Shown here piece after piece: positions 1-64,000 of a stretch of 64,000 nucleotides of DNA. Source of the DNA: an uncultured delta proteobacterium (GTDB taxonomy: Bacteria; Desulfobacterota; Syntrophia; Syntrophales; Smithellaceae); contig CAVWEH010000002.1 in the NCBI GenBank assembly GCA_963753975.1, forward strand, positions 480,001-544,000. Reading direction: 5' to 3'. Made by a program: the position numbers and the translations under genes. Under the pieces are notes generated by a model that saw only the letters and a program-made list of their open reading frames with translations, did no database searches and was not told where the DNA came from. The first letter of the stretch is position 1, and each line of letters opens with the position of its first letter.

Positions 1-1025
1 CCGGATTTTGTGGACCGCATCATCGTTGTCAACGATTGCTCTCAAGATAACACAACCGCTATCGTCCTGGATTATATAAATAAACATCAATCGGTCAGGC
101 AGATTACGAAAAATAATGTAACAACTTCGCCGGATAATAAATATAACCGCGTTGAATATTTACTTAAGGAAAAACAACAGACGGAGGCCGAATATTTCAT
201 TCCTTCGGAAATAGCCAATGCTAATTCCGAAACCGATCGGATAATTCTAATCAATAATTTAAAAAACGGCGGTGTGGGCGCCGCTATCGCCCGCGGTTAT
301 AAATGGTGCCTGGATAATAATATTGATTGCACAGCCGTTATGGCCGGAGACGGCCAAATGGATCCGGCCGAACTGGAATCAATCTGCCTTCCCGTCATTA
401 ACGAAGAAATTGATTATGTCAAAGGCAATCGCCTTATTCACGGCGAGCGCCCGGCTGATCATTCCTAAAACCCGCTTATTTCGGCAATTCCATTCTTATC
501 GATTTTAACAAAAATTGCTTCCGGTTACTGGCATGTTTCCGATACCCAAACCGGCTATACCGCCATCTCTCTATAACGCTTTAAACGCCATCAAACTTCA
601 TGATATTTACAAAAGATACGGCATGCCCAATGATATGCTGGTTAAACTCAATATTGCTTTTTGCACTTTAAAGGAAGTCAAAATCAAACCTGTTTACAAT
701 ATCGGCGAAACGTCTAAAATGAAAGTAACCAGAGTAATTCCCCGTATATCCTGGCTGTTGTTTAAATCATTTTTTAAAAGATTATGGGTTAAATATCTGT
801 TCCGTGATTTTCATCCTCTTTTTCTGCTTTATCACTTTTCTTTTATTTTAGGTCTTTGTTCCCTCCCTTATGCCGTCAAAATAATTTCTCTCGTTTTTGC
901 CGGAAAAGCCGTTTCTCCGGTAACAATGCTGGCTTTCTTCTTTCTTTTTACCGAGCAGCTTTCAATCACTTTTATTTGCCATGTGGATGGATATTCAGGA
1001 TAATGAAAGGCTGTACAAATCTTAA
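1..1025 (+). CDS. Glycosyltransferase family 2 with C-terminal TM helices (5' truncated by window, frameshifted near 440-515 and ~950)
   Basis: ORFs 10..468 (IIVVNDCSQD, GVGAAIARGY, MAGDGQMDP, DYVKGNR) and 515..1003 (YGMPNDML, DFHPLFLLY) join into one GT2; C-terminus AMWMDIQDNERLYKS* ends at 1025 in a shifted frame. Confidence 0.8.
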
Positions 1026-1051
1026 CTAATATTTTTTTGTGAGAAGATAAA

Positions 1052-2652
1052 ATGACAAAAATGATAAAACCATCTATTGCTGTTATCGGCGCAGGAAACT
1101 GGGGAAAAAATTTAGTCCGCAATTTTTTTGAATTAGGCGTACTTAAAAGCCATCTGCGATAAAAATCCGGCATCTGCTCGAACAAATGCAGAAGCTCTAT
1201 CCTTCCTGTGATTTTTATTCATTCATTAAAAGACGTTCTTGTCCCGCGACGATATTCCGGCAATTGCCATTGCCACTCCGGCCGAAACCCATTTTCTACT
1301 GGCCCGCGAAGCTCTGTTATGGCCGGCAAACATGTTTTCGTGGAAAAACCTCTGACTCTTTCGGAAAAAGACGCAGAGAACTGATTGCCCTTGCTCAAAA
1401 AAATAACATTCGTATTAATGGTCGGCCATCTCTTGCAATATCATCCCGCTTTTATCAAATTAAAAGAACTGGCCACCGCTGGTGAGTTGGGCCGGATCAA
1501 TTATATTTATTCCCATCGCTTAAATTTGGGAAAAATCCGAAGAGAAGAAAATATTTTATGGTCTTTCGCCCCGCATGATATTTCCATGATTCTTGCTCTG
1601 GCCGGTGAAGAACCGGAAAGCGTCATTGCTACCGGCGGAAATTATCTGCATAAAAAAATCGCCGATGTCACCACTACTCATCTGGAATTTTCCTCCGGCC
1701 TGAAAGCTCATGTATTTGTTTCCTGGCTGCATCCGTTTAAAGATCAAAAACTGGTTGTTGTCGGTGATCAAAAAATGGCTGTGTTTGACGATACCCTGCC
1801 CTGGGAAGAAAAATTGCTTATCTATCCTCATCATGTAAAATGGGAAAATAACGTTCCCGTGCCGACTCGCGGAATTCCGGAGAGTGTTTCCATTCCTTAT
1901 GCCGAACCGCTAAAATTGGAATGTGAGCATTTTCTTGATTGCATTGAAAAAGGAAAACCGGCCCTGACCAATGGCGAAGAAGGATTGCGCGTTCTCAAAG
2001 TTTTAAACGCCTCTGAGCGTTCTTTAAATGAAAATGGATTAAGAATCAATTTAAAAAATGACGCAGTTTTATACCCGGACAATAAGGATAACTACTATTA
2101 TTCATCCCACAGCACAAATCGATGAAGACGTGGAAATCGGAGCAGGAACAAAAATATGGCATTTTTCCCATATAATTTCCGGTTCCAAAATCGGTAAAAA
2201 CTGTTCTATCGGTCAAAATGTTGTTATCGGTCCCGACGTCACCATCGGCAACGGCTGTAAGATACAAAATAATGTTTCTGTTTATAAAGGTGTAACTCTT
2301 GAGGATAATGTTTTTTGCGGTCCATCCGCCGTTTTCACGAATGTTATTAATCCCCGTTCAGAAATTAAACGAATGTCGGAAATCAAACCGACATTAGTTA
2401 AAAAAGGAGCAACGCTTGGCGCCAATTGCACGATTGTCTGCGGTCACACTATCGGAAGTTATGCTTTTATCGCCGCCGGCGCGGTCGTCACCAAAGATGT
2501 TCCTGACTTCGCTTTAATGAGCCGGCAATCCCGCAAGACAAAAAGGCTGGATGTGCCGGTGCGGCTACCAGCTCAATGAAAAGATGAAATGCCTTCAATG
2601 CGGCAAGAAATATAAAATGAAAGATAAAAAATGTTTGCAGATAATAAAGTGA
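1052..2652 (+). CDS. Gfo/Idh/MocA oxidoreductase (WbpB-like), probably fused to a WbpD-like hexapeptide N-acetyltransferase; several frameshifts
   Basis: [16 protein letters not shown] from 1052; ORF 1385..2125 ([17 protein letters not shown]); ORF 2058..2579 ([23 protein letters not shown]); tail [14 protein letters not shown]...CLQCGKKY ends 2652. Confidence 0.75.
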
Positions 2653-2799
2653 CCAAGTAAAAATATTGATGCTCGCATATATTGCTAGCGAGATCATAGG
2701 CGCCATTTTGTCCATTAATATATTGACACATAATCCAGTTCTTCTTATACTTAGTTACAATAAAGTAATTATCGAAATCAGAAAGTTGACAGTGTTGTC

Positions 2800-3801
2800 A
2801 TGATCAATGTTGCACAAATAGGGGTCGGCTATTGGGGTCCAAATTTACTTAGAAATTTGTCTAGGAATGCCAGTTGCCGCGTTAAAACTGTGGTAGATAT
2901 TTCCGCAGAACGAAGACAGTTTGTGAAGAGCAATTATCCGTCTGTGTCCGTAACTGATAGACTGGAGGATGTTCTGTCGGACACAGACATTTCAGCGGTC
3001 ATAATAGCCACTCCAGTGGCCTCCCATTTCGAGCTTACGATGAAAGTTCTATCTGCCGGTAAGCATGTCCTTGTGGAAAAACCGATGGCTAGATCAGTTA
3101 TAGAGGTGAATCAAATTGAAGCGCTGGCAAACGAAAAATCTCTGGTAGCCATGGCCGGACACACATTTCTTTACAACACGGCCGTCCGGTATATAAAACA
3201 GTTAATTGATTCGGGAGATATGGGAGAAATACGCTATATATACAGCCAGCGGATTAATCTTGGGCGAATAAGGTCAGATGTAGACGCACTATGGAATCTG
3301 GCACCGCATGACATCAGTATCATTCAGTACTGGCTGGGGAATCCTTTACCTATATCGGTTTCCCGAAGCGGAATGGCTTACATACAAAATAATGTGGAGG
3401 ATGTAGTTTTTTTAAATCTCGTTTATCCGGGTAAAATAATGGCTCATATCCATGTTAGCTGGCTTGATCCCCATAAGATCAGGCAGATGACTGTCGTTGG
3501 TTCAAAAAAGATGGCTGTCTATGACGATATCGCAGAAAATAAAATTGCCATATTCGATAAAGGCATCGATAAAAAAGCTATTCTGGGAGAAAATATGGAT
3601 TTTGATAAACCCAATGATTTTCTGTTCAATCACAGATCAGGCGATGTCCTCTTGCCGAAGATAGATTGGAAAGAACCTCTAATGATTGAAATCAATCATT
3701 TTATCGACTGCATTGTTAATGGCACCGAATGCCTGACCGGCACAGAACATGCTAAAAAAGTCGTTCAAATTCTCTCCATGAGTAAAAACGCTGATTTATG
3801 A
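2800..3801 (+). CDS. Gfo/Idh/MocA family oxidoreductase (nucleotide-sugar dehydrogenase)
   Basis: GVGYWGPNLLRN, HVLVEKPM, LWNLAPHDIS motifs. Confidence 0.9.
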   Translation: MINVAQIGVGYWGPNLLRNLSRNASCRVKTVVDISAERRQFVKSNYPSVSVTDRLEDVLSDTDISAVIIATPVASHFELTMKVLSAGKHVLVEKPMARSVIEVNQIEALANEKSLVAMAGHTFLYNTAVRYIKQLIDSGDMGEIRYIYSQRINLGRIRSDVDALWNLAPHDISIIQYWLGNPLPISVSRSGMAYIQNNVEDVVFLNLVYPGKIMAHIHVSWLDPHKIRQMTVVGSKKMAVYDDIAENKIAIFDKGIDKKAILGENMDFDKPNDFLFNHRSGDVLLPKIDWKEPLMIEINHFIDCIVNGTECLTGTEHAKKVVQILSMSKNADL

Positions 3802-4247
3802 TAAGTAGCACTGCAATTGTAAAAGATGCGCAGATAGGCAAAGATACTAATATCTGGGAATTTGCCAATATATATGGATGTGTAATCGGCGATAAATGTA
3901 ATATAGGTTCTTATGTGGAAATACAAAACGGGGTTCGCATTGGTAATAATGTAGTCATCTCGTCTCACTCTTTTATCTGTTCACTAGTGACAATTGAAGA
4001 CGATGTTTTCATCGGCCACGGGGTAGTGACGATAAATGATGTCTATCCGCCGTCACGAAGGAAGACGGGGTCAGATTCCTTCTGGAAACCAACGCTGATA
4101 AAAAAGGGAGCAGTGATTGGCAGTAATACAACATTGTTCCCGGTGATAATCGGCGAAAAAGCCACAATAGGGGCGGGATCTGTTGTTACAATGGATGTTC
4201 CTGATAATTGTACAGTGGCTGGAAATCCGGCCAGAATAATTAAGTAA
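3798..4247 (+). CDS. Hexapeptide-repeat N-acyltransferase (WbpD/WxcM-like)
   Basis: Left-handed beta-helix repeats; C-terminal GAGSVVT..VAGNPARII. Confidence 0.9.
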   Translation: MISSTAIVKDAQIGKDTNIWEFANIYGCVIGDKCNIGSYVEIQNGVRIGNNVVISSHSFICSLVTIEDDVFIGHGVVTINDVYPPSRRKTGSDSFWKPTLIKKGAVIGSNTTLFPVIIGEKATIGAGSVVTMDVPDNCTVAGNPARIIK

Positions 4248-4260
4248 GAGAATTTTATAG

Positions 4261-5391
4261 ATGCATATACCATTTGTTGATTTAAAGGCACAATACTCAA
4301 CGATAAAAACTGAAATTGATGAAGCCATCCAATCCGTTATCAATGAAACTGCGTTTATCAAGGGTAAGTATGTTGATAAATTTGAGAAAGAGTATTCAGA
4401 TAAATACGGGGTTAAACACTGCATCGGTGTCGGCAATGGTACAGATGCAATCTATATTTCTCTTAAAGCTTTGGGAATCGGCCCGGGTGATGAAGTTATC
4501 ACTGTGGCCAATAGTTGGATATCCACGTCGGAGACGATAACTCAGGCTGGAGCCCGGCCGGTTTTTGTGGATATCGATCCCGATTATTACACAATAAATC
4601 ATAAATTGATTGAAGATAAAATTACATCTAGAACGCGGGCAATAATCCCTGTACATCTATTCGGACAACCGGCCGAAATTGATAAAATAAAGTTGATCTG
4701 CGAGAAACACCATCTTCATTTGCTCGAAGACTGTGCCCAGGCGCATTTTGCTGAATATAAAGGCAAGAAGGCCGGAACTTTCGGTATCGCAGGAACTTTC
4801 AGTTTTTTCCCCGGGAAGAACCTGGGGGCTTATGGCGATGCCGGAGCGATAATAACCGATGATGAACACTTTGCAACGCGGGCACGGATGTATGCTAATC
4901 ATGGAGCAGTTGTTAAACATAAACATGAAATCGAAGGAATCAACAGTAGGATGGATGGAATTCAGGCCGCCATTTTATCTGTAAAATTAAAATATATTGA
5001 TGAATGGAACAGCAAACGTCTGCAAAATGCAATTTTATATAATAAACTATTAACAAATATTCGTAATATCGTTGCCCCCAAAATCCGCAAAGATGTAAAA
5101 CATGTTTTTCATCTTTATGTTGTCAGAGCAACAAACAGGGAAGAATTGCAGAAATATTTGGAAGGAAAAGGAATCGCCACGGCAACACATTATCCCACTC
5201 CGCTGCCATTTCTTCCGGCATACAAATACATGAACCATAAATCTTCCGATTTCGCGGTAGCATTTGATTATATGAATAAGATTTTATCACTTCCGATGTA
5301 TCCGGAATTAACTGCAGATCAAATTAGTTTTATCGTTGCTGCCATCGATTTGTTTTATAAATCTCATGAAAAAAATGGCCGGAATAATTAA
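4261..5391 (+). CDS. DegT/DnrJ/EryC1/StrS PLP-dependent aminotransferase
   Basis: IPFVDLKAQY, GNGTDAI, EDCAQAH, FSFFPGKNLGAYGDAG. Confidence 0.95.
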   Translation: MHIPFVDLKAQYSTIKTEIDEAIQSVINETAFIKGKYVDKFEKEYSDKYGVKHCIGVGNGTDAIYISLKALGIGPGDEVITVANSWISTSETITQAGARPVFVDIDPDYYTINHKLIEDKITSRTRAIIPVHLFGQPAEIDKIKLICEKHHLHLLEDCAQAHFAEYKGKKAGTFGIAGTFSFFPGKNLGAYGDAGAIITDDEHFATRARMYANHGAVVKHKHEIEGINSRMDGIQAAILSVKLKYIDEWNSKRLQNAILYNKLLTNIRNIVAPKIRKDVKHVFHLYVVRATNREELQKYLEGKGIATATHYPTPLPFLPAYKYMNHKSSDFAVAFDYMNKILSLPMYPELTADQISFIVAAIDLFYKSHEKNGRNN

Positions 5392-5432
5392 AAGCGGAAT
5401 CTTTTCCCTGACCGTAACCAGCAGATAGCTCC

Positions 5433-6647
5433 ATGGCCAAAAAATCATGCAATTGTGGAGAGAACTTGGATAATCTCATGGAAATAAATGATGTCCTACT
5501 TGCAGTTCTGAAAAGAGCTGATTTCCTCGATTATAAAGGCTACTCGAAGTTTGATGGTCTATACAGTCCAATGACAAAAGCACTATCCTGCGGATTATGG
5601 CCTTTGCGACTTGTCTGGAGCCAGGTTGTTATGCGGACCCCCTTTAATATCCGCCCTTTGCTTCTGATAAAAAAAGGAATCAATCCGGAAGGCCCTGCCC
5701 TCTTCGCCCGCAGCAATCTGGATGTCCATGCGCTAGGTATCTCTGGACCATTCGAAATGCGCGCCCGTAAATGCCTGGATTGGCTACTAATGAATAATTC
5801 ATCAATAAAGGGAAATTTTCACGGTCTCAGTTGGGGCTATCATCATCCGTGGCAGAGTACAGGATTTTATCAGCCGCCGGGATTTCCCAATTGTTATATA
5901 ACTATAATAGTTGCTGAAGCACTCCTCCATGGATTCCGCATTCTCCATGATAACCGTTACCTTCTCGCTTCCCGTCAAACCTGTGACTTCATACTGCATG
6001 ATCTTGCCATGTTACACGAAACGCGTCAGGAAAAAAGCATTTCCTATGTTCCGAAAATGAGGACTGATTTCACGGTCATCAACATCAACGCTCTCTGTTC
6101 CGCTTTACTCGCTCAAGTGGGGACACTGACCGGAGAGCTTCATCTTTTTGAGGAATCCCGAAAGCTGATGTCTTTTGTTGCCCGGATGCAGACAAATGAA
6201 GGAGCCTGGTATTATACATCAAATCCTCGCCAGAGCTTTGTCGCGCATGATAACTACCATACAGGAATGATTCTTGATGCCTTGATGGCCTATGAGCAGG
6301 CAACAGGCGATGACCGTTTTCGGGAAAATTTGGACAAAGGTTTGAGCTTTTACCGGCAGAGGTTATTTACACGGGAAGGTGCTCCCAGGTGGTCCAGCGA
6401 TAAAACCTTTCCCCTCGATGTTCATGGTTCAGGCCAGGGTATTCTGACATTTTCTTTATCAGGCGATTTGGAGATGGCACATCGTATTGCGTCATGGGCA
6501 ATTAGTAATTTTTATAAAGGCAATGGCGATTTCACCTACCAAAAATGTCGTTTTTGGGATAAAAATTTTACATTGCTGCATTGGGGAAACGGTTGGATGG
6601 CCCGTGGGCTTTCCACCTTTCTTCTAAAAGCAAGGAAAAAATTATAA
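5433..6647 (+). CDS. Uncharacterised helical-barrel-like protein of polysaccharide clusters
   Basis: 404 aa ORF with SWGYHHPWQS, GAWYY and DNYHTGMILDAL motifs; start may be ~5478. Confidence 0.6.
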   Translation: MAKKSCNCGENLDNLMEINDVLLAVLKRADFLDYKGYSKFDGLYSPMTKALSCGLWPLRLVWSQVVMRTPFNIRPLLLIKKGINPEGPALFARSNLDVHALGISGPFEMRARKCLDWLLMNNSSIKGNFHGLSWGYHHPWQSTGFYQPPGFPNCYITIIVAEALLHGFRILHDNRYLLASRQTCDFILHDLAMLHETRQEKSISYVPKMRTDFTVININALCSALLAQVGTLTGELHLFEESRKLMSFVARMQTNEGAWYYTSNPRQSFVAHDNYHTGMILDALMAYEQATGDDRFRENLDKGLSFYRQRLFTREGAPRWSSDKTFPLDVHGSGQGILTFSLSGDLEMAHRIASWAISNFYKGNGDFTYQKCRFWDKNFTLLHWGNGWMARGLSTFLLKARKKL

Positions 6648-6662
6648 CAGGGAGACGATAGA

Positions 6663-7444
6663 ATGCCATTCGGTTCGGAACTAGCCTTGACGCCAGGCCT
6701 TAGCCCTATGGAAAGACTCTATATCAGAATTTTCGGTGCACCGATACTTGGCCTGCGGGTCAGGGCGCGCACAATCATTTCCTTTTTGAATCTTGTTGGG
6801 AATCCTCAACGGATAGCTGATGCGGGGAGCGGCCGGGGGATGATTACCTCGCTTGTGCCCGACTGTTTCCGGAAGCGGAAGTCATCGGCATTGATCTAGA
6901 CAATAGACAGAACTGCGATAACAATGATATTGCCGAAAAACTCGGCATGTCCAAAACATTGCGCTTCATGACATGGGATGCCATGAAGTTACCGGAGTTA
7001 GGGAAGTTCGACTTGATTATTTCCACGGATATGCTCGAGCATCTGGCAGATGATCTGGGAGGGGTCAAGATGTTTAATGAAGCCATGCAACCGGGAGGAT
7101 ATCTCCTCGTCCATGTTCCACACCGGACACGAAATACTTTTGGCTGGAAACGTGAAAACTGGATGGACGTGAAAGGTCATGTGCGTCCCGGTTACACTAA
7201 AAATGTCCTCATTGACCTCCTGACAAAGGGTGGATTAAAAGTTCGCGCCTGCGTTTACAACTATAATTCGCTGGAAACGCTCGCCAATGATATCAGCAAG
7301 TTCATTACCGGTGCTCAACAAGCCAACAAAGGCATCTATGCCATAGCTTTTCCTTTCCTGATGTTGATAGTTCTTCTGGGATCACTATACCGTTCTAAAA
7401 AAGACGGTTCGGGGCTAGTCGCTCTTGCCTGTAAGGAAGGGTGA
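6663..7444 (+). CDS. Class I SAM-dependent methyltransferase (frameshift ~6850)
   Basis: ADAGSGRG in 6663..6899 continues as FDLIISTDMLEHL...PGGYLLVHVP in 6947..7444. Confidence 0.8.
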
Positions 7445-7448
7445 AGTT

Positions 7449-8489
7449 ATGCGGATACTTATCGATATCCTGCATCCTAAGCATGCCCATTTCTTCAGAC
7501 CACTTGTCCGGCGCTGGATCGAAAAGGGGCATGCTGTAAAAGTTGCCACGAGGGACAAGGATATCACCCATGAGCTGTTAGATCTTTTTCATATCCCGTA
7601 TATCTGTCTATCGAGGCAGGCCAAGGGATTCCGGATGATTACCGAACTTATTGGCCACTGGTGGCGACTGATTTTGCTGCTAAGTAAATTCCGTCCGGAT
7701 ATCGTAATTTCCATTGGGGGAATTATGACATCCATTCCCAGTAAGATTCTAGGAATTCCCAATATAGCAATCACGGACACAGAAACGGCAAAGCTAGGAA
7801 ATAAAATTTCATTCCCTTTTGCCGATTGTATTATCACACCGGAATGGTTCACCGATAACTTCGGAAAAAGGCATTTCCGCTATCGGGGCTTTCACGAATG
7901 GAGCTATCTCCATCCCAGTGAATTTAAGCCTGATCCGGAGATAGTCCGGGCGGAAGGGATTAATCCTGATGAACCTTATGCCGTTGTCAGACTTGTCCGT
8001 TGGGATGCCCTTCACGATCGTGGTGAGGAAGGGCTGCGAAGAAATGACCTCGTCCGCTTGATGAATGGATTGGCTAAAAAGATGAAAATAGTTTTATCTT
8101 CCGAAACGGCAGTTCCTCCGGAATTTTCCGGATATAACACACGTGTTCGAGTCGACCGGATGCATCACGTCATGGCCTTCTCCCGCCTGGTTGTTGGTGA
8201 AAGTCCGAGCATGTGCGCTGAGGCTTCCCTGATGGGTGTGCCATCCGTTCTGGCTTCGAGCTGGGCGGGAAAATGCGGCAACATGAAGATATTATCAAGG
8301 CATTTCGGTTTAATGCAAGTCTATGAAAAAGGTTGTGATGCCGTCGATGCAGCCTTAGCCCTGGCGGAAAACCCGCCAACAAGGGAATCAATAGACCAGC
8401 AGCGATCAGAGCTGATTCAGGATCTTGAATATATTCCTGATGTCTTGGAAAAGCATATCCAAAATCTGACCGGAGATAAAAATGTCTGA
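7449..8489 (+). CDS. DUF354 family protein (GT-B-fold-like)
   Basis: MRILIDILHPKHAHFFR, ARDKD-like motif, HEWSYLHP, GESPSMCAEA. Confidence 0.8.
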   Translation: MRILIDILHPKHAHFFRPLVRRWIEKGHAVKVATRDKDITHELLDLFHIPYICLSRQAKGFRMITELIGHWWRLILLLSKFRPDIVISIGGIMTSIPSKILGIPNIAITDTETAKLGNKISFPFADCIITPEWFTDNFGKRHFRYRGFHEWSYLHPSEFKPDPEIVRAEGINPDEPYAVVRLVRWDALHDRGEEGLRRNDLVRLMNGLAKKMKIVLSSETAVPPEFSGYNTRVRVDRMHHVMAFSRLVVGESPSMCAEASLMGVPSVLASSWAGKCGNMKILSRHFGLMQVYEKGCDAVDAALALAENPPTRESIDQQRSELIQDLEYIPDVLEKHIQNLTGDKNV

Positions 8490-9909
8490 ACGCTTACCTG
8501 TTGAACTATTTTTTTGGGGAGAACCATTTGACAGGCAAGCTGTTTTTCACATTGTGCGCCATGTATCAATGCGCGCCGGTTGGACACTTACGCCGAGAGC
8601 GCAAAATCGAATCATCTATGCCACAACAGACGATCCCTCGGAAATTACCGCCGGTGAAAAGGATCTGGTTATCCTTTCTTCGTCAGCAATTAAGAGACAT
8701 CTTATGGAAAGCAAGGAACCTTTTCCTTTTGATAATCTTCCTGATGGCAGGGTTCCCTTCCCTCATCCGCAATGGCGAGAATTTAAAAAACAGGGCTGGA
8801 TTGCCGCTGATATCATTGCCGGTGCGCTTGGCGTTTTGAACCTGTGGTTCGAAAGCCAAACTCACTATGGGAAAAAATATGATTGGATACTATTTAATGA
8901 AGACTGGTGGAAAAAAGCAGGCTGGCAAAGGCCGGAACCAGTTGTTGATCAATGGCTGGAAGTTATTATTAAGGCCGCGTCAGCCCTTGGCTGGCAGCAA
9001 TGCCCAGTCAATATGCAACCCTCCATTTTACTTACTCATGACGTCGACTATTTGCCATCACCTATTAATCGCGGATTTCTCCGTTTTTTGCGGTCGCTGG
9101 CTCGTCAGGCTGTCACTCGAAAAAGTTTAAAGAATGCATTACTCAATACCTATGCTTACGGGAAATCCTTCTGGCGAAACTTACCTTATTATAATTTTGA
9201 TAAAATCGTAGCAGGAGAGGCAACACGGGGGGCATCTTCCTCTTTTCAATTTATATCTGGAAGAAAACATAGGCATGGTCCGTCATATGAACTTGACGAT
9301 CCGTGCCTAAAAAATGCATTAAAATTGCTACTGGAGAAGGATTTTGAAGTCTGCCTCCACGGCAGTTATCGGGCAGGTGATGAACCGCTGATGCTTGCCG
9401 AAGAGAAGAATGCTCTAGAAAATATTCTGGGACATGAGGTTATCGGACACAGACAGCACTATCTTCATCTTCACCCCGCTTCATTTTTTGCGGGTATTGA
9501 AAATGCCCGGTTTCAATACGATATGTCCATCGGTTACAACGATACCGTCGGGCCAAGGGCAGGAACATACTTTCCCTACCGGCCGTATGACATAAATACG
9601 GCAAAAGCTTTTTCATTCTGGGAATTTCCGTTGGTCTTGATGGATACAACTTTAGCAACGTCATATCTTTTTCAGCCGACGGAAGCGTTGTGTAGAAGCA
9701 AAAAAGAAATACAGCACGTCATTGACGCAAAAGGTTGCGTCTCCATAATTTGGCATCAGGAACAGATGGGAGGCCTATTAGATCCCGGTTACGATCAGGT
9801 TTATTGGGATCTTCTCGATAAATTACACGGCCGACAAGTTCACCTCACGACGGGCAGCAGGGTGCTGTCGGAGAAGAATTCCTTATGGAAGAAAACGGTT
9901 GAGGAATAA
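8482..9909 (+). CDS. Polysaccharide deacetylase family protein
   Basis: LTHDVD, EVCLHGSY, GHRQHYL, WEFPLVLMD, SIIWH motifs. Confidence 0.8.
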   Translation: MSERLPVELFFWGEPFDRQAVFHIVRHVSMRAGWTLTPRAQNRIIYATTDDPSEITAGEKDLVILSSSAIKRHLMESKEPFPFDNLPDGRVPFPHPQWREFKKQGWIAADIIAGALGVLNLWFESQTHYGKKYDWILFNEDWWKKAGWQRPEPVVDQWLEVIIKAASALGWQQCPVNMQPSILLTHDVDYLPSPINRGFLRFLRSLARQAVTRKSLKNALLNTYAYGKSFWRNLPYYNFDKIVAGEATRGASSSFQFISGRKHRHGPSYELDDPCLKNALKLLLEKDFEVCLHGSYRAGDEPLMLAEEKNALENILGHEVIGHRQHYLHLHPASFFAGIENARFQYDMSIGYNDTVGPRAGTYFPYRPYDINTAKAFSFWEFPLVLMDTTLATSYLFQPTEALCRSKKEIQHVIDAKGCVSIIWHQEQMGGLLDPGYDQVYWDLLDKLHGRQVHLTTGSRVLSEKNSLWKKTVEE

Positions 9910-9913
9910 CGGC

Positions 9914-10612
9914 ATGGGGTCATACTCAAAAAAAGATGTTGATTATTTCAATCAGTTTGCCGATGGCTATATGCCCTATACGCCGGATGACCTTGTACGT
10001 ATGCTTGAACCATTGGAAAAGGTGATTCGTCCGCTGCACATTGCAAAGGTATGCGAAATTGGATGTGCGTCGGGTCAGTTTTCCGACGCCTTGGCTTCAC
10101 GGATCGGTCTGGAAAACATCTGTCTCTATGGATTAGATATAGCCCTGAAAGTCCTTTCCACGTATAAATATGGAAAAATCTGCGGCAGTGCTTTTGCCCT
10201 GCCTTTCGCCTCTGAATCTTTTGACGTCGTCTGTTTGCCAGCAACTTTGCATCATCTATTCCCTTTCGAATCTTCATTGCGCGAGATAAGCCGCGTTCTG
10301 CGGCCGGGTGGATATTTATACTGTCTGGAACCGAATTACCACCATCCGCAGCGCTTTTTCTTTATGCGATTTAAAACGCTGTACAATTTATACCGAAAAG
10401 CGAATGATGTGCCGGTAAACGCTGATCTTCTGCGAAAGATGCTGTGCCGTTTTGATCTGCAGATGGCTGAATTTGAATATATCAACATTAACTTCAACCA
10501 TCCATCTTTTCTGCAACGCGTGCAGAACATTCTTGCAAAAAGCGTCAATTTGCGGGCGTTAAACAAATTCGCACTGCCTTGGTTTATCCTGCTGGCAAGG
10601 AAGAAGAAATGA
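9914..10612 (+). CDS. Class I SAM-dependent methyltransferase
   Basis: CEIGCASG, ALPFASESFDVV, LHHL, RVLRPGG. Confidence 0.85.
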   Translation: MGSYSKKDVDYFNQFADGYMPYTPDDLVRMLEPLEKVIRPLHIAKVCEIGCASGQFSDALASRIGLENICLYGLDIALKVLSTYKYGKICGSAFALPFASESFDVVCLPATLHHLFPFESSLREISRVLRPGGYLYCLEPNYHHPQRFFFMRFKTLYNLYRKANDVPVNADLLRKMLCRFDLQMAEFEYININFNHPSFLQRVQNILAKSVNLRALNKFALPWFILLARKKK

Positions 10613-10644
10613 AAAGTAAATATTAAGAAGTTGCGAGGAGATTT

Positions 10645-11430
10645 ATGCAATCTAATAATCAATATAGTAAACGGCCTGAGACATTCGCTAATATATCAGA
10701 GTTCCGGTCGATTCAACTTAATAATGAAATTTATTTGCGTAATCATAAGAATATCCTTCGCGGAAGCAAGCAGTATTTCGATATTATTCTTTCAGCACGC
10801 AAAAAATATCTTTATTACTTAGACGATATAATAAGTTATTTAAAAAGTAGTCCATCGAGGTCCCATTTGGAAGTTGGCTGTGGAATCGGAACGGATGCTC
10901 TCGTATTTGTCAGAGAAAAATTTCATGTTACAGGAATTGATTTGGCACCCGGTCATTTGGAATTAGCAAAAGGGTTATTCAATCTTTATCAAGAAACTGG
11001 TTCATTCAAATATGGAAATGCGGAAAACATTTGTTTTCCTGATCAGACTTTTGGTTGTGTATATTAATTAGGCGTACTGCATCACGCACCTGATACACAA
11101 AAAGCTATTAAGGAAATATATCGGGTACTAATTCCAGGAGGCAGGGCAGTTATCATGTTATATAATAGATTATCCCTCAACAACTTTGCCCATTGGATAA
11201 CTCGAAGGGGTTTTGAAAATGCTAAAGGACAAACTGATGCACCCATTACCCAACGTTTCACAAAACGTGAAATATTAGAGATGTGTTTTAATTTTCATTC
11301 ATGTAACATAAGTGTTGAATACCTTTTCGGCGCGGGGTGGAGAAAGTTCTATGATTTTGTGCCCAAACGTATTTATCACTTTCTAAGCAAATGGATTGGA
11401 TGGCACTTGGTTATTTATCTGCAAAAGTAA
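10645..11430 (+). CDS. Class I SAM-dependent methyltransferase interrupted by in-frame TAA at 11065-11067
   Basis: HLEVGCGIGTD; after the stop the same frame continues LGVLHHAPDTQKAIKEIYRVLIPGG into ORF 11155..11430. Confidence 0.75.
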
Positions 11431-11457
11431 GGCAAAGCGAAGACTGAAAGAATTTAC

Positions 11458-12487
11458 ATGGAAGATCAAATTTTTAATGATCCGATGGCAAGGAAAGCTA
11501 CAGATTGGCGACGGACAGTTTTTTTTATTCTGCGTTTTACTGTGAGCATCGCCCTTGTCGTCTGGATATTCAGTTCCATCGATTGGGGAATTTTTAAAGA
11601 CATAATCATCTCTCCTAAGCCTTATCCGCTGGCGGCATTTGTTATTTTCAGCTTATTATTTGTTTTTTTAGGCGGTATGAAACTTTGGGTGTTACTGCGA
11701 ACGCTTCATCCCATGGGTCTCTGGCATTTCAGCGCATATTATTTTCTTACGAGTTCTGTAGGCTCCCTTATTCCCTCTATTTTTGGTGATTTTACATTAG
11801 CGGCGCTGATGAAAAAAAATCAAATCGACTATCATAAGAGTTTTTCCATTATTATTCTGGATAGATTGATTACACTGTTAATTGCTGTCTTCATTTTTAC
11901 GCCCTTTACGCTTATTTTCATCTTGCCGGTTTCATCCCATCACGATATGGACAATCACAGCAACAACTCTCGTAATAACTTATCGGCCATGTGGTTTTCC
12001 GCTTCGTTTCTACTCAACATCGCTTTTCAAAGATTCTCGGTCACTCGTTGTTTTTCTGATGAAACTTACAATAGTTTTCTTCCGCAAGAAGAGATGGCAA
12101 GTCTATGGAAAAACTTTCTTATTGGTTTATTCCGCGGTTTCATTTCCGGTATTGCCTTATTTTTTGCTCTTGATGGCCGTTAATCTCTTGCCCAACTGAT
12201 CTGCTTCGACAATTTGTATTGCAAATTCCCTCTCCGTTGTGACCCATATCCCGATCAGTATCAGCGGACTCGGCCTCTATGAAGGGAGTGGGCTGATCCT
12301 GTTTGAACGAATTGGCCTGCAACGAGAGATGGTACTGGCGGGGCTGCTCTATCAGCGGGTATATATCATTGTCTGGTCACTGGCAACGATACTCATCATC
12401 GGCACCGTCATTCTCCTGCGCCGCCGCAGAGCAGGAAAAGCAAAGGCACAAAATACTCGTCCATCGGAAAGTGAGTTGCCGCTATGA
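11458..12487 (+). CDS. Lysylphosphatidylglycerol synthase TM-domain / flippase-like membrane protein (frameshifted)
   Basis: Multi-TM fragments 11458..12183, 11882..12199 and 12239..12487 with IPSIFGD, IILDRL, IPISISGLGLYEG. Confidence 0.75.
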
Positions 12488-13707
12488 TCCCAACTAATAA
12501 ACCGTCCTATGCTTTAGCCGATCTTTATGCCGCTCTGTTTCATGATCCCCGTGCGGTTGAGCTTTTTGAAGATGAATTGACCCAACGATTCGATTTTAAC
12601 GACGCCATCGTTTTTCCCTATGGACGCAGTGCGCTTTACGCGGCATTGAAATCGCTCAACTGCCCGGCAGGGGAGGTAGTGCAATCTGCTTTCAACTGTG
12701 TCGTTGTCGCCCATGCGACTATAGCTGCGGGCCATCGGCCTGTCTTTGTTGATGCAACAGCCTCATCGCCAAACCAGAATGCAGATCAAATGGTTCAGGC
12801 TGTCGGTCGTGAAACAGTTGCTGTAATCCAGACAAGCATTTTTGGTATGACATTTGATACAGAGGGATTGTGCGGAGAAATCCGCCGTCGGAACAGCAAC
12901 GCTTGCATTCTGATTGATTGCTGCCAGGCTCTGGACGCACGTTGGCAGGGAAGATTGCTTATGCATTCCGGAGACGGGGCTCTTCTGGCCTTCGGGATCG
13001 GTAAACCCATGACCACCCTCTACGGCGGTGTGCTGCTGACAAACCGCCCTGATCTGGCCGCTGCCGTCCGCACCTTTAGGAACCGCACATATCGTCAGCC
13101 CGGCAGTATTGCGGTCTTCAGACGCTGGCTCTACTTTATTGCCTCTTGGGCTGCACTGTCCCCAGCGCTGCTTTCTCTAACGGATTATCTGATTAATGCC
13201 GATACGCCCTTGAGCCGCTACCTCTGGAAACTCAGAGCCAGGGAGGCCATTCGCCTTCCCAAAAACAACGATATCCTCATGCTACCGCTGGAAGCAGCTA
13301 TTGGACGCAGTCAGCTTAAACGTGTGTCGCAATTTATGACACGACGCCGAGAGATTGCCACTCAATATAACGAAGCCTTCGGACAATTGCCAAATATAGA
13401 AATACCATGTTGGAATGAAGGTTCAACATTCACCATTTATACAATTAGGCTTAAACAACCGCTGGATAGGCCGCGGGTAATATCTTTAATGCGTAAAAAA
13501 GGCGTCCGGTGTGATACTATTCTAAGTTATGTTATTCCGGGTCTTGCATGTTACCGGGAACGGGGTTTTTCGGCGGAGGCCTTTCCGCATGGCCGTGCAT
13601 GGTCGGAGTCCGTCTTGAATCTTCCCAGTTATCCTCTTATGACGGATAAACAAATTCAGAAAGTCATTCGAACAATGAAAGAAACCGTTGGGACGCTCTA
13701 TGAATAA
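12484..13707 (+). CDS. DegT/DnrJ-like aminotransferase (divergent)
   Basis: YGRSALY, LIDCCQA, FGIGKPMTTLYGG, VLNLPSYP. Confidence 0.85.
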   Translation: MIPTNKPSYALADLYAALFHDPRAVELFEDELTQRFDFNDAIVFPYGRSALYAALKSLNCPAGEVVQSAFNCVVVAHATIAAGHRPVFVDATASSPNQNADQMVQAVGRETVAVIQTSIFGMTFDTEGLCGEIRRRNSNACILIDCCQALDARWQGRLLMHSGDGALLAFGIGKPMTTLYGGVLLTNRPDLAAAVRTFRNRTYRQPGSIAVFRRWLYFIASWAALSPALLSLTDYLINADTPLSRYLWKLRAREAIRLPKNNDILMLPLEAAIGRSQLKRVSQFMTRRREIATQYNEAFGQLPNIEIPCWNEGSTFTIYTIRLKQPLDRPRVISLMRKKGVRCDTILSYVIPGLACYRERGFSAEAFPHGRAWSESVLNLPSYPLMTDKQIQKVIRTMKETVGTLYE

Positions 13708-14434
13708 TCGACATGCGGCTATTGAAACATTACGTTCCGAGTATGACGGAAGGTTACTTGATCCCGAGGAGCGAAAACAGCAGGCGCAGCGCCTTTATTC
13801 AGCCCTAATGACAGCGGGGCTATGGCCTGCCCAGCCACGCATTCTCGACGTGGGCTGCGGAGCCGGCATCAAGCTTTCTTTCCTCGGTGAAAATGTCAGC
13901 CTTCGCGTTGGTTGTGATATTCGTCGCGAAAACTATTTAAATATATCTGATGCGGTCAGCAACATCAGGTTTATTCAGGCAAGCGCTACAGAGCTGCCAT
14001 TTCCCGAGGGGAGTTTCGATCTGGTAACGTGCATTAGTGTTATTGAGGAGCTCCCGGATTTCCCGGCGGCTATCGCGGAAATGGCCCGTTGTGTTGCAAA
14101 GGGAGGTGTACTGGTTATGAATGTCACCAACGGTGTTCTTCTTGAACCCTTATATCAGTTGGCAGAAATGGTGGGAAGAAAGATTCCCGAAAGTTGGTGG
14201 TACTATGCTTCTGCCGGTAAGACTATTGTTAAAGCTAATCTCGATATAGGCTATCATATCGGCTGCCTTGAGGGCTGGCAATATACTCATTTAACACCAT
14301 ATATTATCCGCAGCCAATTCCCAATCATGAGATATCTACCTATATCCCTGCTTGATATCATATCGCGTTGTTTAGCCCCGACCTTTGTCCATGCCTGGCA
14401 AAGACCGACGGAATCCGATGAGGGGAGAAAATAA
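13700..14434 (+). CDS. Class I SAM-dependent methyltransferase
   Basis: ILDVGCGAG, ELPFPEGSFDLV. Confidence 0.85.
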   Translation: MNNRHAAIETLRSEYDGRLLDPEERKQQAQRLYSALMTAGLWPAQPRILDVGCGAGIKLSFLGENVSLRVGCDIRRENYLNISDAVSNIRFIQASATELPFPEGSFDLVTCISVIEELPDFPAAIAEMARCVAKGGVLVMNVTNGVLLEPLYQLAEMVGRKIPESWWYYASAGKTIVKANLDIGYHIGCLEGWQYTHLTPYIIRSQFPIMRYLPISLLDIISRCLAPTFVHAWQRPTESDEGRK

Positions 14435-14436
14435 TC

Positions 14437-16362
14437 ATGTGTGGAATCTGCGGAATAGCCGGTCCGGGAGGGTGCCGGGAAACAGTCGAGCGGATGACAA
14501 GGATCATTGCTCACCGCGGGCCGGATGGGTGCGGTATTCATGAGGGAAACGGCATATTGCTTGGTCACCGGCGCCTGTCCATCATCGACTTGAAAACCGG
14601 TGATCAACCCATGACCAATGAAGACAGAACATTATGGGTGGTTTTCAACGGTGAAATTTATAATTTTATGGAACTGCGCCGGGATCTGGAAGAGCGCGGA
14701 CATCGCTTTTCAACGAAAAGTGACACGGAAGTTCTTATCCACGGCTACGAAGAATACGGTCTTTCGTTTTTCCCGAAACTAAACGGCATTTTTGCCTATG
14801 CCCTCTGGGATGATTGTCGGAGAAGGCTGCTCCTAGTCCGCGACTATTTTGGCGTTAAGCCGCTCCACTATTACTTTAACGGAAAGACTCTGCACTTTGC
14901 CTCGGAAATCAAAGCCATCATTCAGGATGCCCGAATTCCCCGCGAACTGGATAGACAGAGCCTCCACTTTTTTCTCAATCTCCGTTATATACCCGGAGAA
15001 GGGACGCTTTTTAAAGGAATCAAAAGATTACCCGCAGCACATTATCTCCTTTATGAAAATGGCCAGATAACGATTCAACGGTATTTTGATCTTCAGCCCA
15101 TGGAGCAAAAAATAAAATCGGAAGCAGATTACTGCGAAGGCATCCGGCACTATCTCCAAGAGTCAGTGCGTAAACAGAAGATCAGCGATGTCCCTGTCGG
15201 CGTCTATCTTTCCGGCGGTCTCGATTCCAGTTCCTTGGTTGCCTTCATGAGCGAGGTCACTGGCGAACCGGTCCGCACTTTTTCCATGGGATTCAACGAG
15301 CCTACGGACGAACTGGACGATGCCCGGGTCATTGCAGACCACTTCCGGACAGACCACCAAGAAATATGCCTCTCTCCAGAACCACTGCGCCAGTTTCCCG
15401 AGGTAATATGGCACGCGGAAGAACCCAAAGAAAATATCCTGCAGGGTTTTCTCCTGTCGCGCTTCGCCGCTAAACACGTTAAGGTCTGTTTAGGAGGACT
15501 TGGCGGTGATGAGCTGTTCGCGGGCTATGATCTTTATAAATATATCTATCCATTGCGTTACCTGCACGGGTTTATTCCGCCTCTCGTTTCTTCGGGCATC
15601 CTGTCTCCGCTCCGCCATGCCCTTTTTTCCAGCCAGAACAAAACAGGATGCCTCAGCATGGACGAATATCGCCGGGGACTGCAGATGCTCCTTTCGCTCG
15701 GCGACCCTGCCCGCTATTACCTGATTTTGCGCAACACCTGGGATGACGACAACGCCGCCTACAACAATATTTACAGTCCACATTTTGCAGCTCGACAACT
15801 TCTAAAGACGGGCACACAATTCAATACGTATTTTCAGGGAAGAGACAAGGATGTCTTGGCGCAGGTTCTCTGGGCGGAGTTTCATACAAAAATGCAGGAG
15901 GATTTCCTGATGAATGAGGATCGCACATCCATGGCCAACGGTTTGGAAGTGCGGGTCCCGTTCCTGGATCGTGATTTGGTGCGATTTGCCATGTCCATTC
16001 CCGTGAATGTAAAAATGAAACATGGTGAGCTGAAGTATCTCTTCCGTCAGGCCATGAAAAGTGTTCTACCCATGCATACTTTAACGAAAAAGAAATGGGG
16101 CTTTAGTTTTAATCCCTATTACCAGTTTCAGAAGGATTTGAGAAGTGTTGCGTTAAATGTTTTAACAAGGAAACGGGTCGAAGACCGCGGCATTTTTAAC
16201 TATGCTTATCTTAAAAGTATTATTAATCACCCTCCTCATCCCCGTCTCCGCTGGCATTATTTTTTCTTGTGGCTGGCTGTGGGTCTGGAAATATGGTTTC
16301 AGATGTTCATTGATGGAGATGTATCCCAGCCTATTTTCAATCTGGAACATTATACATCTTGA
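14437..16362 (+). CDS. asnB: Asparagine synthase (glutamine-hydrolyzing)-like amidotransferase
   Basis: MCGICG N-terminus, HRGPD, HRRLSIID, LSGGLDSS, GGDELFAGY, EVRVPFLD; glycan-cluster context suggests sugar amidation. Confidence 0.9.
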   Translation: MCGICGIAGPGGCRETVERMTRIIAHRGPDGCGIHEGNGILLGHRRLSIIDLKTGDQPMTNEDRTLWVVFNGEIYNFMELRRDLEERGHRFSTKSDTEVLIHGYEEYGLSFFPKLNGIFAYALWDDCRRRLLLVRDYFGVKPLHYYFNGKTLHFASEIKAIIQDARIPRELDRQSLHFFLNLRYIPGEGTLFKGIKRLPAAHYLLYENGQITIQRYFDLQPMEQKIKSEADYCEGIRHYLQESVRKQKISDVPVGVYLSGGLDSSSLVAFMSEVTGEPVRTFSMGFNEPTDELDDARVIADHFRTDHQEICLSPEPLRQFPEVIWHAEEPKENILQGFLLSRFAAKHVKVCLGGLGGDELFAGYDLYKYIYPLRYLHGFIPPLVSSGILSPLRHALFSSQNKTGCLSMDEYRRGLQMLLSLGDPARYYLILRNTWDDDNAAYNNIYSPHFAARQLLKTGTQFNTYFQGRDKDVLAQVLWAEFHTKMQEDFLMNEDRTSMANGLEVRVPFLDRDLVRFAMSIPVNVKMKHGELKYLFRQAMKSVLPMHTLTKKKWGFSFNPYYQFQKDLRSVALNVLTRKRVEDRGIFNYAYLKSIINHPPHPRLRWHYFFLWLAVGLEIWFQMFIDGDVSQPIFNLEHYTS

Positions 16363-16500
16363 GCAATTGACGATCTTTAACTATGCTAACCGAATATATG
16401 TTTTTTTATAGAATTATATTTGTTTCGATAATAAATGACTTTACAAAATAAATGACTCAATTTATTAACATCGGTAATTATTCTTAAATAAGGTGAGAAA

Positions 16501-18564
16501 ATGTTCACAAAAGACAATGAATTTAGATTACCAAACAATTGGAACTTTCCCGATGGGAAAAAATACGCTTTTACCTTTATATCGCTCTTCATCATCCTGA
16601 TAGCCATTTACTCCAACAGTTTCTATGGCGAATGGCATTTTGATGATTTTGTCAATATTGTCGACAATCCGTATGTTCAAATAAATAAATTTTCCTGGGA
16701 AACAATTAAACACTGCGTTTATGGACTGGAACAAGAAAGGCCTTCCCGTCCATTAGCGTATTTAAGTTTTGCCCTCAATTACCACTTCGACGGCGAAAAT
16801 GTTTTTGGTTATCATCTTGTCAATTTTATAATTCATTATCTGGCGGCGGTATTTTTATTCCTCTTTATTTATAATACCCTTCAGCTTCCGCTGCAGCGGG
16901 AAAAATATGCAACCATCGCTTATCCGGTAGCAATGCTTTCAACTTTTCTCTGGGCGGTAAATCCTGTGCACGTTACAGCCATCACTTATATCGTCCAGCG
17001 CATGGCTTCCATGGCTGCACTTTTTTACATTATGTCTATGTATTTTTATTTAAAGGCAAGAACTAACACCAAGCTAATTTATTCCATCGCATTCTTTATC
17101 TTCAGTGGTTTGTGCGGATTGGCTGCTATTCTCACTAAAGAAAACGCGGCTATGCTTCCGGCAAGTATATTTCTCTATGATTTGTTTTTAATTCAAGGAT
17201 TGAATAAGGACAACATTAAAAGGTTTTCTAAGTTTGCCGCATTGCCTTTCGTAGCAATTTTGGTTACAGGCTTTATCTACACTGATTTCACAGCCATTTT
17301 ACAACAATACAATCTTCGTGATTTCACAATGGTTCAGAGACTCTTAACTGAACCGCGTGTCATCTTATTTTATCTTTCTCTTTTATTTTATCCAATTAAT
17401 TCACGCTTAACCTTGCTCTATGATATTGATGTTTCCCGCTCTCTATTTCAGCCTTGGACAACAATTCCGGCTATTTTACTGATAGCTATAATTATTGGAT
17501 TTGCCTCTTATATTGCCAGAAAGCGCCCCCTGATTTCTTTTTGTATCATCTTTTACTTTTTAAATCATATAATAGAAGGATCGATATTTTCCTTGGAGTT
17601 GATTTTTGAGCATCGCAATTATCTGCCTTCCATGCTCTTGTTTATCATTCCTTCGCTTTTAATCATCCACGTTCTTGATTACTTTTCCTATAAGAAAACA
17701 ATCCAATTTGCCTGTGCATTAGGTGTTATTATAATCTTAACAGGTATGGGTGACGTTACGTTCCGCCGCAATGCTATTGTAGCGAATGATTTTAGTCTTT
17801 GGTATGAAAATGCTGAAAAATATCCCAACTTAAGTCGGACCCATTCCAATCTTGGCAATTCTTATATTCACAGAAAGCAACTGAACAAGGCATTGATTGA
17901 ATATGGAAAAGCTATGCAATTAAATAATTTTGGCGGCACTTATGCTCGCGCTATTCAAGAATCTAATCTTGGTTTATATAAATATAATGCTGGAAAATAT
18001 AATGAAGCCCTTGCTTTCTTTAAAAGTTCGTCTGGAGTTTTTCCTGATTCGCTTGTCAATAATATTTATACAGCTAAAATACGTATATTAAATAATAATT
18101 TTTCTCTTGCTCGTCAAATTATTGAAACAGAATTAACCAAATATCCTTTCAACGACAAACTTATTGAAATATTGTGTTTGATATTGATCAAAGAAAATGA
18201 CCTTAAAAAAGCGGAATTATATGCTAAAACAGCTCTGAAAAATAATTTAGCGAATACTTTCCCTCTGCCGATTTTAGCTGAGATTTACCGGAGAAAGGGA
18301 AATCTCCGTTCGTCCATATCATTCTGGAAACTTTATCAACAATCATCTCCTTTTGATTCCTTTGCCAATCTTGCCTTAATCGAACTCTATGCTCAAACAA
18401 AGGATTTAAGAATGCTTGATATAGAATTAAGTAAATTAAATGCACTTAAAGGGAATAAAGATATAGTTTCTTATATAAAGGAAATTACAGAAAAACAAAA
18501 TCTTCTTATTTATATACCCAATGTCAGTAAAATTCAGTCAATCGCCAAGGATAGATATAAATAA
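16501..18564 (+). CDS. TMTC-like GT-C membrane protein with C-terminal TPR repeats (putative protein O-glycosyltransferase)
   Basis: HFDD loop, RPLAYLSFALNY, GYHLVN, NPVHVTAITYIVQR, KENA, EHRNYLPS, many TMs, then HSNLGN-type TPRs. Confidence 0.75.
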   Translation: MFTKDNEFRLPNNWNFPDGKKYAFTFISLFIILIAIYSNSFYGEWHFDDFVNIVDNPYVQINKFSWETIKHCVYGLEQERPSRPLAYLSFALNYHFDGENVFGYHLVNFIIHYLAAVFLFLFIYNTLQLPLQREKYATIAYPVAMLSTFLWAVNPVHVTAITYIVQRMASMAALFYIMSMYFYLKARTNTKLIYSIAFFIFSGLCGLAAILTKENAAMLPASIFLYDLFLIQGLNKDNIKRFSKFAALPFVAILVTGFIYTDFTAILQQYNLRDFTMVQRLLTEPRVILFYLSLLFYPINSRLTLLYDIDVSRSLFQPWTTIPAILLIAIIIGFASYIARKRPLISFCIIFYFLNHIIEGSIFSLELIFEHRNYLPSMLLFIIPSLLIIHVLDYFSYKKTIQFACALGVIIILTGMGDVTFRRNAIVANDFSLWYENAEKYPNLSRTHSNLGNSYIHRKQLNKALIEYGKAMQLNNFGGTYARAIQESNLGLYKYNAGKYNEALAFFKSSSGVFPDSLVNNIYTAKIRILNNNFSLARQIIETELTKYPFNDKLIEILCLILIKENDLKKAELYAKTALKNNLANTFPLPILAEIYRRKGNLRSSISFWKLYQQSSPFDSFANLALIELYAQTKDLRMLDIELSKLNALKGNKDIVSYIKEITEKQNLLIYIPNVSKIQSIAKDRYK

Positions 18565-18581
18565 TGAAAAATTTTAAAAAA

Positions 18582-18614
18582 AATAGCGTGATGATTATTT
18601 TTCATCACGCTATT
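18582..18614 (-). terminator. Intrinsic terminator between the convergent pilin and TMTC-like genes
   Basis: 13-bp stem AATAGCGTGATGA/TCATCACGCTATT; upstream A-tract gives a U-tract on the minus strand. Confidence 0.8.
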
Positions 18615-18660
18615 CATCAGATAATTCTCTTTGTACTTATTTATCTAAATATTTTTATTA

Positions 18661-19038
18661 TTAAGGTAAATTCCACGTTCCCGCTGCTGCATAGCCATTA
18701 TCTGTGCCTCTTGCAGTCACTGAAACTGTTGCTGCATTACTTCCCGCTGCTGATACATTGATAGTCCATACGTCAGGCGCTGTTCCGACTGTTGTACCGA
18801 ACGCTGCTGCAGTTACTACAGCTGCAGAAGTTGACGGAGCAGTTCCATTTGTCAGGAAAAGCTGATAATAGGCTAGATTAAGCGTTGATTTTAATTCAGC
18901 AATTTCACCCTGGGCTGCAGATACTTTAGCCTGCGTTGCCAGATCAATGTATTTGGGTATGGCTACTGCGGCCAGAATACCCAGGATAACCAGTACCGCA
19001 ATAATTTCGATAAGCGTAAAACCTTTTTGATTTTTCAT
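18661..19038 (-). CDS. Type IV pilin (MSHA/PilA-like)
   Basis: Prepilin site KG|FTLIE; LGILAAVAIPKYIDL; 119 aa mature. Confidence 0.95.
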   Translation of the reverse strand: MKNQKGFTLIEIIAVLVILGILAAVAIPKYIDLATQAKVSAAQGEIAELKSTLNLAYYQLFLTNGTAPSTSAAVVTAAAFGTTVGTAPDVWTINVSAAGSNAATVSVTARGTDNGYAAAGTWNLP

Positions 19039-19302
19039 CTTTTTTCTCCTTTTTTAAAGTTTGTTAAATGTTTAAGATTTAGTTTTTCTAATAAACATTT
19101 ATAATGCTTTATTTACATTTAATACAGTAATATCCAGTTGCTCATTTTTGTAATAATTCACCCCCTCCCTAATTTACCTTGTCTTGCTTGTAAGTTATTT
19201 ATCTGACAGCTTTTTCCTGTATTACGAACCACGTTTCATCGCCTGTAGAATGCCTTTTAGCGCTCTTGGACAAATTACAAATATTGTGTACGTCATCTAC
19301 AA

Positions 19303-20649
19303 TTATTGTAGATTTTTAACGTTATTTATATCGATATTAAGTTTCTTTATTCTATGCCAAAGGCTTCTTTGATTTATACCCAACATATTTGCCGCTTTAA
19401 CTTGAATTCCTCTGGTCACTTTTAAAGCATTAATAATCATTTCCCTTTCCATAATCATTAATTTATCATCCAGAGCAATATCGCCGTTTAAATTATCAGC
19501 TATAGCTATTAAACCCTGCCTGTTAATTACATCCGGCAAGTGATGAGATTCAATAATGTTCTTTTCTGCTAAGACTGAAGCCTGCTCCAAAACATTTTTT
19601 AATTCCCTGATATTGCCCGGCCAGGAATAGCCGATTAAAAGCTGCAAAACAGCTGATGTTAAATTAAGTTCTTTCTTAAGTTTGCTCAAAAAGAAATTGG
19701 CCAGAAGCGGAATATCTTCTCTTCTTTCTCTCAGAGGCGGCAAAAAAATAGAAAATACATTGAGGCGAAAATATAGATCTTCCCTGAAGAATCCTTCTTT
19801 AATCATTTTGGGCAAATTTTTATTTGTCGCCGCTATAAAACGCACATCGACACGAATCGGTTTTGTTCCACCGACTCTTTCAAATTCTTTTTCCTGCAAA
19901 ACGCGCAAAATCTTTGCCTGCGTCGTGAGCGGCATATCCCCAATTTCATCGAGAAATAATGTTCCGCCGTCAGCTATTTCAAACTTCCCTTTTTTTTGAG
20001 TTGTAGCACCTGTAAATGAACCCCTTTCATGGCCAAAAAGCTCGCTTTCCAGCAAACCTTCCGGGATGGCCACACAATTAATCTTAATAAACGGTCTCCC
20101 TTTTCTGGCGCTGTGCTCATAAATACTTGCCGCTATCAATTCCTTGCCTGTTCCGCTTTCGCCGGTAATAAACACCGTAGAATCTGTTGGTGCTACTTTC
20201 ATAATTTGTGTAAAAATATTGCGCATGGCAGCGCTGGAACCAATAACTTCCGGAAATAATTCTTTTGTCTCCACGTGGCTTAGAATATTCGCTACGTTAT
20301 CAAACACCATGGTAATTTTGTCTAAATCATCGGTTATACTTTCCCGTGTTACCAAGGGAGAATTTTTTAGAATGGGTATTTTTTGCGCTTTATTAATAAA
20401 TTGTTCGAATGGTTTCAAAAGAATTCGTAAGATAAGAGAACTGATTAAAAAAGTTAAAAAACCAATAACAGTAATTAAATAGACAAATTCCAGAGAAGAT
20501 GCCTGACTGTTATTTTGATTGCTATTATCATACTGGTTAAGTAATTGGTAAGTTAGAATAATACCTATTATTGTTATTCCGGAATAAATTACCGGGATTA
20601 ATATGTAAAGGTTAATATAGAATTTTTTTTTGTTTATTTCTTTTTTCAT
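19303..20649 (-). CDS. Membrane-anchored sigma-54-dependent transcriptional activator
   Basis: Two N-terminal TMs, GESGTGKE, ESELFGHERGSFTGA, LFLDEIG, WPGNIREL, Fis-type HTH. Confidence 0.9.
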   Translation of the reverse strand: MKKEINKKKFYINLYILIPVIYSGITIIGIILTYQLLNQYDNSNQNNSQASSLEFVYLITVIGFLTFLISSLILRILLKPFEQFINKAQKIPILKNSPLVTRESITDDLDKITMVFDNVANILSHVETKELFPEVIGSSAAMRNIFTQIMKVAPTDSTVFITGESGTGKELIAASIYEHSARKGRPFIKINCVAIPEGLLESELFGHERGSFTGATTQKKGKFEIADGGTLFLDEIGDMPLTTQAKILRVLQEKEFERVGGTKPIRVDVRFIAATNKNLPKMIKEGFFREDLYFRLNVFSIFLPPLRERREDIPLLANFFLSKLKKELNLTSAVLQLLIGYSWPGNIRELKNVLEQASVLAEKNIIESHHLPDVINRQGLIAIADNLNGDIALDDKLMIMEREMIINALKVTRGIQVKAANMLGINQRSLWHRIKKLNIDINNVKNLQ

Positions 20650-20652
20650 ATT

Positions 20653-21882
20653 TTAATGTTGTTGTGTGGCCAATTTTGTGAGATCCCACATGGGCATAAA
20701 TATGGCCAGAGCAAAAAATCCGACAACCGCGGCTAAACCTACAATTAGAATTGGCCCAATTGCATCGGAAAGCCCTTTAACTGCATATTCAACTTCATCA
20801 TCATAGTGCTTGGTAATTTCCCGCAGCATTTCATCAATATTTCCCGATTCTTCACCGATAGCAATCATATCAATAACCATGGGAGTAAAATATTTTGCGG
20901 TTTTTAAGGGTGCAGAAATTCCGGCACCTTCTTCAATGCGCTCGCGAACATGCTCGAAGGCGCGAGAAATAGCTGCATTGCCGATTGTTTCCGATAAAAT
21001 AGTTAGAGATTGCATAACGGGAACACCGCTCGTTTGCAAAATGGCAAAAATACTGGCAAAACGGGATAACGCCGCTTTCTTAAACAATGGACCAAGTATC
21101 GGAATTTCCAGTATAAAAGTATCTTTCAATAGTTTCCCGTTTTGAGTCTGAAGATATGAATACAATCCAAAAATTATAACACCCATGCCGGTAAGAATTA
21201 TATACCAGTAATTTTTTAAGTAAGTATATAAAAACAGGGCAAATTTTGTAGGCCATGGCAAAATCAAACCGGCTTTGCTGAAAAGAGAAGCAAATTGAGG
21301 CACGACAAAAGTTAAAAGTACGATAAAAGCGATACAGAGAGCGATAACAACAATTATCGGGTATCTCAATGCCGCTTTAATGTCTGATTTAACCTTTGTT
21401 TCATGTTCGATAATATAAATCAGACGATCTAAAACGCTGGGCACATTTCCGCTTATTTCTCCGGCTTTGATCATAGCGCAGTAAAGCGGTGAAAATATTT
21501 TCGGATATTTCTGCAGAGCTTCCGAAAGAGATGAACCTTGCCTGATATCCTGAATAATTGCTGATATTGCTTTTCTTAATACCCGGCTTTCTGTTTGCGC
21601 TTCCAGTACTTGCAGAAGCCTTAATATCGGCACACCGGCGCCCAGCATGGAACGAAACTGCTTTGTAAAAATGATCAGGTCAGATACCTTAACCGTGTTC
21701 GCAAAGGTCATAATTGCCGACCACGGATTATCTGCCGATTTATCCTGTTCCTGAATCATTTTTAAAGGTATGAGACCACGCAATGCCAATATCGAATTTG
21801 CCGCGTCAACAGAATCAGCTTCCAGCGTTCCCGATGCTTTATCTCCATTTTCATTGATTGCTTGATAAATATAGCTGGGCAT
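20653..21882 (-). CDS. pilC: T4P/T2SS inner-membrane platform protein (PilC/GspF/MshG)
   Basis: FTKQFRSMLGAGVPI, AGEISGN, ALRYP, IGEESGNIDEML. Confidence 0.9.
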   Translation of the reverse strand: MPSYIYQAINENGDKASGTLEADSVDAANSILALRGLIPLKMIQEQDKSADNPWSAIMTFANTVKVSDLIIFTKQFRSMLGAGVPILRLLQVLEAQTESRVLRKAISAIIQDIRQGSSLSEALQKYPKIFSPLYCAMIKAGEISGNVPSVLDRLIYIIEHETKVKSDIKAALRYPIIVVIALCIAFIVLLTFVVPQFASLFSKAGLILPWPTKFALFLYTYLKNYWYIILTGMGVIIFGLYSYLQTQNGKLLKDTFILEIPILGPLFKKAALSRFASIFAILQTSGVPVMQSLTILSETIGNAAISRAFEHVRERIEEGAGISAPLKTAKYFTPMVIDMIAIGEESGNIDEMLREITKHYDDEVEYAVKGLSDAIGPILIVGLAAVVGFFALAIFMPMWDLTKLATQQH

Positions 21883-21902
21883 TTTTCATCCTTAATTTTA
21901 GC

Positions 21903-23615
21903 TTAGGTCATAACGGCGGAGGCCGCTTCTTCCAAAGTTGTGATCCCCTGCATTACTTTTTGGGCCGCATCTTCCCTTAGTGTTCTCAGCTGGCCGGCAT
22001 CCACTGCCGCACGGGTAATTTCCTGGCTTGGCCTTTTCTTGAGGATCATATCTTGAATCATTTCGTCATTGACCAACACTTCAAAAAGGCCGGTTCTCCC
22101 CTTGTACCCCGTGTTCTTGCATTGATAACATCCCTTGCCGCGCTGAAAATTAGCATTTTTTGCTTCTTCCTTCGATATTCCAAATACCGCCAGGGCACTT
22201 TCCGGCGGATTATAAGGTTCTTTGCAATACGGACAAACAGTACGCACTAATCTTTGGGCAAAAGAAACCAGTAAAACAGATGAAATCAAAAAGGGCTCAA
22301 TGCCCATATCAATAAATCGTGTTATGGCTCCGGCGGCATCGTTGGTATGCACTGTGCTCAAAACTCGATGGCCGGTCTGCGCGGCCTGCACGGATATTGC
22401 GGCGGTTTCCGCGTCTCTAATTTCACCCACCATGATAACATCCGGGTCCTGACGAAGAATTGAGCGCAAACCGCTGGCAAAGGTCATCCCCGCTTTCCTA
22501 TTCAGCTGCACCTGGCGGATGTTATTTATTCTATATTCTACAGGGTCTTCCAGAGTGATTATATTTACATCCGGTTTGTTTATCGAATTCAAAATTGCGT
22601 AAAGACTCGTACTTTTACCGCTTCCTGTCGGCCCGGTGCTTAAGATCAATCCATATGGTTTAACGCTCATTTTCTCGATTTTTGCCATATCTTCCGCAAC
22701 CATGCCTAAGCGGTCCAGTGTATAAATTCCCCCACTCATATCCAAGAGGCGCAACACAATGTTTTCTCCGTATATTGTGGGAATCGAGGAAACCCGGACA
22801 TTGATTTCCTTCTTGTCCATTTTGAGGGTAAATCGTCCGTCTTGAGGAATTCTGGATATAGTAATATCCATATTGGCTAAAATTTTCATTCGGGCAATGA
22901 TGGGCAAGAAAAGAGATTTGGGAGGCGAAGGCACTTCCAAAAGTTTCCCGTCAATGCGAAAGCGCAGCTGCACGGTGTTTTGCTGCGGACTGATATGGAT
23001 ATCGCTGGCTCCGTCGCGTATAGCTTGAGCAAAAATAGAATTAGCCAGACGAATAACAGGCGCTTCGCCAGCCATATCCTGTAGCGACGCGATTTGAATA
23101 TCTTCTTTGTCCTGCTCTTCTTCAGCCTGCGCATCCGGTTGAGAATCTATTTCCATGTTTTCCATAATCCCGCCCAAACCGGATTGCATGCCATACAAAC
23201 TATTGATGATCTGATTGACTTCTCTTTCCGAGCAAATTACCGGTTCCACTTCTGCGTTGGCCAACACTTCAATGGAATCCAGTGTATTTATATCCAACGG
23301 ATCGACAATGGCGCAGGTCAGTAATCGTCCCTTCTTTTTCAAAGGAGCTACTTGAGATTTTTGCGCGATTTCAATGGGAATATAATGCACTAAACTGACA
23401 TCAAGGGGAAAATTGTCCGGATGATATTTCTGAATATTGAGTTGCTGACTCAATAAATCTATTATTTGTTGCTCATTGACTATTCCCTGCCTTGTCAAAT
23501 ACTGTCCCAGCTTCAAACCGGCTTTCTTTTGATCAACTAACGCCTGCTTGAGCTTTTCTTCGGTCAAAAGCCCGTCTTCTATAAGCATTTCACCTAAGCG
23601 TTTCTTAATCTTCAT
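21903..23615 (-). CDS. pilB: Pilus assembly ATPase (PilB/MshE/GspE) with N-terminal MshEN domain
   Basis: GPTGSGKST, EDPVE, RQDPDVIMVGEIRD, CxxC...CxxC; N-terminal RLGEMLIEDGLL. Confidence 0.9.
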   Translation of the reverse strand: MKIKKRLGEMLIEDGLLTEEKLKQALVDQKKAGLKLGQYLTRQGIVNEQQIIDLLSQQLNIQKYHPDNFPLDVSLVHYIPIEIAQKSQVAPLKKKGRLLTCAIVDPLDINTLDSIEVLANAEVEPVICSEREVNQIINSLYGMQSGLGGIMENMEIDSQPDAQAEEEQDKEDIQIASLQDMAGEAPVIRLANSIFAQAIRDGASDIHISPQQNTVQLRFRIDGKLLEVPSPPKSLFLPIIARMKILANMDITISRIPQDGRFTLKMDKKEINVRVSSIPTIYGENIVLRLLDMSGGIYTLDRLGMVAEDMAKIEKMSVKPYGLILSTGPTGSGKSTSLYAILNSINKPDVNIITLEDPVEYRINNIRQVQLNRKAGMTFASGLRSILRQDPDVIMVGEIRDAETAAISVQAAQTGHRVLSTVHTNDAAGAITRFIDMGIEPFLISSVLLVSFAQRLVRTVCPYCKEPYNPPESALAVFGISKEEAKNANFQRGKGCYQCKNTGYKGRTGLFEVLVNDEMIQDMILKKRPSQEITRAAVDAGQLRTLREDAAQKVMQGITTLEEAASAVMT

Positions 23616-23639
23616 TGAACCTCCCGAACGACCTTCTCC

Positions 23640-25221
23640 TCAACGCTGCAGAGCTCTACGGTTGAAAAAAACCGTATTTGCATCCCACTGAGATATAATT
23701 TTTGTTTTAGCGGCAAGTGCCAGCGGCAATTTTTTTATTGTCTCTTGAGCCTCATGGTTATTAGCGAATATTTTGTCAATAACAACCGCAAAGGTAATTC
23801 CATTTTCCAATTTATTCCAAAAGGGAAATAAAGCTAAAGGGGGCATATTTTGCCGATAGTGATTTTCCCCAAAAAAGCTGTACATTATTTCTATATCGGT
23901 CCCCTCTTTTAAGAGCACAATAAAATTACCGCTTTTAAGCGGTTTTACCCGAGCGGGAATCCAGGGCAGCGTTATTATGACTCCTTCCTCAATTATGTCC
24001 TTATTCTTAATATGGGGATTAGCTTTAACTACTGACTCGATAATTTTAGGACTGGCCTCGCCATATATGTTTTGCAGCGTCCACCAGAGGGTCATCCCTT
24101 TTTTTATTGTTAACATTCCAATGGTATCGGTCATTTTATTCTGCTGTTTCTTTTCTTCCTCCATAACCGGTGAATCAGGAAGGGAAGCTGTTTTTATGGA
24201 AGCGGGGACGATATTCGCCGGCGGCGTCAGTTGTTTAGTTTCCGCAACAATTTGGGGTGATGGTGATGACGATTGATTATAGGCATTGGCTTGGGGACGC
24301 TCCAGTAATAAATGTCTTTAAGGAATAACCTAGAGCAACAACAATCATAATACTTACCAGCGCCCATTTTACTCCTCTCCATAATGGCGTCGCCATTCCG
24401 CTTAGGCATCTTCTGGCCAAAAACCAGCCGGCTTTTCTTCTGTTGAGAATGATCATCTTTAAAATTATTTGATGGCAAAGAGCAACAACTTTGCGCGGAT
24501 AACCACTCGTAGCCAGATAAATTGCCCCAAACGCCCCCAAGCTAAATATAGGCGGCGCAATTTCAAAGTCTCTCGCCACACTAATGCGGAATTTGATCAT
24601 TGCCCGCGTTTGTTTAAAATTTAGCGGGTGGAGATAATAAAGAAGATTCACCCGGTCCAGAAGATTGGCGCGTTTTTTTAGTATTGATTTGAATTCTTTT
24701 TGAGCAAAGATTATTATTTGCAGCAGCTTGAAGCTATTGGTTTCATAATTAAGAAATTCCCGTAATATCTCCAGGCAATTCTCGGGTATTTTTTGGCCTT
24801 CGTCAATGACCAAAACAACTATTTTTTTTTCATCCACGCCTTTGCCGAAAAGATAATCCTTAATTTGCTCTTTTAATTGCCATTCGCTTTCGCCATTATC
24901 GGAATCTTTAATTCCCAGCATCAGGGCAACAGTTCGCAGGAATTCAACAGCGCTGTTAAACGACGGATCAAGCAAAAGATGTGTTTCGATTTCCGCCGCA
25001 TCTGCCGGTGTGGAAGAAAAGTTCTGGATTAGTTTACGGCATAAAGTGGTTTTTCCGGTGCCGATGTCTCCGATGACTACATTAAGCCCGCGGCGCAGCC
25101 GAACAGCTAATTCCAGTTTTTGCAGACAGCCGGTGTGCTGCGGCGATTGAAAAAGAAATTCCGGCTCCGGTGAGTTGGAAAAGGGTTCTTTTTTAAAATC
25201 GAGAATATTGTAATATTCCAT
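23640..25221 (-). CDS. ExeA/MshM-like AAA ATPase with C-terminal LysM-like region (frameshift ~24280)
   Basis: EPFSNSPEP, GDIGTGKTT, VIDEGQ in 24277..25221; IKKGMTLW...KANPHIKNKDII in 23640..24164. Confidence 0.75.
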
Positions 25222-25254
25222 CTTAAGGCGCCATCTCTCGCAGTTTGATCTCCG

Positions 25255-26887
25255 TTATTGCTTCGGCTCCAAATCTTTTTTGTCTTCGGATTTATTTCCG
25301 TCATTTTCCTGTTGGGGGACAGTTCCGTTTTTTTGTGTAACATCCGATTCAACCGGCTCGGCACTTTTGTCAATTTTACCTAATTGCAATATATGAGGAG
25401 TGATAAAAATCAGAACTTCTTCCATTTTATTATCTTTGCTATCCGCTTTAAAAAGCCAGCCCAATACTGGAATATCTTTTAACCCTGGCCATCCGGTATC
25501 CGAATCCGTTATGGTTTTTCTGGTTAAACCGGAAATAACAATTGTTTCGCCATCTTTAACAATTAAGACTGTTTGTGTTTGCTTTTTGATAATATAAGGA
25601 TCTCCCAAGCTGTCTTTCCTGGTCAGATCCACGTCATCTTTTTGCACAAAAATTGTCATTTTTAAATTTTTACCGTCAATTACATGCGGTGTGATTTCCA
25701 AACGCATAACGACATCTACAAAGACAGTAGTATAAGTAATAGTACCGCCGCTTGTTTGTTGCGTTACATACGGAACTCTTTCGCCATTTTCGGTGAACGC
25801 TTTTTGATTGTCTAATGTCGTTAGGGATGGGCTGGAAAGAATATTCAACTTACTATCTTTCTGCAGGGCCTGTAATTGTACTTCCAAGAACATTTCCGCC
25901 AATTGTTCCAAAAAGCAACCCAAAGAACCGGAAGCAGTCGATGATCAAATTGGCCGCCGGAAAATTCACCCCTAATCCGCTGCCTCCGGATACCCGACGG
26001 TGAGTACCGGTACCTCCCGTGGCAGTATAATCGCCAGTCTTATATTTCCCCCCCCACATAATTCCTAAATCCCGGGCAACTTCCTGTGTTGTTTCCACTA
26101 TATTGGCTTTGATTAAAATCTGCGGAGTCGGTTTATCTATTTTTTCAATAATCTTCAGCATCTTCTCCAGATCATTACTCATGGCGGAAATAACCAGAGA
26201 GTTGCTGTGTTCGTCAACTTTAACCGAACCGCGCGGTTTTCCATCCTTATCTTTCGTCAGCAAATCCTGCAGCATCTCCATTAATTTCTTGGGATCGGCG
26301 TAATCGATGTTTACCACTACCGGTTGCAAAAGCGGCTCCACCCATTGAATATCCCGCAATTGCACCTTTTGTTTTAAATCCTGTTCGATATCGTCAACGG
26401 TTTTTACCAGAATTATATTGCCCTCCCAGACATAAGACAAACCATAAGTGCGCAATAATCCGGTAAAAGCATGGTCCCAGGGAACGCCCTGGAAATCAAC
26501 ACTGATTTCACCTTTCAGGTCATTTTTTACCATCAGGTTCAAATCAACCGATTTGGCCATTGCCCTGAGCACAGCTTTTAATTCCGCCTGACGCATAGTG
26601 AGATTAATCGGTTTGGTGGGCAGTCTTTTCATCGCCGCTTCTGCCAACGCCGCGGAAGACGATTTTTTTGCCGTTAAATCCGCTACATTAATATTTTTAG
26701 GTTCGGCAGAAGGAGAGTGGCCCTGGGAATTCTCAGCTTCAGTACTCCATTTCTCAAAAAAAGGATCTTTTTTCGTGCTATTCAGCCCATCGGCACAGCC
26801 GCAGAATAACATCAGTGCGAAAAAAATTAATCCCCACGTGACAATATTTTTATTAATTATAGAGTATTTCAAATTGAAAACCTCCAA
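25255..26887 (-). CDS. pilQ: Type IV pilus secretin (lipoprotein-type, frameshifted ~25880)
   Basis: Lipobox FCGC; DKPTPQILIKANIVE; NILSSPSLTTLDNQKA, LEITPHV, LKDIPVLGWLFK, LIFITPHI. Confidence 0.85.
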
Positions 26888-26896
26888 TGCTAAATT

Positions 26897-27394
26897 TTAT
26901 TCTTGTATGGGAATCTCCACTTCGTTTCCCGTATTTTTATTGACAATCAGAACCTTCGAAGGTGTAATTCCCCTTAAAATGTAGCCTTCCATTTCCAATT
27001 GTTCACCTACCCTGTATTCAAGCCCGTTAATAACAGCCAGCTTCTTTTTGCCGGAATCAACGTATCCGGAATAAATTATTTTAGATGCAGAACCGCCGGC
27101 CGCACCTTCCCTTGCCGCCCATTCTTTATAGGAATGCCTTTCCCAAAAAGGATTTTTTTGCCAATCCGCCTCGGCTCTCCCGATTATGTAAGGATCAACA
27201 CCGGCGGTAATATCCTTGATTAGGTCATTTTGTAAACCACTTACAAAAGTGTTAATTTCTGCAGTATCGCTGCCGGTTTTAACTTTTTTATCGGCCGGAC
27301 CGGCAATTAAATATTCATAAGCCGCGTATAAAACAAACAACGCCGCGATTACCAATATGATGATCTGTCTTTTATTTAACTTAGCCATAGACAC
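26897..27394 (-). CDS. PilP/GspB-like pilus assembly protein
   Basis: N-terminal TM, KNPF, YSGYV...AVINGLEYRVGE; position between pilO-like gene and pilQ. Confidence 0.6.
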   Translation of the reverse strand: MSMAKLNKRQIIILVIAALFVLYAAYEYLIAGPADKKVKTGSDTAEINTFVSGLQNDLIKDITAGVDPYIIGRAEADWQKNPFWERHSYKEWAAREGAAGGSASKIIYSGYVDSGKKKLAVINGLEYRVGEQLEMEGYILRGITPSKVLIVNKNTGNEVEIPIQE

Positions 27395-27403
27395 CTTTTT
27401 CTA

Positions 27404-27943
27404 TTAACTGCCGATTGCTATCCAAATTTTTATTCTAAATTCCATGGAATCGGGATTTTGCTGGATGCTAATTTCCTCAATCCTATTCAGATAGGGCAGA
27501 GCTCCCAATTCGATCAGCAGTTTCCGAAAATTGGCAAATTCTCCCTTCAATACAGCGTTGTCCAAAAGAAAGCGAGATGAGCTAGTTAATGTGCTCAGAT
27601 CCGGCGTAGACGATACTATTCTTAATCCGGATTTTTGCGCTATCGTTTTTAAAGCATTCTGAAACTTGCCCAATTCTGTACGAGGTATTGTTGTTTTGGG
27701 GGGATTAGGCAAGACTCGGGGATTTTTATTCTCCGTCGTTTTGAGCAAAGTTAAATAAATCGGCCCCAGTTCCTTTTGCGCTTCAATCTGATATTCCATT
27801 TTTTTTATTTCATTAGTGCTGTAGGTATTGTATTCATATAATGGGAATATTCCGATGAGAATAAAAAGCGCTATAATCCCGCCGTAAATAATTAGGGACC
27901 AAAGACTTTTTTCCGGTATATCAAGTTTAAGTTTATTCATCAT
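27404..27943 (-). CDS. PilO-like pilus alignment protein
   Basis: TM, coiled coil, GEFANFRKLLIELGALPYL; operon position. Confidence 0.65.
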   Translation of the reverse strand: MMNKLKLDIPEKSLWSLIIYGGIIALFILIGIFPLYEYNTYSTNEIKKMEYQIEAQKELGPIYLTLLKTTENKNPRVLPNPPKTTIPRTELGKFQNALKTIAQKSGLRIVSSTPDLSTLTSSSRFLLDNAVLKGEFANFRKLLIELGALPYLNRIEEISIQQNPDSMEFRIKIWIAIGS

Positions 27944-27945
27944 GG

Positions 27946-29793
27946 CTAGCCCAATTTAGCACTCAGAGTAAAATGAAGGACTTCACTTTTCTTGAAAGTA
28001 ATAATGCCGCTTTTCTGCACCGCTATTTGACGCAGCATCGGGGAGTTCTCCAGCTTCATCACATACTGCGCCAATGATGCATCCAGCACATCGCGCTCCC
28101 CAAAAATAACTCCCTCGACAATAATATCATCACTTATTTCTTTTGTTGTTTTATCAGGATTGATCTTGGCCAAACCAATTCCTCCCGTATTTATTTTAAT
28201 ATTGATCAGGCGTATATTTGCGGGTGTAAGAGCCGCAAATTCCCCAATTGTCGCTACACCCAAATACCTCTGTACATATTGGCGGGAAATCTGCCTTTGC
28301 GTCTTTACTTCTTCGGCCATTTTAGAGATTTTATCTGTCGACAAAAGCGGATTAAACAATGCCAATTCCTTTTCTAATTTTACCCGTTTTTTGCCAAGAA
28401 TATTAATTTCCGCAGCTTGGTAGCCCAACGCGATAATGCAAATAATCAAAGCCGCCGCAAAAGAAACAACAATTCTTCGGTTAATCTTTTTTATACGTAT
28501 TTCTTTATTTTTCTCGCGGTAAGTGAAAATAGCATTAGGTGTGCATGTATTGTCGGAAAAAGAAAGTCCCAGAACAGGAACCATGGAAACTTTCTCGGAA
28601 AGGGATAGTGATTCAGAGATGGAAGTAGGTTTTTGTTGTTTAATAAAAGGATCGAAAAATTCGGTTTTTATTCCTAGCTGGTCGCTGATATAAATTAAAA
28701 GGGGATTGTAAACATTCATTACCGACGAAATGTAGAGCTTTTCGACTTTTTCGTAGCCAATCGAGGATGTGTAATATTCCAATGTCCGTTCTATCTGGCG
28801 GGCCAATCTTTCCCATACCGGAAAAATCATTTCCAATATTTCTTCTTCTCTTAGAGCGTAACCGGCATCAGTACTCACCAATTTTTCCGCATCGGGGCTC
28901 AAACTAAAAAGAATCTTTTTTGTTTCATCTTTTTCCAATTTCGAATTGGGCGTTTTTTCCGAAACCGAATCGGCTATAGCTTCCATCATACTGCTGGTAC
29001 CGGTTTTAATTCCGCGGGTCATCACCAGATTATCTCTACTATAGATGTCAATGCGGGAAAAATCATTGCCGATAAATAAACTGGCGAAAGTTCCCTCGCT
29101 TGCCGGCATCCATTTTGATCGAAAAATATTTTGAATAGCGAACGGCGAAATCGTAATTCCTGTAAGAGGTACTCCTATATTCGAAAATAAATTCTTAACT
29201 TTTTCGACCTCCGCTTTTGGCACCGTGTAAACCATGACTAAATATTTGGAGATGCCCTGGTCAACAATTTCACCTTGCAGTTCAAAATCGAAAATAGAAT
29301 CTTTTTCATCTAGGGAAATTTCTTTTTTGGCCGTCCAGTAGATAACATTCTCCAACTGTTTTCTTGGAACATGCGGAATTTTTATATATTGGACGTTCAC
29401 CTCGCCCGCCGGCATCATTGACCATATATTACAGTCAGCGATCGATCCGCAAAAAGAACTCAGAGATGACTTTAGAAGTAAGTTGAATTCCGGTGAACCT
29501 TTAGCGGTCAAATGACCATATTGGATCATCTTTCTATCAGTTAAAACAGGCCTGCCGTCGGAAGATTTGACAGTCTTCGCCAAACTAATAAATTCCTGGC
29601 CGATATCAACTCCGACAGTATAACGCTTTTTATCGGACAGTCCTTTATGCATTGAAATATTTGTTGTTTTTACCGTTTTTTTCGGAGATAAAGTCAGTTT
29701 CGGCTTACCTACTTGACCGGGATGCCCTTCATTCTTGCCACGGATGACATTGAGAAGTTTTTCTGTTGAGTTTATATCGTCTGTGCTGGCCAA
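27946..29793 (-). CDS. pilM: PilM-PilN fusion-like pilus assembly protein
   Basis: VGVDIG actin-like N-terminus, RQIERTLEYY, then TM plus PilN-like C-terminus (LTPANIRL, LENSPML). Confidence 0.75.
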   Translation of the reverse strand: MASTDDINSTEKLLNVIRGKNEGHPGQVGKPKLTLSPKKTVKTTNISMHKGLSDKKRYTVGVDIGQEFISLAKTVKSSDGRPVLTDRKMIQYGHLTAKGSPEFNLLLKSSLSSFCGSIADCNIWSMMPAGEVNVQYIKIPHVPRKQLENVIYWTAKKEISLDEKDSIFDFELQGEIVDQGISKYLVMVYTVPKAEVEKVKNLFSNIGVPLTGITISPFAIQNIFRSKWMPASEGTFASLFIGNDFSRIDIYSRDNLVMTRGIKTGTSSMMEAIADSVSEKTPNSKLEKDETKKILFSLSPDAEKLVSTDAGYALREEEILEMIFPVWERLARQIERTLEYYTSSIGYEKVEKLYISSVMNVYNPLLIYISDQLGIKTEFFDPFIKQQKPTSISESLSLSEKVSMVPVLGLSFSDNTCTPNAIFTYREKNKEIRIKKINRRIVVSFAAALIICIIALGYQAAEINILGKKRVKLEKELALFNPLLSTDKISKMAEEVKTQRQISRQYVQRYLGVATIGEFAALTPANIRLINIKINTGGIGLAKINPDKTTKEISDDIIVEGVIFGERDVLDASLAQYVMKLENSPMLRQIAVQKSGIITFKKSEVLHFTLSAKLG

Positions 29794-30084
29794 AAAATTC
29801 TCCTTATACAGAAATATTTTAAAGTGCCACTTTTTATATATTCCACAACTTTTGCTAATTTTATCAATATATTTGCGTTAATGCAACATATTTTGTAGGT
29901 GTTCTTCATTTTTTTTAGATTTTATTTTTAGTTGATTTTACTGACTGATTTTTCGAAGAAGACCGGAGAAATTGACTAACTTGATCCTTGCAAAACTCGG
30001 GGCGAGTTTAAATCTTTGTTATTATTATTTAAATTAAGAAAAGGAGCTAGCCTGATTAAAACAAGTTAACACCTCTATTAAATT

Positions 30085-30160
30085 TGGAGGCGGCATCCGG
30101 ATTTGAACCGGAGAATAACGGTTTTGCAGACCGCTGCCTTAGCCACTTGGCTATGCCGCC
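30085..30160 (-). tRNA. tRNA-Cys (GCA)
   Basis: Minus strand GGCGGCATAGCCAAGTGGCTAAGGCAGCGGTCTGCAAAACCG...GGTTCAAATCCGGATGCCGCCTCCA. Confidence 0.95.
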
Positions 30161-30168
30161 GTAAAAAA

Positions 30169-30243
30169 TGGAGCGGGCGAACGGATTTGAACCGTCGACG
30201 TCTACCTTGGCAAGGTAGCACTCTACCGCTGAGTTACGCCCGC
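30169..30243 (-). tRNA. tRNA-Gly (GCC)
   Basis: Minus strand GCGGGCGTAACTCAGCGGTAGAGTGCTACCTTGCCAAGGTAG...GGTTCAAATCCGTTCGCCCGCTCCA. Confidence 0.95.
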
Positions 30244-30262
30244 TCATTGAAAAGGATGAGCA

Positions 30263-30290
30263 AATATAATAAAAAGAACACTCTTGTCAA
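30263..30290 (-). promoter_or_regulatory. Sigma-70-type promoter for tRNA-Gly/Cys
   Basis: TTGACA-16 nt-TATATT on the minus strand just upstream of tRNA-Gly. Confidence 0.6.
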
Positions 30291-30327
30291 TAAAAAAATA
30301 TAAATTGCCTTAAAAGCTAAGGTAATC

Positions 30328-31126
30328 CTAATTTTTAATGGTGTCCATCAATTCATTCAACGCCTGAATATATTCATTCCGGCCTGTAAAAAAAATATCG
30401 TTATGACCTGCGTCAGGTATTTTTAAAAATTTTTTATTTGTGGAATTAGCGGCAGCAAATAATATTTCGGCCTGATTAATAGGGATTAAGAAGTCGTCTT
30501 CGGCATGAATGATAAGTACGGGCTTGGAAAAGCATTTGATTTTCTCATCATTGCCGAAGCCGTCTCTTTCTTGAATATCGAAATAATCAGTATCTACGCC
30601 CATCGTTACCAATAGCGGCAAAGTATGGGCGAATCCGCTTTCAATAATCAAACCGTCAACTTTATTTTCATAGAAGGCGGCTATTTCCAGTGCGGGGGCA
30701 CAGCCTAAGGAGCGTCCCATTACGACCATAATTTCTTTTTCCTGCCGGATGCGCTTGCGGACAAATTCAAAAATGTCATGCGCATCGTCGATCATTGAAG
30801 TTATCGTAGGATATCCGGATGATTTTCCATATCCTCGATAATCTACAGAAATCAAGTTAATACCTGTTCGCAGAAATATCGAGGCAATATCGACATACTC
30901 TAAAGCTAGCTCGCCGTTTCCATGAAAAAATAAAATTGTACCCCGGGAGGTTTTTGCCTTCTGACCGGATACCGCTGATAATTCCGCCATCAGTACGAGA
31001 GATAACTATTTCCTTTATAAATTTATTTTCAATTACATAATCCATGTTCCGACGCGGATAAAATAATACAGAATTTATTTCTGGACGGTCAATTCTGGAA
31101 TAGTCACGGTTTCCCCAGTGATTCAT
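30328..31126 (-). CDS. Alpha/beta hydrolase (frameshift ~30960)
   Basis: DRPEINSVLFYPR N-terminus; ILFFHGNGE, DYRGYG, GRSLG, AGHND. Confidence 0.85.
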
Positions 31127-31130
31127 AAAA

Positions 31131-31691
31131 TTATTCTTCTGCACGACAGTGATAGAATTTTATGAAATAATCCAGGCCGGAATAAACCGTCAGCAAAAGG
31201 GCCGCATAGATAATAACCATACCCACAATATGGGTATCAACACCAAAAATTGAATAATGGGCCATCAATGCCGTCACCGCCACAATTTGCGCAAAAGTTT
31301 TTTGCTTTCCTAAACGGCTGGCTGGAATAAGAAATCCTTCGGAAGAGGCAATGCTCCGTATCCAGTCCACGAGTAAATCCCGCACGATTGTTATAGCTAC
31401 GATCCATGCCGGTATACGGCCAATGGGAATCATCAATATCATAGCTGTGTTAATTATTAGTTTATCAGCTATCGGGTCAAGAAACTTACCCAGTGTTGTA
31501 ACCATCTGATACTTTCTGGCAACATATCCATCGACAAAATCGGTGAATGAAGCAAGAAGAAATATTGCAGCCAAAATTGAGCTCCAGAATTCTCCGGGGG
31601 ATGAAAGCAAAATAAAAAGAAACGGAACAACACTGATTCTCATCAATGTTATTGTGTTGGGCAGATTGAAGATTTCACGCTTTTTTACCAT
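31131..31691 (-). CDS. pgsA: CDP-diacylglycerol--glycerol-3-phosphate 3-phosphatidyltransferase
   Basis: NLPNTITLMRI, TDFVDGYVARK...GKFLDPIADK. Confidence 0.95.
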   Translation of the reverse strand: MVKKREIFNLPNTITLMRISVVPFLFILLSSPGEFWSSILAAIFLLASFTDFVDGYVARKYQMVTTLGKFLDPIADKLIINTAMILMIPIGRIPAWIVAITIVRDLLVDWIRSIASSEGFLIPASRLGKQKTFAQIVAVTALMAHYSIFGVDTHIVGMVIIYAALLLTVYSGLDYFIKFYHCRAEE

Positions 31692-31719
31692 TGTCTATAT
31701 CCTGAAATAATAATCATCT

Positions 31720-32367
31720 TCACTTATTTGGAACTTTTTTCCAGTCTTCCAAAAATAATTTTATCCCTTTATCCGTTAAAGGATGTTGAACTAATTGAGC
31801 GATTACTTTAAAGGGAATGGTAGCAATATCCGCACCCATTAGAGCGGCATCCAAAACATGCCGTGGATGACGGATGCTCGCCACTATGACTTCTGTTTCA
31901 TAACCATAGTTATCATAGATAGTTAGAATTTGTTCCACCAATTCCATGCCGTCGTGCGCGATATCGTCCAGCCGTCCGACAAACGGACTCGCATAACGCG
32001 CACCCGCTTTCGCGGCTATCAGCGCTTGCAGGGGAGAAAATATTAAAGTTTGATTGACGTCGATGCCCGCCTGAGCAAACATTTTAGTCGCTTTTAACCC
32101 TTCAGTACAAAGAGGCACTTTTATGACAACATTATCTCCCAGTTGTGCCAGTTTTTTGCCTTCGGCAAACATGGCTTTTGCCTCCTGACTCATCACTTCC
32201 AGACTTACCGGACCTTCCACATTTTTCAGTATATCTTTAACAACGGCGTCAAAACTTTTTTTCTCTTTAGCAATCAATGATGGATTTGTAGTAACGCCGT
32301 CAACCATTCCCAGGTTAAGACCTTCTTTAATTTCTTCGATATTGGCAGTATCAATAAAAAATTTCAT
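31720..32367 (-). CDS. fsa: Fructose-6-phosphate aldolase / transaldolase
   Basis: [32 protein letters not shown]. Confidence 0.95.
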
Positions 32368-32384
32368 AACTCCCCCTAATATAT

Positions 32385-32651
32385 TTACCCGTTTTTTTCC
32401 GATTCGTATTTATCACAACATTGCTTACTGCAAAAGTATCGGGTGATACCGGCTATTTGTTTTCTGTAGGCCTGGCTTAAAGGTATGTATGTGTGACAGG
32501 CAGGATCCTCTACTAAGTCTTCTCCGGATGACACGGATGTAGAAAAACGAAAATTTTTATTTTTTTCCAGTTTCATCTGCTGTATGGCTGTAAACAGTTT
32601 ATACAACAAATAAATTAAGATTATGAATACTAAAAAACGCAAAAAATACAT
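32385..32651 (-). CDS. YHS/TRASH-domain small membrane protein
   Basis: N-terminal [12 protein letters not shown]...YFCSKQC. Confidence 0.75.
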
Positions 32652-32678
32652 AAACCCCTGTCGGATGTTTTTCTATTT

Positions 32679-33167
32679 TTATATCATTTCGACAATTTTA
32701 GTATCAGTCAAGCGATCTCTTAATCCTCGGATAGAAATGCCAAATACGGGATGAATGAAATAAGAGGCGATTTCATATAACGGTTCCAGAACAAACCGCC
32801 GTTTGTGGATTTCCGGATGTGGCACAACTAAATCGGCCTCTTGGATCACATCCTGTCCATAAAACAGAAGGTCAAGATCAATAATTCGCGGGCCTCCCTT
32901 AATTTCCTTTTTGCGGCCCATGTCCCTTTCGATTCTTCTCAATGCCGTTAGTAGATCACGGGCAGATAGTGTTGTTATTATCTCTACTACGGCATTTATG
33001 AAATAATTTTGTTTCTCAATTCCTACGGGTTCAGTTTTATAGAAAGATGATGCCCGTATTTGGTTGACCCCATCTATTCTGGAGAGGATCACGATGGCAT
33101 ACTTGCAGTTTTGCAGAGTATTGCCCAAATTAGAACCAATTCCAATATAACAAACAATGCTCTTCAA
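32679..33167 (-). CDS. folK: 2-amino-4-hydroxy-6-hydroxymethyldihydropteridine diphosphokinase
   Basis: YIGIGSNLG, GPRIIDLDLL, VPHP..HKRRFVLEPL. Confidence 0.95.
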   Translation of the reverse strand: MKSIVCYIGIGSNLGNTLQNCKYAIVILSRIDGVNQIRASSFYKTEPVGIEKQNYFINAVVEIITTLSARDLLTALRRIERDMGRKKEIKGGPRIIDLDLLFYGQDVIQEADLVVPHPEIHKRRFVLEPLYEIASYFIHPVFGISIRGLRDRLTDTKIVEMI

Positions 33168-33192
33168 ATCTCTTAAAAGCCTTAATTTACTC

Positions 33193-33999
33193 TCATCCCC
33201 TTAATCCTAAAACATCCTGCATATCGTATAAGCCATTTTCTTGATTAACAATCCACTTAGCCGCACGGATTGCGCCTTTGGCAAAGTTATCACGGCTGTG
33301 AGCGCGATGAATAAATTCCAGCCGCTCCCCTATTCCGCCAAAAATTACCGTGTGTTCACCGACGATATCACCGGCACGAATTGTTTGAAGTCCTATTTCT
33401 TTTTTTGTGCGCTCGCCGATCAATCCTCGCCGCGTATAAACCCCCACTTTTTCCAGATCACGCCCCAGTTTGTCGGCAATAACTTGAGCCATTTGCATAG
33501 CCGTGCCGCTGGGAGCGTCCTTTTTTAAATGATGATGGGCTTCAACAATTTCCACATCATAATCATCATTAAGAATACCGGCACAATATTCCAATACTTT
33601 CAACATAACATTTACCCCGACACTCATATTGGGGGCCAACACACAACGCGTATTTTTTGCCAATTCCTTGACTTTTTTCATTTCGGCGGCGGTAAATCCC
33701 GTAGAACCGATCACAATTGCGCGATTTTTTTCACCCGCGATTTTCAAATAATTGAGAGAAGCTTCATGATTTGTAAAATCAATAACAACGTCGGCCTCTT
33801 CAATACAATTGGTTAATTTATCGCAAGCTAAAACCCCTGTTCTACCCAACCCCAAGCCTTGGCCAACGTCACGGCCGATAATAGGATGCCCCGCTACCTC
33901 CACCGCCGCTACTACTTTGATCTCATCCATCAGGGAAATAAGGCTGATAATTCTTCCGCCCATCCTTCCACCGGCTCCGGTAACGACAGCTTTAACCAT
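33193..33999 (-). CDS. dapB: 4-hydroxy-tetrahydrodipicolinate reductase
   Basis: GAGGRMG, EAHHHLKKDAPSGTA, GDIVGEHTV. Confidence 0.97.
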   Translation of the reverse strand: MVKAVVTGAGGRMGGRIISLISLMDEIKVVAAVEVAGHPIIGRDVGQGLGLGRTGVLACDKLTNCIEEADVVIDFTNHEASLNYLKIAGEKNRAIVIGSTGFTAAEMKKVKELAKNTRCVLAPNMSVGVNVMLKVLEYCAGILNDDYDVEIVEAHHHLKKDAPSGTAMQMAQVIADKLGRDLEKVGVYTRRGLIGERTKKEIGLQTIRAGDIVGEHTVIFGGIGERLEFIHRAHSRDNFAKGAIRAAKWIVNQENGLYDMQDVLGLRG

Positions 34000-34037
34000 A
34001 AAATCATCTCCTTTAACTAGTTATTGAGAAAAGACGA

Positions 34038-34910
34038 TTAAATCAGGCCATAATTAACCATAATCTTTTTTAGTTTTTCGAAATTAGCTTCCGCCATTTT
34101 ACAGAGCGGCAATCTATATTCATACTTTATTTTGCCCATCAGCGCCAAAGCCGCTTTAACCGGAACAGGATTGACTTCAATAAAGAGCGCGTCAATCAAC
34201 GCACTCATTTTATGATGAAGTTTTTTTGCCGTTGCCATATCGCCGGCCGCAAAAGCATCGACGAGTCCGGCCATATCTGCCGGTGCCACATTCGAGATAA
34301 CGGAAATAACACCGGCACCGCCCATTGCCATTAAAGGCAAAGTAAAAATGTCGTCACCGGACAAAACCGTAAAATCCTTGCCGCAGAGACCGATAACATC
34401 GCTCATTTGCTTGATCGAGCCCGAAGCCTCCTTAATGCCGACGATATTTTTTATTTTGGATAGTCTGGCAACCATTTCCGGCATGAGATTTACACCGGTG
34501 CGGCTCGGTATATTATACGGCATTATCGGAATAGGCACATTTTCGGCAATCGCTTTAAAGTGCTGATAAAGCCCTTCTTGAGTGGGTCGGTTATAATATG
34601 GGCAGACGATAAGTGCAGCGTCAGCGCCCGCCTTATGGGCATGAGCCGTCAAACGTAAGGCCTCGGCAGTACTATTCGATCCGGTCCCGGCAATAACCGG
34701 CACCCTCTTCTTTACGGCATTGATGGTGATTTCTATAACCCGGTCATGCTCTTCATGGGAAAGGGTCGCTGATTCTCCGGTAGTCCCGCAGGGCACGATA
34801 CCGTCTGTTCCATTGACGATTTGAAATTCGATAAGTTCGCGCAAAGCTTCTTCATCGATTTGGCCATTTTTAAATGGTGTGACTATAGCAACTATTGCCC
34901 CTTTAAACAT
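34038..34910 (-). CDS. dapA: 4-hydroxy-tetrahydrodipicolinate synthase
   Basis: GTTGESATL, YNIPSRTG, IVGIKEASG. Confidence 0.97.
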   Translation of the reverse strand: MFKGAIVAIVTPFKNGQIDEEALRELIEFQIVNGTDGIVPCGTTGESATLSHEEHDRVIEITINAVKKRVPVIAGTGSNSTAEALRLTAHAHKAGADAALIVCPYYNRPTQEGLYQHFKAIAENVPIPIMPYNIPSRTGVNLMPEMVARLSKIKNIVGIKEASGSIKQMSDVIGLCGKDFTVLSGDDIFTLPLMAMGGAGVISVISNVAPADMAGLVDAFAAGDMATAKKLHHKMSALIDALFIEVNPVPVKAALALMGKIKYEYRLPLCKMAEANFEKLKKIMVNYGLI

Positions 34911-34922
34911 AGAAAATTCTCC

Positions 34923-35370
34923 TCATATTTTTTTCCCCTTAAAATTTGCTTCTACCCCGGAGGCTTCCCGACAAAGTCCACCATCATCGCAAAGCATCAA
35001 ACGGTAATTGTAGATTTTACCCAACTCAACTTTCTTGTCTGTGAAATTAAAAGTTTTAATTTTTTTGTCCTCCGTCACTGGTTCCGTGACAGGTATTTGG
35101 CCGATGCGTTCAAATGTTCTCGGACAATCCTTACAATCATTTCCGGCACTGCCAACTTCGCTTTTTTCTATGTTTATATAATTAATTAATCCGCTTTTAT
35201 CGTAAAAATCCCATTTTAAGGTTATACCATCGTCCGCTGAAACTGCTGCCAAATTCTTTACGATTTGTTGATAATCAGGGCCAGCGCTTAAGGAAACAGG
35301 ATTGGCTTTCAGACCGCAAGCGACAATAAAAATCAATAATATCAAATAGTAAAAAATTCTATATTTTACT
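34923..35370 (-). CDS. Putative lipoprotein with FN3-like domain (start uncertain)
   Basis: Hydrophobic signal with lipobox IVAC-GLKANP, ITLKW, CKDCP, FTDKKVELGKIYNYR. Confidence 0.6.
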
Positions 35371-36747
35371 TGAACTTTTTTCAATTTCCCTGATCCTTTT
35401 CCACACAGCCGCTTGTGCCGTTCCCCCCTGATGCCGGCGAGAATTAACCGCATTTGTGAGCTTTATAACATCCTGAATGTCGGAAGTAAATCCGCTGTAA
35501 TATTTCTTATAATCTTCCAGCCTTAATTCTGCCAACTCTTTTTTATTTTTTATGCAGTAAGCGATTATCCTGCCTACTATTTCATGTGCCCTACGAAAAG
35601 GCACGCCTTTTTGGACCAGATATTCCGCCACATCGGTTGCCGTAGAAAAACCACCTTGCGCCGCTTGCCGCATTTTTTCTTTATTAAACTCAGCATGTCT
35701 AATCATTTCCACGAAAATTGCCAGACACTCTTTCAGAGTATCCACACTGTCAAATAGCGGTTCTTTATCTTCTTGTAAATCACGGTTATAGGTCATGGGC
35801 AAACCTTTAAGCAGTGCCATTATCGCAAAGAGGTCTCCGTACACCCGCGCCGTTTTCCCTCTGATCAACTCCGCAATATCCGGATTTTTCTTCTGCGGCA
35901 TAATACTGCTGCCGGTCGTATAGGCATCGGATATTTCGACAAAGCCGAACTCAGCGGATTCCCAGATAATTAAATCCTCACAAAAACGGCTCAAATGCAT
36001 CATTGTCAGCGCTGCCGAAAAAATAAATTCCGCGATAAAGTCGCGATCGGCGACCGTATCCATACTGTTTTTGCTGATTGCCGGAAAATTCAATAGTTTT
36101 GCCGTTCGGCTGCGATTGATCGGCAAACTTGTGCCGGCAAGGGCTGCCGCCCCTAAAGGTAAGATGTTGACTCTGGCTTTACATTCCTGCATTCTCTGTA
36201 CGTCACGTACAAACATTTCTCGAAACGCCAAAAAATAGTGGGCGAGCAAGACCGGCTGAGCCTTTTGCATGTGCGTATAACCGGGCATGATCGTTTTGAT
36301 TTCTCTTTTCGCGAGTTTTACTAATTGCAGCTGTAACTCACCAAACAGATGAAGAATTGCATCAATTTCCCCGCGTAAAAACAGACGGATATCCAAAGAG
36401 ATTTGATCATTGCGGCTGCGCCCGGCATGAAGTTTTCCCCCGGTTTCGCCAACACGCTTGACCAACTCTTTCTCTATGGCCATATGAATATCTTCATCGG
36501 ATGCGCTGAAAGTAAATCTGCCTTTTTCTATATCCTTTAGAATATCATTGAGAGCTTTAATAATTCGCTTTGCTTCCGTGCGGCGTATTATTCCCTGATC
36601 GGCAAGCATTGTCACATGAGCGATAGAGCCTTCTATATCATATGAGTAGAGCCGCCGGTCAAAGTGAATCGACGAGGTGAATTTCTCCACATTTTTCGCT
36701 GTGGGTTTCTGAAATCTCCCGCCCCATGGTTTTTTGCTCGCCGCCAT
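35359..36747 (-). CDS. argH: Argininosuccinate lyase
   Basis: PWGGRF, HAGRSRNDQ, GSSIMPQKKNPD. Confidence 0.97.
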   Translation of the reverse strand: MAASKKPWGGRFQKPTAKNVEKFTSSIHFDRRLYSYDIEGSIAHVTMLADQGIIRRTEAKRIIKALNDILKDIEKGRFTFSASDEDIHMAIEKELVKRVGETGGKLHAGRSRNDQISLDIRLFLRGEIDAILHLFGELQLQLVKLAKREIKTIMPGYTHMQKAQPVLLAHYFLAFREMFVRDVQRMQECKARVNILPLGAAALAGTSLPINRSRTAKLLNFPAISKNSMDTVADRDFIAEFIFSAALTMMHLSRFCEDLIIWESAEFGFVEISDAYTTGSSIMPQKKNPDIAELIRGKTARVYGDLFAIMALLKGLPMTYNRDLQEDKEPLFDSVDTLKECLAIFVEMIRHAEFNKEKMRQAAQGGFSTATDVAEYLVQKGVPFRRAHEIVGRIIAYCIKNKKELAELRLEDYKKYYSGFTSDIQDVIKLTNAVNSRRHQGGTAQAAVWKRIREIEKSSSKI

Positions 36748-36765
36748 GAATTTATCTCCGCATCA

Positions 36766-37980
36766 TTAACGTTTATCTTTCAAAACATTCTGGATTCTCA
36801 GCCGTAATCCATTGAGCCTGATGAATCCCGTGGCATCCTGCTGATTGTAAACCTGATCTTTCTCAAAAGTGGCAAACGCTTCGCTATAGAGCGAATGAGG
36901 CGACTTGCGCCCGACGACTATGCAGTTACCTTTATACAATTTCAACCGTGCCGTACCGGTAACATTTTCCTGCGTGGCATCAATGTAAGCCTGCAGTGAT
37001 TTCATTTCCGGCGCATACCAGAAGCCGTTATAAACCAGCTGGGCATACTTGGATATCAACGAATCCCGCATAATCATCTCTTCCCGATCCATTGTAATGG
37101 ATTCCACCGCTCGGTGTGCCGCCCACAACACTGTCCCTCCGGGCGTTTCATAGACTCCTCTTGATTTCATCCCCACAAAGCGGTTTTCCACCATGTCCAC
37201 CCTGCCGATACCGTTTCTGCCGGCAATTATATTCAGATGATCCAGAAGTTTTGCCGGAGACATCTTTTTGCCGTCGACAGCCTGAGGATTTCCTTTTTTA
37301 AAATCAATTTCTACATAAGCCGGTTTATCCGGAGCGTCTTGGGGTGATTTCGTCAGCACAAAAATATCTTCCGGCGCTTCGGCCCAGGTGTTCTCCAAAA
37401 TTCCCCCTTCATGCGAAATATGCAAAAGATTGCGATCCGAGCTGTAAGATTTGGCTTTAGTTAGCGGTACGGGAATCTTCTGCTTTTCGGCATATTCAAT
37501 CATCGATTCGCGGGAATTGAATTTCCAGTTGTCGTCACGCCAAGCGGCAATGATTTTAATAGCGGGATTTAGAGCAATATAGGTTAGTTCGAACCTGACC
37601 TGATCATTACCTTTCCCCGTTGCCCCGTGAGAAACTGCATCTGCTCCTTCCATCTTTGCAATTTCAATTTGTTTTTTGGCTATCAAAGGCCGGGCGAGCG
37701 ACGTGCCCAGAAGATAAGTTCCTTCATAGACGGCATTGGCCCTGAGGGCCGGAAAGACAAAGTCTCTGGCAAATTCTTCCTGTAAATCCTCTATATATAT
37801 TTTACTCGCGCCGGTATTGATCGCTTTTTCTTTGAGCCCCGATAACTCTTCTTTCTGCCCCAAGTCGGCCGCAAAACAAATCACTTCGCATTTATAAGTT
37901 TCGATTAGCCACCTCAGGATAACCGAGGTATCGAGACCGCCTGAATAAGCCAAAACAACTTTCTTAATTGCTTCCGACAA
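36766..37980 (-). CDS. argG: Argininosuccinate synthase
   Basis: [36 protein letters not shown]. Confidence 0.97.
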
Positions 37981-37992
37981 ATTTTTCTCCTC

Positions 37993-38901
37993 CTAAAGCA
38001 ATATCTCCAATATCGCCTTTTGCACATGCAGGCGGTTTTCCGCTTCGTCAATAACGACCGAATGCGGCCCATCCATGACATCGCCGGAAATTTCTTCTCC
38101 CCGATGAGCCGGCAGGCAATGCATCACTATAACATCTTTCTTCGCTTCTTTTACAAGGCTTTTGTTTATTTGGTAATTGCTAAATATTTTTTTCCTTTTC
38201 TCGTTTTCGGATTCCTGGCCCATGCTCGCCCAGACATCGGTGTACAGGACATCCGCATCCTTGGCGGCATCCTCGGGATTTCGATAAAGCGTAATCCCTT
38301 CTTTGGATTCTTTAATTCCTTTAGCCATAATGCCCGCATCCGGCTCATAACCGTGAGGACAAGCCAGTGCCAATTGAAACGGCAGTCTCGCCGCGGCTTC
38401 GATCCAGGAGTTGGCGACATTATTGCCGTCACCGATATAAACGACTTTGAGTCCTTCGTACGAGCCTTTCTTTTCTTTAATCGTAAACAGATCGCTCAGA
38501 ATCTGACAGGGATGCGCTAGATCGGTCAAACCGTTAATAACGGGAATCGTCGCATAGCGGGCAAATTCTTCGACGCTCGCCTGGGCAAAAGTCCTGATCA
38601 TGATCCCATTTAAATAACGGGACATCATCCGGGCGCTATCGACAATAGTTTCGCCGCGGCTGATTTGCGTATCGCGGGAATTCAAGAATAGGGCAATCCC
38701 GCCTAATTGATACATGCCAACCTCAAAGGAAATCCTTGTTCGGGTGGAAGACTTATCGAATATCATTCCTAATGTTTTTCCCTTTAATGAGGTATGCGTT
38801 TTACCTTCTTTTAAATCCTTTTTCAGCTTCCTTGATTTTTTCCAGATTAATTCGAAGTCAGCCGGTTCCAGATCGTAAATGTTTAACAAATCTTTTTTCA
38901 T
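37993..38901 (-). CDS. argF: Ornithine carbamoyltransferase
   Basis: SSTRTR, HPCQ, DVWASMG, HCLPAHRG. Confidence 0.97.
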   Translation of the reverse strand: MKKDLLNIYDLEPADFELIWKKSRKLKKDLKEGKTHTSLKGKTLGMIFDKSSTRTRISFEVGMYQLGGIALFLNSRDTQISRGETIVDSARMMSRYLNGIMIRTFAQASVEEFARYATIPVINGLTDLAHPCQILSDLFTIKEKKGSYEGLKVVYIGDGNNVANSWIEAAARLPFQLALACPHGYEPDAGIMAKGIKESKEGITLYRNPEDAAKDADVLYTDVWASMGQESENEKRKKIFSNYQINKSLVKEAKKDVIVMHCLPAHRGEEISGDVMDGPHSVVIDEAENRLHVQKAILEILL

Positions 38902-40091
38902 TTACCCTCCAACGCTTCGTTGAGGATCTGCATTGCGTAATCGACATCTTGATTTGTGATAATGAGCGGCGGCACGAACCGCAGTGTCTTGCCACCCGCA
39001 CTGTTGATAAGCAACCCTTTTTGCAGGCATTTATTCACGATGTCTCCGGCTTCAATGTTAAGAGCGGCCGCAAGCATCAATCCTTTCCCCCTGACTTCAT
39101 TAATAACCTTATGCTTTTGCTGCAACTTCTTCAATTGAGATAAAAAGTAATCGCCCACGTTTCGGCAGTTTTCCAATACACCTTCCCGCAGAATAGTTTC
39201 TACCGTCGCCGTGGCTGCGGCCATAGCCAAAGGATTGCCGCCAAAAGTGGAAGCATGATTGCCGGGAGCAAAAGCTTGCGCAATTTTATCCGTCGCGAGC
39301 ATTGCCCCGACCGGAAAACCGTTCCCCAAAGCCTTGGCCAGGGTCATTATATCGGGCTGAATCCCGGAATGTTCATAGGCAAATAGTTTACCTGTCCTGC
39401 CTATGCCGGTTTGCACTTCATCGACGATGAGCAAGATATTGTGCCGGTCACAAATTGACCTCACTTTTTCCAAATAGCTAGCGTCCGGGATATTGACGCC
39501 GCCCTCACCTTGAATCGGCTCAACCATGACGCCGCAAGTTTTCTCCGATATTGCCGCCTCCAGCGCGCTCAAATCATCGAAGGGCACGTAAGTGAAGCCT
39601 TCCAAGAGCGGTGTAAATCCAAACTGAAATTTTTCCTGTCCGGTCGCCGTAATTGTGGCCATAGTCCGGCCGTGAAAAGAATCTTTCATGGTGATTAGTT
39701 CGAATTTATTGTTCCCTAATTTTTCGTGCGCATATTTTCGCGCCAGTTTTATAGCCGCTTCGTTCGCCTCCGCTCCGCTGTTGCAGAAAAATACTTTATT
39801 CGCGAAAGAATTTTCTATAAGCAGATGCGCCAGTTGCGCCTGCGGTTCCGTGTAGTACAAATTCGAAATGTGCGTCAATTTTTCCAGTTGTTCTTTGACC
39901 GCGGCAATAACGGCGGAGTGAGAATGACCCAAATTGCAAACAGCAATACCGGCAGTGAAATCAAGATATTCTTTGCCGTTTACATCCCATACCTTTCGGC
40001 CCAATCCTTTTACAATGACAACAGGAAAACGCTTATAAGTATGCATTATGTATTTATCAGCCGTATCTATCAATTCTTTTTCTTTCATCAT
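38898..40091 (-). CDS. argD: Acetylornithine aminotransferase
   Basis: NSGAEANEAAIK, DEVQTG, TLAKALG, STFGGNPLA. Confidence 0.95.
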   Translation of the reverse strand: MMKEKELIDTADKYIMHTYKRFPVVIVKGLGRKVWDVNGKEYLDFTAGIAVCNLGHSHSAVIAAVKEQLEKLTHISNLYYTEPQAQLAHLLIENSFANKVFFCNSGAEANEAAIKLARKYAHEKLGNNKFELITMKDSFHGRTMATITATGQEKFQFGFTPLLEGFTYVPFDDLSALEAAISEKTCGVMVEPIQGEGGVNIPDASYLEKVRSICDRHNILLIVDEVQTGIGRTGKLFAYEHSGIQPDIMTLAKALGNGFPVGAMLATDKIAQAFAPGNHASTFGGNPLAMAAATATVETILREGVLENCRNVGDYFLSQLKKLQQKHKVINEVRGKGLMLAAALNIEAGDIVNKCLQKGLLINSAGGKTLRFVPPLIITNQDVDYAMQILNEALEGK

Positions 40092-40113
40092 CTCCAGCCA
40101 GTCTTTTTTAAAA

Positions 40114-41004
40114 TTATAAAACTATTTCCGTGCCGATTCCTTTATCGGTAAATATTTCCAGCAAGATGGCGTGTTTCAGCCGACCATCGATAATATGCGT
40201 TTTTTTCACTCCGCCTTTCAGAGCTTTGAGGCAGCATTTGACTTTGGGAAACATCCCCCCCGCGACAATACCGTCGTCGATTAACTTCAAAGCTTTTTTA
40301 CCATTCATTGTATTAATCAGCTTTTTGTCCTTATCAATGACCCCCTGCACATCAGTTAAAAGTAAAAGCTTTTCTGCTTGCAGGGCTGACGCGACTTCCC
40401 CGGCGACGACGTCCGCATTTATGTTATAGGTCTCGCCTGCATCACCTATTCCCGTAGGCGCTATAATCGGGATAAACCCGTTTTGTGTTAAGGATAGAAT
40501 CAGTTGCGAATTGATGGTCTTTACTTTGCCGACCAAACCGATATCAATAATTTCGGATGGCGTGTGTTTAGCTTTATCTTCGCTTAAAAGATATTTTTCC
40601 GCGCCTATTAGATTGCCGTCCTTGCCGCTGAGACCTACGGCATTGCCGCCGTGGCTGTTAATCAAGCCGACAATTTCTTTGTTGACCTTTCCGACCAGGA
40701 CCATTTCCACGATATCCATCGTTTCCTGATCGGTAACGCGCATTCCCTGAACAAATTTTGATTCTTTTCCCAGCTTGCTCAAAAAATTGCCTATCTGCGG
40801 ACCGCCGCCGTGAACGACTACGGGATTAATGCCGATATATTTCATCATCACGACATCCTGGGCAAATTTATCTTTCAGCTCAGCGTCAACCATGGCATGT
40901 CCGCCATACTTGATGACAATTGTCTTATTGTAAAATCGCCTGATGTAAGGCAGAGACTCCAAGAGAATGTCTGCCCTTTCCATCGAATTTAATATATTTT
41001 CCAT
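40114..41004 (-). CDS. argB: Acetylglutamate kinase
   Basis: [28 protein letters not shown]. Confidence 0.97.
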
Positions 41005-41016
41005 TAAGAACTCCGC

Positions 41017-42411
41017 TTATAAGATATACCTGCTTAAATCTTCATCTTCGATGATATCACCCAATTTGTCTTCCACATCCTTGGCATCGATTTTGATTTC
41101 TTTCTCCTTCATATCCGGCGCTTCAAAAGAAATATCATCCAATAATTTTTCCATTATCGTATAGAGCCTTCTCGCGCCGATATTTTCGGTTCTTTCATTG
41201 ACCGTTGTCGCGATTTCCGCTATCGAGGCTATGGCCGCTTCCGTAAAAATTAATTTTATGCCTTCCGTAGCCATCATTTCCGTGTACTGCTTAACCAACG
41301 CATTGTTCGGTTCGGTAAGTATCCGAATAAATTCTTCCTTACCCAGCGAATCAAGTTCTACACGAATCGGAAAACGCCCCTGCAACTCCGGGATCAAATC
41401 GGAAGGTTTGGAAGCGCTGAACGCTCCGGCAGCAATAAAAAGTATATGATCCGTTTTGACCATTCCATAGCGAGTATTGACGTTCGAACCCTCCACAATG
41501 GGGAGCAAGTCTCGTTGCACGCCCTCACGCGATACATCCGGACCATGCGGCGCATCACTACCGACAATCTTATCAATTTCGTCTAAAAATACTATCCCCG
41601 ACTGCTCCACTTTTTCTATAGCTGTTTTAGTCACTTTGTCCATATCAATCAACTTTTGCGCTTCTTCTTCCGCCAACACTTCCAGAGCTTCCGGCACTTT
41701 CATGGTTCTTTTCTTCTTTTTTTGCGGGAATACATTTCCTAACATATCCCTGATATTAAGCCCCATGTCATCCATCCCGGCAGCGGAAAAGATTTCGATC
41801 ATCGGGCCGCTTCTGGCCTCGCTAACTTCCAATTCCACTATCCGGTTATCCAGTTTGCCGGCTTTGAGTAATTTTCTTAATTTCTCCCGCGTGGCATCGA
41901 AACTTTGCGGCTGCTCCTCGCTTACCTGAATATTCTCAGCTCCTCCATTTGCATCCGTCAACATGTCGTCAACCTTTTTTTCCACAGGCCTTTGAGGAAG
42001 CAAGAGATCCAGCAATTTCTCCTCAGCAATTTCTGCAGCTTTGGTGCGCACGTTCTCTTGCTCTTCCGATTTGATCATGTTTATCGAAAGCTCGACCAAA
42101 TCACGGATTATCGATTCGACATCACGCCCCACATAACCAACCTCCGTAAATTTGGACGCCTCCACTTTTAAAAAAGGCGAATTATCCAGCTTGGCCAATC
42201 GACGGGCGATTTCCGTTTTTCCCACACCGGTAGGCCCGATCATGATAATATTTTTTGGCGAAATTTCATCAGCTAATTCTTTAGACACGTTTTGCCTGCG
42301 CCATCTGTTGCGCAGGGCGATGGCCACAGCCCGTTTGGCATCCGCCTGGCCAATAATATGCCGATTAAGTTTTTCCACTATTTCCCGGGGTTTTAACCCA
42401 TCATTGGACAT
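41017..42411 (-). CDS. hslU: ATP-dependent protease ATPase subunit HslU
   Basis: [39 protein letters not shown]. Confidence 0.97.
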
Positions 42412-42420
42412 ATTCTATCT

Positions 42421-42999
42421 TTACCCCTTGCCTTTATTATTTTTTTTCTCTTTTATTGGTGCTTCAACATCTATTTCTTCAATTGTTATGTGATCGTTAG
42501 TATAAATACAAATTTCGGCCGCTATTTTCATTGCTTCTTGCGCAATTTCCGTCGCCGTCATATTGGTATGCCGAACCATGGCGCGGGCAGCAGCCTGAGC
42601 ATAAGGCCCACCGGAACCGATGGCCATAACGTCATCATCAGATTCGATCACATCTCCATTTCCGGAAATTATCAATGAATAATCTTTACTTACGGCGATC
42701 ATCAACGCCTCCAAATGCCGCAATACACGGTCAGTGCGCCAATCTTTCGTCAATTCCACTGCCGCTCTCAATAAGTTGCCATTGTATTGCTCCAACTTTT
42801 GATCAAAGCGGTCAAACAAAGTAAAGGCATCTGCCGTCGCACCGGCAAAACCGACGATAATTTCATTATTATAGAGACGGCGCACTTTACGGGCGCCGTG
42901 TTTCAAAATTGTCGTATCCAAGGTAACCTGACCGTCACCAGCTACAGTTATTTTACCTTTATGCTTAACAGCTAATATAGTGGTACCCTTTATATGCAT
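42421..42999 (-). CDS. hslV: ATP-dependent protease peptidase subunit HslV
   Basis: MHIKG-TTILAV, GDGQVT, GFAGATADA, IGSGG; ATG at 42999 has an RBS; the longer ORF upstream runs through repeats. Confidence 0.95.
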   Translation of the reverse strand: MHIKGTTILAVKHKGKITVAGDGQVTLDTTILKHGARKVRRLYNNEIIVGFAGATADAFTLFDRFDQKLEQYNGNLLRAAVELTKDWRTDRVLRHLEALMIAVSKDYSLIISGNGDVIESDDDVMAIGSGGPYAQAAARAMVRHTNMTATEIAQEAMKIAAEICIYTNDHITIEEIDVEAPIKEKKNNKGKG

Positions 43000-43043
43000 T
43001 TTCCTCTCCTCTAAAAAACCAGGCCTTTCCCAATTACGGCAGT

Positions 43044-43283
43044 CCCTCGACTCGCTTCGCTCACTCAAGATAAATTCTCCTTTGGTTTTTCCCGGCGGCT
43101 TTCTGAAAAAAAGCCAAGTTCTCCTAAACCCCGGATCGTCGTGCTTCGCTTGCACAGGATCAATTCAACTAACAAATTTCAACCCGTGACCTTTAGGTTA
43201 TGCGCTTTGCTTTTGAAATTTGAGTTTCATTGATTCGACTAAAGCCTTTTCCGGCGGCTTCGCCTGGAAAAAGGCCAAGTCTC
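43044..43283. repeat. Cluster of REP-like composite palindromic units between xerC and hslV
   Basis: GCTTCGC-centred hairpins and ATTC(G/A)ACTAA-stem-loop-AGT(C/T)TC units; 43083-43123 resembles 43242-43283. Confidence 0.7.
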
Positions 43284-43285
43284 AT

Positions 43286-44200
<915 letters not shown>

Positions 44201-44235
44201 ATTTTTATACCAGTTAGTTATCAGACATAACGATA

Positions 44236-44376
44236 ACCCCACTTCGCTTCGGGGATAATTCGTTCTAAAAGTTTCATCGCGCTTCGCTTGAGGTGTCACT
44301 TATCCCGCTCCGCTACGCTTCGGGGATAATTCGACTAACGCTTCAAATTTCGCTTCGCTCGTTTTCAGCGAGTCTC
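44236..44376. repeat. REP-like composite palindromic units upstream of xerC
   Basis: Identical 18-mer CGCTTCGGGGATAATTCG at 44245 and 44316; ATTCGACTAA...AGTCTC unit matching that at 43233-43283. Confidence 0.75.
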
Positions 44377-44377
44377 A

Positions 44378-44884
44378 TTACATCTTATACTTGCCAAAAT
44401 CTTCCGCAGAAAGATTTTCCAGAAATTCCTTAATCTTATCTTCTTTCATTTTATCCAAATCACTTATTTTAATTCCGAAATCCACACTGCGCGATTTTTC
44501 AATGACTGCTTCATCGACAAATATAGGCGCATGCGCGCGCAGAGCCAGAGCAATAGCATCGCTGGGACGAGCATCAATTGTAAAATTTTGCCCTTCTTTG
44601 CTTAAATAAATATTAGCAAAAAAGGTATTGTTGCGAATATCGGCGATCACTATTTTATTCACGGCCACAGCTAAAGTTTTCAAGCATTCGTTAAACAAAT
44701 CATGGGTCATCGGCCGGGAAAAAGCTATTTTTTCCAGTTCTGTGGCAATAGCACTGGCTTCAAACAAACCTATCCAGATAGGAATGGCTTTATTTTCCTG
44801 CATGTTTTTCAATATGACGATGGGTGTATTGGTAATGGGATCAATTGTTAATCCCGAAACCTTCATTTCAATTAACATTACCAA
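44378..44884 (-). CDS. Bifunctional nuclease family protein (DUF151)
   Basis: IPIWIGLFEA, RPMTHDL, IDARPSDAIALALR. Confidence 0.9.
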   Translation of the reverse strand: MVMLIEMKVSGLTIDPITNTPIVILKNMQENKAIPIWIGLFEASAIATELEKIAFSRPMTHDLFNECLKTLAVAVNKIVIADIRNNTFFANIYLSKEGQNFTIDARPSDAIALALRAHAPIFVDEAVIEKSRSVDFGIKISDLDKMKEDKIKEFLENLSAEDFGKYKM

Positions 44885-44889
44885 CCTCC

Positions 44890-46224
44890 TTAATTTTCAA
44901 CTATTTCTCCTCTTAAAGAATGCAAATAAGCTTTAGATATTTTTACATTTACCACCTTGCCGATTAATTCCCGGTCGCCCTTAAAATTAACAATTTTCCA
45001 GGAGCGGGTTCGTCCGGTCAAATCACTTTCCAAATTTTTGCTATTTCCTTCCACCAGTAATTCTTGTCTGGTTCCTTCCAAAGCTATGTTTTTTTCCAGA
45101 GTATATTTATCCTGCAACGCCTGCAATTCTTGGAGTCTTCTTAGCTTTTCACATTCTTCGATTTTCCCCGTAAACTTTTGAGCCGCAGTCCCTTTTCTTT
45201 CAGAATACTTAAATGAGAATAAGGAATCAAACCTGATTTTTTCCATCATGTCAATGGTTTCTTGATAATCATTTTGCGTCTCCTGCGGAAATCCGACGAT
45301 TATATCTGAGGTAATGCTTATCCGTGGACAAACCTTGCGCAAATGATCGACTTTTGCTCTGTATTCTTCCACGGTATATCCTCTATTCATTAACGCCAAT
45401 ACCCGGTTGGATCCGGATTGTACCGGAAGATGAATGTGTTCGCATAATTTTTCTTCTTGGGCAAAGCAATCGATTAATTCGTGGGAGAGGTCACGTGGAT
45501 GTGAGGTTGTAAATCGAATTCTTTTGATGCCGGATATCTTACCGATTCTCTTAATTAGCCCGGCGAAATTCACCCCATTATTTATATTTTTGCCGTAAGA
45601 ATTGACATTTTGTCCCAAGAGCGTAACTTCTTTAATCCCGCAATCAGCCAGTTTTTTTATTTCTTCGCTGATCTCTTCCGGCGCCCGGCTCATCTCTCGC
45701 CCGCGCAAATAAGGGACAACGCAATAGGCACAAAAATTATTACAGCCCTGCATAATCGTGACAAAAGCGCTGACCGCATCCTTTTTCGGTGGAGCGAACA
45801 CGCCAATCGATTTTAATGATGGATGAAAATCGATTTGCGTAATCTGTTTTCTTTCTTTTTGCAGCGTTTGGACTAAACCGGGCAAACCATGAATGTTATG
45901 TGTACCGAAGACCAGGTCAACCTGCGCCACCTTTTTAAAAATCCTATCGCCTAAATGCTGTGCTAAACAACCACCGACACCGATAATCAGCGCCGGATTT
46001 TGTTCTTTTAATTTAGTGAGCCGTCCTAATTCAGAGAAGACTTTCTGCGCCGCTTTTTCCCGGATCGAACAGGTGTTGAGAAGGATTAAATCCGCTAATT
46101 TCTTGTTATCCGTTGTTCTGTATCCGATGCCGGCAAGCAAAGCCGCTATTTGTTCGGAATCGTGAATATTCATTTGACAGCCGAATGTTTGAATATATAA
46201 GTATTTATTTTTCATCTTTTTCAT
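44890..46224 (-). CDS. miaB: tRNA-2-methylthio-N6-dimethylallyladenosine synthase
   Basis: TFGCQMN, NTCSIRE, GCNNFCAYC, TTSHPRD, TRAM-like C-terminus. Confidence 0.95.
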   Translation of the reverse strand: MKKMKNKYLYIQTFGCQMNIHDSEQIAALLAGIGYRTTDNKKLADLILLNTCSIREKAAQKVFSELGRLTKLKEQNPALIIGVGGCLAQHLGDRIFKKVAQVDLVFGTHNIHGLPGLVQTLQKERKQITQIDFHPSLKSIGVFAPPKKDAVSAFVTIMQGCNNFCAYCVVPYLRGREMSRAPEEISEEIKKLADCGIKEVTLLGQNVNSYGKNINNGVNFAGLIKRIGKISGIKRIRFTTSHPRDLSHELIDCFAQEEKLCEHIHLPVQSGSNRVLALMNRGYTVEEYRAKVDHLRKVCPRISITSDIIVGFPQETQNDYQETIDMMEKIRFDSLFSFKYSERKGTAAQKFTGKIEECEKLRRLQELQALQDKYTLEKNIALEGTRQELLVEGNSKNLESDLTGRTRSWKIVNFKGDRELIGKVVNVKISKAYLHSLRGEIVEN

Positions 46225-46225
46225 A

Positions 46226-46342
46226 CCAAGTCGCATTCAAACGCTAACTTTGTTGGCTGCGTCGTCTGGCTCCTCAACGTATCTACAATACGCCTGCGTC
46301 GCCTCCTCCTTGCCGCCTCGTTATCCTCTGAATGCAACATGG
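46226..46342. mobile_element. MITE-like element with 14-bp terminal inverted repeats, flanked by TA
   Basis: CCAAGTCGCATTCA ... TGAATGCAACATGG (12/14 complementary); TA at 46224-25 and 46343-44; no coding capacity. Confidence 0.6.
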
Positions 46343-46516
46343 TATCAGCTTTAATTACTTAAATTGAGGCTTAATATTTCAACATTAGTTAGTCAATAAG
46401 TTTTTGAGAATTTACAGGTGATTTTTCCTTTTAAAAAAACTAAGATGTGCTATGTTTTGACCGAGAACTCGGAAAAAGCGAAGTTCGGATATTAATTGTT
46501 ATAGCAGGAAAAGAAG

Positions 46517-47146
46517 ATGAAAGAGGCATCGAAAAAATCACCTGTTTTCACCCCGGATGACGAGCCGTATCTTGGGAGAGAATCTGTGTTTCACTTTGAT
46601 CAGGTTATCCTGTCCTGCTTGGAAGCAAATGCCGAGATTGCTGCTTACACACACAAAAACGAACTGAATGACTTGCAGAAGGCAGCTTGTCAGATTATTC
46701 CCCAAGGTATCAATCTTGCGTTAAGTATTCGTGAACTGGTTCGCCAAGGCTATCTGTTTGCGGCGGCTGTTCTGATGCGCCCTCTCATTGAGCGCGTAGC
46801 TATTATTTCATACCTCCATGAAAAACCGCAAGAAGTCTCTTTATGGCAACGTGGTTGGGAACATAAAGAGCGCCCCAGTCTTGCCAAAATGCTGGCAACC
46901 ATGAACAAGGAGGTGGACACAAAGCAGGCTCAGGAAATTTGTAGCACCTTCAATTCCTTAACTCATGGTGACCCTATGGGCTCGGCCTTCAATTTGGTGA
47001 GCCTCCCGGCAGGTGGGCTTGGCTATTCCGTCGGCAAGGTGCTCAACGAGCCGGAGTTCTGCGATTTCGTTTGTTTTCAATCGTATCTCTACTTGATCGT
47101 CATAATGGCAAGAATGGCAGGGTGTTTCCCTGATAAAAAAAGCTGA
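46517..47146 (+). CDS. Cassette 1 protein, DUF5677-like
   Basis: 209 aa; AAVLMRPLIE and NSLTHG motifs; followed directly by attC. Confidence 0.6.
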   Translation: MKEASKKSPVFTPDDEPYLGRESVFHFDQVILSCLEANAEIAAYTHKNELNDLQKAACQIIPQGINLALSIRELVRQGYLFAAAVLMRPLIERVAIISYLHEKPQEVSLWQRGWEHKERPSLAKMLATMNKEVDTKQAQEICSTFNSLTHGDPMGSAFNLVSLPAGGLGYSVGKVLNEPEFCDFVCFQSYLYLIVIMARMAGCFPDKKS

Positions 47147-47148
47147 AG

Positions 47149-47213
47149 CTATAACAAGGCGCTTCACGGGATCGGCGTGCACGCACGCCTCCCCGTAAGC
47201 TTTTGCGTTATGC
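47149..47213 (+). repeat. attC recombination site
   Basis: R'' CTATAAC, L'' GCTTCAC (one extra base), hairpin GGCGTGC/GCACGCC, L' GTAAGC, R' GTTATGC; 65 bp. Confidence 0.9.
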
Positions 47214-47234
47214 GAAGAATATGGAGGGCACCAA

Positions 47235-48074
47235 ATGAGACGTAAGACGGTTATAGTGATTCTAATAGTCCTGATGTGTCTCGGACTGTTCCAGATATAC
47301 GACTCACCGGATGAAAACCACAAGTACGCAGCCGATCTACAAGGGACAATAAATGCGGGGCATCAGTTTTCGTGGCTTCTGTTCATAGGCTATAAAGGCG
47401 GGTTGCTCGATCAGTTTGATTTTACAGACTGGGCAAGGTCAAAACTGAAGGAAAAAGATATACAACAAGTATTTCGGAATAAAATTCTTGACAAATACAA
47501 GGCTGGCGGCGGGAAGTATGAGCATGAGCTGAGTTCGATACTATACAAGGAACCAGAAGACATCGAATTGGTTGCTTTAGAAAGGCAACAAAACTATACG
47601 GCTATGACTTTTAAACTCAACAAGCGATTTACCAACAGTCCCGATCTGCCTGACAAAGGCGGACTGGTGTATTCCGTTGTTTTTTCGTACGGTGAACGAC
47701 CGGATGGTGCACTCTGGAAAAAGGTGTTACGTAAAACTGCAAATGCTGTCCCGTTTTGCAGCTCATTCGGCACAACGGGAAGGTGGGTAGTTGTTGATTA
47801 TAACTATACTTACAATCAAAGCGACTATGTGACATGGTACTTGCGAGAAGGAGATAGCTTGGTTAACCAGAAACAGAAAGAGAACATGGATTCCTTGAAG
47901 AGATTGAATACGAAAGAAGGGCGTCAGGAGTTTATGAAGAGTGTAGAGACGGATGTAGCGATCTCCGATATATGGGCTAGTGCTTGGGTAAAAAGACTTC
48001 CAGAACATATAGACGAACATCTTTTTCAGAAAACAGAGCGGGTACGAAATGAGCTTGTCCCTGGAGCCCGGTAG
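47235..48074 (+). CDS. Cassette 2: exported/membrane-anchored hypothetical protein
   Basis: 279 aa, MRRK plus hydrophobic N-terminus, GGAGG RBS after attC. Confidence 0.7.
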   Translation: MRRKTVIVILIVLMCLGLFQIYDSPDENHKYAADLQGTINAGHQFSWLLFIGYKGGLLDQFDFTDWARSKLKEKDIQQVFRNKILDKYKAGGGKYEHELSSILYKEPEDIELVALERQQNYTAMTFKLNKRFTNSPDLPDKGGLVYSVVFSYGERPDGALWKKVLRKTANAVPFCSSFGTTGRWVVVDYNYTYNQSDYVTWYLREGDSLVNQKQKENMDSLKRLNTKEGRQEFMKSVETDVAISDIWASAWVKRLPEHIDEHLFQKTERVRNELVPGAR

Positions 48075-48131
48075 CAATAAAGGTCAGCCAATCACCAATA
48101 AAGTCGGCTATGACTGATCATGACGTTAGCC
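48074..48131 (+). repeat. Degenerate attC-like site
   Basis: GCAATAAA...GGTCAGCCAAT...ATGACTGATC...GTTAGCC; R'' damaged. Confidence 0.45.
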
Positions 48132-48175
48132 GTATGATTAAATGGATAAAAATATATAAGCAGAGGATTATTGCG

Positions 48176-48436
48176 ATGAATAAATGGGAAATATCAATAT
48201 TGAGGGTAATCGTGTCCAGTGCTGGGACCGCATCTTTAAACCACATTTACTCTGAGCTTCCTCATTATATTAATTTAACAAATAAACATAAAGAAATAAA
48301 TTACAAAGCTCCAAATTATCATCATCAAACAAGAGCGCATGTTGATGATTTATTGGACAGTGGAGATCTAATCAGAACTAGCAGGGGTGTATACTCCATT
48401 ACGTCGCAAGGTCGGTTAAGAATTAGGAATATGTAA
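48176..48436 (+). CDS. Cassette 3: small winged-helix protein (Mrr N-terminal-like)
   Basis: 86 aa with GAGGA RBS; LNHIYSEL...LLDSGDLIRTSRGVYSITSQG. Confidence 0.6.
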   Translation: MNKWEISILRVIVSSAGTASLNHIYSELPHYINLTNKHKEINYKAPNYHHQTRAHVDDLLDSGDLIRTSRGVYSITSQGRLRIRNM

Positions 48437-48663
48437 AACGACTAATAATTGTAAGTTGTAAAAGGAAAATATATTAGCCTACCATGCTGATAAGGAAAAG
48501 GATGGTCAAATCTTTATCCTTGACAATTCATCATCAGAGAGACTGCAATCATTGACATTCCCAGCTTTCCGGCGATTGATGCTTTTTCTTTAATCGCCGT
48601 TATCGATATTTTGAGACCTGATTTATATAAATTCAAAAATGATTTATGAAGTGCGAATTGAAG

Positions 48664-48781
48664 CTTTTTACGGGTACCAGGCCCTCGCAGTGCAACGGCC
48701 GCCGGCACAAGTGTTTGAGTTCGCCTTAGGCGAACGAGTTTTGTGTCGGCAGTGAAGCGAGAGGCCGCATGGTCGTAAAAG
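48664..48781. repeat. Long imperfect GC-rich palindrome downstream of rsmA
   Basis: Nested arms TTTTACG/CGTAAAA, ACCA/TGGT, GGCC, CTCGC/GCGAG, GCCGGCACAA/TTGTGTCGGC, GTTCGCC/GGCGAAC. Confidence 0.7.
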
Positions 48782-48822
48782 GATTCTGAACACAAATGAA
48801 TCAGCTTTGCAAACCTTTCATT

Positions 48823-49680
48823 TTATAATTTTGTCATTGCTTCATAAAGCATATTGCTTAGCTTACCAAATTCCATCACGGAAAGTGTCTCTCCCCGGCG
48901 TTTTCCGTCAATCTTAGCGCAAGCCAGAACATCTCTTATCTTTTCTTCAGAAATGTTCGTCAGTAACTTTGAATTCTTCAAATTGTTAGTCAGCATTTTT
49001 CTACGTTGGGCAAACGACTGCTTTAACCAGGCCTGTAAAAAATATTTCATCAGTTCAAATGGACAAGAGATTTTTCCAGAGAAAGTCCCTCTTATTACCG
49101 CCGATTCGACTTTCGGACGCGGATAGAAACACGTTGCGGGCACATCAAATATTTTTTCCACGGAAGCAAACATTTGTAAAATCACCGAAGGCACGCCATA
49201 GCTTTTATCGCCGGGCAGCGCTACCAGCCGCTCAACAACTTCTTTCTGTAGCATGAGAACAAAACCATCGATAACTGAACGGAAAGACAATAAATAAAAA
49301 AGCAAAGGGCTGGATATATTGTAAGGTACATTACCGATAACCTTTACTTTGGATTTATATCCTTTTGATAGCGCCTTAAAGTCATATTTCAATATGTCGC
49401 CGCAGTGAATCTCCGCATTACTATAGGGCGCAAGTTTTGCTTTTAATACTTCTACCAGTTGCGGATCTATTTCTGCGGCAATAACTTTGCCGGCTTTTCT
49501 AGCGATCTCTTGCGTCAGTATGCCGATGCCGGATCCAATTTCAATGATAACATCTTCTGCGGAAATATCCGCTGATGCTGCTATTTTCCTGATGATATTG
49601 CCATCCAAAAGAAACGACTGGCCTAATTTCTTCTTCGGCTTGATTTCATATTTATTGATTATTTCTTTTGGCGTTGTCAT
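48823..49680 (-). CDS. rsmA: 16S rRNA adenine dimethyltransferase
   Basis: KKKLGQSFL, EIGSGIG, GNVPYNISS, QKEV, PRPKVES. Confidence 0.95.
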   Translation of the reverse strand: MTTPKEIINKYEIKPKKKLGQSFLLDGNIIRKIAASADISAEDVIIEIGSGIGILTQEIARKAGKVIAAEIDPQLVEVLKAKLAPYSNAEIHCGDILKYDFKALSKGYKSKVKVIGNVPYNISSPLLFYLLSFRSVIDGFVLMLQKEVVERLVALPGDKSYGVPSVILQMFASVEKIFDVPATCFYPRPKVESAVIRGTFSGKISCPFELMKYFLQAWLKQSFAQRRKMLTNNLKNSKLLTNISEEKIRDVLACAKIDGKRRGETLSVMEFGKLSNMLYEAMTKL

Positions 49681-49687
49681 GGTTACT

Positions 49688-50695
49688 TCAGGAATTTGCC
49701 GTAGACAGCGGCCAACGCGATATTGCGTTCAAATCCAGCGAATCTCGATGGCCATTTAAGAGCATTACCTCGCCCAGTGCTGCAATCATAGCCGCGTTAT
49801 CCGTGCATAAAATCATCGGCGGTATAAATAAATCAATTTCCTTTTTTGATGCGGTAGCGGCAAATTTCTTCCGTAATCTACTGTTGGCCGCAACACCTCC
49901 GCAAACTACAACTTGGGAAATGTTATTATCTTGAGCTGCTCTAATCGTTTTTTCTACTAATACATCGACAATTGCCTCCTGATAACTTGCCACTATATCC
50001 GGTAATTCAGCGGCGCTAAAATCACAACCGCGTTTCTTCAACATAGTCAATAAGGAAGTTTTCAAACCACTGAAGCTGAAATCAGGCGAGTCCTTCATCG
50101 CCCGAGGAAAAGCAACTGCTTGCGGATTGCCATTTTTGGCCATTTTATCAATCACTACTCCTCCGGGATAACCAAGATTAAGAAGGTTGGCGCCCTTATC
50201 AAATGCTTCTCCCGCTGCATCATCCCGTGTCTGGCCTAATAAATGAAAATCATGATAATTTTTCACCATGTAAATATTCGTGTGTCCGCCTGATGCAATT
50301 AAGGCAACAAAAGAAAATGCGGGCGTTTTTTCGGCAAGGAATACTGCTGCAATATGCCCTTCTAAATGATTAACGCCAACTAATGGAATGTTCAGTGCAT
50401 AGGCCAGAGCCTTGGCCGTTGATAAACCAATCAGAAGTGATCCGATCAATCCCGGACCGCGGGTTACGGCCATACCTTTTATTTCCTTGAGCTCTATGTT
50501 TGCATCAGATAAGGCCTGTTCGATAACTGGATTTATTGCTTCAATGTGTTTACGCGAAGCAATTTCGGGAACAACTCCGCCGTACTTGCTATGAACTTTG
50601 ATTTGCGAGGCTATTACATTGGAAAGTATTTTCCCGTTATCGACTACTGCTGCCGCAGTTTCGTCGCATGATGAGTCAATTCCTAAAACTAACAA
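49688..50695 (-). CDS. tsaD: tRNA N6-adenosine threonylcarbamoyltransferase
   Basis: GIDSSCDET, GGVVPEIASR, HLEGH, DDAAGEAFDK, CTDNAAMIA. Confidence 0.97.
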   Translation of the reverse strand: MLVLGIDSSCDETAAAVVDNGKILSNVIASQIKVHSKYGGVVPEIASRKHIEAINPVIEQALSDANIELKEIKGMAVTRGPGLIGSLLIGLSTAKALAYALNIPLVGVNHLEGHIAAVFLAEKTPAFSFVALIASGGHTNIYMVKNYHDFHLLGQTRDDAAGEAFDKGANLLNLGYPGGVVIDKMAKNGNPQAVAFPRAMKDSPDFSFSGLKTSLLTMLKKRGCDFSAAELPDIVASYQEAIVDVLVEKTIRAAQDNNISQVVVCGGVAANSRLRKKFAATASKKEIDLFIPPMILCTDNAAMIAALGEVMLLNGHRDSLDLNAISRWPLSTANS

Positions 50696-50808
50696 ATTTT
50701 AATCCTCTTTTGTAATTTTACTTTACTAAAAGTGAAAAATGCTTATATAAAAGGTGGACCTATTTGTAAACAAACTTTTAACAGCGATTATTCGGTGGAA
50801 AACATTCA

Positions 50809-52398
50809 ATGGAATTTAAAACAGATTTTTTGATTTTAGGCAGCGGTATTGCGGGTTTAAGCTTGGCTATTAAGGCTTCCACCCTGGGCACTGTCGCCAT
50901 CGTCACAAAAAAAGAAAAGTCGGAATCCAATACTAATTATGCTCAAGGCGGCATCGCCGCCGTTACCGATCAGACCGACAGTTTCGAAGATCATATTAAC
51001 GACACACTGATTTGCGGCGCAGGTCTTTGCAACAAAGATGTGGTCGATTTCGTCGTCCGAGAAGCTCCACCCCGTATTCAGGAACTGATCCAATGGGGAG
51101 TAAATTTCACAAAATCGGAAGCGCCGCCTCATGCCTATGATTTAGGTCAGGAAGGAGGCCACAACCGCAGACGGGTACTGCATGCTAAAGACCTGACCGG
51201 AAAAGAAATCGAGCGGGCATTGCATGAAAAAGTTTCTCATTTAAAAAATGTGACAATTTACGAAAATCACATAGGCATTGACCTCATCATCGAAAGGGAC
51301 ATCTCCGGTAAAGCCGTTCGTTGTCTGGGAACATACGTGTTGGATATCAATAAAAATAGGGTTCATACATATTGCGCAAAATATATAATTTTATCCACCG
51401 GCGGAGCGGGCAAAGTTTATCTGATTACTACAAATCCCGATATTGCGACCGGTGACGGAATTGCCATGGCGTATCGTGCCGGAGCGCAAATTTCCAACAT
51501 GGAATTCATCCAGTTTCATCCGACTTGTCTTTACCACCCTGATGCCAAAGCTTTCCTCATCAGCGAAGCCGTGCGCGGCGAAGGGGCAATTCTCCGACTA
51601 AAAAATGGTGCGACGTTTATGGAAAATTATCACGCCCTGCAAAGTTTAGCTCCGCGTGACGTTGTCGCCAAAGCTATTTACACGGAAATAAAAAAATCCG
51701 GCGATGAATATGTTCTTCTGGATATAACTCATCGCGATCGTGATTTCATAATTAATCGCTTTCCCAATATTTACGAAAAGTGTCTGGAATTCGGTCTCGA
51801 CATAACCACGGATCCGATTCCTGTGGCTCCGGCCGCACATTATATCTGCGGCGGTGTTACCGTAAATCCCTTCGGGGAAACTTCTATTGCCAATCTTTAC
51901 GCCTGCGGTGAAGTATCCTGCACCGGACTGCATGGGGCAAACCGCCTAGCGAGTAATTCCCTACTAGAAGCAGTTGTTTACTCACACCGTATTTATGCAA
52001 AAATTGCGCAATTATTCGCTTCCCAACAACACAGCAATTATTTTGTCGCTCCGTGGGATGACAGCGGAACAACGGAAAGTGACGATAGTGTTGTTGTAAC
52101 TAACAACTGGGACGAAATAAGAAGGTGTATGTGGAATTATGTTGGGATTGTTAGATCAAATAAAAGACTGGAGAGAGCCGTCCGCCGAATTGATCTCATC
52201 CAGAAAGAGATTGACGACTATTATTGGAACTTCAAGGTCACCAAGGATTTAATCGAACTGCGCAATATTACCACTGTCGCCAAATTAATCGTTCAGAGCG
52301 CTTGCGCCAGAAAAGAGAGCCGCGGTCTGCACTATAACGTCGATTATCCCGATACCCTCCAGGAATTCCAGAAAGACACGATTATTTTAAAAGGATAA
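50809..52398 (+). CDS. nadB: L-aspartate oxidase
   Basis: YAQGGIAAV, QFHPT, ISEAVRGEG, GLHGANRLASNSLLE, ESRGLH. Confidence 0.97.
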   Translation: MEFKTDFLILGSGIAGLSLAIKASTLGTVAIVTKKEKSESNTNYAQGGIAAVTDQTDSFEDHINDTLICGAGLCNKDVVDFVVREAPPRIQELIQWGVNFTKSEAPPHAYDLGQEGGHNRRRVLHAKDLTGKEIERALHEKVSHLKNVTIYENHIGIDLIIERDISGKAVRCLGTYVLDINKNRVHTYCAKYIILSTGGAGKVYLITTNPDIATGDGIAMAYRAGAQISNMEFIQFHPTCLYHPDAKAFLISEAVRGEGAILRLKNGATFMENYHALQSLAPRDVVAKAIYTEIKKSGDEYVLLDITHRDRDFIINRFPNIYEKCLEFGLDITTDPIPVAPAAHYICGGVTVNPFGETSIANLYACGEVSCTGLHGANRLASNSLLEAVVYSHRIYAKIAQLFASQQHSNYFVAPWDDSGTTESDDSVVVTNNWDEIRRCMWNYVGIVRSNKRLERAVRRIDLIQKEIDDYYWNFKVTKDLIELRNITTVAKLIVQSACARKESRGLHYNVDYPDTLQEFQKDTIILKG

Positions 52399-52469
52399 AT
52401 GTCCGGTATATAGAACTTAACTGTCAAAATATTTCACCTTACGAAAAAACGGCAAAAAACTATGGACTT

Positions 52470-53771
52470 TTATTTATCGTTTCCAAATACCCGGTTAAAA
52501 ATAAAATCCAGATTCTTTAAAAAGTTATTCATGTTGAAAATTTCCGTCAAATCTTTTTCCTGGAGATATTTCATTACCACTTCATCTGCTTTAAGCAATT
52601 CTCTGAATTCTATGCCTTCCTGCCAGGATTTCATCGCGTTTTTCTGAACAATTATATAGGCGTCTTCTCTGGTCATTCCTTTTTCAATAAGAGCAAGCAA
52701 CACCATTTGTGAGAAAACAACTCCTTTGGTCATATTCAGATTGGCCAACATTCTTTCCGGATAGACAATGAGCTTATCCATCATTCCGGCAAACCTTCCC
52801 AGCATAAAATCCAAAACAATCGTGGCATCCGGTCCGATAACTCTTTCTACCGAAGAATGACTAATATCTCTTTCATGCCAAAGAGCTACATTTTCCAGCG
52901 CTGCCAACGCATATGATCTGACGAGCCTCGCTAAACCGGAGAGATTTTCCGAAAGCACCGGGTTGCGCTTGTGCGGCATAGCCGATGAACCCTTTTGCCC
53001 TGCGGAGAAATATTCTTCCGCCTCCCGAACCTCCGTCCGCTGAAGCAACCTGATCTCCTGCGCAAATTTATCCACGGAAGAGGCGATTATCGCCAGAGTG
53101 GTAAAAAATTCGGCGTGCCGATCACGCTGGATAATTTGCGACGATACCGGCGCCGGTTTCAAAGCAAGTTTGCGACATACATATTCTTCCACAAACGGCT
53201 CCACAAAAGAAAAAGTGCCTACCGCTCCCGATATCTTTCCGTAGCTTATAGATTCTCTAGCGCTGACCAGACGACGATGATTGCGCTGCATTTCCTGATG
53301 CCACAAAGCCATCTTCAAACCGAAAGTAACCGGCTCGGCGTGAATGCCGTGCGATCGGCCGATCATTAATGTATTTTTATGTTCAAAAGCTTTCTTTTTC
53401 AAGACGACTAAAAGTTGATCAATATCTTCCAGTAAAATTTCCGCCGCTTCTTTCAACAAGATGGCAAGTGATGTATCCAAAATATCGGAAGAAGTAAGGC
53501 CCATGTGAATGAAACGACCGTCTTCACCTACTTTCTCCGTTAAAGAGGTTAAAAAAGCTATTACATCGTGCTTTGTCGTTTTTTCTATTTCATCAATACG
53601 TTTGACGTTAATAGCGGCTTTTTGTTTGATATTTTTCAGCGAATTTTCCGGGATTTTGCCGAGCTTCGCCATCGCTTCGCATGCCGTAATTTCCACATCA
53701 AGCCACTTCTGATATCTATTTTCCGTACTCCAAATTTTTGTCATTTTTTCTCGGGAATATCTGGAAATCAC
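52470..53771 (-). CDS. purB: Adenylosuccinate lyase
   Basis: HDVIAF, GRSHGIHAEP, GSSAMPHKRNP, LWHERDISHSS. Confidence 0.97.
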   Translation of the reverse strand: MISRYSREKMTKIWSTENRYQKWLDVEITACEAMAKLGKIPENSLKNIKQKAAINVKRIDEIEKTTKHDVIAFLTSLTEKVGEDGRFIHMGLTSSDILDTSLAILLKEAAEILLEDIDQLLVVLKKKAFEHKNTLMIGRSHGIHAEPVTFGLKMALWHQEMQRNHRRLVSARESISYGKISGAVGTFSFVEPFVEEYVCRKLALKPAPVSSQIIQRDRHAEFFTTLAIIASSVDKFAQEIRLLQRTEVREAEEYFSAGQKGSSAMPHKRNPVLSENLSGLARLVRSYALAALENVALWHERDISHSSVERVIGPDATIVLDFMLGRFAGMMDKLIVYPERMLANLNMTKGVVFSQMVLLALIEKGMTREDAYIIVQKNAMKSWQEGIEFRELLKADEVVMKYLQEKDLTEIFNMNNFLKNLDFIFNRVFGNDK

Positions 53772-53966
53772 TTACTCCTCCTCAGAATATTTATAGGTAT
53801 CGCACGTCGGTCAACCTTCTTCTCGCCATTTTTTTGTAGATTGATATTATTACGATTTTGATTAATACGTCAAGACCTATTAATAATACAGCGGGTCAAT
53901 TAAAGATTGACAAATTACACACGAAAACTTATTTAAATAAAATCAACTTGGAAGACGGGTGACTGC

Positions 53967-54629
53967 ATGTCCCAAACTATAGTGGAAACTGAAAAATACA
54001 GTCTGATAGAAGAAATTTTTAATAGCATTATTCACGGGACCGGGATTCTAATCAGCCTGGCCGGACTTGTTCTCTTAATCGTTTTTGCCAGCTTGTATGG
54101 TAAGACCAGCCATATTGTCAGTTGTACAATTTTCGGTATTACGCTGGTTTTACTTTACACGGCTTCAACACTTTATCATAGTTGCCGAGAACCACAAATT
54201 AAACACGTCTTTAGAATTATCGACCATTCTTGCATTTACGCTTTAATTGCGGGAACTTATACCCCTTTTATGCTGGTTGCGGTTCGCGGGGTTTTGGGTT
54301 GGACTATGTTTGCTGTCGTTTGGTCTCTGACCATTTTGGGAATTTTGTTTAAAGTTTTTTTTATTCATCGGTTTAAAATTCTTTCCACGCTTGCTTATAT
54401 TCTGATGGGCTGGCTGGTTGTTTTTGCCATCAAACCCATTTTTCAGACACTCCCCGGAGGCGCTATTGTCTGGCTTATTTCAGGCGGACTGGCTTATACG
54501 GGGGGCACTATCTTTTATGCCTGGAAAAGACTTCCCTTTAATCATGCTATCTGGCATTTATTCGTACTTACCGGCAGTATTTGCCATTTTTTCGCTGTCT
54601 TCTTTTATGTAGTACCATTGAAAACTTAA
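53967..54629 (+). CDS. Hemolysin III / PAQR family membrane protein
   Basis: EEIFNSIIHG, STLYH, DHSCIYALIAGTYTP, HAIWHLFV. Confidence 0.95.
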   Translation: MSQTIVETEKYSLIEEIFNSIIHGTGILISLAGLVLLIVFASLYGKTSHIVSCTIFGITLVLLYTASTLYHSCREPQIKHVFRIIDHSCIYALIAGTYTPFMLVAVRGVLGWTMFAVVWSLTILGILFKVFFIHRFKILSTLAYILMGWLVVFAIKPIFQTLPGGAIVWLISGGLAYTGGTIFYAWKRLPFNHAIWHLFVLTGSICHFFAVFFYVVPLKT

Positions 54630-54856
54630 ATAAACCATATACAAATGATTCTAAAAAGAAGTCACTTTTTCTACGCCGGCGTTTTTCGCGAAAATAGAAT
54701 CAAGACTGAAAGTTTATAAAATCTTTAATATGCTAATTTAATAAAGACATGAAGATAACTCTTATTGAACTTCCTAAATCACTCTTGTATTATCATATTT
54801 AAAATGTTAGAAGTTCGGCGAATTCAAACGTTAGTATTCCACAAGGGGAGATAAGC

Positions 54857-56563
54857 ATGAGAAAATATTTGCAATTAATATTTTGTTTGACAATTATTTT
54901 GCTGGCTACAGGATCGCTTTGGGCAAAAGATAAGTACACGGTAGCTATTTTACCTTTTTCCGTACATAGCGCTGAAAATATCGATTATTTAAAACAAGGA
55001 ATCGGGGATATGCTTTCCACGCGTATTTTTGTACCGAATAAAATTGAGGTTACGGGTAAAAATATTGTTTCCGAAGAACTCAAGAAAATCAAATCCGGGG
55101 AATTAACTTTAGTTGATGTATATAACCTCGGTAAAAAACTGAAGTCTGATTATGTCGTTTGGGGAAGCATTACCAAAATCGGCAAAAGTATCAGTATTGA
55201 TGGAAAGCTGGTGGACATAGCCGCCAACAAATCGGACATCGGCATCTTCGCCCAATCACAAAGCCTTGATGAAGTAATTCCTAAAATCAATGATTTTTCT
55301 CAAAGAATTGTCCAACATATTCTGGGAATTACATCACCGGCAACGACACAAGATACAGGTTCCGCCACTTTCGCTCCCACTGCAAGCCCTAATGCGCCCC
55401 CATCCCCTCCGGGCTCTTCGCGTGAATCGCAAATAATTGCGGGCATGAAAACGGGCAAGAGAGGCACTTTGACTTCGGCAATCAACGCTGAATTTATTAA
55501 TGCTCCCGATCCTACTAATCGCAGGGGATTTTGGATGAGTCAAAAATTACCTACCGAATTTAAAGGTATGGATATAGGAGACGTAAATAATGACGGCTTA
55601 AACGAAGTGGTGGTTATTGACAGTCATAATGTATACATATACCAAAAAAAAGCCAATGAATTGAATCTATTGGAGAAAATTCCCGGAAAATCTTATGATA
55701 ATTATATTTCAGTCGACGTAGCGGATATTAACAAAAACGGTGTAAAAGAAATAATCGTCACATCGCTCAATGATACTTTGCTTGATTCCTTTGTCTTGGA
55801 ATTCAAAGACGGTAAATATGTAAAAATTGCATCGGATATCCGTTGGTTTTTACGTGTAATCGATACTCCATCCGGTCCTTTATTATTAGGACAGGCTTAT
55901 GGTTTTGATAAGCCTTTAGACACACCAATTTATGAAATTGTTTGGAGAGACGGCAAATACGTTTCCGATCAAAAAATGAAAATACCTTTAGGTTTGTCTA
56001 TCTACGGATTAACCATTGATAATGTGGGCGCAGGAGGTGAAAAAATAATCGCCTTGGATGAACTGGACTATTTATGTATTTTTGAAAAAACAAACAAACC
56101 ACTGAGCAAAATTTTTACTTTTGGCTTTTCCAGTGACGCACTTATCTGGAGAAGTGATGATGTATATGGTGGCAGCAATAACTACTTCGAAAATATTGAT
56201 AAAACAAAGCCTGCTGAAAATGAAAAAAGCGCATTTGCCAATTTGCGCATTCTGACTTTTGATACACACAAGGATGGAAAAAAACAGATAATTATAGCAA
56301 AAAACTTATCTTCCGTCGGCCGAGTGTTTAAGCATTTGAAGCTCTTCACTTCCAGTGAAATATATAATCTGGAATGGGACGGCATGGGCATGGCGGAAAA
56401 CTGGCGGACAAAAAAAATCAACGGATACATTGCCGATTATTGTTTTAAAGACATAGATAACGATGGTAAACCCAAATTAGTGTTGGCCTTGGTTTCATCT
56501 GTCGGCGCTTCGTTGCAGGATAGAAGTGTAATAGTTGTTTATGAGCTGAATACCGTCCAATAA
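54857..56563 (+). CDS. Exported VCBS/FG-GAP repeat protein
   Basis: Signal peptide; VAILPF N-domain; GDVNNDGLNE, ADINKNGVKE, DIDNDGKP repeats. Confidence 0.8.
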   Translation: MRKYLQLIFCLTIILLATGSLWAKDKYTVAILPFSVHSAENIDYLKQGIGDMLSTRIFVPNKIEVTGKNIVSEELKKIKSGELTLVDVYNLGKKLKSDYVVWGSITKIGKSISIDGKLVDIAANKSDIGIFAQSQSLDEVIPKINDFSQRIVQHILGITSPATTQDTGSATFAPTASPNAPPSPPGSSRESQIIAGMKTGKRGTLTSAINAEFINAPDPTNRRGFWMSQKLPTEFKGMDIGDVNNDGLNEVVVIDSHNVYIYQKKANELNLLEKIPGKSYDNYISVDVADINKNGVKEIIVTSLNDTLLDSFVLEFKDGKYVKIASDIRWFLRVIDTPSGPLLLGQAYGFDKPLDTPIYEIVWRDGKYVSDQKMKIPLGLSIYGLTIDNVGAGGEKIIALDELDYLCIFEKTNKPLSKIFTFGFSSDALIWRSDDVYGGSNNYFENIDKTKPAENEKSAFANLRILTFDTHKDGKKQIIIAKNLSSVGRVFKHLKLFTSSEIYNLEWDGMGMAENWRTKKINGYIADYCFKDIDNDGKPKLVLALVSSVGASLQDRSVIVVYELNTVQ

Positions 56564-56567
56564 GTAA

Positions 56568-56596
56568 TTGACAAAACTTGTGTGCTTAGGTATAGC
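56568..56596 (+). promoter_or_regulatory. Sigma-70 promoter for tRNA-Met
   Basis: TTGACA-17 nt-TATAGC followed by GC-rich discriminator. Confidence 0.65.
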
Positions 56597-56651
56597 GTCG
56601 CACACATTTATTTTCCCATTAAAAAGGAAAATAATAAGTAACTATCCAAGA

Positions 56652-56728
56652 GGCGGTGTAGCTCAGCTGGTTAGAGCATACGGCTCATATCCGTAGTGTC
56701 CGGGGTCCGATTCCCTGCACCGCCACCA
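56652..56728 (+). tRNA. tRNA-Met (CAT), elongator-type; integration target
   Basis: GGCGGTGTAGCTCAGCTGGTTAGAGCATACGGCTCATATCCGTAGTGTCCGGGGTCCGATTCCCTGCACCGCCACCA. Confidence 0.92.
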
Positions 56729-57825
56729 TAATTATAACAAGGACTTAGGAGTTTTTCTAAGTCCTTCTTTTTTGCGCCCGGGTCACTTTCCGTGCCATAA
56801 ATGTCATCTAAAACGCTTACCGCCTTCATTCTTTTCTCTTTTAATGAATAAAGATATTTTTTAGTGGTTATCAGATTTGTATGTCCAAGGAGCTCACTAA
56901 CAACCTGAACATCAGGCCTATTATTTTCACTACCCATAGCTATTGTTGAGGCGAAAACATCCCTTAAATCTTTGGCAGTGATTTTAATCCCTGTTTTCAT
57001 TGTTATCCTTTTAAACATTTTATCTCTTCTCAATATCCGCTTACCGTTATTGTGATGAAATATAAAAGGCGAATCGGTTTTATAAGCCTCTAATCCTTTT
57101 AAAGTCATATAAAGACCATTACACATATCCAGCTGCCTTAAAGAACTTTCAGTTTTTGTTCCCCTGATTATAATTTCCCTGTTTTCATAATTTACGTCGG
57201 TCCATTTACTGGACAGCGCTTCAGATAATCTTTCGCCGGTAAAAAGTAAAAACCTGAAGAATAAAAGTTCTTCTTTCTCTAACGCTGATTCAGCCTTTTT
57301 TATTTCTTCAGGAGTAAAACCATTTTTTATGATCCTTTCCGGCCTGATTCTTTTTCTGGAAACTTTCCTCATAGGATTTAGGTCTATTATTTCTTCTTTC
57401 ACCGCCCAGTTTAATAATGCGTTTAAATCCGTCACATAATGAGTGATAGTATTCTTTGATATATCCCTCTTGCATTGTTCATCAATGAACGCTTCAATGT
57501 CATTATGAGTAATATCTTTCAGCCGCTTTCCCGCTGTAAAGAAAGGTAAGATAAAACTTTTAAAATTGGAAACGAGTCCACGCACCCTATTTTCAGATTT
57601 ACCGATTCTAGCAGAGTAAGCCAAGAAACCATTCACCGCGTCAACACAAGCCATATTAGAAGCGGAAGCAGCCAATGAGGCCTCTCTCCTTAGTTTACCC
57701 AGATGATTTTCCGCTGCCTTTTGAGCTTCATCTCTGGTATTCCAACCGGAGAGCCTGTACCTGTTTGAGTGAAAGCATATCTGATAGCCCCACTTTCCGG
57801 TATCTTTCCTTTTTCTTATTTGCAT
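56671..57825 (-). CDS. Tyrosine-type site-specific integrase
   Basis: TGERLSE (R), GTKT (K), KDLR (His replaced by Lys), LLGH, TTKKY; C-terminus encoded antisense to the tRNA. Confidence 0.9.
   Translation of the reverse strand: MQIRKRKDTGKWGYQICFHSNRYRLSGWNTRDEAQKAAENHLGKLRREASLAASASNMACVDAVNGFLAYSARIGKSENRVRGLVSNFKSFILPFFTAGKRLKDITHNDIEAFIDEQCKRDISKNTITHYVTDLNALLNWAVKEEIIDLNPMRKVSRKRIRPERIIKNGFTPEEIKKAESALEKEELLFFRFLLFTGERLSEALSSKWTDVNYENREIIIRGTKTESSLRQLDMCNGLYMTLKGLEAYKTDSPFIFHHNNGKRILRRDKMFKRITMKTGIKITAKDLRDVFASTIAMGSENNRPDVQVVSELLGHTNLITTKKYLYSLKEKRMKAVSVLDDIYGTESDPGAKKKDLEKLLSPCYNYGGGAGNRTPDTTDMSRML
56739..56773 (+). terminator. Intrinsic terminator for tRNA-Met, inside the integrase ORF
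   Basis: AAGGACTTAG/CTAAGTCCTT stem followed by CTTTTTT. Confidence 0.8.
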
Positions 57826-58021
57826 CGAGATTAACCTCCTCCTCTCTCGACTTGATATAATTTATCAAGTCAATTTTTCTGTAACGGATTAGCCCCCTGC
57901 CCTTTCCTATCCTGATCTTGACTAGACCACACAATCCGTAAACCATATTAACTTTAACTTTTAAAATCTCCGCTATTTGGTTTACTGTCAAAAGCTCAGG
58001 GTATTTATCCAAAAAATTCAT
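57728..58021 (-). CDS. Excisionase-like helix-turn-helix protein
   Basis: PELLTVNQIAEILKV...IRYRKIDLINYI; overlaps the integrase start. Confidence 0.75.
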   Translation of the reverse strand: MNFLDKYPELLTVNQIAEILKVKVNMVYGLCGLVKIRIGKGRGLIRYRKIDLINYIKSREEEVNLDANKKKERYRKVGLSDMLSLKQVQALRLEYQR

Positions 58022-58046
58022 AATTACAGAATGCGTACGCCATTAT

Positions 58047-58334
58047 TTATTTTCTGATTTCCAAATCGCCAGCATTATCTAGTCTAATATCACCAACGCG
58101 TAATGCATCTTTCAATTTAGCGAATACCTTGTCTCCAACTGCAACAGCCTGTATTAAGCCCAACCTGTCCAGTGATTGCATATCCTCTAGCCCCATCTCA
58201 ATAAGATTAGCCATCATTTCGCTTCTTGTCCTGCGCCCTCTTATAGCGCGAATCCTATCAATTTCTTTTACTATGCTTGGTCTCAACATTACTGTGTATT
58301 GCTGTTTTGCTTCTTCCACTTTTGGTCTTCCCAT
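58047..58334 (-). CDS. Ribbon-helix-helix (CopG-like) regulator
   Basis: MGRPK...YTVMLRPSIVKEID...TRSEMMANLIEMGL. Confidence 0.7.
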   Translation of the reverse strand: MGRPKVEEAKQQYTVMLRPSIVKEIDRIRAIRGRRTRSEMMANLIEMGLEDMQSLDRLGLIQAVAVGDKVFAKLKDALRVGDIRLDNAGDLEIRK

Positions 58335-58384
58335 AATTATACCCCCTTAAATTCTTAATTATAGATACATTATGTTTACTTTTG

Positions 58385-58421
58385 TATAGTGAATATTACT
58401 ATATTGTTAATGCTCTGTCAA
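58385..58421 (-). promoter_or_regulatory. Promoter of the RHH-xis-int unit with palindromic operator over the -10
   Basis: TTGACA-17 nt-TAATAT on the minus strand; near-palindrome TATAGTGAATATTACTATA at 58385-58403. Confidence 0.6.
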
Positions 58422-58628
58422 GTTATTTTTTTACTCTTCCGAAAAGATTACGGTGTGTCATTTTTCGCCATTTGTAAGGGTATTTATTTCTTCCTGAAGT
58501 CAATAGGATGGCAATACATGAAAATATACAACATTTCTTTCGGTAATAAATACTTACTGAATTAATGTGATCCCGTAATTTAATTCAAAATAATATCTTA
58601 TGAAGGATTAATCTGGCTAATAATATCT

Positions 58629-59627
58629 TCAGTCATGAATTAGCGAACGACCATTTTTGCTGAGGTAAGGATCGAGAGTTTTCCAGTCTATTGTGATGAA
58701 AACATTAAAACCTTTCATATAAACTTCAAAAAATCCGAAGCCCAACCCATCTTTCAAGATCACCCACTCACTAGGTGAAGTTACTTTATGCATGATCTCC
58801 CAAGTGCTAATTTTATTGTATGGGTACTCTCTTTTCAGGTACTGAGCAATTTTCTCATCCTGCAGTTTCTGAGAAACTAGTGCTGCAACTTTGCTCTGCC
58901 AGTCGGTTTTATCACCGAATAAATCTGCAGCTTGTAATTCCCTTTTGCTTTCTAACAGCCAAGAAATGGACTCTGCTTCCGCATCGGTTCGATATGGACT
59001 TGCTGCACCCTCACTTATCATAGAGTCTAAACGTCTGACTGATATTAAGTGCTTGTTACTAAAGCTAACGGTGTATTCGTTATTACGATTTATACAACCT
59101 CTGGAATATTTAGAATGGCCAGTGGCGTATTTAGAAATAAAATTATTCCAGAATTTCTCATTTTCGTCTCGCGGGTTTTCAATTTGCGGATACGTGAGAT
59201 CGTTTCTTGAATAATGAGCATAAACATTTCTAAAAATACGATCAGGGAATTTGATCAAGCTGCATTGCAGTTGTTTGATTCTTTCTTTATAAGTCTCCTT
59301 TATTCCACTATCGGGGTTAGTATAGGAAGATATTATTTTGAGCCAGTACTTCTGATATTGCCTTGTTTCCTTCTGACCTTCAGGAGATAAATTGGTCATG
59401 GCGTCATGGTAAACTTTAGCCATCTCTTCATCGAGTTTGGAGAGTTCTGCATCGGAGCATACGATCTTCTCCACCTTACTGGCAGCCTTCTGGCAATCAA
59501 AGCTTGCGGCAGTGGCTTGTGTGGAAAATAATCCGCAAAGAATAATGGCTCTGAAAAATACTTGTAGGAAGGAACTTCTGATGGCTCCCGCTTTTCTGAT
59601 ACTATTTGAACCATTAGTCGATTTCAT
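58629..59627 (-). CDS. Exported protein with LprI (DUF1311) lysozyme-inhibitor-like N-terminus
   Basis: Signal peptide then ASFDCQKAASKVEKIVCSDAELSKLDEEMAKVY. Confidence 0.75.
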   Translation of the reverse strand: MKSTNGSNSIRKAGAIRSSFLQVFFRAIILCGLFSTQATAASFDCQKAASKVEKIVCSDAELSKLDEEMAKVYHDAMTNLSPEGQKETRQYQKYWLKIISSYTNPDSGIKETYKERIKQLQCSLIKFPDRIFRNVYAHYSRNDLTYPQIENPRDENEKFWNNFISKYATGHSKYSRGCINRNNEYTVSFSNKHLISVRRLDSMISEGAASPYRTDAEAESISWLLESKRELQAADLFGDKTDWQSKVAALVSQKLQDEKIAQYLKREYPYNKISTWEIMHKVTSPSEWVILKDGLGFGFFEVYMKGFNVFITIDWKTLDPYLSKNGRSLIHD

Positions 59628-59771
59628 AACTGCCTCCGGTTAAGCTATGTAGTGATGAAAATAATTTTAAGCTTGAAGGATGATGATATTTATTTTCTAA
59701 ATGATTGCAATAGATATTATTTCGTGACGAAAATTGCGTATGTATCAATATTGAATGTTTCTACCAGTTAT

Positions 59772-59847
59772 CATCAATTTATCTTGACAGGTTTTTCTAA
59801 CACTTAGTAGGTGAAACAAATAATCGACTTCTTCCTGAAGTCGGCAA
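59772..59847. repeat. Inter-cargo repeat copy A
   Basis: ACTTAGTAGGTGAAACAAATAATC is 20/24 identical to copy B, then TCGGCAA; contains TTCTTCCTGAAGTC, also at 58488. Confidence 0.65.
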
Positions 59848-59990
59848 CTTCCTAGATTTCATATTTATACTAGATTGCTAGTGGAAATAGTGATATTAGG
59901 AAAGCGTATTTAAAAGGCAAGCTCAAATAACAGTCCCATATTATGCATCCTTTTTAAGACTAAGTGAGGGTGTTATGTGGCTGATTTTTG

Positions 59991-60029
59991 AAACCCCGTT
60001 TCTTAAAAAAGAGTGGGGTTTTATTTTTT
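59991..60029 (+). terminator. Intrinsic terminator-like hairpin
   Basis: AAACCCC...GGGGTTT stem followed by TATTTTTT. Confidence 0.6.
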
Positions 60030-60112
60030 GGGATACTGTTATAATTAAAACTACCTTTAGTGACATTCTGATAGTTAGGTAATTTACATTTTTAAGCATA
60101 GAATAAGGTTCA

Positions 60113-60754
60113 ATGATGCAAATATCAGAGTTAACAGTTAGACTAATAATTCTCATCATTCCCGGTATAGTCGCAACTTTAATAGTGGATACTCTGACAA
60201 TTCATCGGGAATGGAGTCCTTTCAGGTTTAGTATTTATTCAGTAGTGTTAGGAGTCACATCTTATATATTCTACCAATTATTCTTGTGTATGTGGCATCT
60301 ATTATTTTTGTTATGCCCACTCTTTCCTGACCCTCCAAGTTTAATATTTTGGTCGTCATTATTTGATAATACGATCCCAATTTCCATATACGAAGTTATT
60401 TTTACATGTTTATGCGGTTTAGTTTTAGGTCTTTTATTTACTAGCATTATTAACCATCAATATTTATACAAAATTACAAAGAAGCTAAAAATATCAGATG
60501 TATATGGTGAGGAAGAATTATTTACACATTTTATGAGGAAGGACGATGTAGAATGGGTATGGGTAAGGTGCAAGACTACAGGTTTGACATATGATGGTTA
60601 TGTAGATAGCTTTGCAGAAACTGAAAAATTACAAGAAATAGAATTGAAAGATGTTACTGTATACAATTCAGAAGATTCTAAAGAATTATATAAACTATCA
60701 AAAATTTATCTTGCTTCACAACCGGGAGACTTTATAATCGAAGTTAGAAAATAA
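60113..60754 (+). CDS. Membrane protein, DUF6338-like
   Basis: LIIPG first TM, further TMs, then WVWVR...YDGYVDSF..E...EIELKDV beta domain. Confidence 0.6.
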   Translation: MMQISELTVRLIILIIPGIVATLIVDTLTIHREWSPFRFSIYSVVLGVTSYIFYQLFLCMWHLLFLLCPLFPDPPSLIFWSSLFDNTIPISIYEVIFTCLCGLVLGLLFTSIINHQYLYKITKKLKISDVYGEEELFTHFMRKDDVEWVWVRCKTTGLTYDGYVDSFAETEKLQEIELKDVTVYNSEDSKELYKLSKIYLASQPGDFIIEVRK

Positions 60755-60772
60755 TTAGAAGGATAATCTATT

Positions 60773-60928
60773 ATGGAAAAAAGAGAAGCCGATCTAAAAG
60801 AAGTATTTGAGGTTAGGAAAGGCGGTTCAAAACCAAAACCTACTACACCAAAACCACAGGGGCCACCGCCACCATTAAAGCCGCAGGGACCACCACCTCA
60901 ATCAGAGCCACAGAAGAAGTCAAATTAA
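60773..60928 (+). CDS. 51-aa proline-rich peptide (not in ORF track)
   Basis: MEKREADLKEVFEVRKGGSKPKPTTPKPQGPPPPLKPQGPPPQSEPQKKSN, AAGGA RBS, 18 nt after the DUF6338-like stop. Confidence 0.6.
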   Translation: MEKREADLKEVFEVRKGGSKPKPTTPKPQGPPPPLKPQGPPPQSEPQKKSN

Positions 60929-61080
60929 AGGATAGATACAAAAACGTATAGTTCTTGAAAAACAATTAACAATCTTCAAGAAGAAATAAAGAACTTATGT
61001 CTATGACTTATTTTGAGGGGTTTGGATTATTATAAAGCATACATATGGACAGTGTCGGATGCATGAACTAAGATTGGGAG

Positions 61081-61623
61081 ATGCAAATGGATACACACGA
61101 TTGGGCGGCATTATGTACTGCCCTTATCGCAATAGGCACGTGGGCCCTCGTTTTCGCCACCTTCCGACTCGTTAAAGAGCAGCATGAGACGACCAAGGCC
61201 GAACTTAGGGTAAAACTACAAGTGCATATGGAAGACAGATTTGACTCCCACTCAATGCTCCTAGCACGCCAAGCACTGGCGAGCAAATTGCTGGCTGGTG
61301 TTCCCCGCGAAGATATTCAAGAAACAGTAATGAACTTCTTCGAATCTCTTGGGACACTTTTTCGCCGCGATTATCTTGATCCGGATATGATGTGGGAAGA
61401 TTTCAGTTTCCATGCCACACGATGGTGGAGTGCTACGAAAGACTACATACTCGCGGAACGCAATTTACAACGTAACGATGATACGATTTTCCATGATTTC
61501 CAGAAACTAGTTGATGAATGCTATTCTATAGAAAGTACCAGAAGAAAGCTCTCTAGGGCACAGCTTGAGCCCAGTCGACAAGACGTAAAACAGTTTTTGA
61601 TTGATGAAAGTAATCTTCTGTGA
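61081..61623 (+). CDS. Single-TM protein, DUF4760-like
   Basis: N-terminal TM; VMNFFESLGTLFRRDYLD motif. Confidence 0.55.
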   Translation: MQMDTHDWAALCTALIAIGTWALVFATFRLVKEQHETTKAELRVKLQVHMEDRFDSHSMLLARQALASKLLAGVPREDIQETVMNFFESLGTLFRRDYLDPDMMWEDFSFHATRWWSATKDYILAERNLQRNDDTIFHDFQKLVDECYSIESTRRKLSRAQLEPSRQDVKQFLIDESNLL

Positions 61624-61655
61624 GGCATCATAGGGGTTACTCCCTTTCCGTCAAT

Positions 61656-61726
61656 AATCTTCAATTATGACAACTACCCATTACTGAAACTTTGTAGGTG
61701 AAACAGTGAATCTGTAGGTTCGGCAA
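61656..61726. repeat. Inter-cargo repeat copy B
   Basis: 33/42 ungapped identity to copy C; shares GTAGGTGAAACA and TCGGCAA with copy A. Confidence 0.7.
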
Positions 61727-61847
61727 TCCAAAAAAAATCATAATTTAGTTTTTTTGTTGACTCCTGCCTGAAATTCTCATTTTTCAAATTATCGATTCTA
61801 TGCTAGGTTACAACAAGTAATCGTTAGAGAGAGAGAGGAAAGAAATT

Positions 61848-62474
61848 ATGAAATTAAGAAGATTGATTGCAATTTTGTTAATATCTTTTATCGCAATTTT
61901 TCCCATTGCATGCAGCATGGGGCAAACAAGATATGACTTATGTAACACACCAGTTATTGGGTTAATCATGTATCCATTATTTCTTTGTGCCTCCTCACCG
62001 CTCATTCCTGAGACGGATATCTCACTTTTAGAATCTGGCGTTGTGTTAAAAACAATTTTCAAAGCACGTATCGAAAAAAGCTATAAGTTAATACTATCTT
62101 TTTATTTTCCAAAGGATCAAGATAGAGATAAAGACAATATTATAGGAGGACCAGGATACGACGGATACTGCAGAAGCTGCTTAGAAGAATGTAACTCAAA
62201 TCGAATGTCAGAAAGCGAAGAATATCGTAAATCTTATGGGACAATGATTCCTATTAGAGTCATAGTAACGAAATTGTCAGATTCAACTGTTGTTGTTGAT
62301 AAGACATTCCAAACTGTGTGTTCTATTGCATCGGGAGCTAACGATAAATGGAGAGACATTGGTTGGATAAAATTAACTGAAGGCAAGTATTCAATTGAGA
62401 TTATTAACACCACAGCTCAACCAGAATTAAAAGGAATTCAAACGAAAATTGGGTTATATATGGGAGGACATTGA
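61848..62474 (+). CDS. Putative lipoprotein/exported protein, DUF5625-like
   Basis: Signal peptide ending IAC; YGTMIPIRVIV, KLTEGKYSIEI. Confidence 0.55.
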   Translation: MKLRRLIAILLISFIAIFPIACSMGQTRYDLCNTPVIGLIMYPLFLCASSPLIPETDISLLESGVVLKTIFKARIEKSYKLILSFYFPKDQDRDKDNIIGGPGYDGYCRSCLEECNSNRMSESEEYRKSYGTMIPIRVIVTKLSDSTVVVDKTFQTVCSIASGANDKWRDIGWIKLTEGKYSIEIINTTAQPELKGIQTKIGLYMGGH

Positions 62475-62555
62475 AAATAAAACGAATGCTAAACCATTAA
62501 TCCAACGTGTGGCATACAACTGATGGTGATCATTGTGTTTCACCTTTCAAATAGC

Positions 62556-62608
62556 AATCCTCAATTTTGACAATCACTCTCCACTGAAACTTAGTAGTGT
62601 AAGCAACA
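62556..62608. repeat. Inter-cargo repeat copy C, immediately downstream of rep
   Basis: AATCCTCAATTTTGACAATCACTCTCCACTGAAACTTAGTAG; inverted AGGTGAAACA at 62536-62545. Confidence 0.7.
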
Positions 62609-62627
62609 ATTTAATTCATTTCTCTTT

Positions 62628-63698
62628 CTATGAATATTCATACTGCTTTTTATAACCTTCAAATTCTTTTTCAAATACAACATCATCATTACCAACTGCA
62701 GGAATATACAAAGACCACTTAACAGGATTGATATATTGATCTCGCCCTATTCCAAGCGTATGCTCACCGTCAGAATTTCTTATCTTATGCCGCATATTAT
62801 AAAGACGTTTTTTAAAAAGCCATAACAAAGCCCTTATCAATTCCATTTTATCTTTTATCTTTTTATCAACATCACCCATAGGAGATAAAGATTTTGTAAT
62901 GTATCGCGTCAAATAACTTGCAAGGACAGCGCCGTTATCATGATGTCTTATAGGCTTACCAAATCTAATTCCTTGCGGCTGCGAATAAGGCCACAACTTG
63001 CTTAAATCCTCAATTTTCGCCACCCATGAACCATAAAACAACAAATGAAAATGAACCATTCCCTTTTCTGTAAATTCCATTACCCATGCAATAAAATTAT
63101 TTGGCTCACTATACTTCTTTTTATGCATTCTTAATTTACGCAAGAAATCAGAAACAAAATATCCGCCAACCACAGCAAGATAAGCTTCCGGTCCTAGATA
63201 CCACCAATCAGGAATAATCTGTTTAACAATATCAGGATCAAAAGTAAGGATTAAATGACTTACCTTTTTTAATCCCTTTACTTCATCCAAAGCACGTTGA
63301 CCAACAATCCAACTATAATTATATTCACTATTCCAACGAGATTTATTCGGGAAAGTCTTTAATTCCCCCGCTTCATTGACCAAAGGAGGCGACATTGAAC
63401 CATCAACCCGAATCAACATTTTTTTAAAATCATTAATAATATCCTTTTGATCAACAAAACCAAATTTAATAGGCTCTGATAGTTTATGATTCTCTAACCA
63501 ATTATTACCGCCAGTAGCAAGGCCATAAGGGCAATCTCTTTTTTCTTTTGTTTTTTTGTCAAAATCAGCACTAGTCAGTCTGCTATGCTTCCGGCACGCC
63601 CTGCTTGCGCTAAGAGCTTGCGCGCCTTCGCGATTAATTACCTCAACAACCCTCGAGCCCGGAATCGAATTTAAAACAAACTGGACTAAATCTGACAT
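62628..63698 (-). CDS. Rolling-circle replication initiator (HUH endonuclease)
   Basis: Motif I HLILTF, motif II WVMEF...VHFHLLF, motif III YLTRYITK; ATG 63698 with GGGGG RBS. Confidence 0.8.
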   Translation of the reverse strand: MSDLVQFVLNSIPGSRVVEVINREGAQALSASRACRKHSRLTSADFDKKTKEKRDCPYGLATGGNNWLENHKLSEPIKFGFVDQKDIINDFKKMLIRVDGSMSPPLVNEAGELKTFPNKSRWNSEYNYSWIVGQRALDEVKGLKKVSHLILTFDPDIVKQIIPDWWYLGPEAYLAVVGGYFVSDFLRKLRMHKKKYSEPNNFIAWVMEFTEKGMVHFHLLFYGSWVAKIEDLSKLWPYSQPQGIRFGKPIRHHDNGAVLASYLTRYITKSLSPMGDVDKKIKDKMELIRALLWLFKKRLYNMRHKIRNSDGEHTLGIGRDQYINPVKWSLYIPAVGNDDVVFEKEFEGYKKQYEYS

Positions 63699-64000
63699 GA
63701 AATACACCCCCTATTTAATATCAATCCATATCTCTTGTATGCCGATTCGCACGTCCGACTCCGACTGCTGGCTCTATCGTCGCCAGCCGCCGCAGTCGGG
63801 CTATTTTCAGTATTTCACACACTTTATTTTTTATAAAAAATCCTACTCACCGTTACCCTCGCCGTGCCATTCTTGAGACATAATCAACAAAAAAAGACGC
63901 AAAAGATCGCAAAAGCGTATTTCTTTACGGCTTAATAAAGTGCTGATTAAATTGTTAAATTGTGATTTGTCTAAAAAACAAGAAAGGTGAGGCGGCAGCC

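Follow-up and report, generated by a model that had tools for sequence, protein, structure and literature searches.

The int-rep element at tRNA-Met

The window (the whole 64,000-nucleotide stretch that was analysed) ends in an integrated element of about 7.3 kb, here called the int-rep element. Elements of the pSAM2 type are defined by int, xis, a HUH rep and an att repeat in a tRNA gene; all of these are present, making this a pSAM2-like integrative rolling-circle element. It holds three modules, and its relatives hold other modules at the same place. The following features were mapped (window positions).

56652..56728, forward: tRNA-Met(CAT), the integration target; a repeat of its 3′ part (56684-56727, 44 bp) lies at the far element end
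56671..57825, reverse: element integrase (Int), a tyrosine recombinase of 384 aa
57728..58021, reverse: HTH_17 protein (Pfam), likely the excisionase
58047..58334, reverse: 95-aa backbone protein, likely a regulator, conserved in relatives, no Pfam family
58490..58547, forward: site D, core 2 CTTCCTG (58490-58496) and inner R arm, box 58534-58547
58629..59627, reverse: module 1 cargo, LprI-domain protein of 332 aa (Pfam)
59758..59888, forward: junction A, L arm (box 59758), core 1 GTAGGTG (59807-59813), 17-bp linker, core 2 CTTCCTG (59831-59837), R arm
60113..61623, forward: module 2 cargo, DUF6338-like (60113-60754), 51-aa proline-rich ORF (60773-60928), DUF4760 (61081-61623)
61645..61794, forward: junction B, L arm (box 61645), core 1 GTAGGTG (61694-61700), 59-bp linker, core-2-like ACTCCTG (61760-61766), R arm (box 61781)
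61848..62474, forward: module 3 cargo, DUF5625 protein (Pfam)
62545..62600, forward: site C, L arm (box 62545) and degenerate core 1 GTAGTGT (62594-62600)
62628..63707, reverse: rolling-circle HUH Rep, PF23343, with H219-x-H221, Y265 and Y269 conserved
64000..64000, forward: right att repeat (G000:C2:544000-544043), of which only the first base falls inside the window

The cargo labels LprI, DUF6338-like, DUF4760 and DUF5625, given in an earlier note on this DNA, were borne out by Pfam, with the DUF6338 match below cut-off. No internal site was found within the module 2 cargo. Site D is the left end of module 1 and site C, 27 nt from the rep stop, the right end of module 3; both are also boundaries with the backbone, and the position of site D is kept in three related loci (L174, L190 and L191). 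The linker of junction B is common to an array in genome G013, and its R arm to the first module of L190. Rep is not an IS91-family Y2 transposase, as it matches PF23343 only and no NCBIfam family; a true IS91 transposase elsewhere matches NF033538. The att repeat of Int starts at the anticodon loop, CTCATAT, and resembles neither core. In Rfam only the tRNA reaches the gathering score. Moved copies of the window's own modules were not found among 115 family genomes, with the best 2 candidates scored per genome, and LprI homologues elsewhere are mostly without bounding sites.

The repeated sites and their spread

The earlier note had described three diverged repeats at the cargo boundaries and read them as a candidate Rep-linked cassette array. 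Its alignments were reproduced: copies C (62556-62597) and B (61656-61697), 900 bp apart, are identical at 33/42 positions, and copy A (59802-59825) matches B from 61689 at 20/24. The copies fall on module boundaries as claimed, C lies 31 nt from the rep stop at 62628, and the inverted 10-mer TGTTTCACCT is present at 62536-62545, overlapping the variable 5′ edge of the L arm (CACCTTTCA in 25 arms, GTTWCACCT in 3). The 14-mer TTCTTCCTGAAGTC from A does recur at 58488, but it holds the second core type, CTTCCTG, and is no decayed copy. The repeats are real and beyond chance, nhmmer giving 37 matches at E ≤ 0.05 in this genome (G000) and none, even at E ≤ 1, once the genome was reversed. The reported decay of similarity with distance from rep was not seen: over arm and core, A-B share 33/62, B-C 40/62 and A-C 34/62, the closest copies to B (50/62) and C (42/62) sit on other contigs, and the lowest score belongs to the rep-proximal copy (C 37.5, A 41.8, B 50.6 bits). 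The idea of one site duplicated and then decaying is not supported either: two different cores exist.

Each cargo module opens with the 7-bp core 2 (CTTCCTG) and closes with core 1 (GTAGGTG), in the order core 2, R arm, gene or genes, L arm, core 1. The inner arm at each core is 50-60 bp long, and a TTTCAA-N3-GTAAT box, pointing the same way in both, is present in the L and the R arm. Cargo alternates with linker modules, which span core 1 to core 2 and measure 16-17, 45, about 63 or 100-110 bp, or consist of a whole 279-aa recombinase gene; recurring linkers are units ending at core 2. Arrays begin with core 2 and finish with core 1. Exact cores are present at 219/288 L ends and 205/266 R ends, fractions that partly reflect model selection. 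Dyad symmetry peaks around GTAGGTG (0.094, next best 0.075 on 5 columns; n = 233 sites), and the flanking arms end TT-spacer-AA. The sites thus have what marks a tyrosine-recombinase site, an asymmetric spacer of 6-8 bp between inverted arms that is repeated on integration. RNAalifold on 55 sites gave 0 pairs. Because the 7-bp spacer lies in the dyad and exact 7-bp repeats surround the integrated recombinase elements described below, it is very likely that a tyrosine recombinase acts on the 7-bp cores, and not a HUH nick.

The sites are not promoters. The earlier note had kept a reused promoter or regulator-binding site as its alternative, and the L sites are indeed intergenic throughout (0/288 within a long ORF), with an arm box weakly similar to the IHF consensus, at 2-3 mismatches of 9 in most boxes. 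However, the next gene faces the site in only 73 of 196 cases, promoter-like matches are no more frequent than chance predicts (19 vs 17.2 ± 4.1), and homology breakpoints coincide with the cores. The TTGACA before copy A is incidental, occurring in 12/286 arms. The note's worry that the motif might be common genome-wide as a promoter was right as to its being genome-wide, with about 37 copies, and wrong as to promoter. This explanation, which we find barely credible, is already largely refuted.

The roughly 37 copies are dispersed over G000 and only 1 adjoins rep; other genomes carry up to 39 or more. Since the site is found in 74/101 genomes of the order (Syntrophales) and Rep in 12/339 genomes, the repeats are not Rep-specific. 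Site-positive genomes are patchy in the phylum sample (17/141). Viral contigs gave 1 pattern match and no relative of Rep or of the recombinases; four pattern matches without profile support were treated as chance.

These counts bear on the mechanism put forward in the earlier note, in which the HUH Rep or the Int of the element nicks the rep-proximal site and captures genes serially, duplicating the site. Rep is a HUH enzyme, and the rep-proximal position is, as supposed, a conserved exchange point: counted by eye, a core follows the stop codon by 13-29 nt at 13 of 15 close rep loci, behind a different stretch of DNA at each locus. In five distant reps the 3′ end lacks a core, although modules occur elsewhere in three of those elements. 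Against capture by Rep stand these distant reps, the rarity of Rep and of rep-adjoining sites, the missing similarity gradient and the two core types; against Int stands an att that begins at CTCATAT. IS91-type insertion has a 4-nt target, no duplication and palindromic ends (PMC13181058), while 7-bp repeats and unfolded arms are seen here. We consider serial capture very improbable. What survives of the Rep-linked array is the swappable cargo between recombination boundaries, integron-like and without attC or IntI; Rep or Int as its maker does not, the site being order-wide and Rep rare.

Candidate recombinases

Clustering of 1330 ORFs revealed no recurrent neighbouring enzyme, whereas a recombinase profile search did. 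A 279-aa tyrosine recombinase gene (for example L239:1168-2004), in a set of 22 loci at identities of at least 78%, lies between both cores at 13; core 1 is upstream in 17/21 and core 2 downstream in 15/22 (5% and 8% in shuffles), and its own 13-bp inverted repeats are present at 19/22 and 21/22. The tie to core 2 and the R arm also holds for 4 copies in G404, of another order. All that the recombinase tree (9/13 branches open, one XerC row out of frame) shows is that the family forms its own group; the family has no significant likeness to the element Int.

The second candidate is a 2.1-kb element with two overlapping recombinase genes (for example L110:1074-2225 and 254-1147) between 12-bp inverted repeats and no third or accessory gene. 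Both ends were recovered at 22 of 30 loci, and 19 of these 22 elements lie between exact 7-bp repeats (8 GTAGGTG, 2 GTAGATG, 6 CTTCCTG and 3 CAAATAC); the flanking cores are unequal at 3/22. Each subgroup keeps to one core type, and one element of another order is inverted at core 1. The best plasmid relatives are below 30% identity. Catalytic motifs are intact, and Pfam finds no arm-binding domain in the candidates. We consider it reasonably probable that the 279-aa family or the two-recombinase elements supply the enzyme. Two other enzyme classes were rejected: IS607/serine recombinases (GG crossover), as G000 has no resolvase and the dyad centres on the 7-mer, and IS200/Y1, of which G000 has none. 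One IS110 was observed in G000.

G000 itself has neither candidate, holding only XerC, XerD, the element Int and two fragments. Both are also absent from 14/17 site-positive genomes of the phylum sample and from the site-rich G343, G473 and G455; two of the candidate screens scored only 5-7 candidates per genome. Such genomes would fit recombination by host XerC and XerD with accessory proteins on the arms, as at pdif or cer/psi: Xer orthologues score above the NCBIfam cut-offs in 5/6 tested site-rich genomes in which the mobile candidates are absent. The spacer, however, is 7 bp and not 6, and the sites are patchy in the phylum (17/141). The TT-spacer-AA arms are also unlike those of E. coli dif, the site used for comparison; a search for the dif of the host itself gave noise only. 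The alternating module logic does fit dif modules (PMC13141974). On balance, we regard host Xer as improbable, and a mobile recombinase as the better candidate.

Module exchange and known systems

Homology between modules stops at the cores. In a set of 301 L and 273 R sites, pairs that share their interior differ outside in 38/43 and 18/20 cases, and in 35/38 and 16/18 of these identity extends no more than 10 nt past the core; the pairs are not independent, three sharing an IS91 copy and no cargo. Modules that have moved have their ends at the cores. One with a 171-aa gene occupies different loci in G002 and G000 (91%), the homology running between two copies of core 1; G013 and G002 share a PF00144 gene (97.8%) from core 2 to core 1; and the locus of a MetA-pathway gene in G000 is not the one it has in G005 and G010. 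In related int-rep elements, the two types of site enclose other cargo. Overall, same-orientation arrays of mobile single-gene cassettes were found, with metabolic, signalling, surface and defence-type genes among the cargo. A site-specific module system is highly probable.

Core 1 is missing upstream of 144/266 R ends and an R arm downstream of 193/288 L ends, so a single clean crossover would not account for how modules first entered host DNA; inspection of two loci turned up no empty site whose core could be read. Cargo modules might instead be non-autonomous transposon-like units, the two ends being brought together for insertion as a single unit under relaxed homology to the target, like strand-biased circularizing elements (SEs), the recombinase modules being partly site-hunting passengers. 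That one in two R ends and two in three L ends abut DNA lacking a partner core would fit, as would arrays opening with core 2 and closing with core 1, the unequal cores at 3/22 elements, and the known pdif-hunting IS (PMC10132070). But the SE 6-bp spacer varies between copies (PMC9345347), whereas both cores here are fixed in the proportions given above. Linkers recur as units ending at core 2, and the 171-aa gene runs from core 1 to core 1, which also argues against such units. We think them unlikely.

Our best reading is like-with-like tyrosine-recombinase exchange resembling the dif modules of Acinetobacter. Only like cores would recombine, because tyrosine recombinases require matching spacers. 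A single crossover (1x1 or 2x2) would release or insert a circle made up of cargo and linker, and with a second one after it the chromosome and the element would have exchanged one cargo. The circular int-rep backbone would itself be a linker module and the element a replicating carrier, with Rep and Int serving only to replicate it and to integrate it at tRNA-Met; the recombinase would come in trans from mobile recombinase modules. The sites are thus probably crossover points of an undescribed gene-cassette system, acted on by a candidate mobile tyrosine recombinase in trans and not by Rep. A broader version is possible, though somewhat short of probable: cassette exchange with several non-interchangeable 7-bp keys (GTAGGTG, CTTCCTG, CAAATAC, perhaps GATTGGA) and dozens of chromosomal landing pads per genome across Syntrophales and other Desulfobacterota. 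The recombinase would then itself be a travelling module, cargo would pass from cell to cell on rolling-circle integrative elements, and each key would have its own specialised two-recombinase elements.

Literature searches gave no described precedent for a two-core module system. Dif modules of Acinetobacter Rep_3/OrfX plasmids have 6-bp variable spacers, use XerC/XerD and are plasmid-borne. The present system likewise has two alternating module types with the replicon backbone as a module, and site-hunting elements, and would share exchange by spacer identity and a cointegrate-and-resolve route. It differs in that its 7-bp cores are of two fixed types in direct orientation, with asymmetric inner arms of 50-60 bp, that its sites are scattered over chromosomes throughout an order, that its carrier is an integrative element of the rolling-circle kind, and that it has candidates for dedicated recombinases (PMC13141974). 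Integrons and CALINs share arrays in which single accessory genes are aligned in one orientation, often in enzyme-less genomes, and a recombinase gene beside the array end; here there is no palindromic attC, the candidates fall far below the IntI cut-off (TIGR02249; 52, 77 and 98 bits vs 265, the element Int scoring 56), each junction has two sites, and modules include the 5′ regions of their genes and can point in either direction (PMC4889954). Lambda-type att sites are similar in the 7-bp overlap, imperfect inverted arms and loosely IHF-like flanking boxes, and unlike in that our candidates lack an arm-binding domain by Pfam, that there are two heterospecific cores, and that non-autonomous modules number in the hundreds (PMC7581858). 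SEs, GInts, RIT and Tn554-like elements are tyrosine-recombinase elements with terminal inverted repeats and a layout similar to the 2.1-kb two-gene element, which has two genes only, against the four-gene operon of SE/GInt and the three recombinases of RIT (PMC9345347, PMC5385486, PMC3414803, PMC8138268). IS91/ISCR also encode a HUH enzyme whose gene is closely followed by a conserved site; here there is no 4-nt target, no palindromic ends, and the site is independent of rep (PMC13181058).

If correct, this would add to integrons and dif modules a third way of building gene-cassette arrays, one shaping much of the accessory DNA of syntrophic bacteria. A single small candidate recombinase with natural orthogonal 7-bp sites may also offer a cassette-exchange tool. 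Long target-site duplication was considered because adjacent sites share downstream DNA more often than random pairs (11% vs 0.9%), and was rejected, since most of 12 inspected cases are shared linkers or R arms and only about four resemble host DNA. Finally, some linkers look captured from host DNA beside the core, which bears on the origin of cassettes.

Core layout and end structure

The repeats of the window belong to a system with two fixed cores, core 1 (GTAGGTG) and core 2 (CTTCCTG), alternating modules, breakpoints at the cores and 7-bp repeats. A cargo module runs from core 2 through an R arm, one or more genes and an L arm to core 1, and a linker from core 1 to core 2. The window copies lie in a 7.3-kb element at tRNA-Met, bounded by a 44-bp repeat (starting at 56684 and 64000) and encoding an integrase, an HTH_17 protein, a 95-aa protein, cargo and an HUH Rep, in the order:

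backbone
core 2 (site D)
LprI
core 1, linker, core 2 (site A)
three ORFs
core 1, linker, core 2 (site B)
DUF5625
core 1 (site C)
rep

The identities and positions previously given for the repeat copies were confirmed on re-checking the window sequence. Comparison of the copies did not bear out the gradient of similarity with distance from rep that the earlier note had described. A 51-aa proline-rich ORF (60773-60928), immediately behind the DUF6338-like gene, matches no family.

At L ends, a TTTCAA-N3-GTAATCCTCAATT box is followed after about 25 nt by core 1; at R ends, core 2 is followed after about 37 nt by the same box in unchanged orientation. Column symmetry around core 1 was best with a 7-bp spacer, and no RNA fold was detected at the sites. 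The genome under study has 29 L ends and 42 R ends (control, 0 and 0). An L end precedes 89/266 R ends, while 33/266 have merely a core-1-like word upstream and 144/266 have none. The main linker classes are 16-17 bp (n=34), 45 bp (n=21), 62-66 bp (n=10) and 100-110 bp (n=8). A possible third core type, the conserved word GATTGGA/AATTAGA, lies some 23 nt past core 1, has its own downstream arm and recurs at array ends (loci L026:5044 and 11322, L371, L370, L372 and L196:324). An AT-rich linker with TATTTTCTTAAAAATAC repeats also occurs, flanked either by two core 1 sites that face each other or by one core of each type (L016:7187-7297, L017:7102-7210, L353, L358).

The earlier note gave a reused promoter or regulator site as the alternative reading and pointed to a TTGACA before one copy. 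This hexamer is present in just 12/286 arms, and promoter-like matches at the sites are no commoner than chance. The gene before the L end is directed towards it in 187/216 cases, and the gene after faces it in 73/196. The sites are not a promoter.

Distribution and relation to rep

The site system is real and widespread. Iterated nhmmer gave 37 matches at E<=0.05 in the genome under study and none in its reversed control. Profile searches detected the site in 74/101 genomes of the order and 17/141 of the phylum, and at least 126 stretches matched its pattern in a scan of GTDB. Rep relatives occur in 12/339 genomes of the order. Same-orientation arrays are common, with one or two genes between copies and up to seven copies per 12-20 kb. 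The neighbouring genes (135 ORFs scanned) are varied: TPR proteins, PAS kinases, hydrolases, HEPN proteins and numerous unknowns.

Fifteen close rep loci with a 3' end remain once a duplicate and three fragments are set aside. By eye count, core 1 lies 13-29 nt beyond the rep stop in 13 of them, and is displaced in one and disrupted in one. At four loci (L174, L189, L190, L191), the opposite side of the cargo is closed by an R end as well, and the listed cargoes are unrelated. At five distant reps (27-43%), the core is absent from the rep end. Since three of these elements carry core 2-to-core 1 modules elsewhere, the site goes with cargo rather than with rep. In a circular form, the int-rep backbone would itself be a linker-type module, and the element would serve as a carrier of cargo. 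In genome G172, a related tRNA-Met element is split by an IS with 504-aa and 243-aa ORFs (L188:10122-12357), IS21-like by its look.

Breakpoints at the cores

Three genes (one of 171 aa, one of family PF00144 and one of the MetA pathway) were traced at the nucleotide level; the locus of each varies between genomes, and its homology stops at a core. At a single host locus, the genome under study and four relatives each have their own L arm beside a common flank; a fifth relative lacks a module there. For all loci compared, pairs sharing the interior differed outside in 38/43 (L) and 18/20 (R) cases, with identity past the core of at most 10 nt in 35/38 and 16/18, respectively; the pairs lack independence, and an IS91 copy is shared by three of them. 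Recurrent linkers of 106-116 bp stop at core 2 or shortly beyond, which makes breakpoints of both core types. Two observations weigh against the model: the partner core is missing at many ends, and inspection of two loci yielded no empty site with a readable core.

A 466-bp duplication within a single array (L013:10069-10534 and 13244-13709), 99% identical and beginning at core 2, is a sign of recent activity. In the genome under study, two successive core 1 sites are each followed by a copy of the same 200 bp from the start of a radical SAM gene (G000:C2:435037-435240 and 441314-441517); the upstream copy has a core 2 at +277. L079/L080 hold a tandem array of at least six TPR membrane-protein modules, 80-93% identical and mostly with the site in front.

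Candidate recombinases and proposed exchange

A two-recombinase element of 2.1-2.3 kb, with two overlapping tyrosine recombinases and 12-bp inverted ends, occurs in 36/339 genomes. Both ends were found at 22 of the best 30 loci. Exact 7-bp repeats flank 19/22 (GTAGGTG 8, GTAGATG 2, CTTCCTG 6, CAAATAC 3) and unequal words 3/22. These repeats define the cores independently and imply that a tyrosine recombinase cuts there.

The second candidate, a simple 279-aa recombinase whose nearest solved relatives are archaeal XerA, occurs in 58/339 genomes; 1963 proteins of a large database match it at E<=0.001, some not closely. Of the best 30 loci, the 22 closest show core 1 some 110-135 nt upstream (17/21) and core 2 downstream (15/22). 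In the other 8, which are more distant, CAAATAC takes the upstream position (6/8), with core 2 downstream (5/8). Shuffle controls gave 5% and 8%. Sites were found in 15/16 sampled genomes with this gene and 58/84 without, related genomes not being independent. On these sequence associations, we have a strong candidate for the enzyme of the module system.

Against this, the genome under study has neither candidate. In the phylum sample, both are missing from 14/17 site-positive genomes, and distant relatives occur in 5 site-negative ones. No plasmid relatives above 30% were found for the candidates. Transient supply of the enzyme is plausible, because half of CALINs are likewise reported from genomes without intI (PMC4889954); possibly, host XerC/XerD act on the sites instead.

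Tyrosine recombinases are described as requiring homology across a 7-bp overlap (PMC7581858), and exchange between dif modules as following the spacer match (PMC13141974). By analogy, like cores would recombine with each other. One crossover would form or integrate a cargo-plus-linker circle, and two would swap cargo. The arm boxes may be bound by a bending or directionality factor, and new host loci could be entered through core-like words with relaxed matching. In its working the system resembles dif modules and integron arrays, yet it does not qualify as either by their defining tests. It is apparently undescribed so far: the literature covered, most subscription journals lying outside it, describes neither the sites nor a comparable system from Syntrophales.

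Other recombinase genes were observed. In the genome under study, xerD appears split into two frames (G000:C2:602300-603600), through a real break or possibly a sequencing error; in G002 (L231) and G013 (L232) the open frame has a similarly reduced length, and in G011 it is whole. A broken phage-type integrase adjoins tRNA-Leu and a module array (G000:C1:86314-86517). Tyrosine recombinases of about 200 aa, with the catalytic domain only, lie near sites in no fixed position relative to the cores (L055:4124-4726, L253:5777-6379, L083:11038-11685). Finally, three near-identical copies of an IS91-family element that also carries an accessory tyrosine recombinase are each inserted beside a TTCAA-type arm box of module ends (L223, L226 and L229 in G172; L079:1988-4457).
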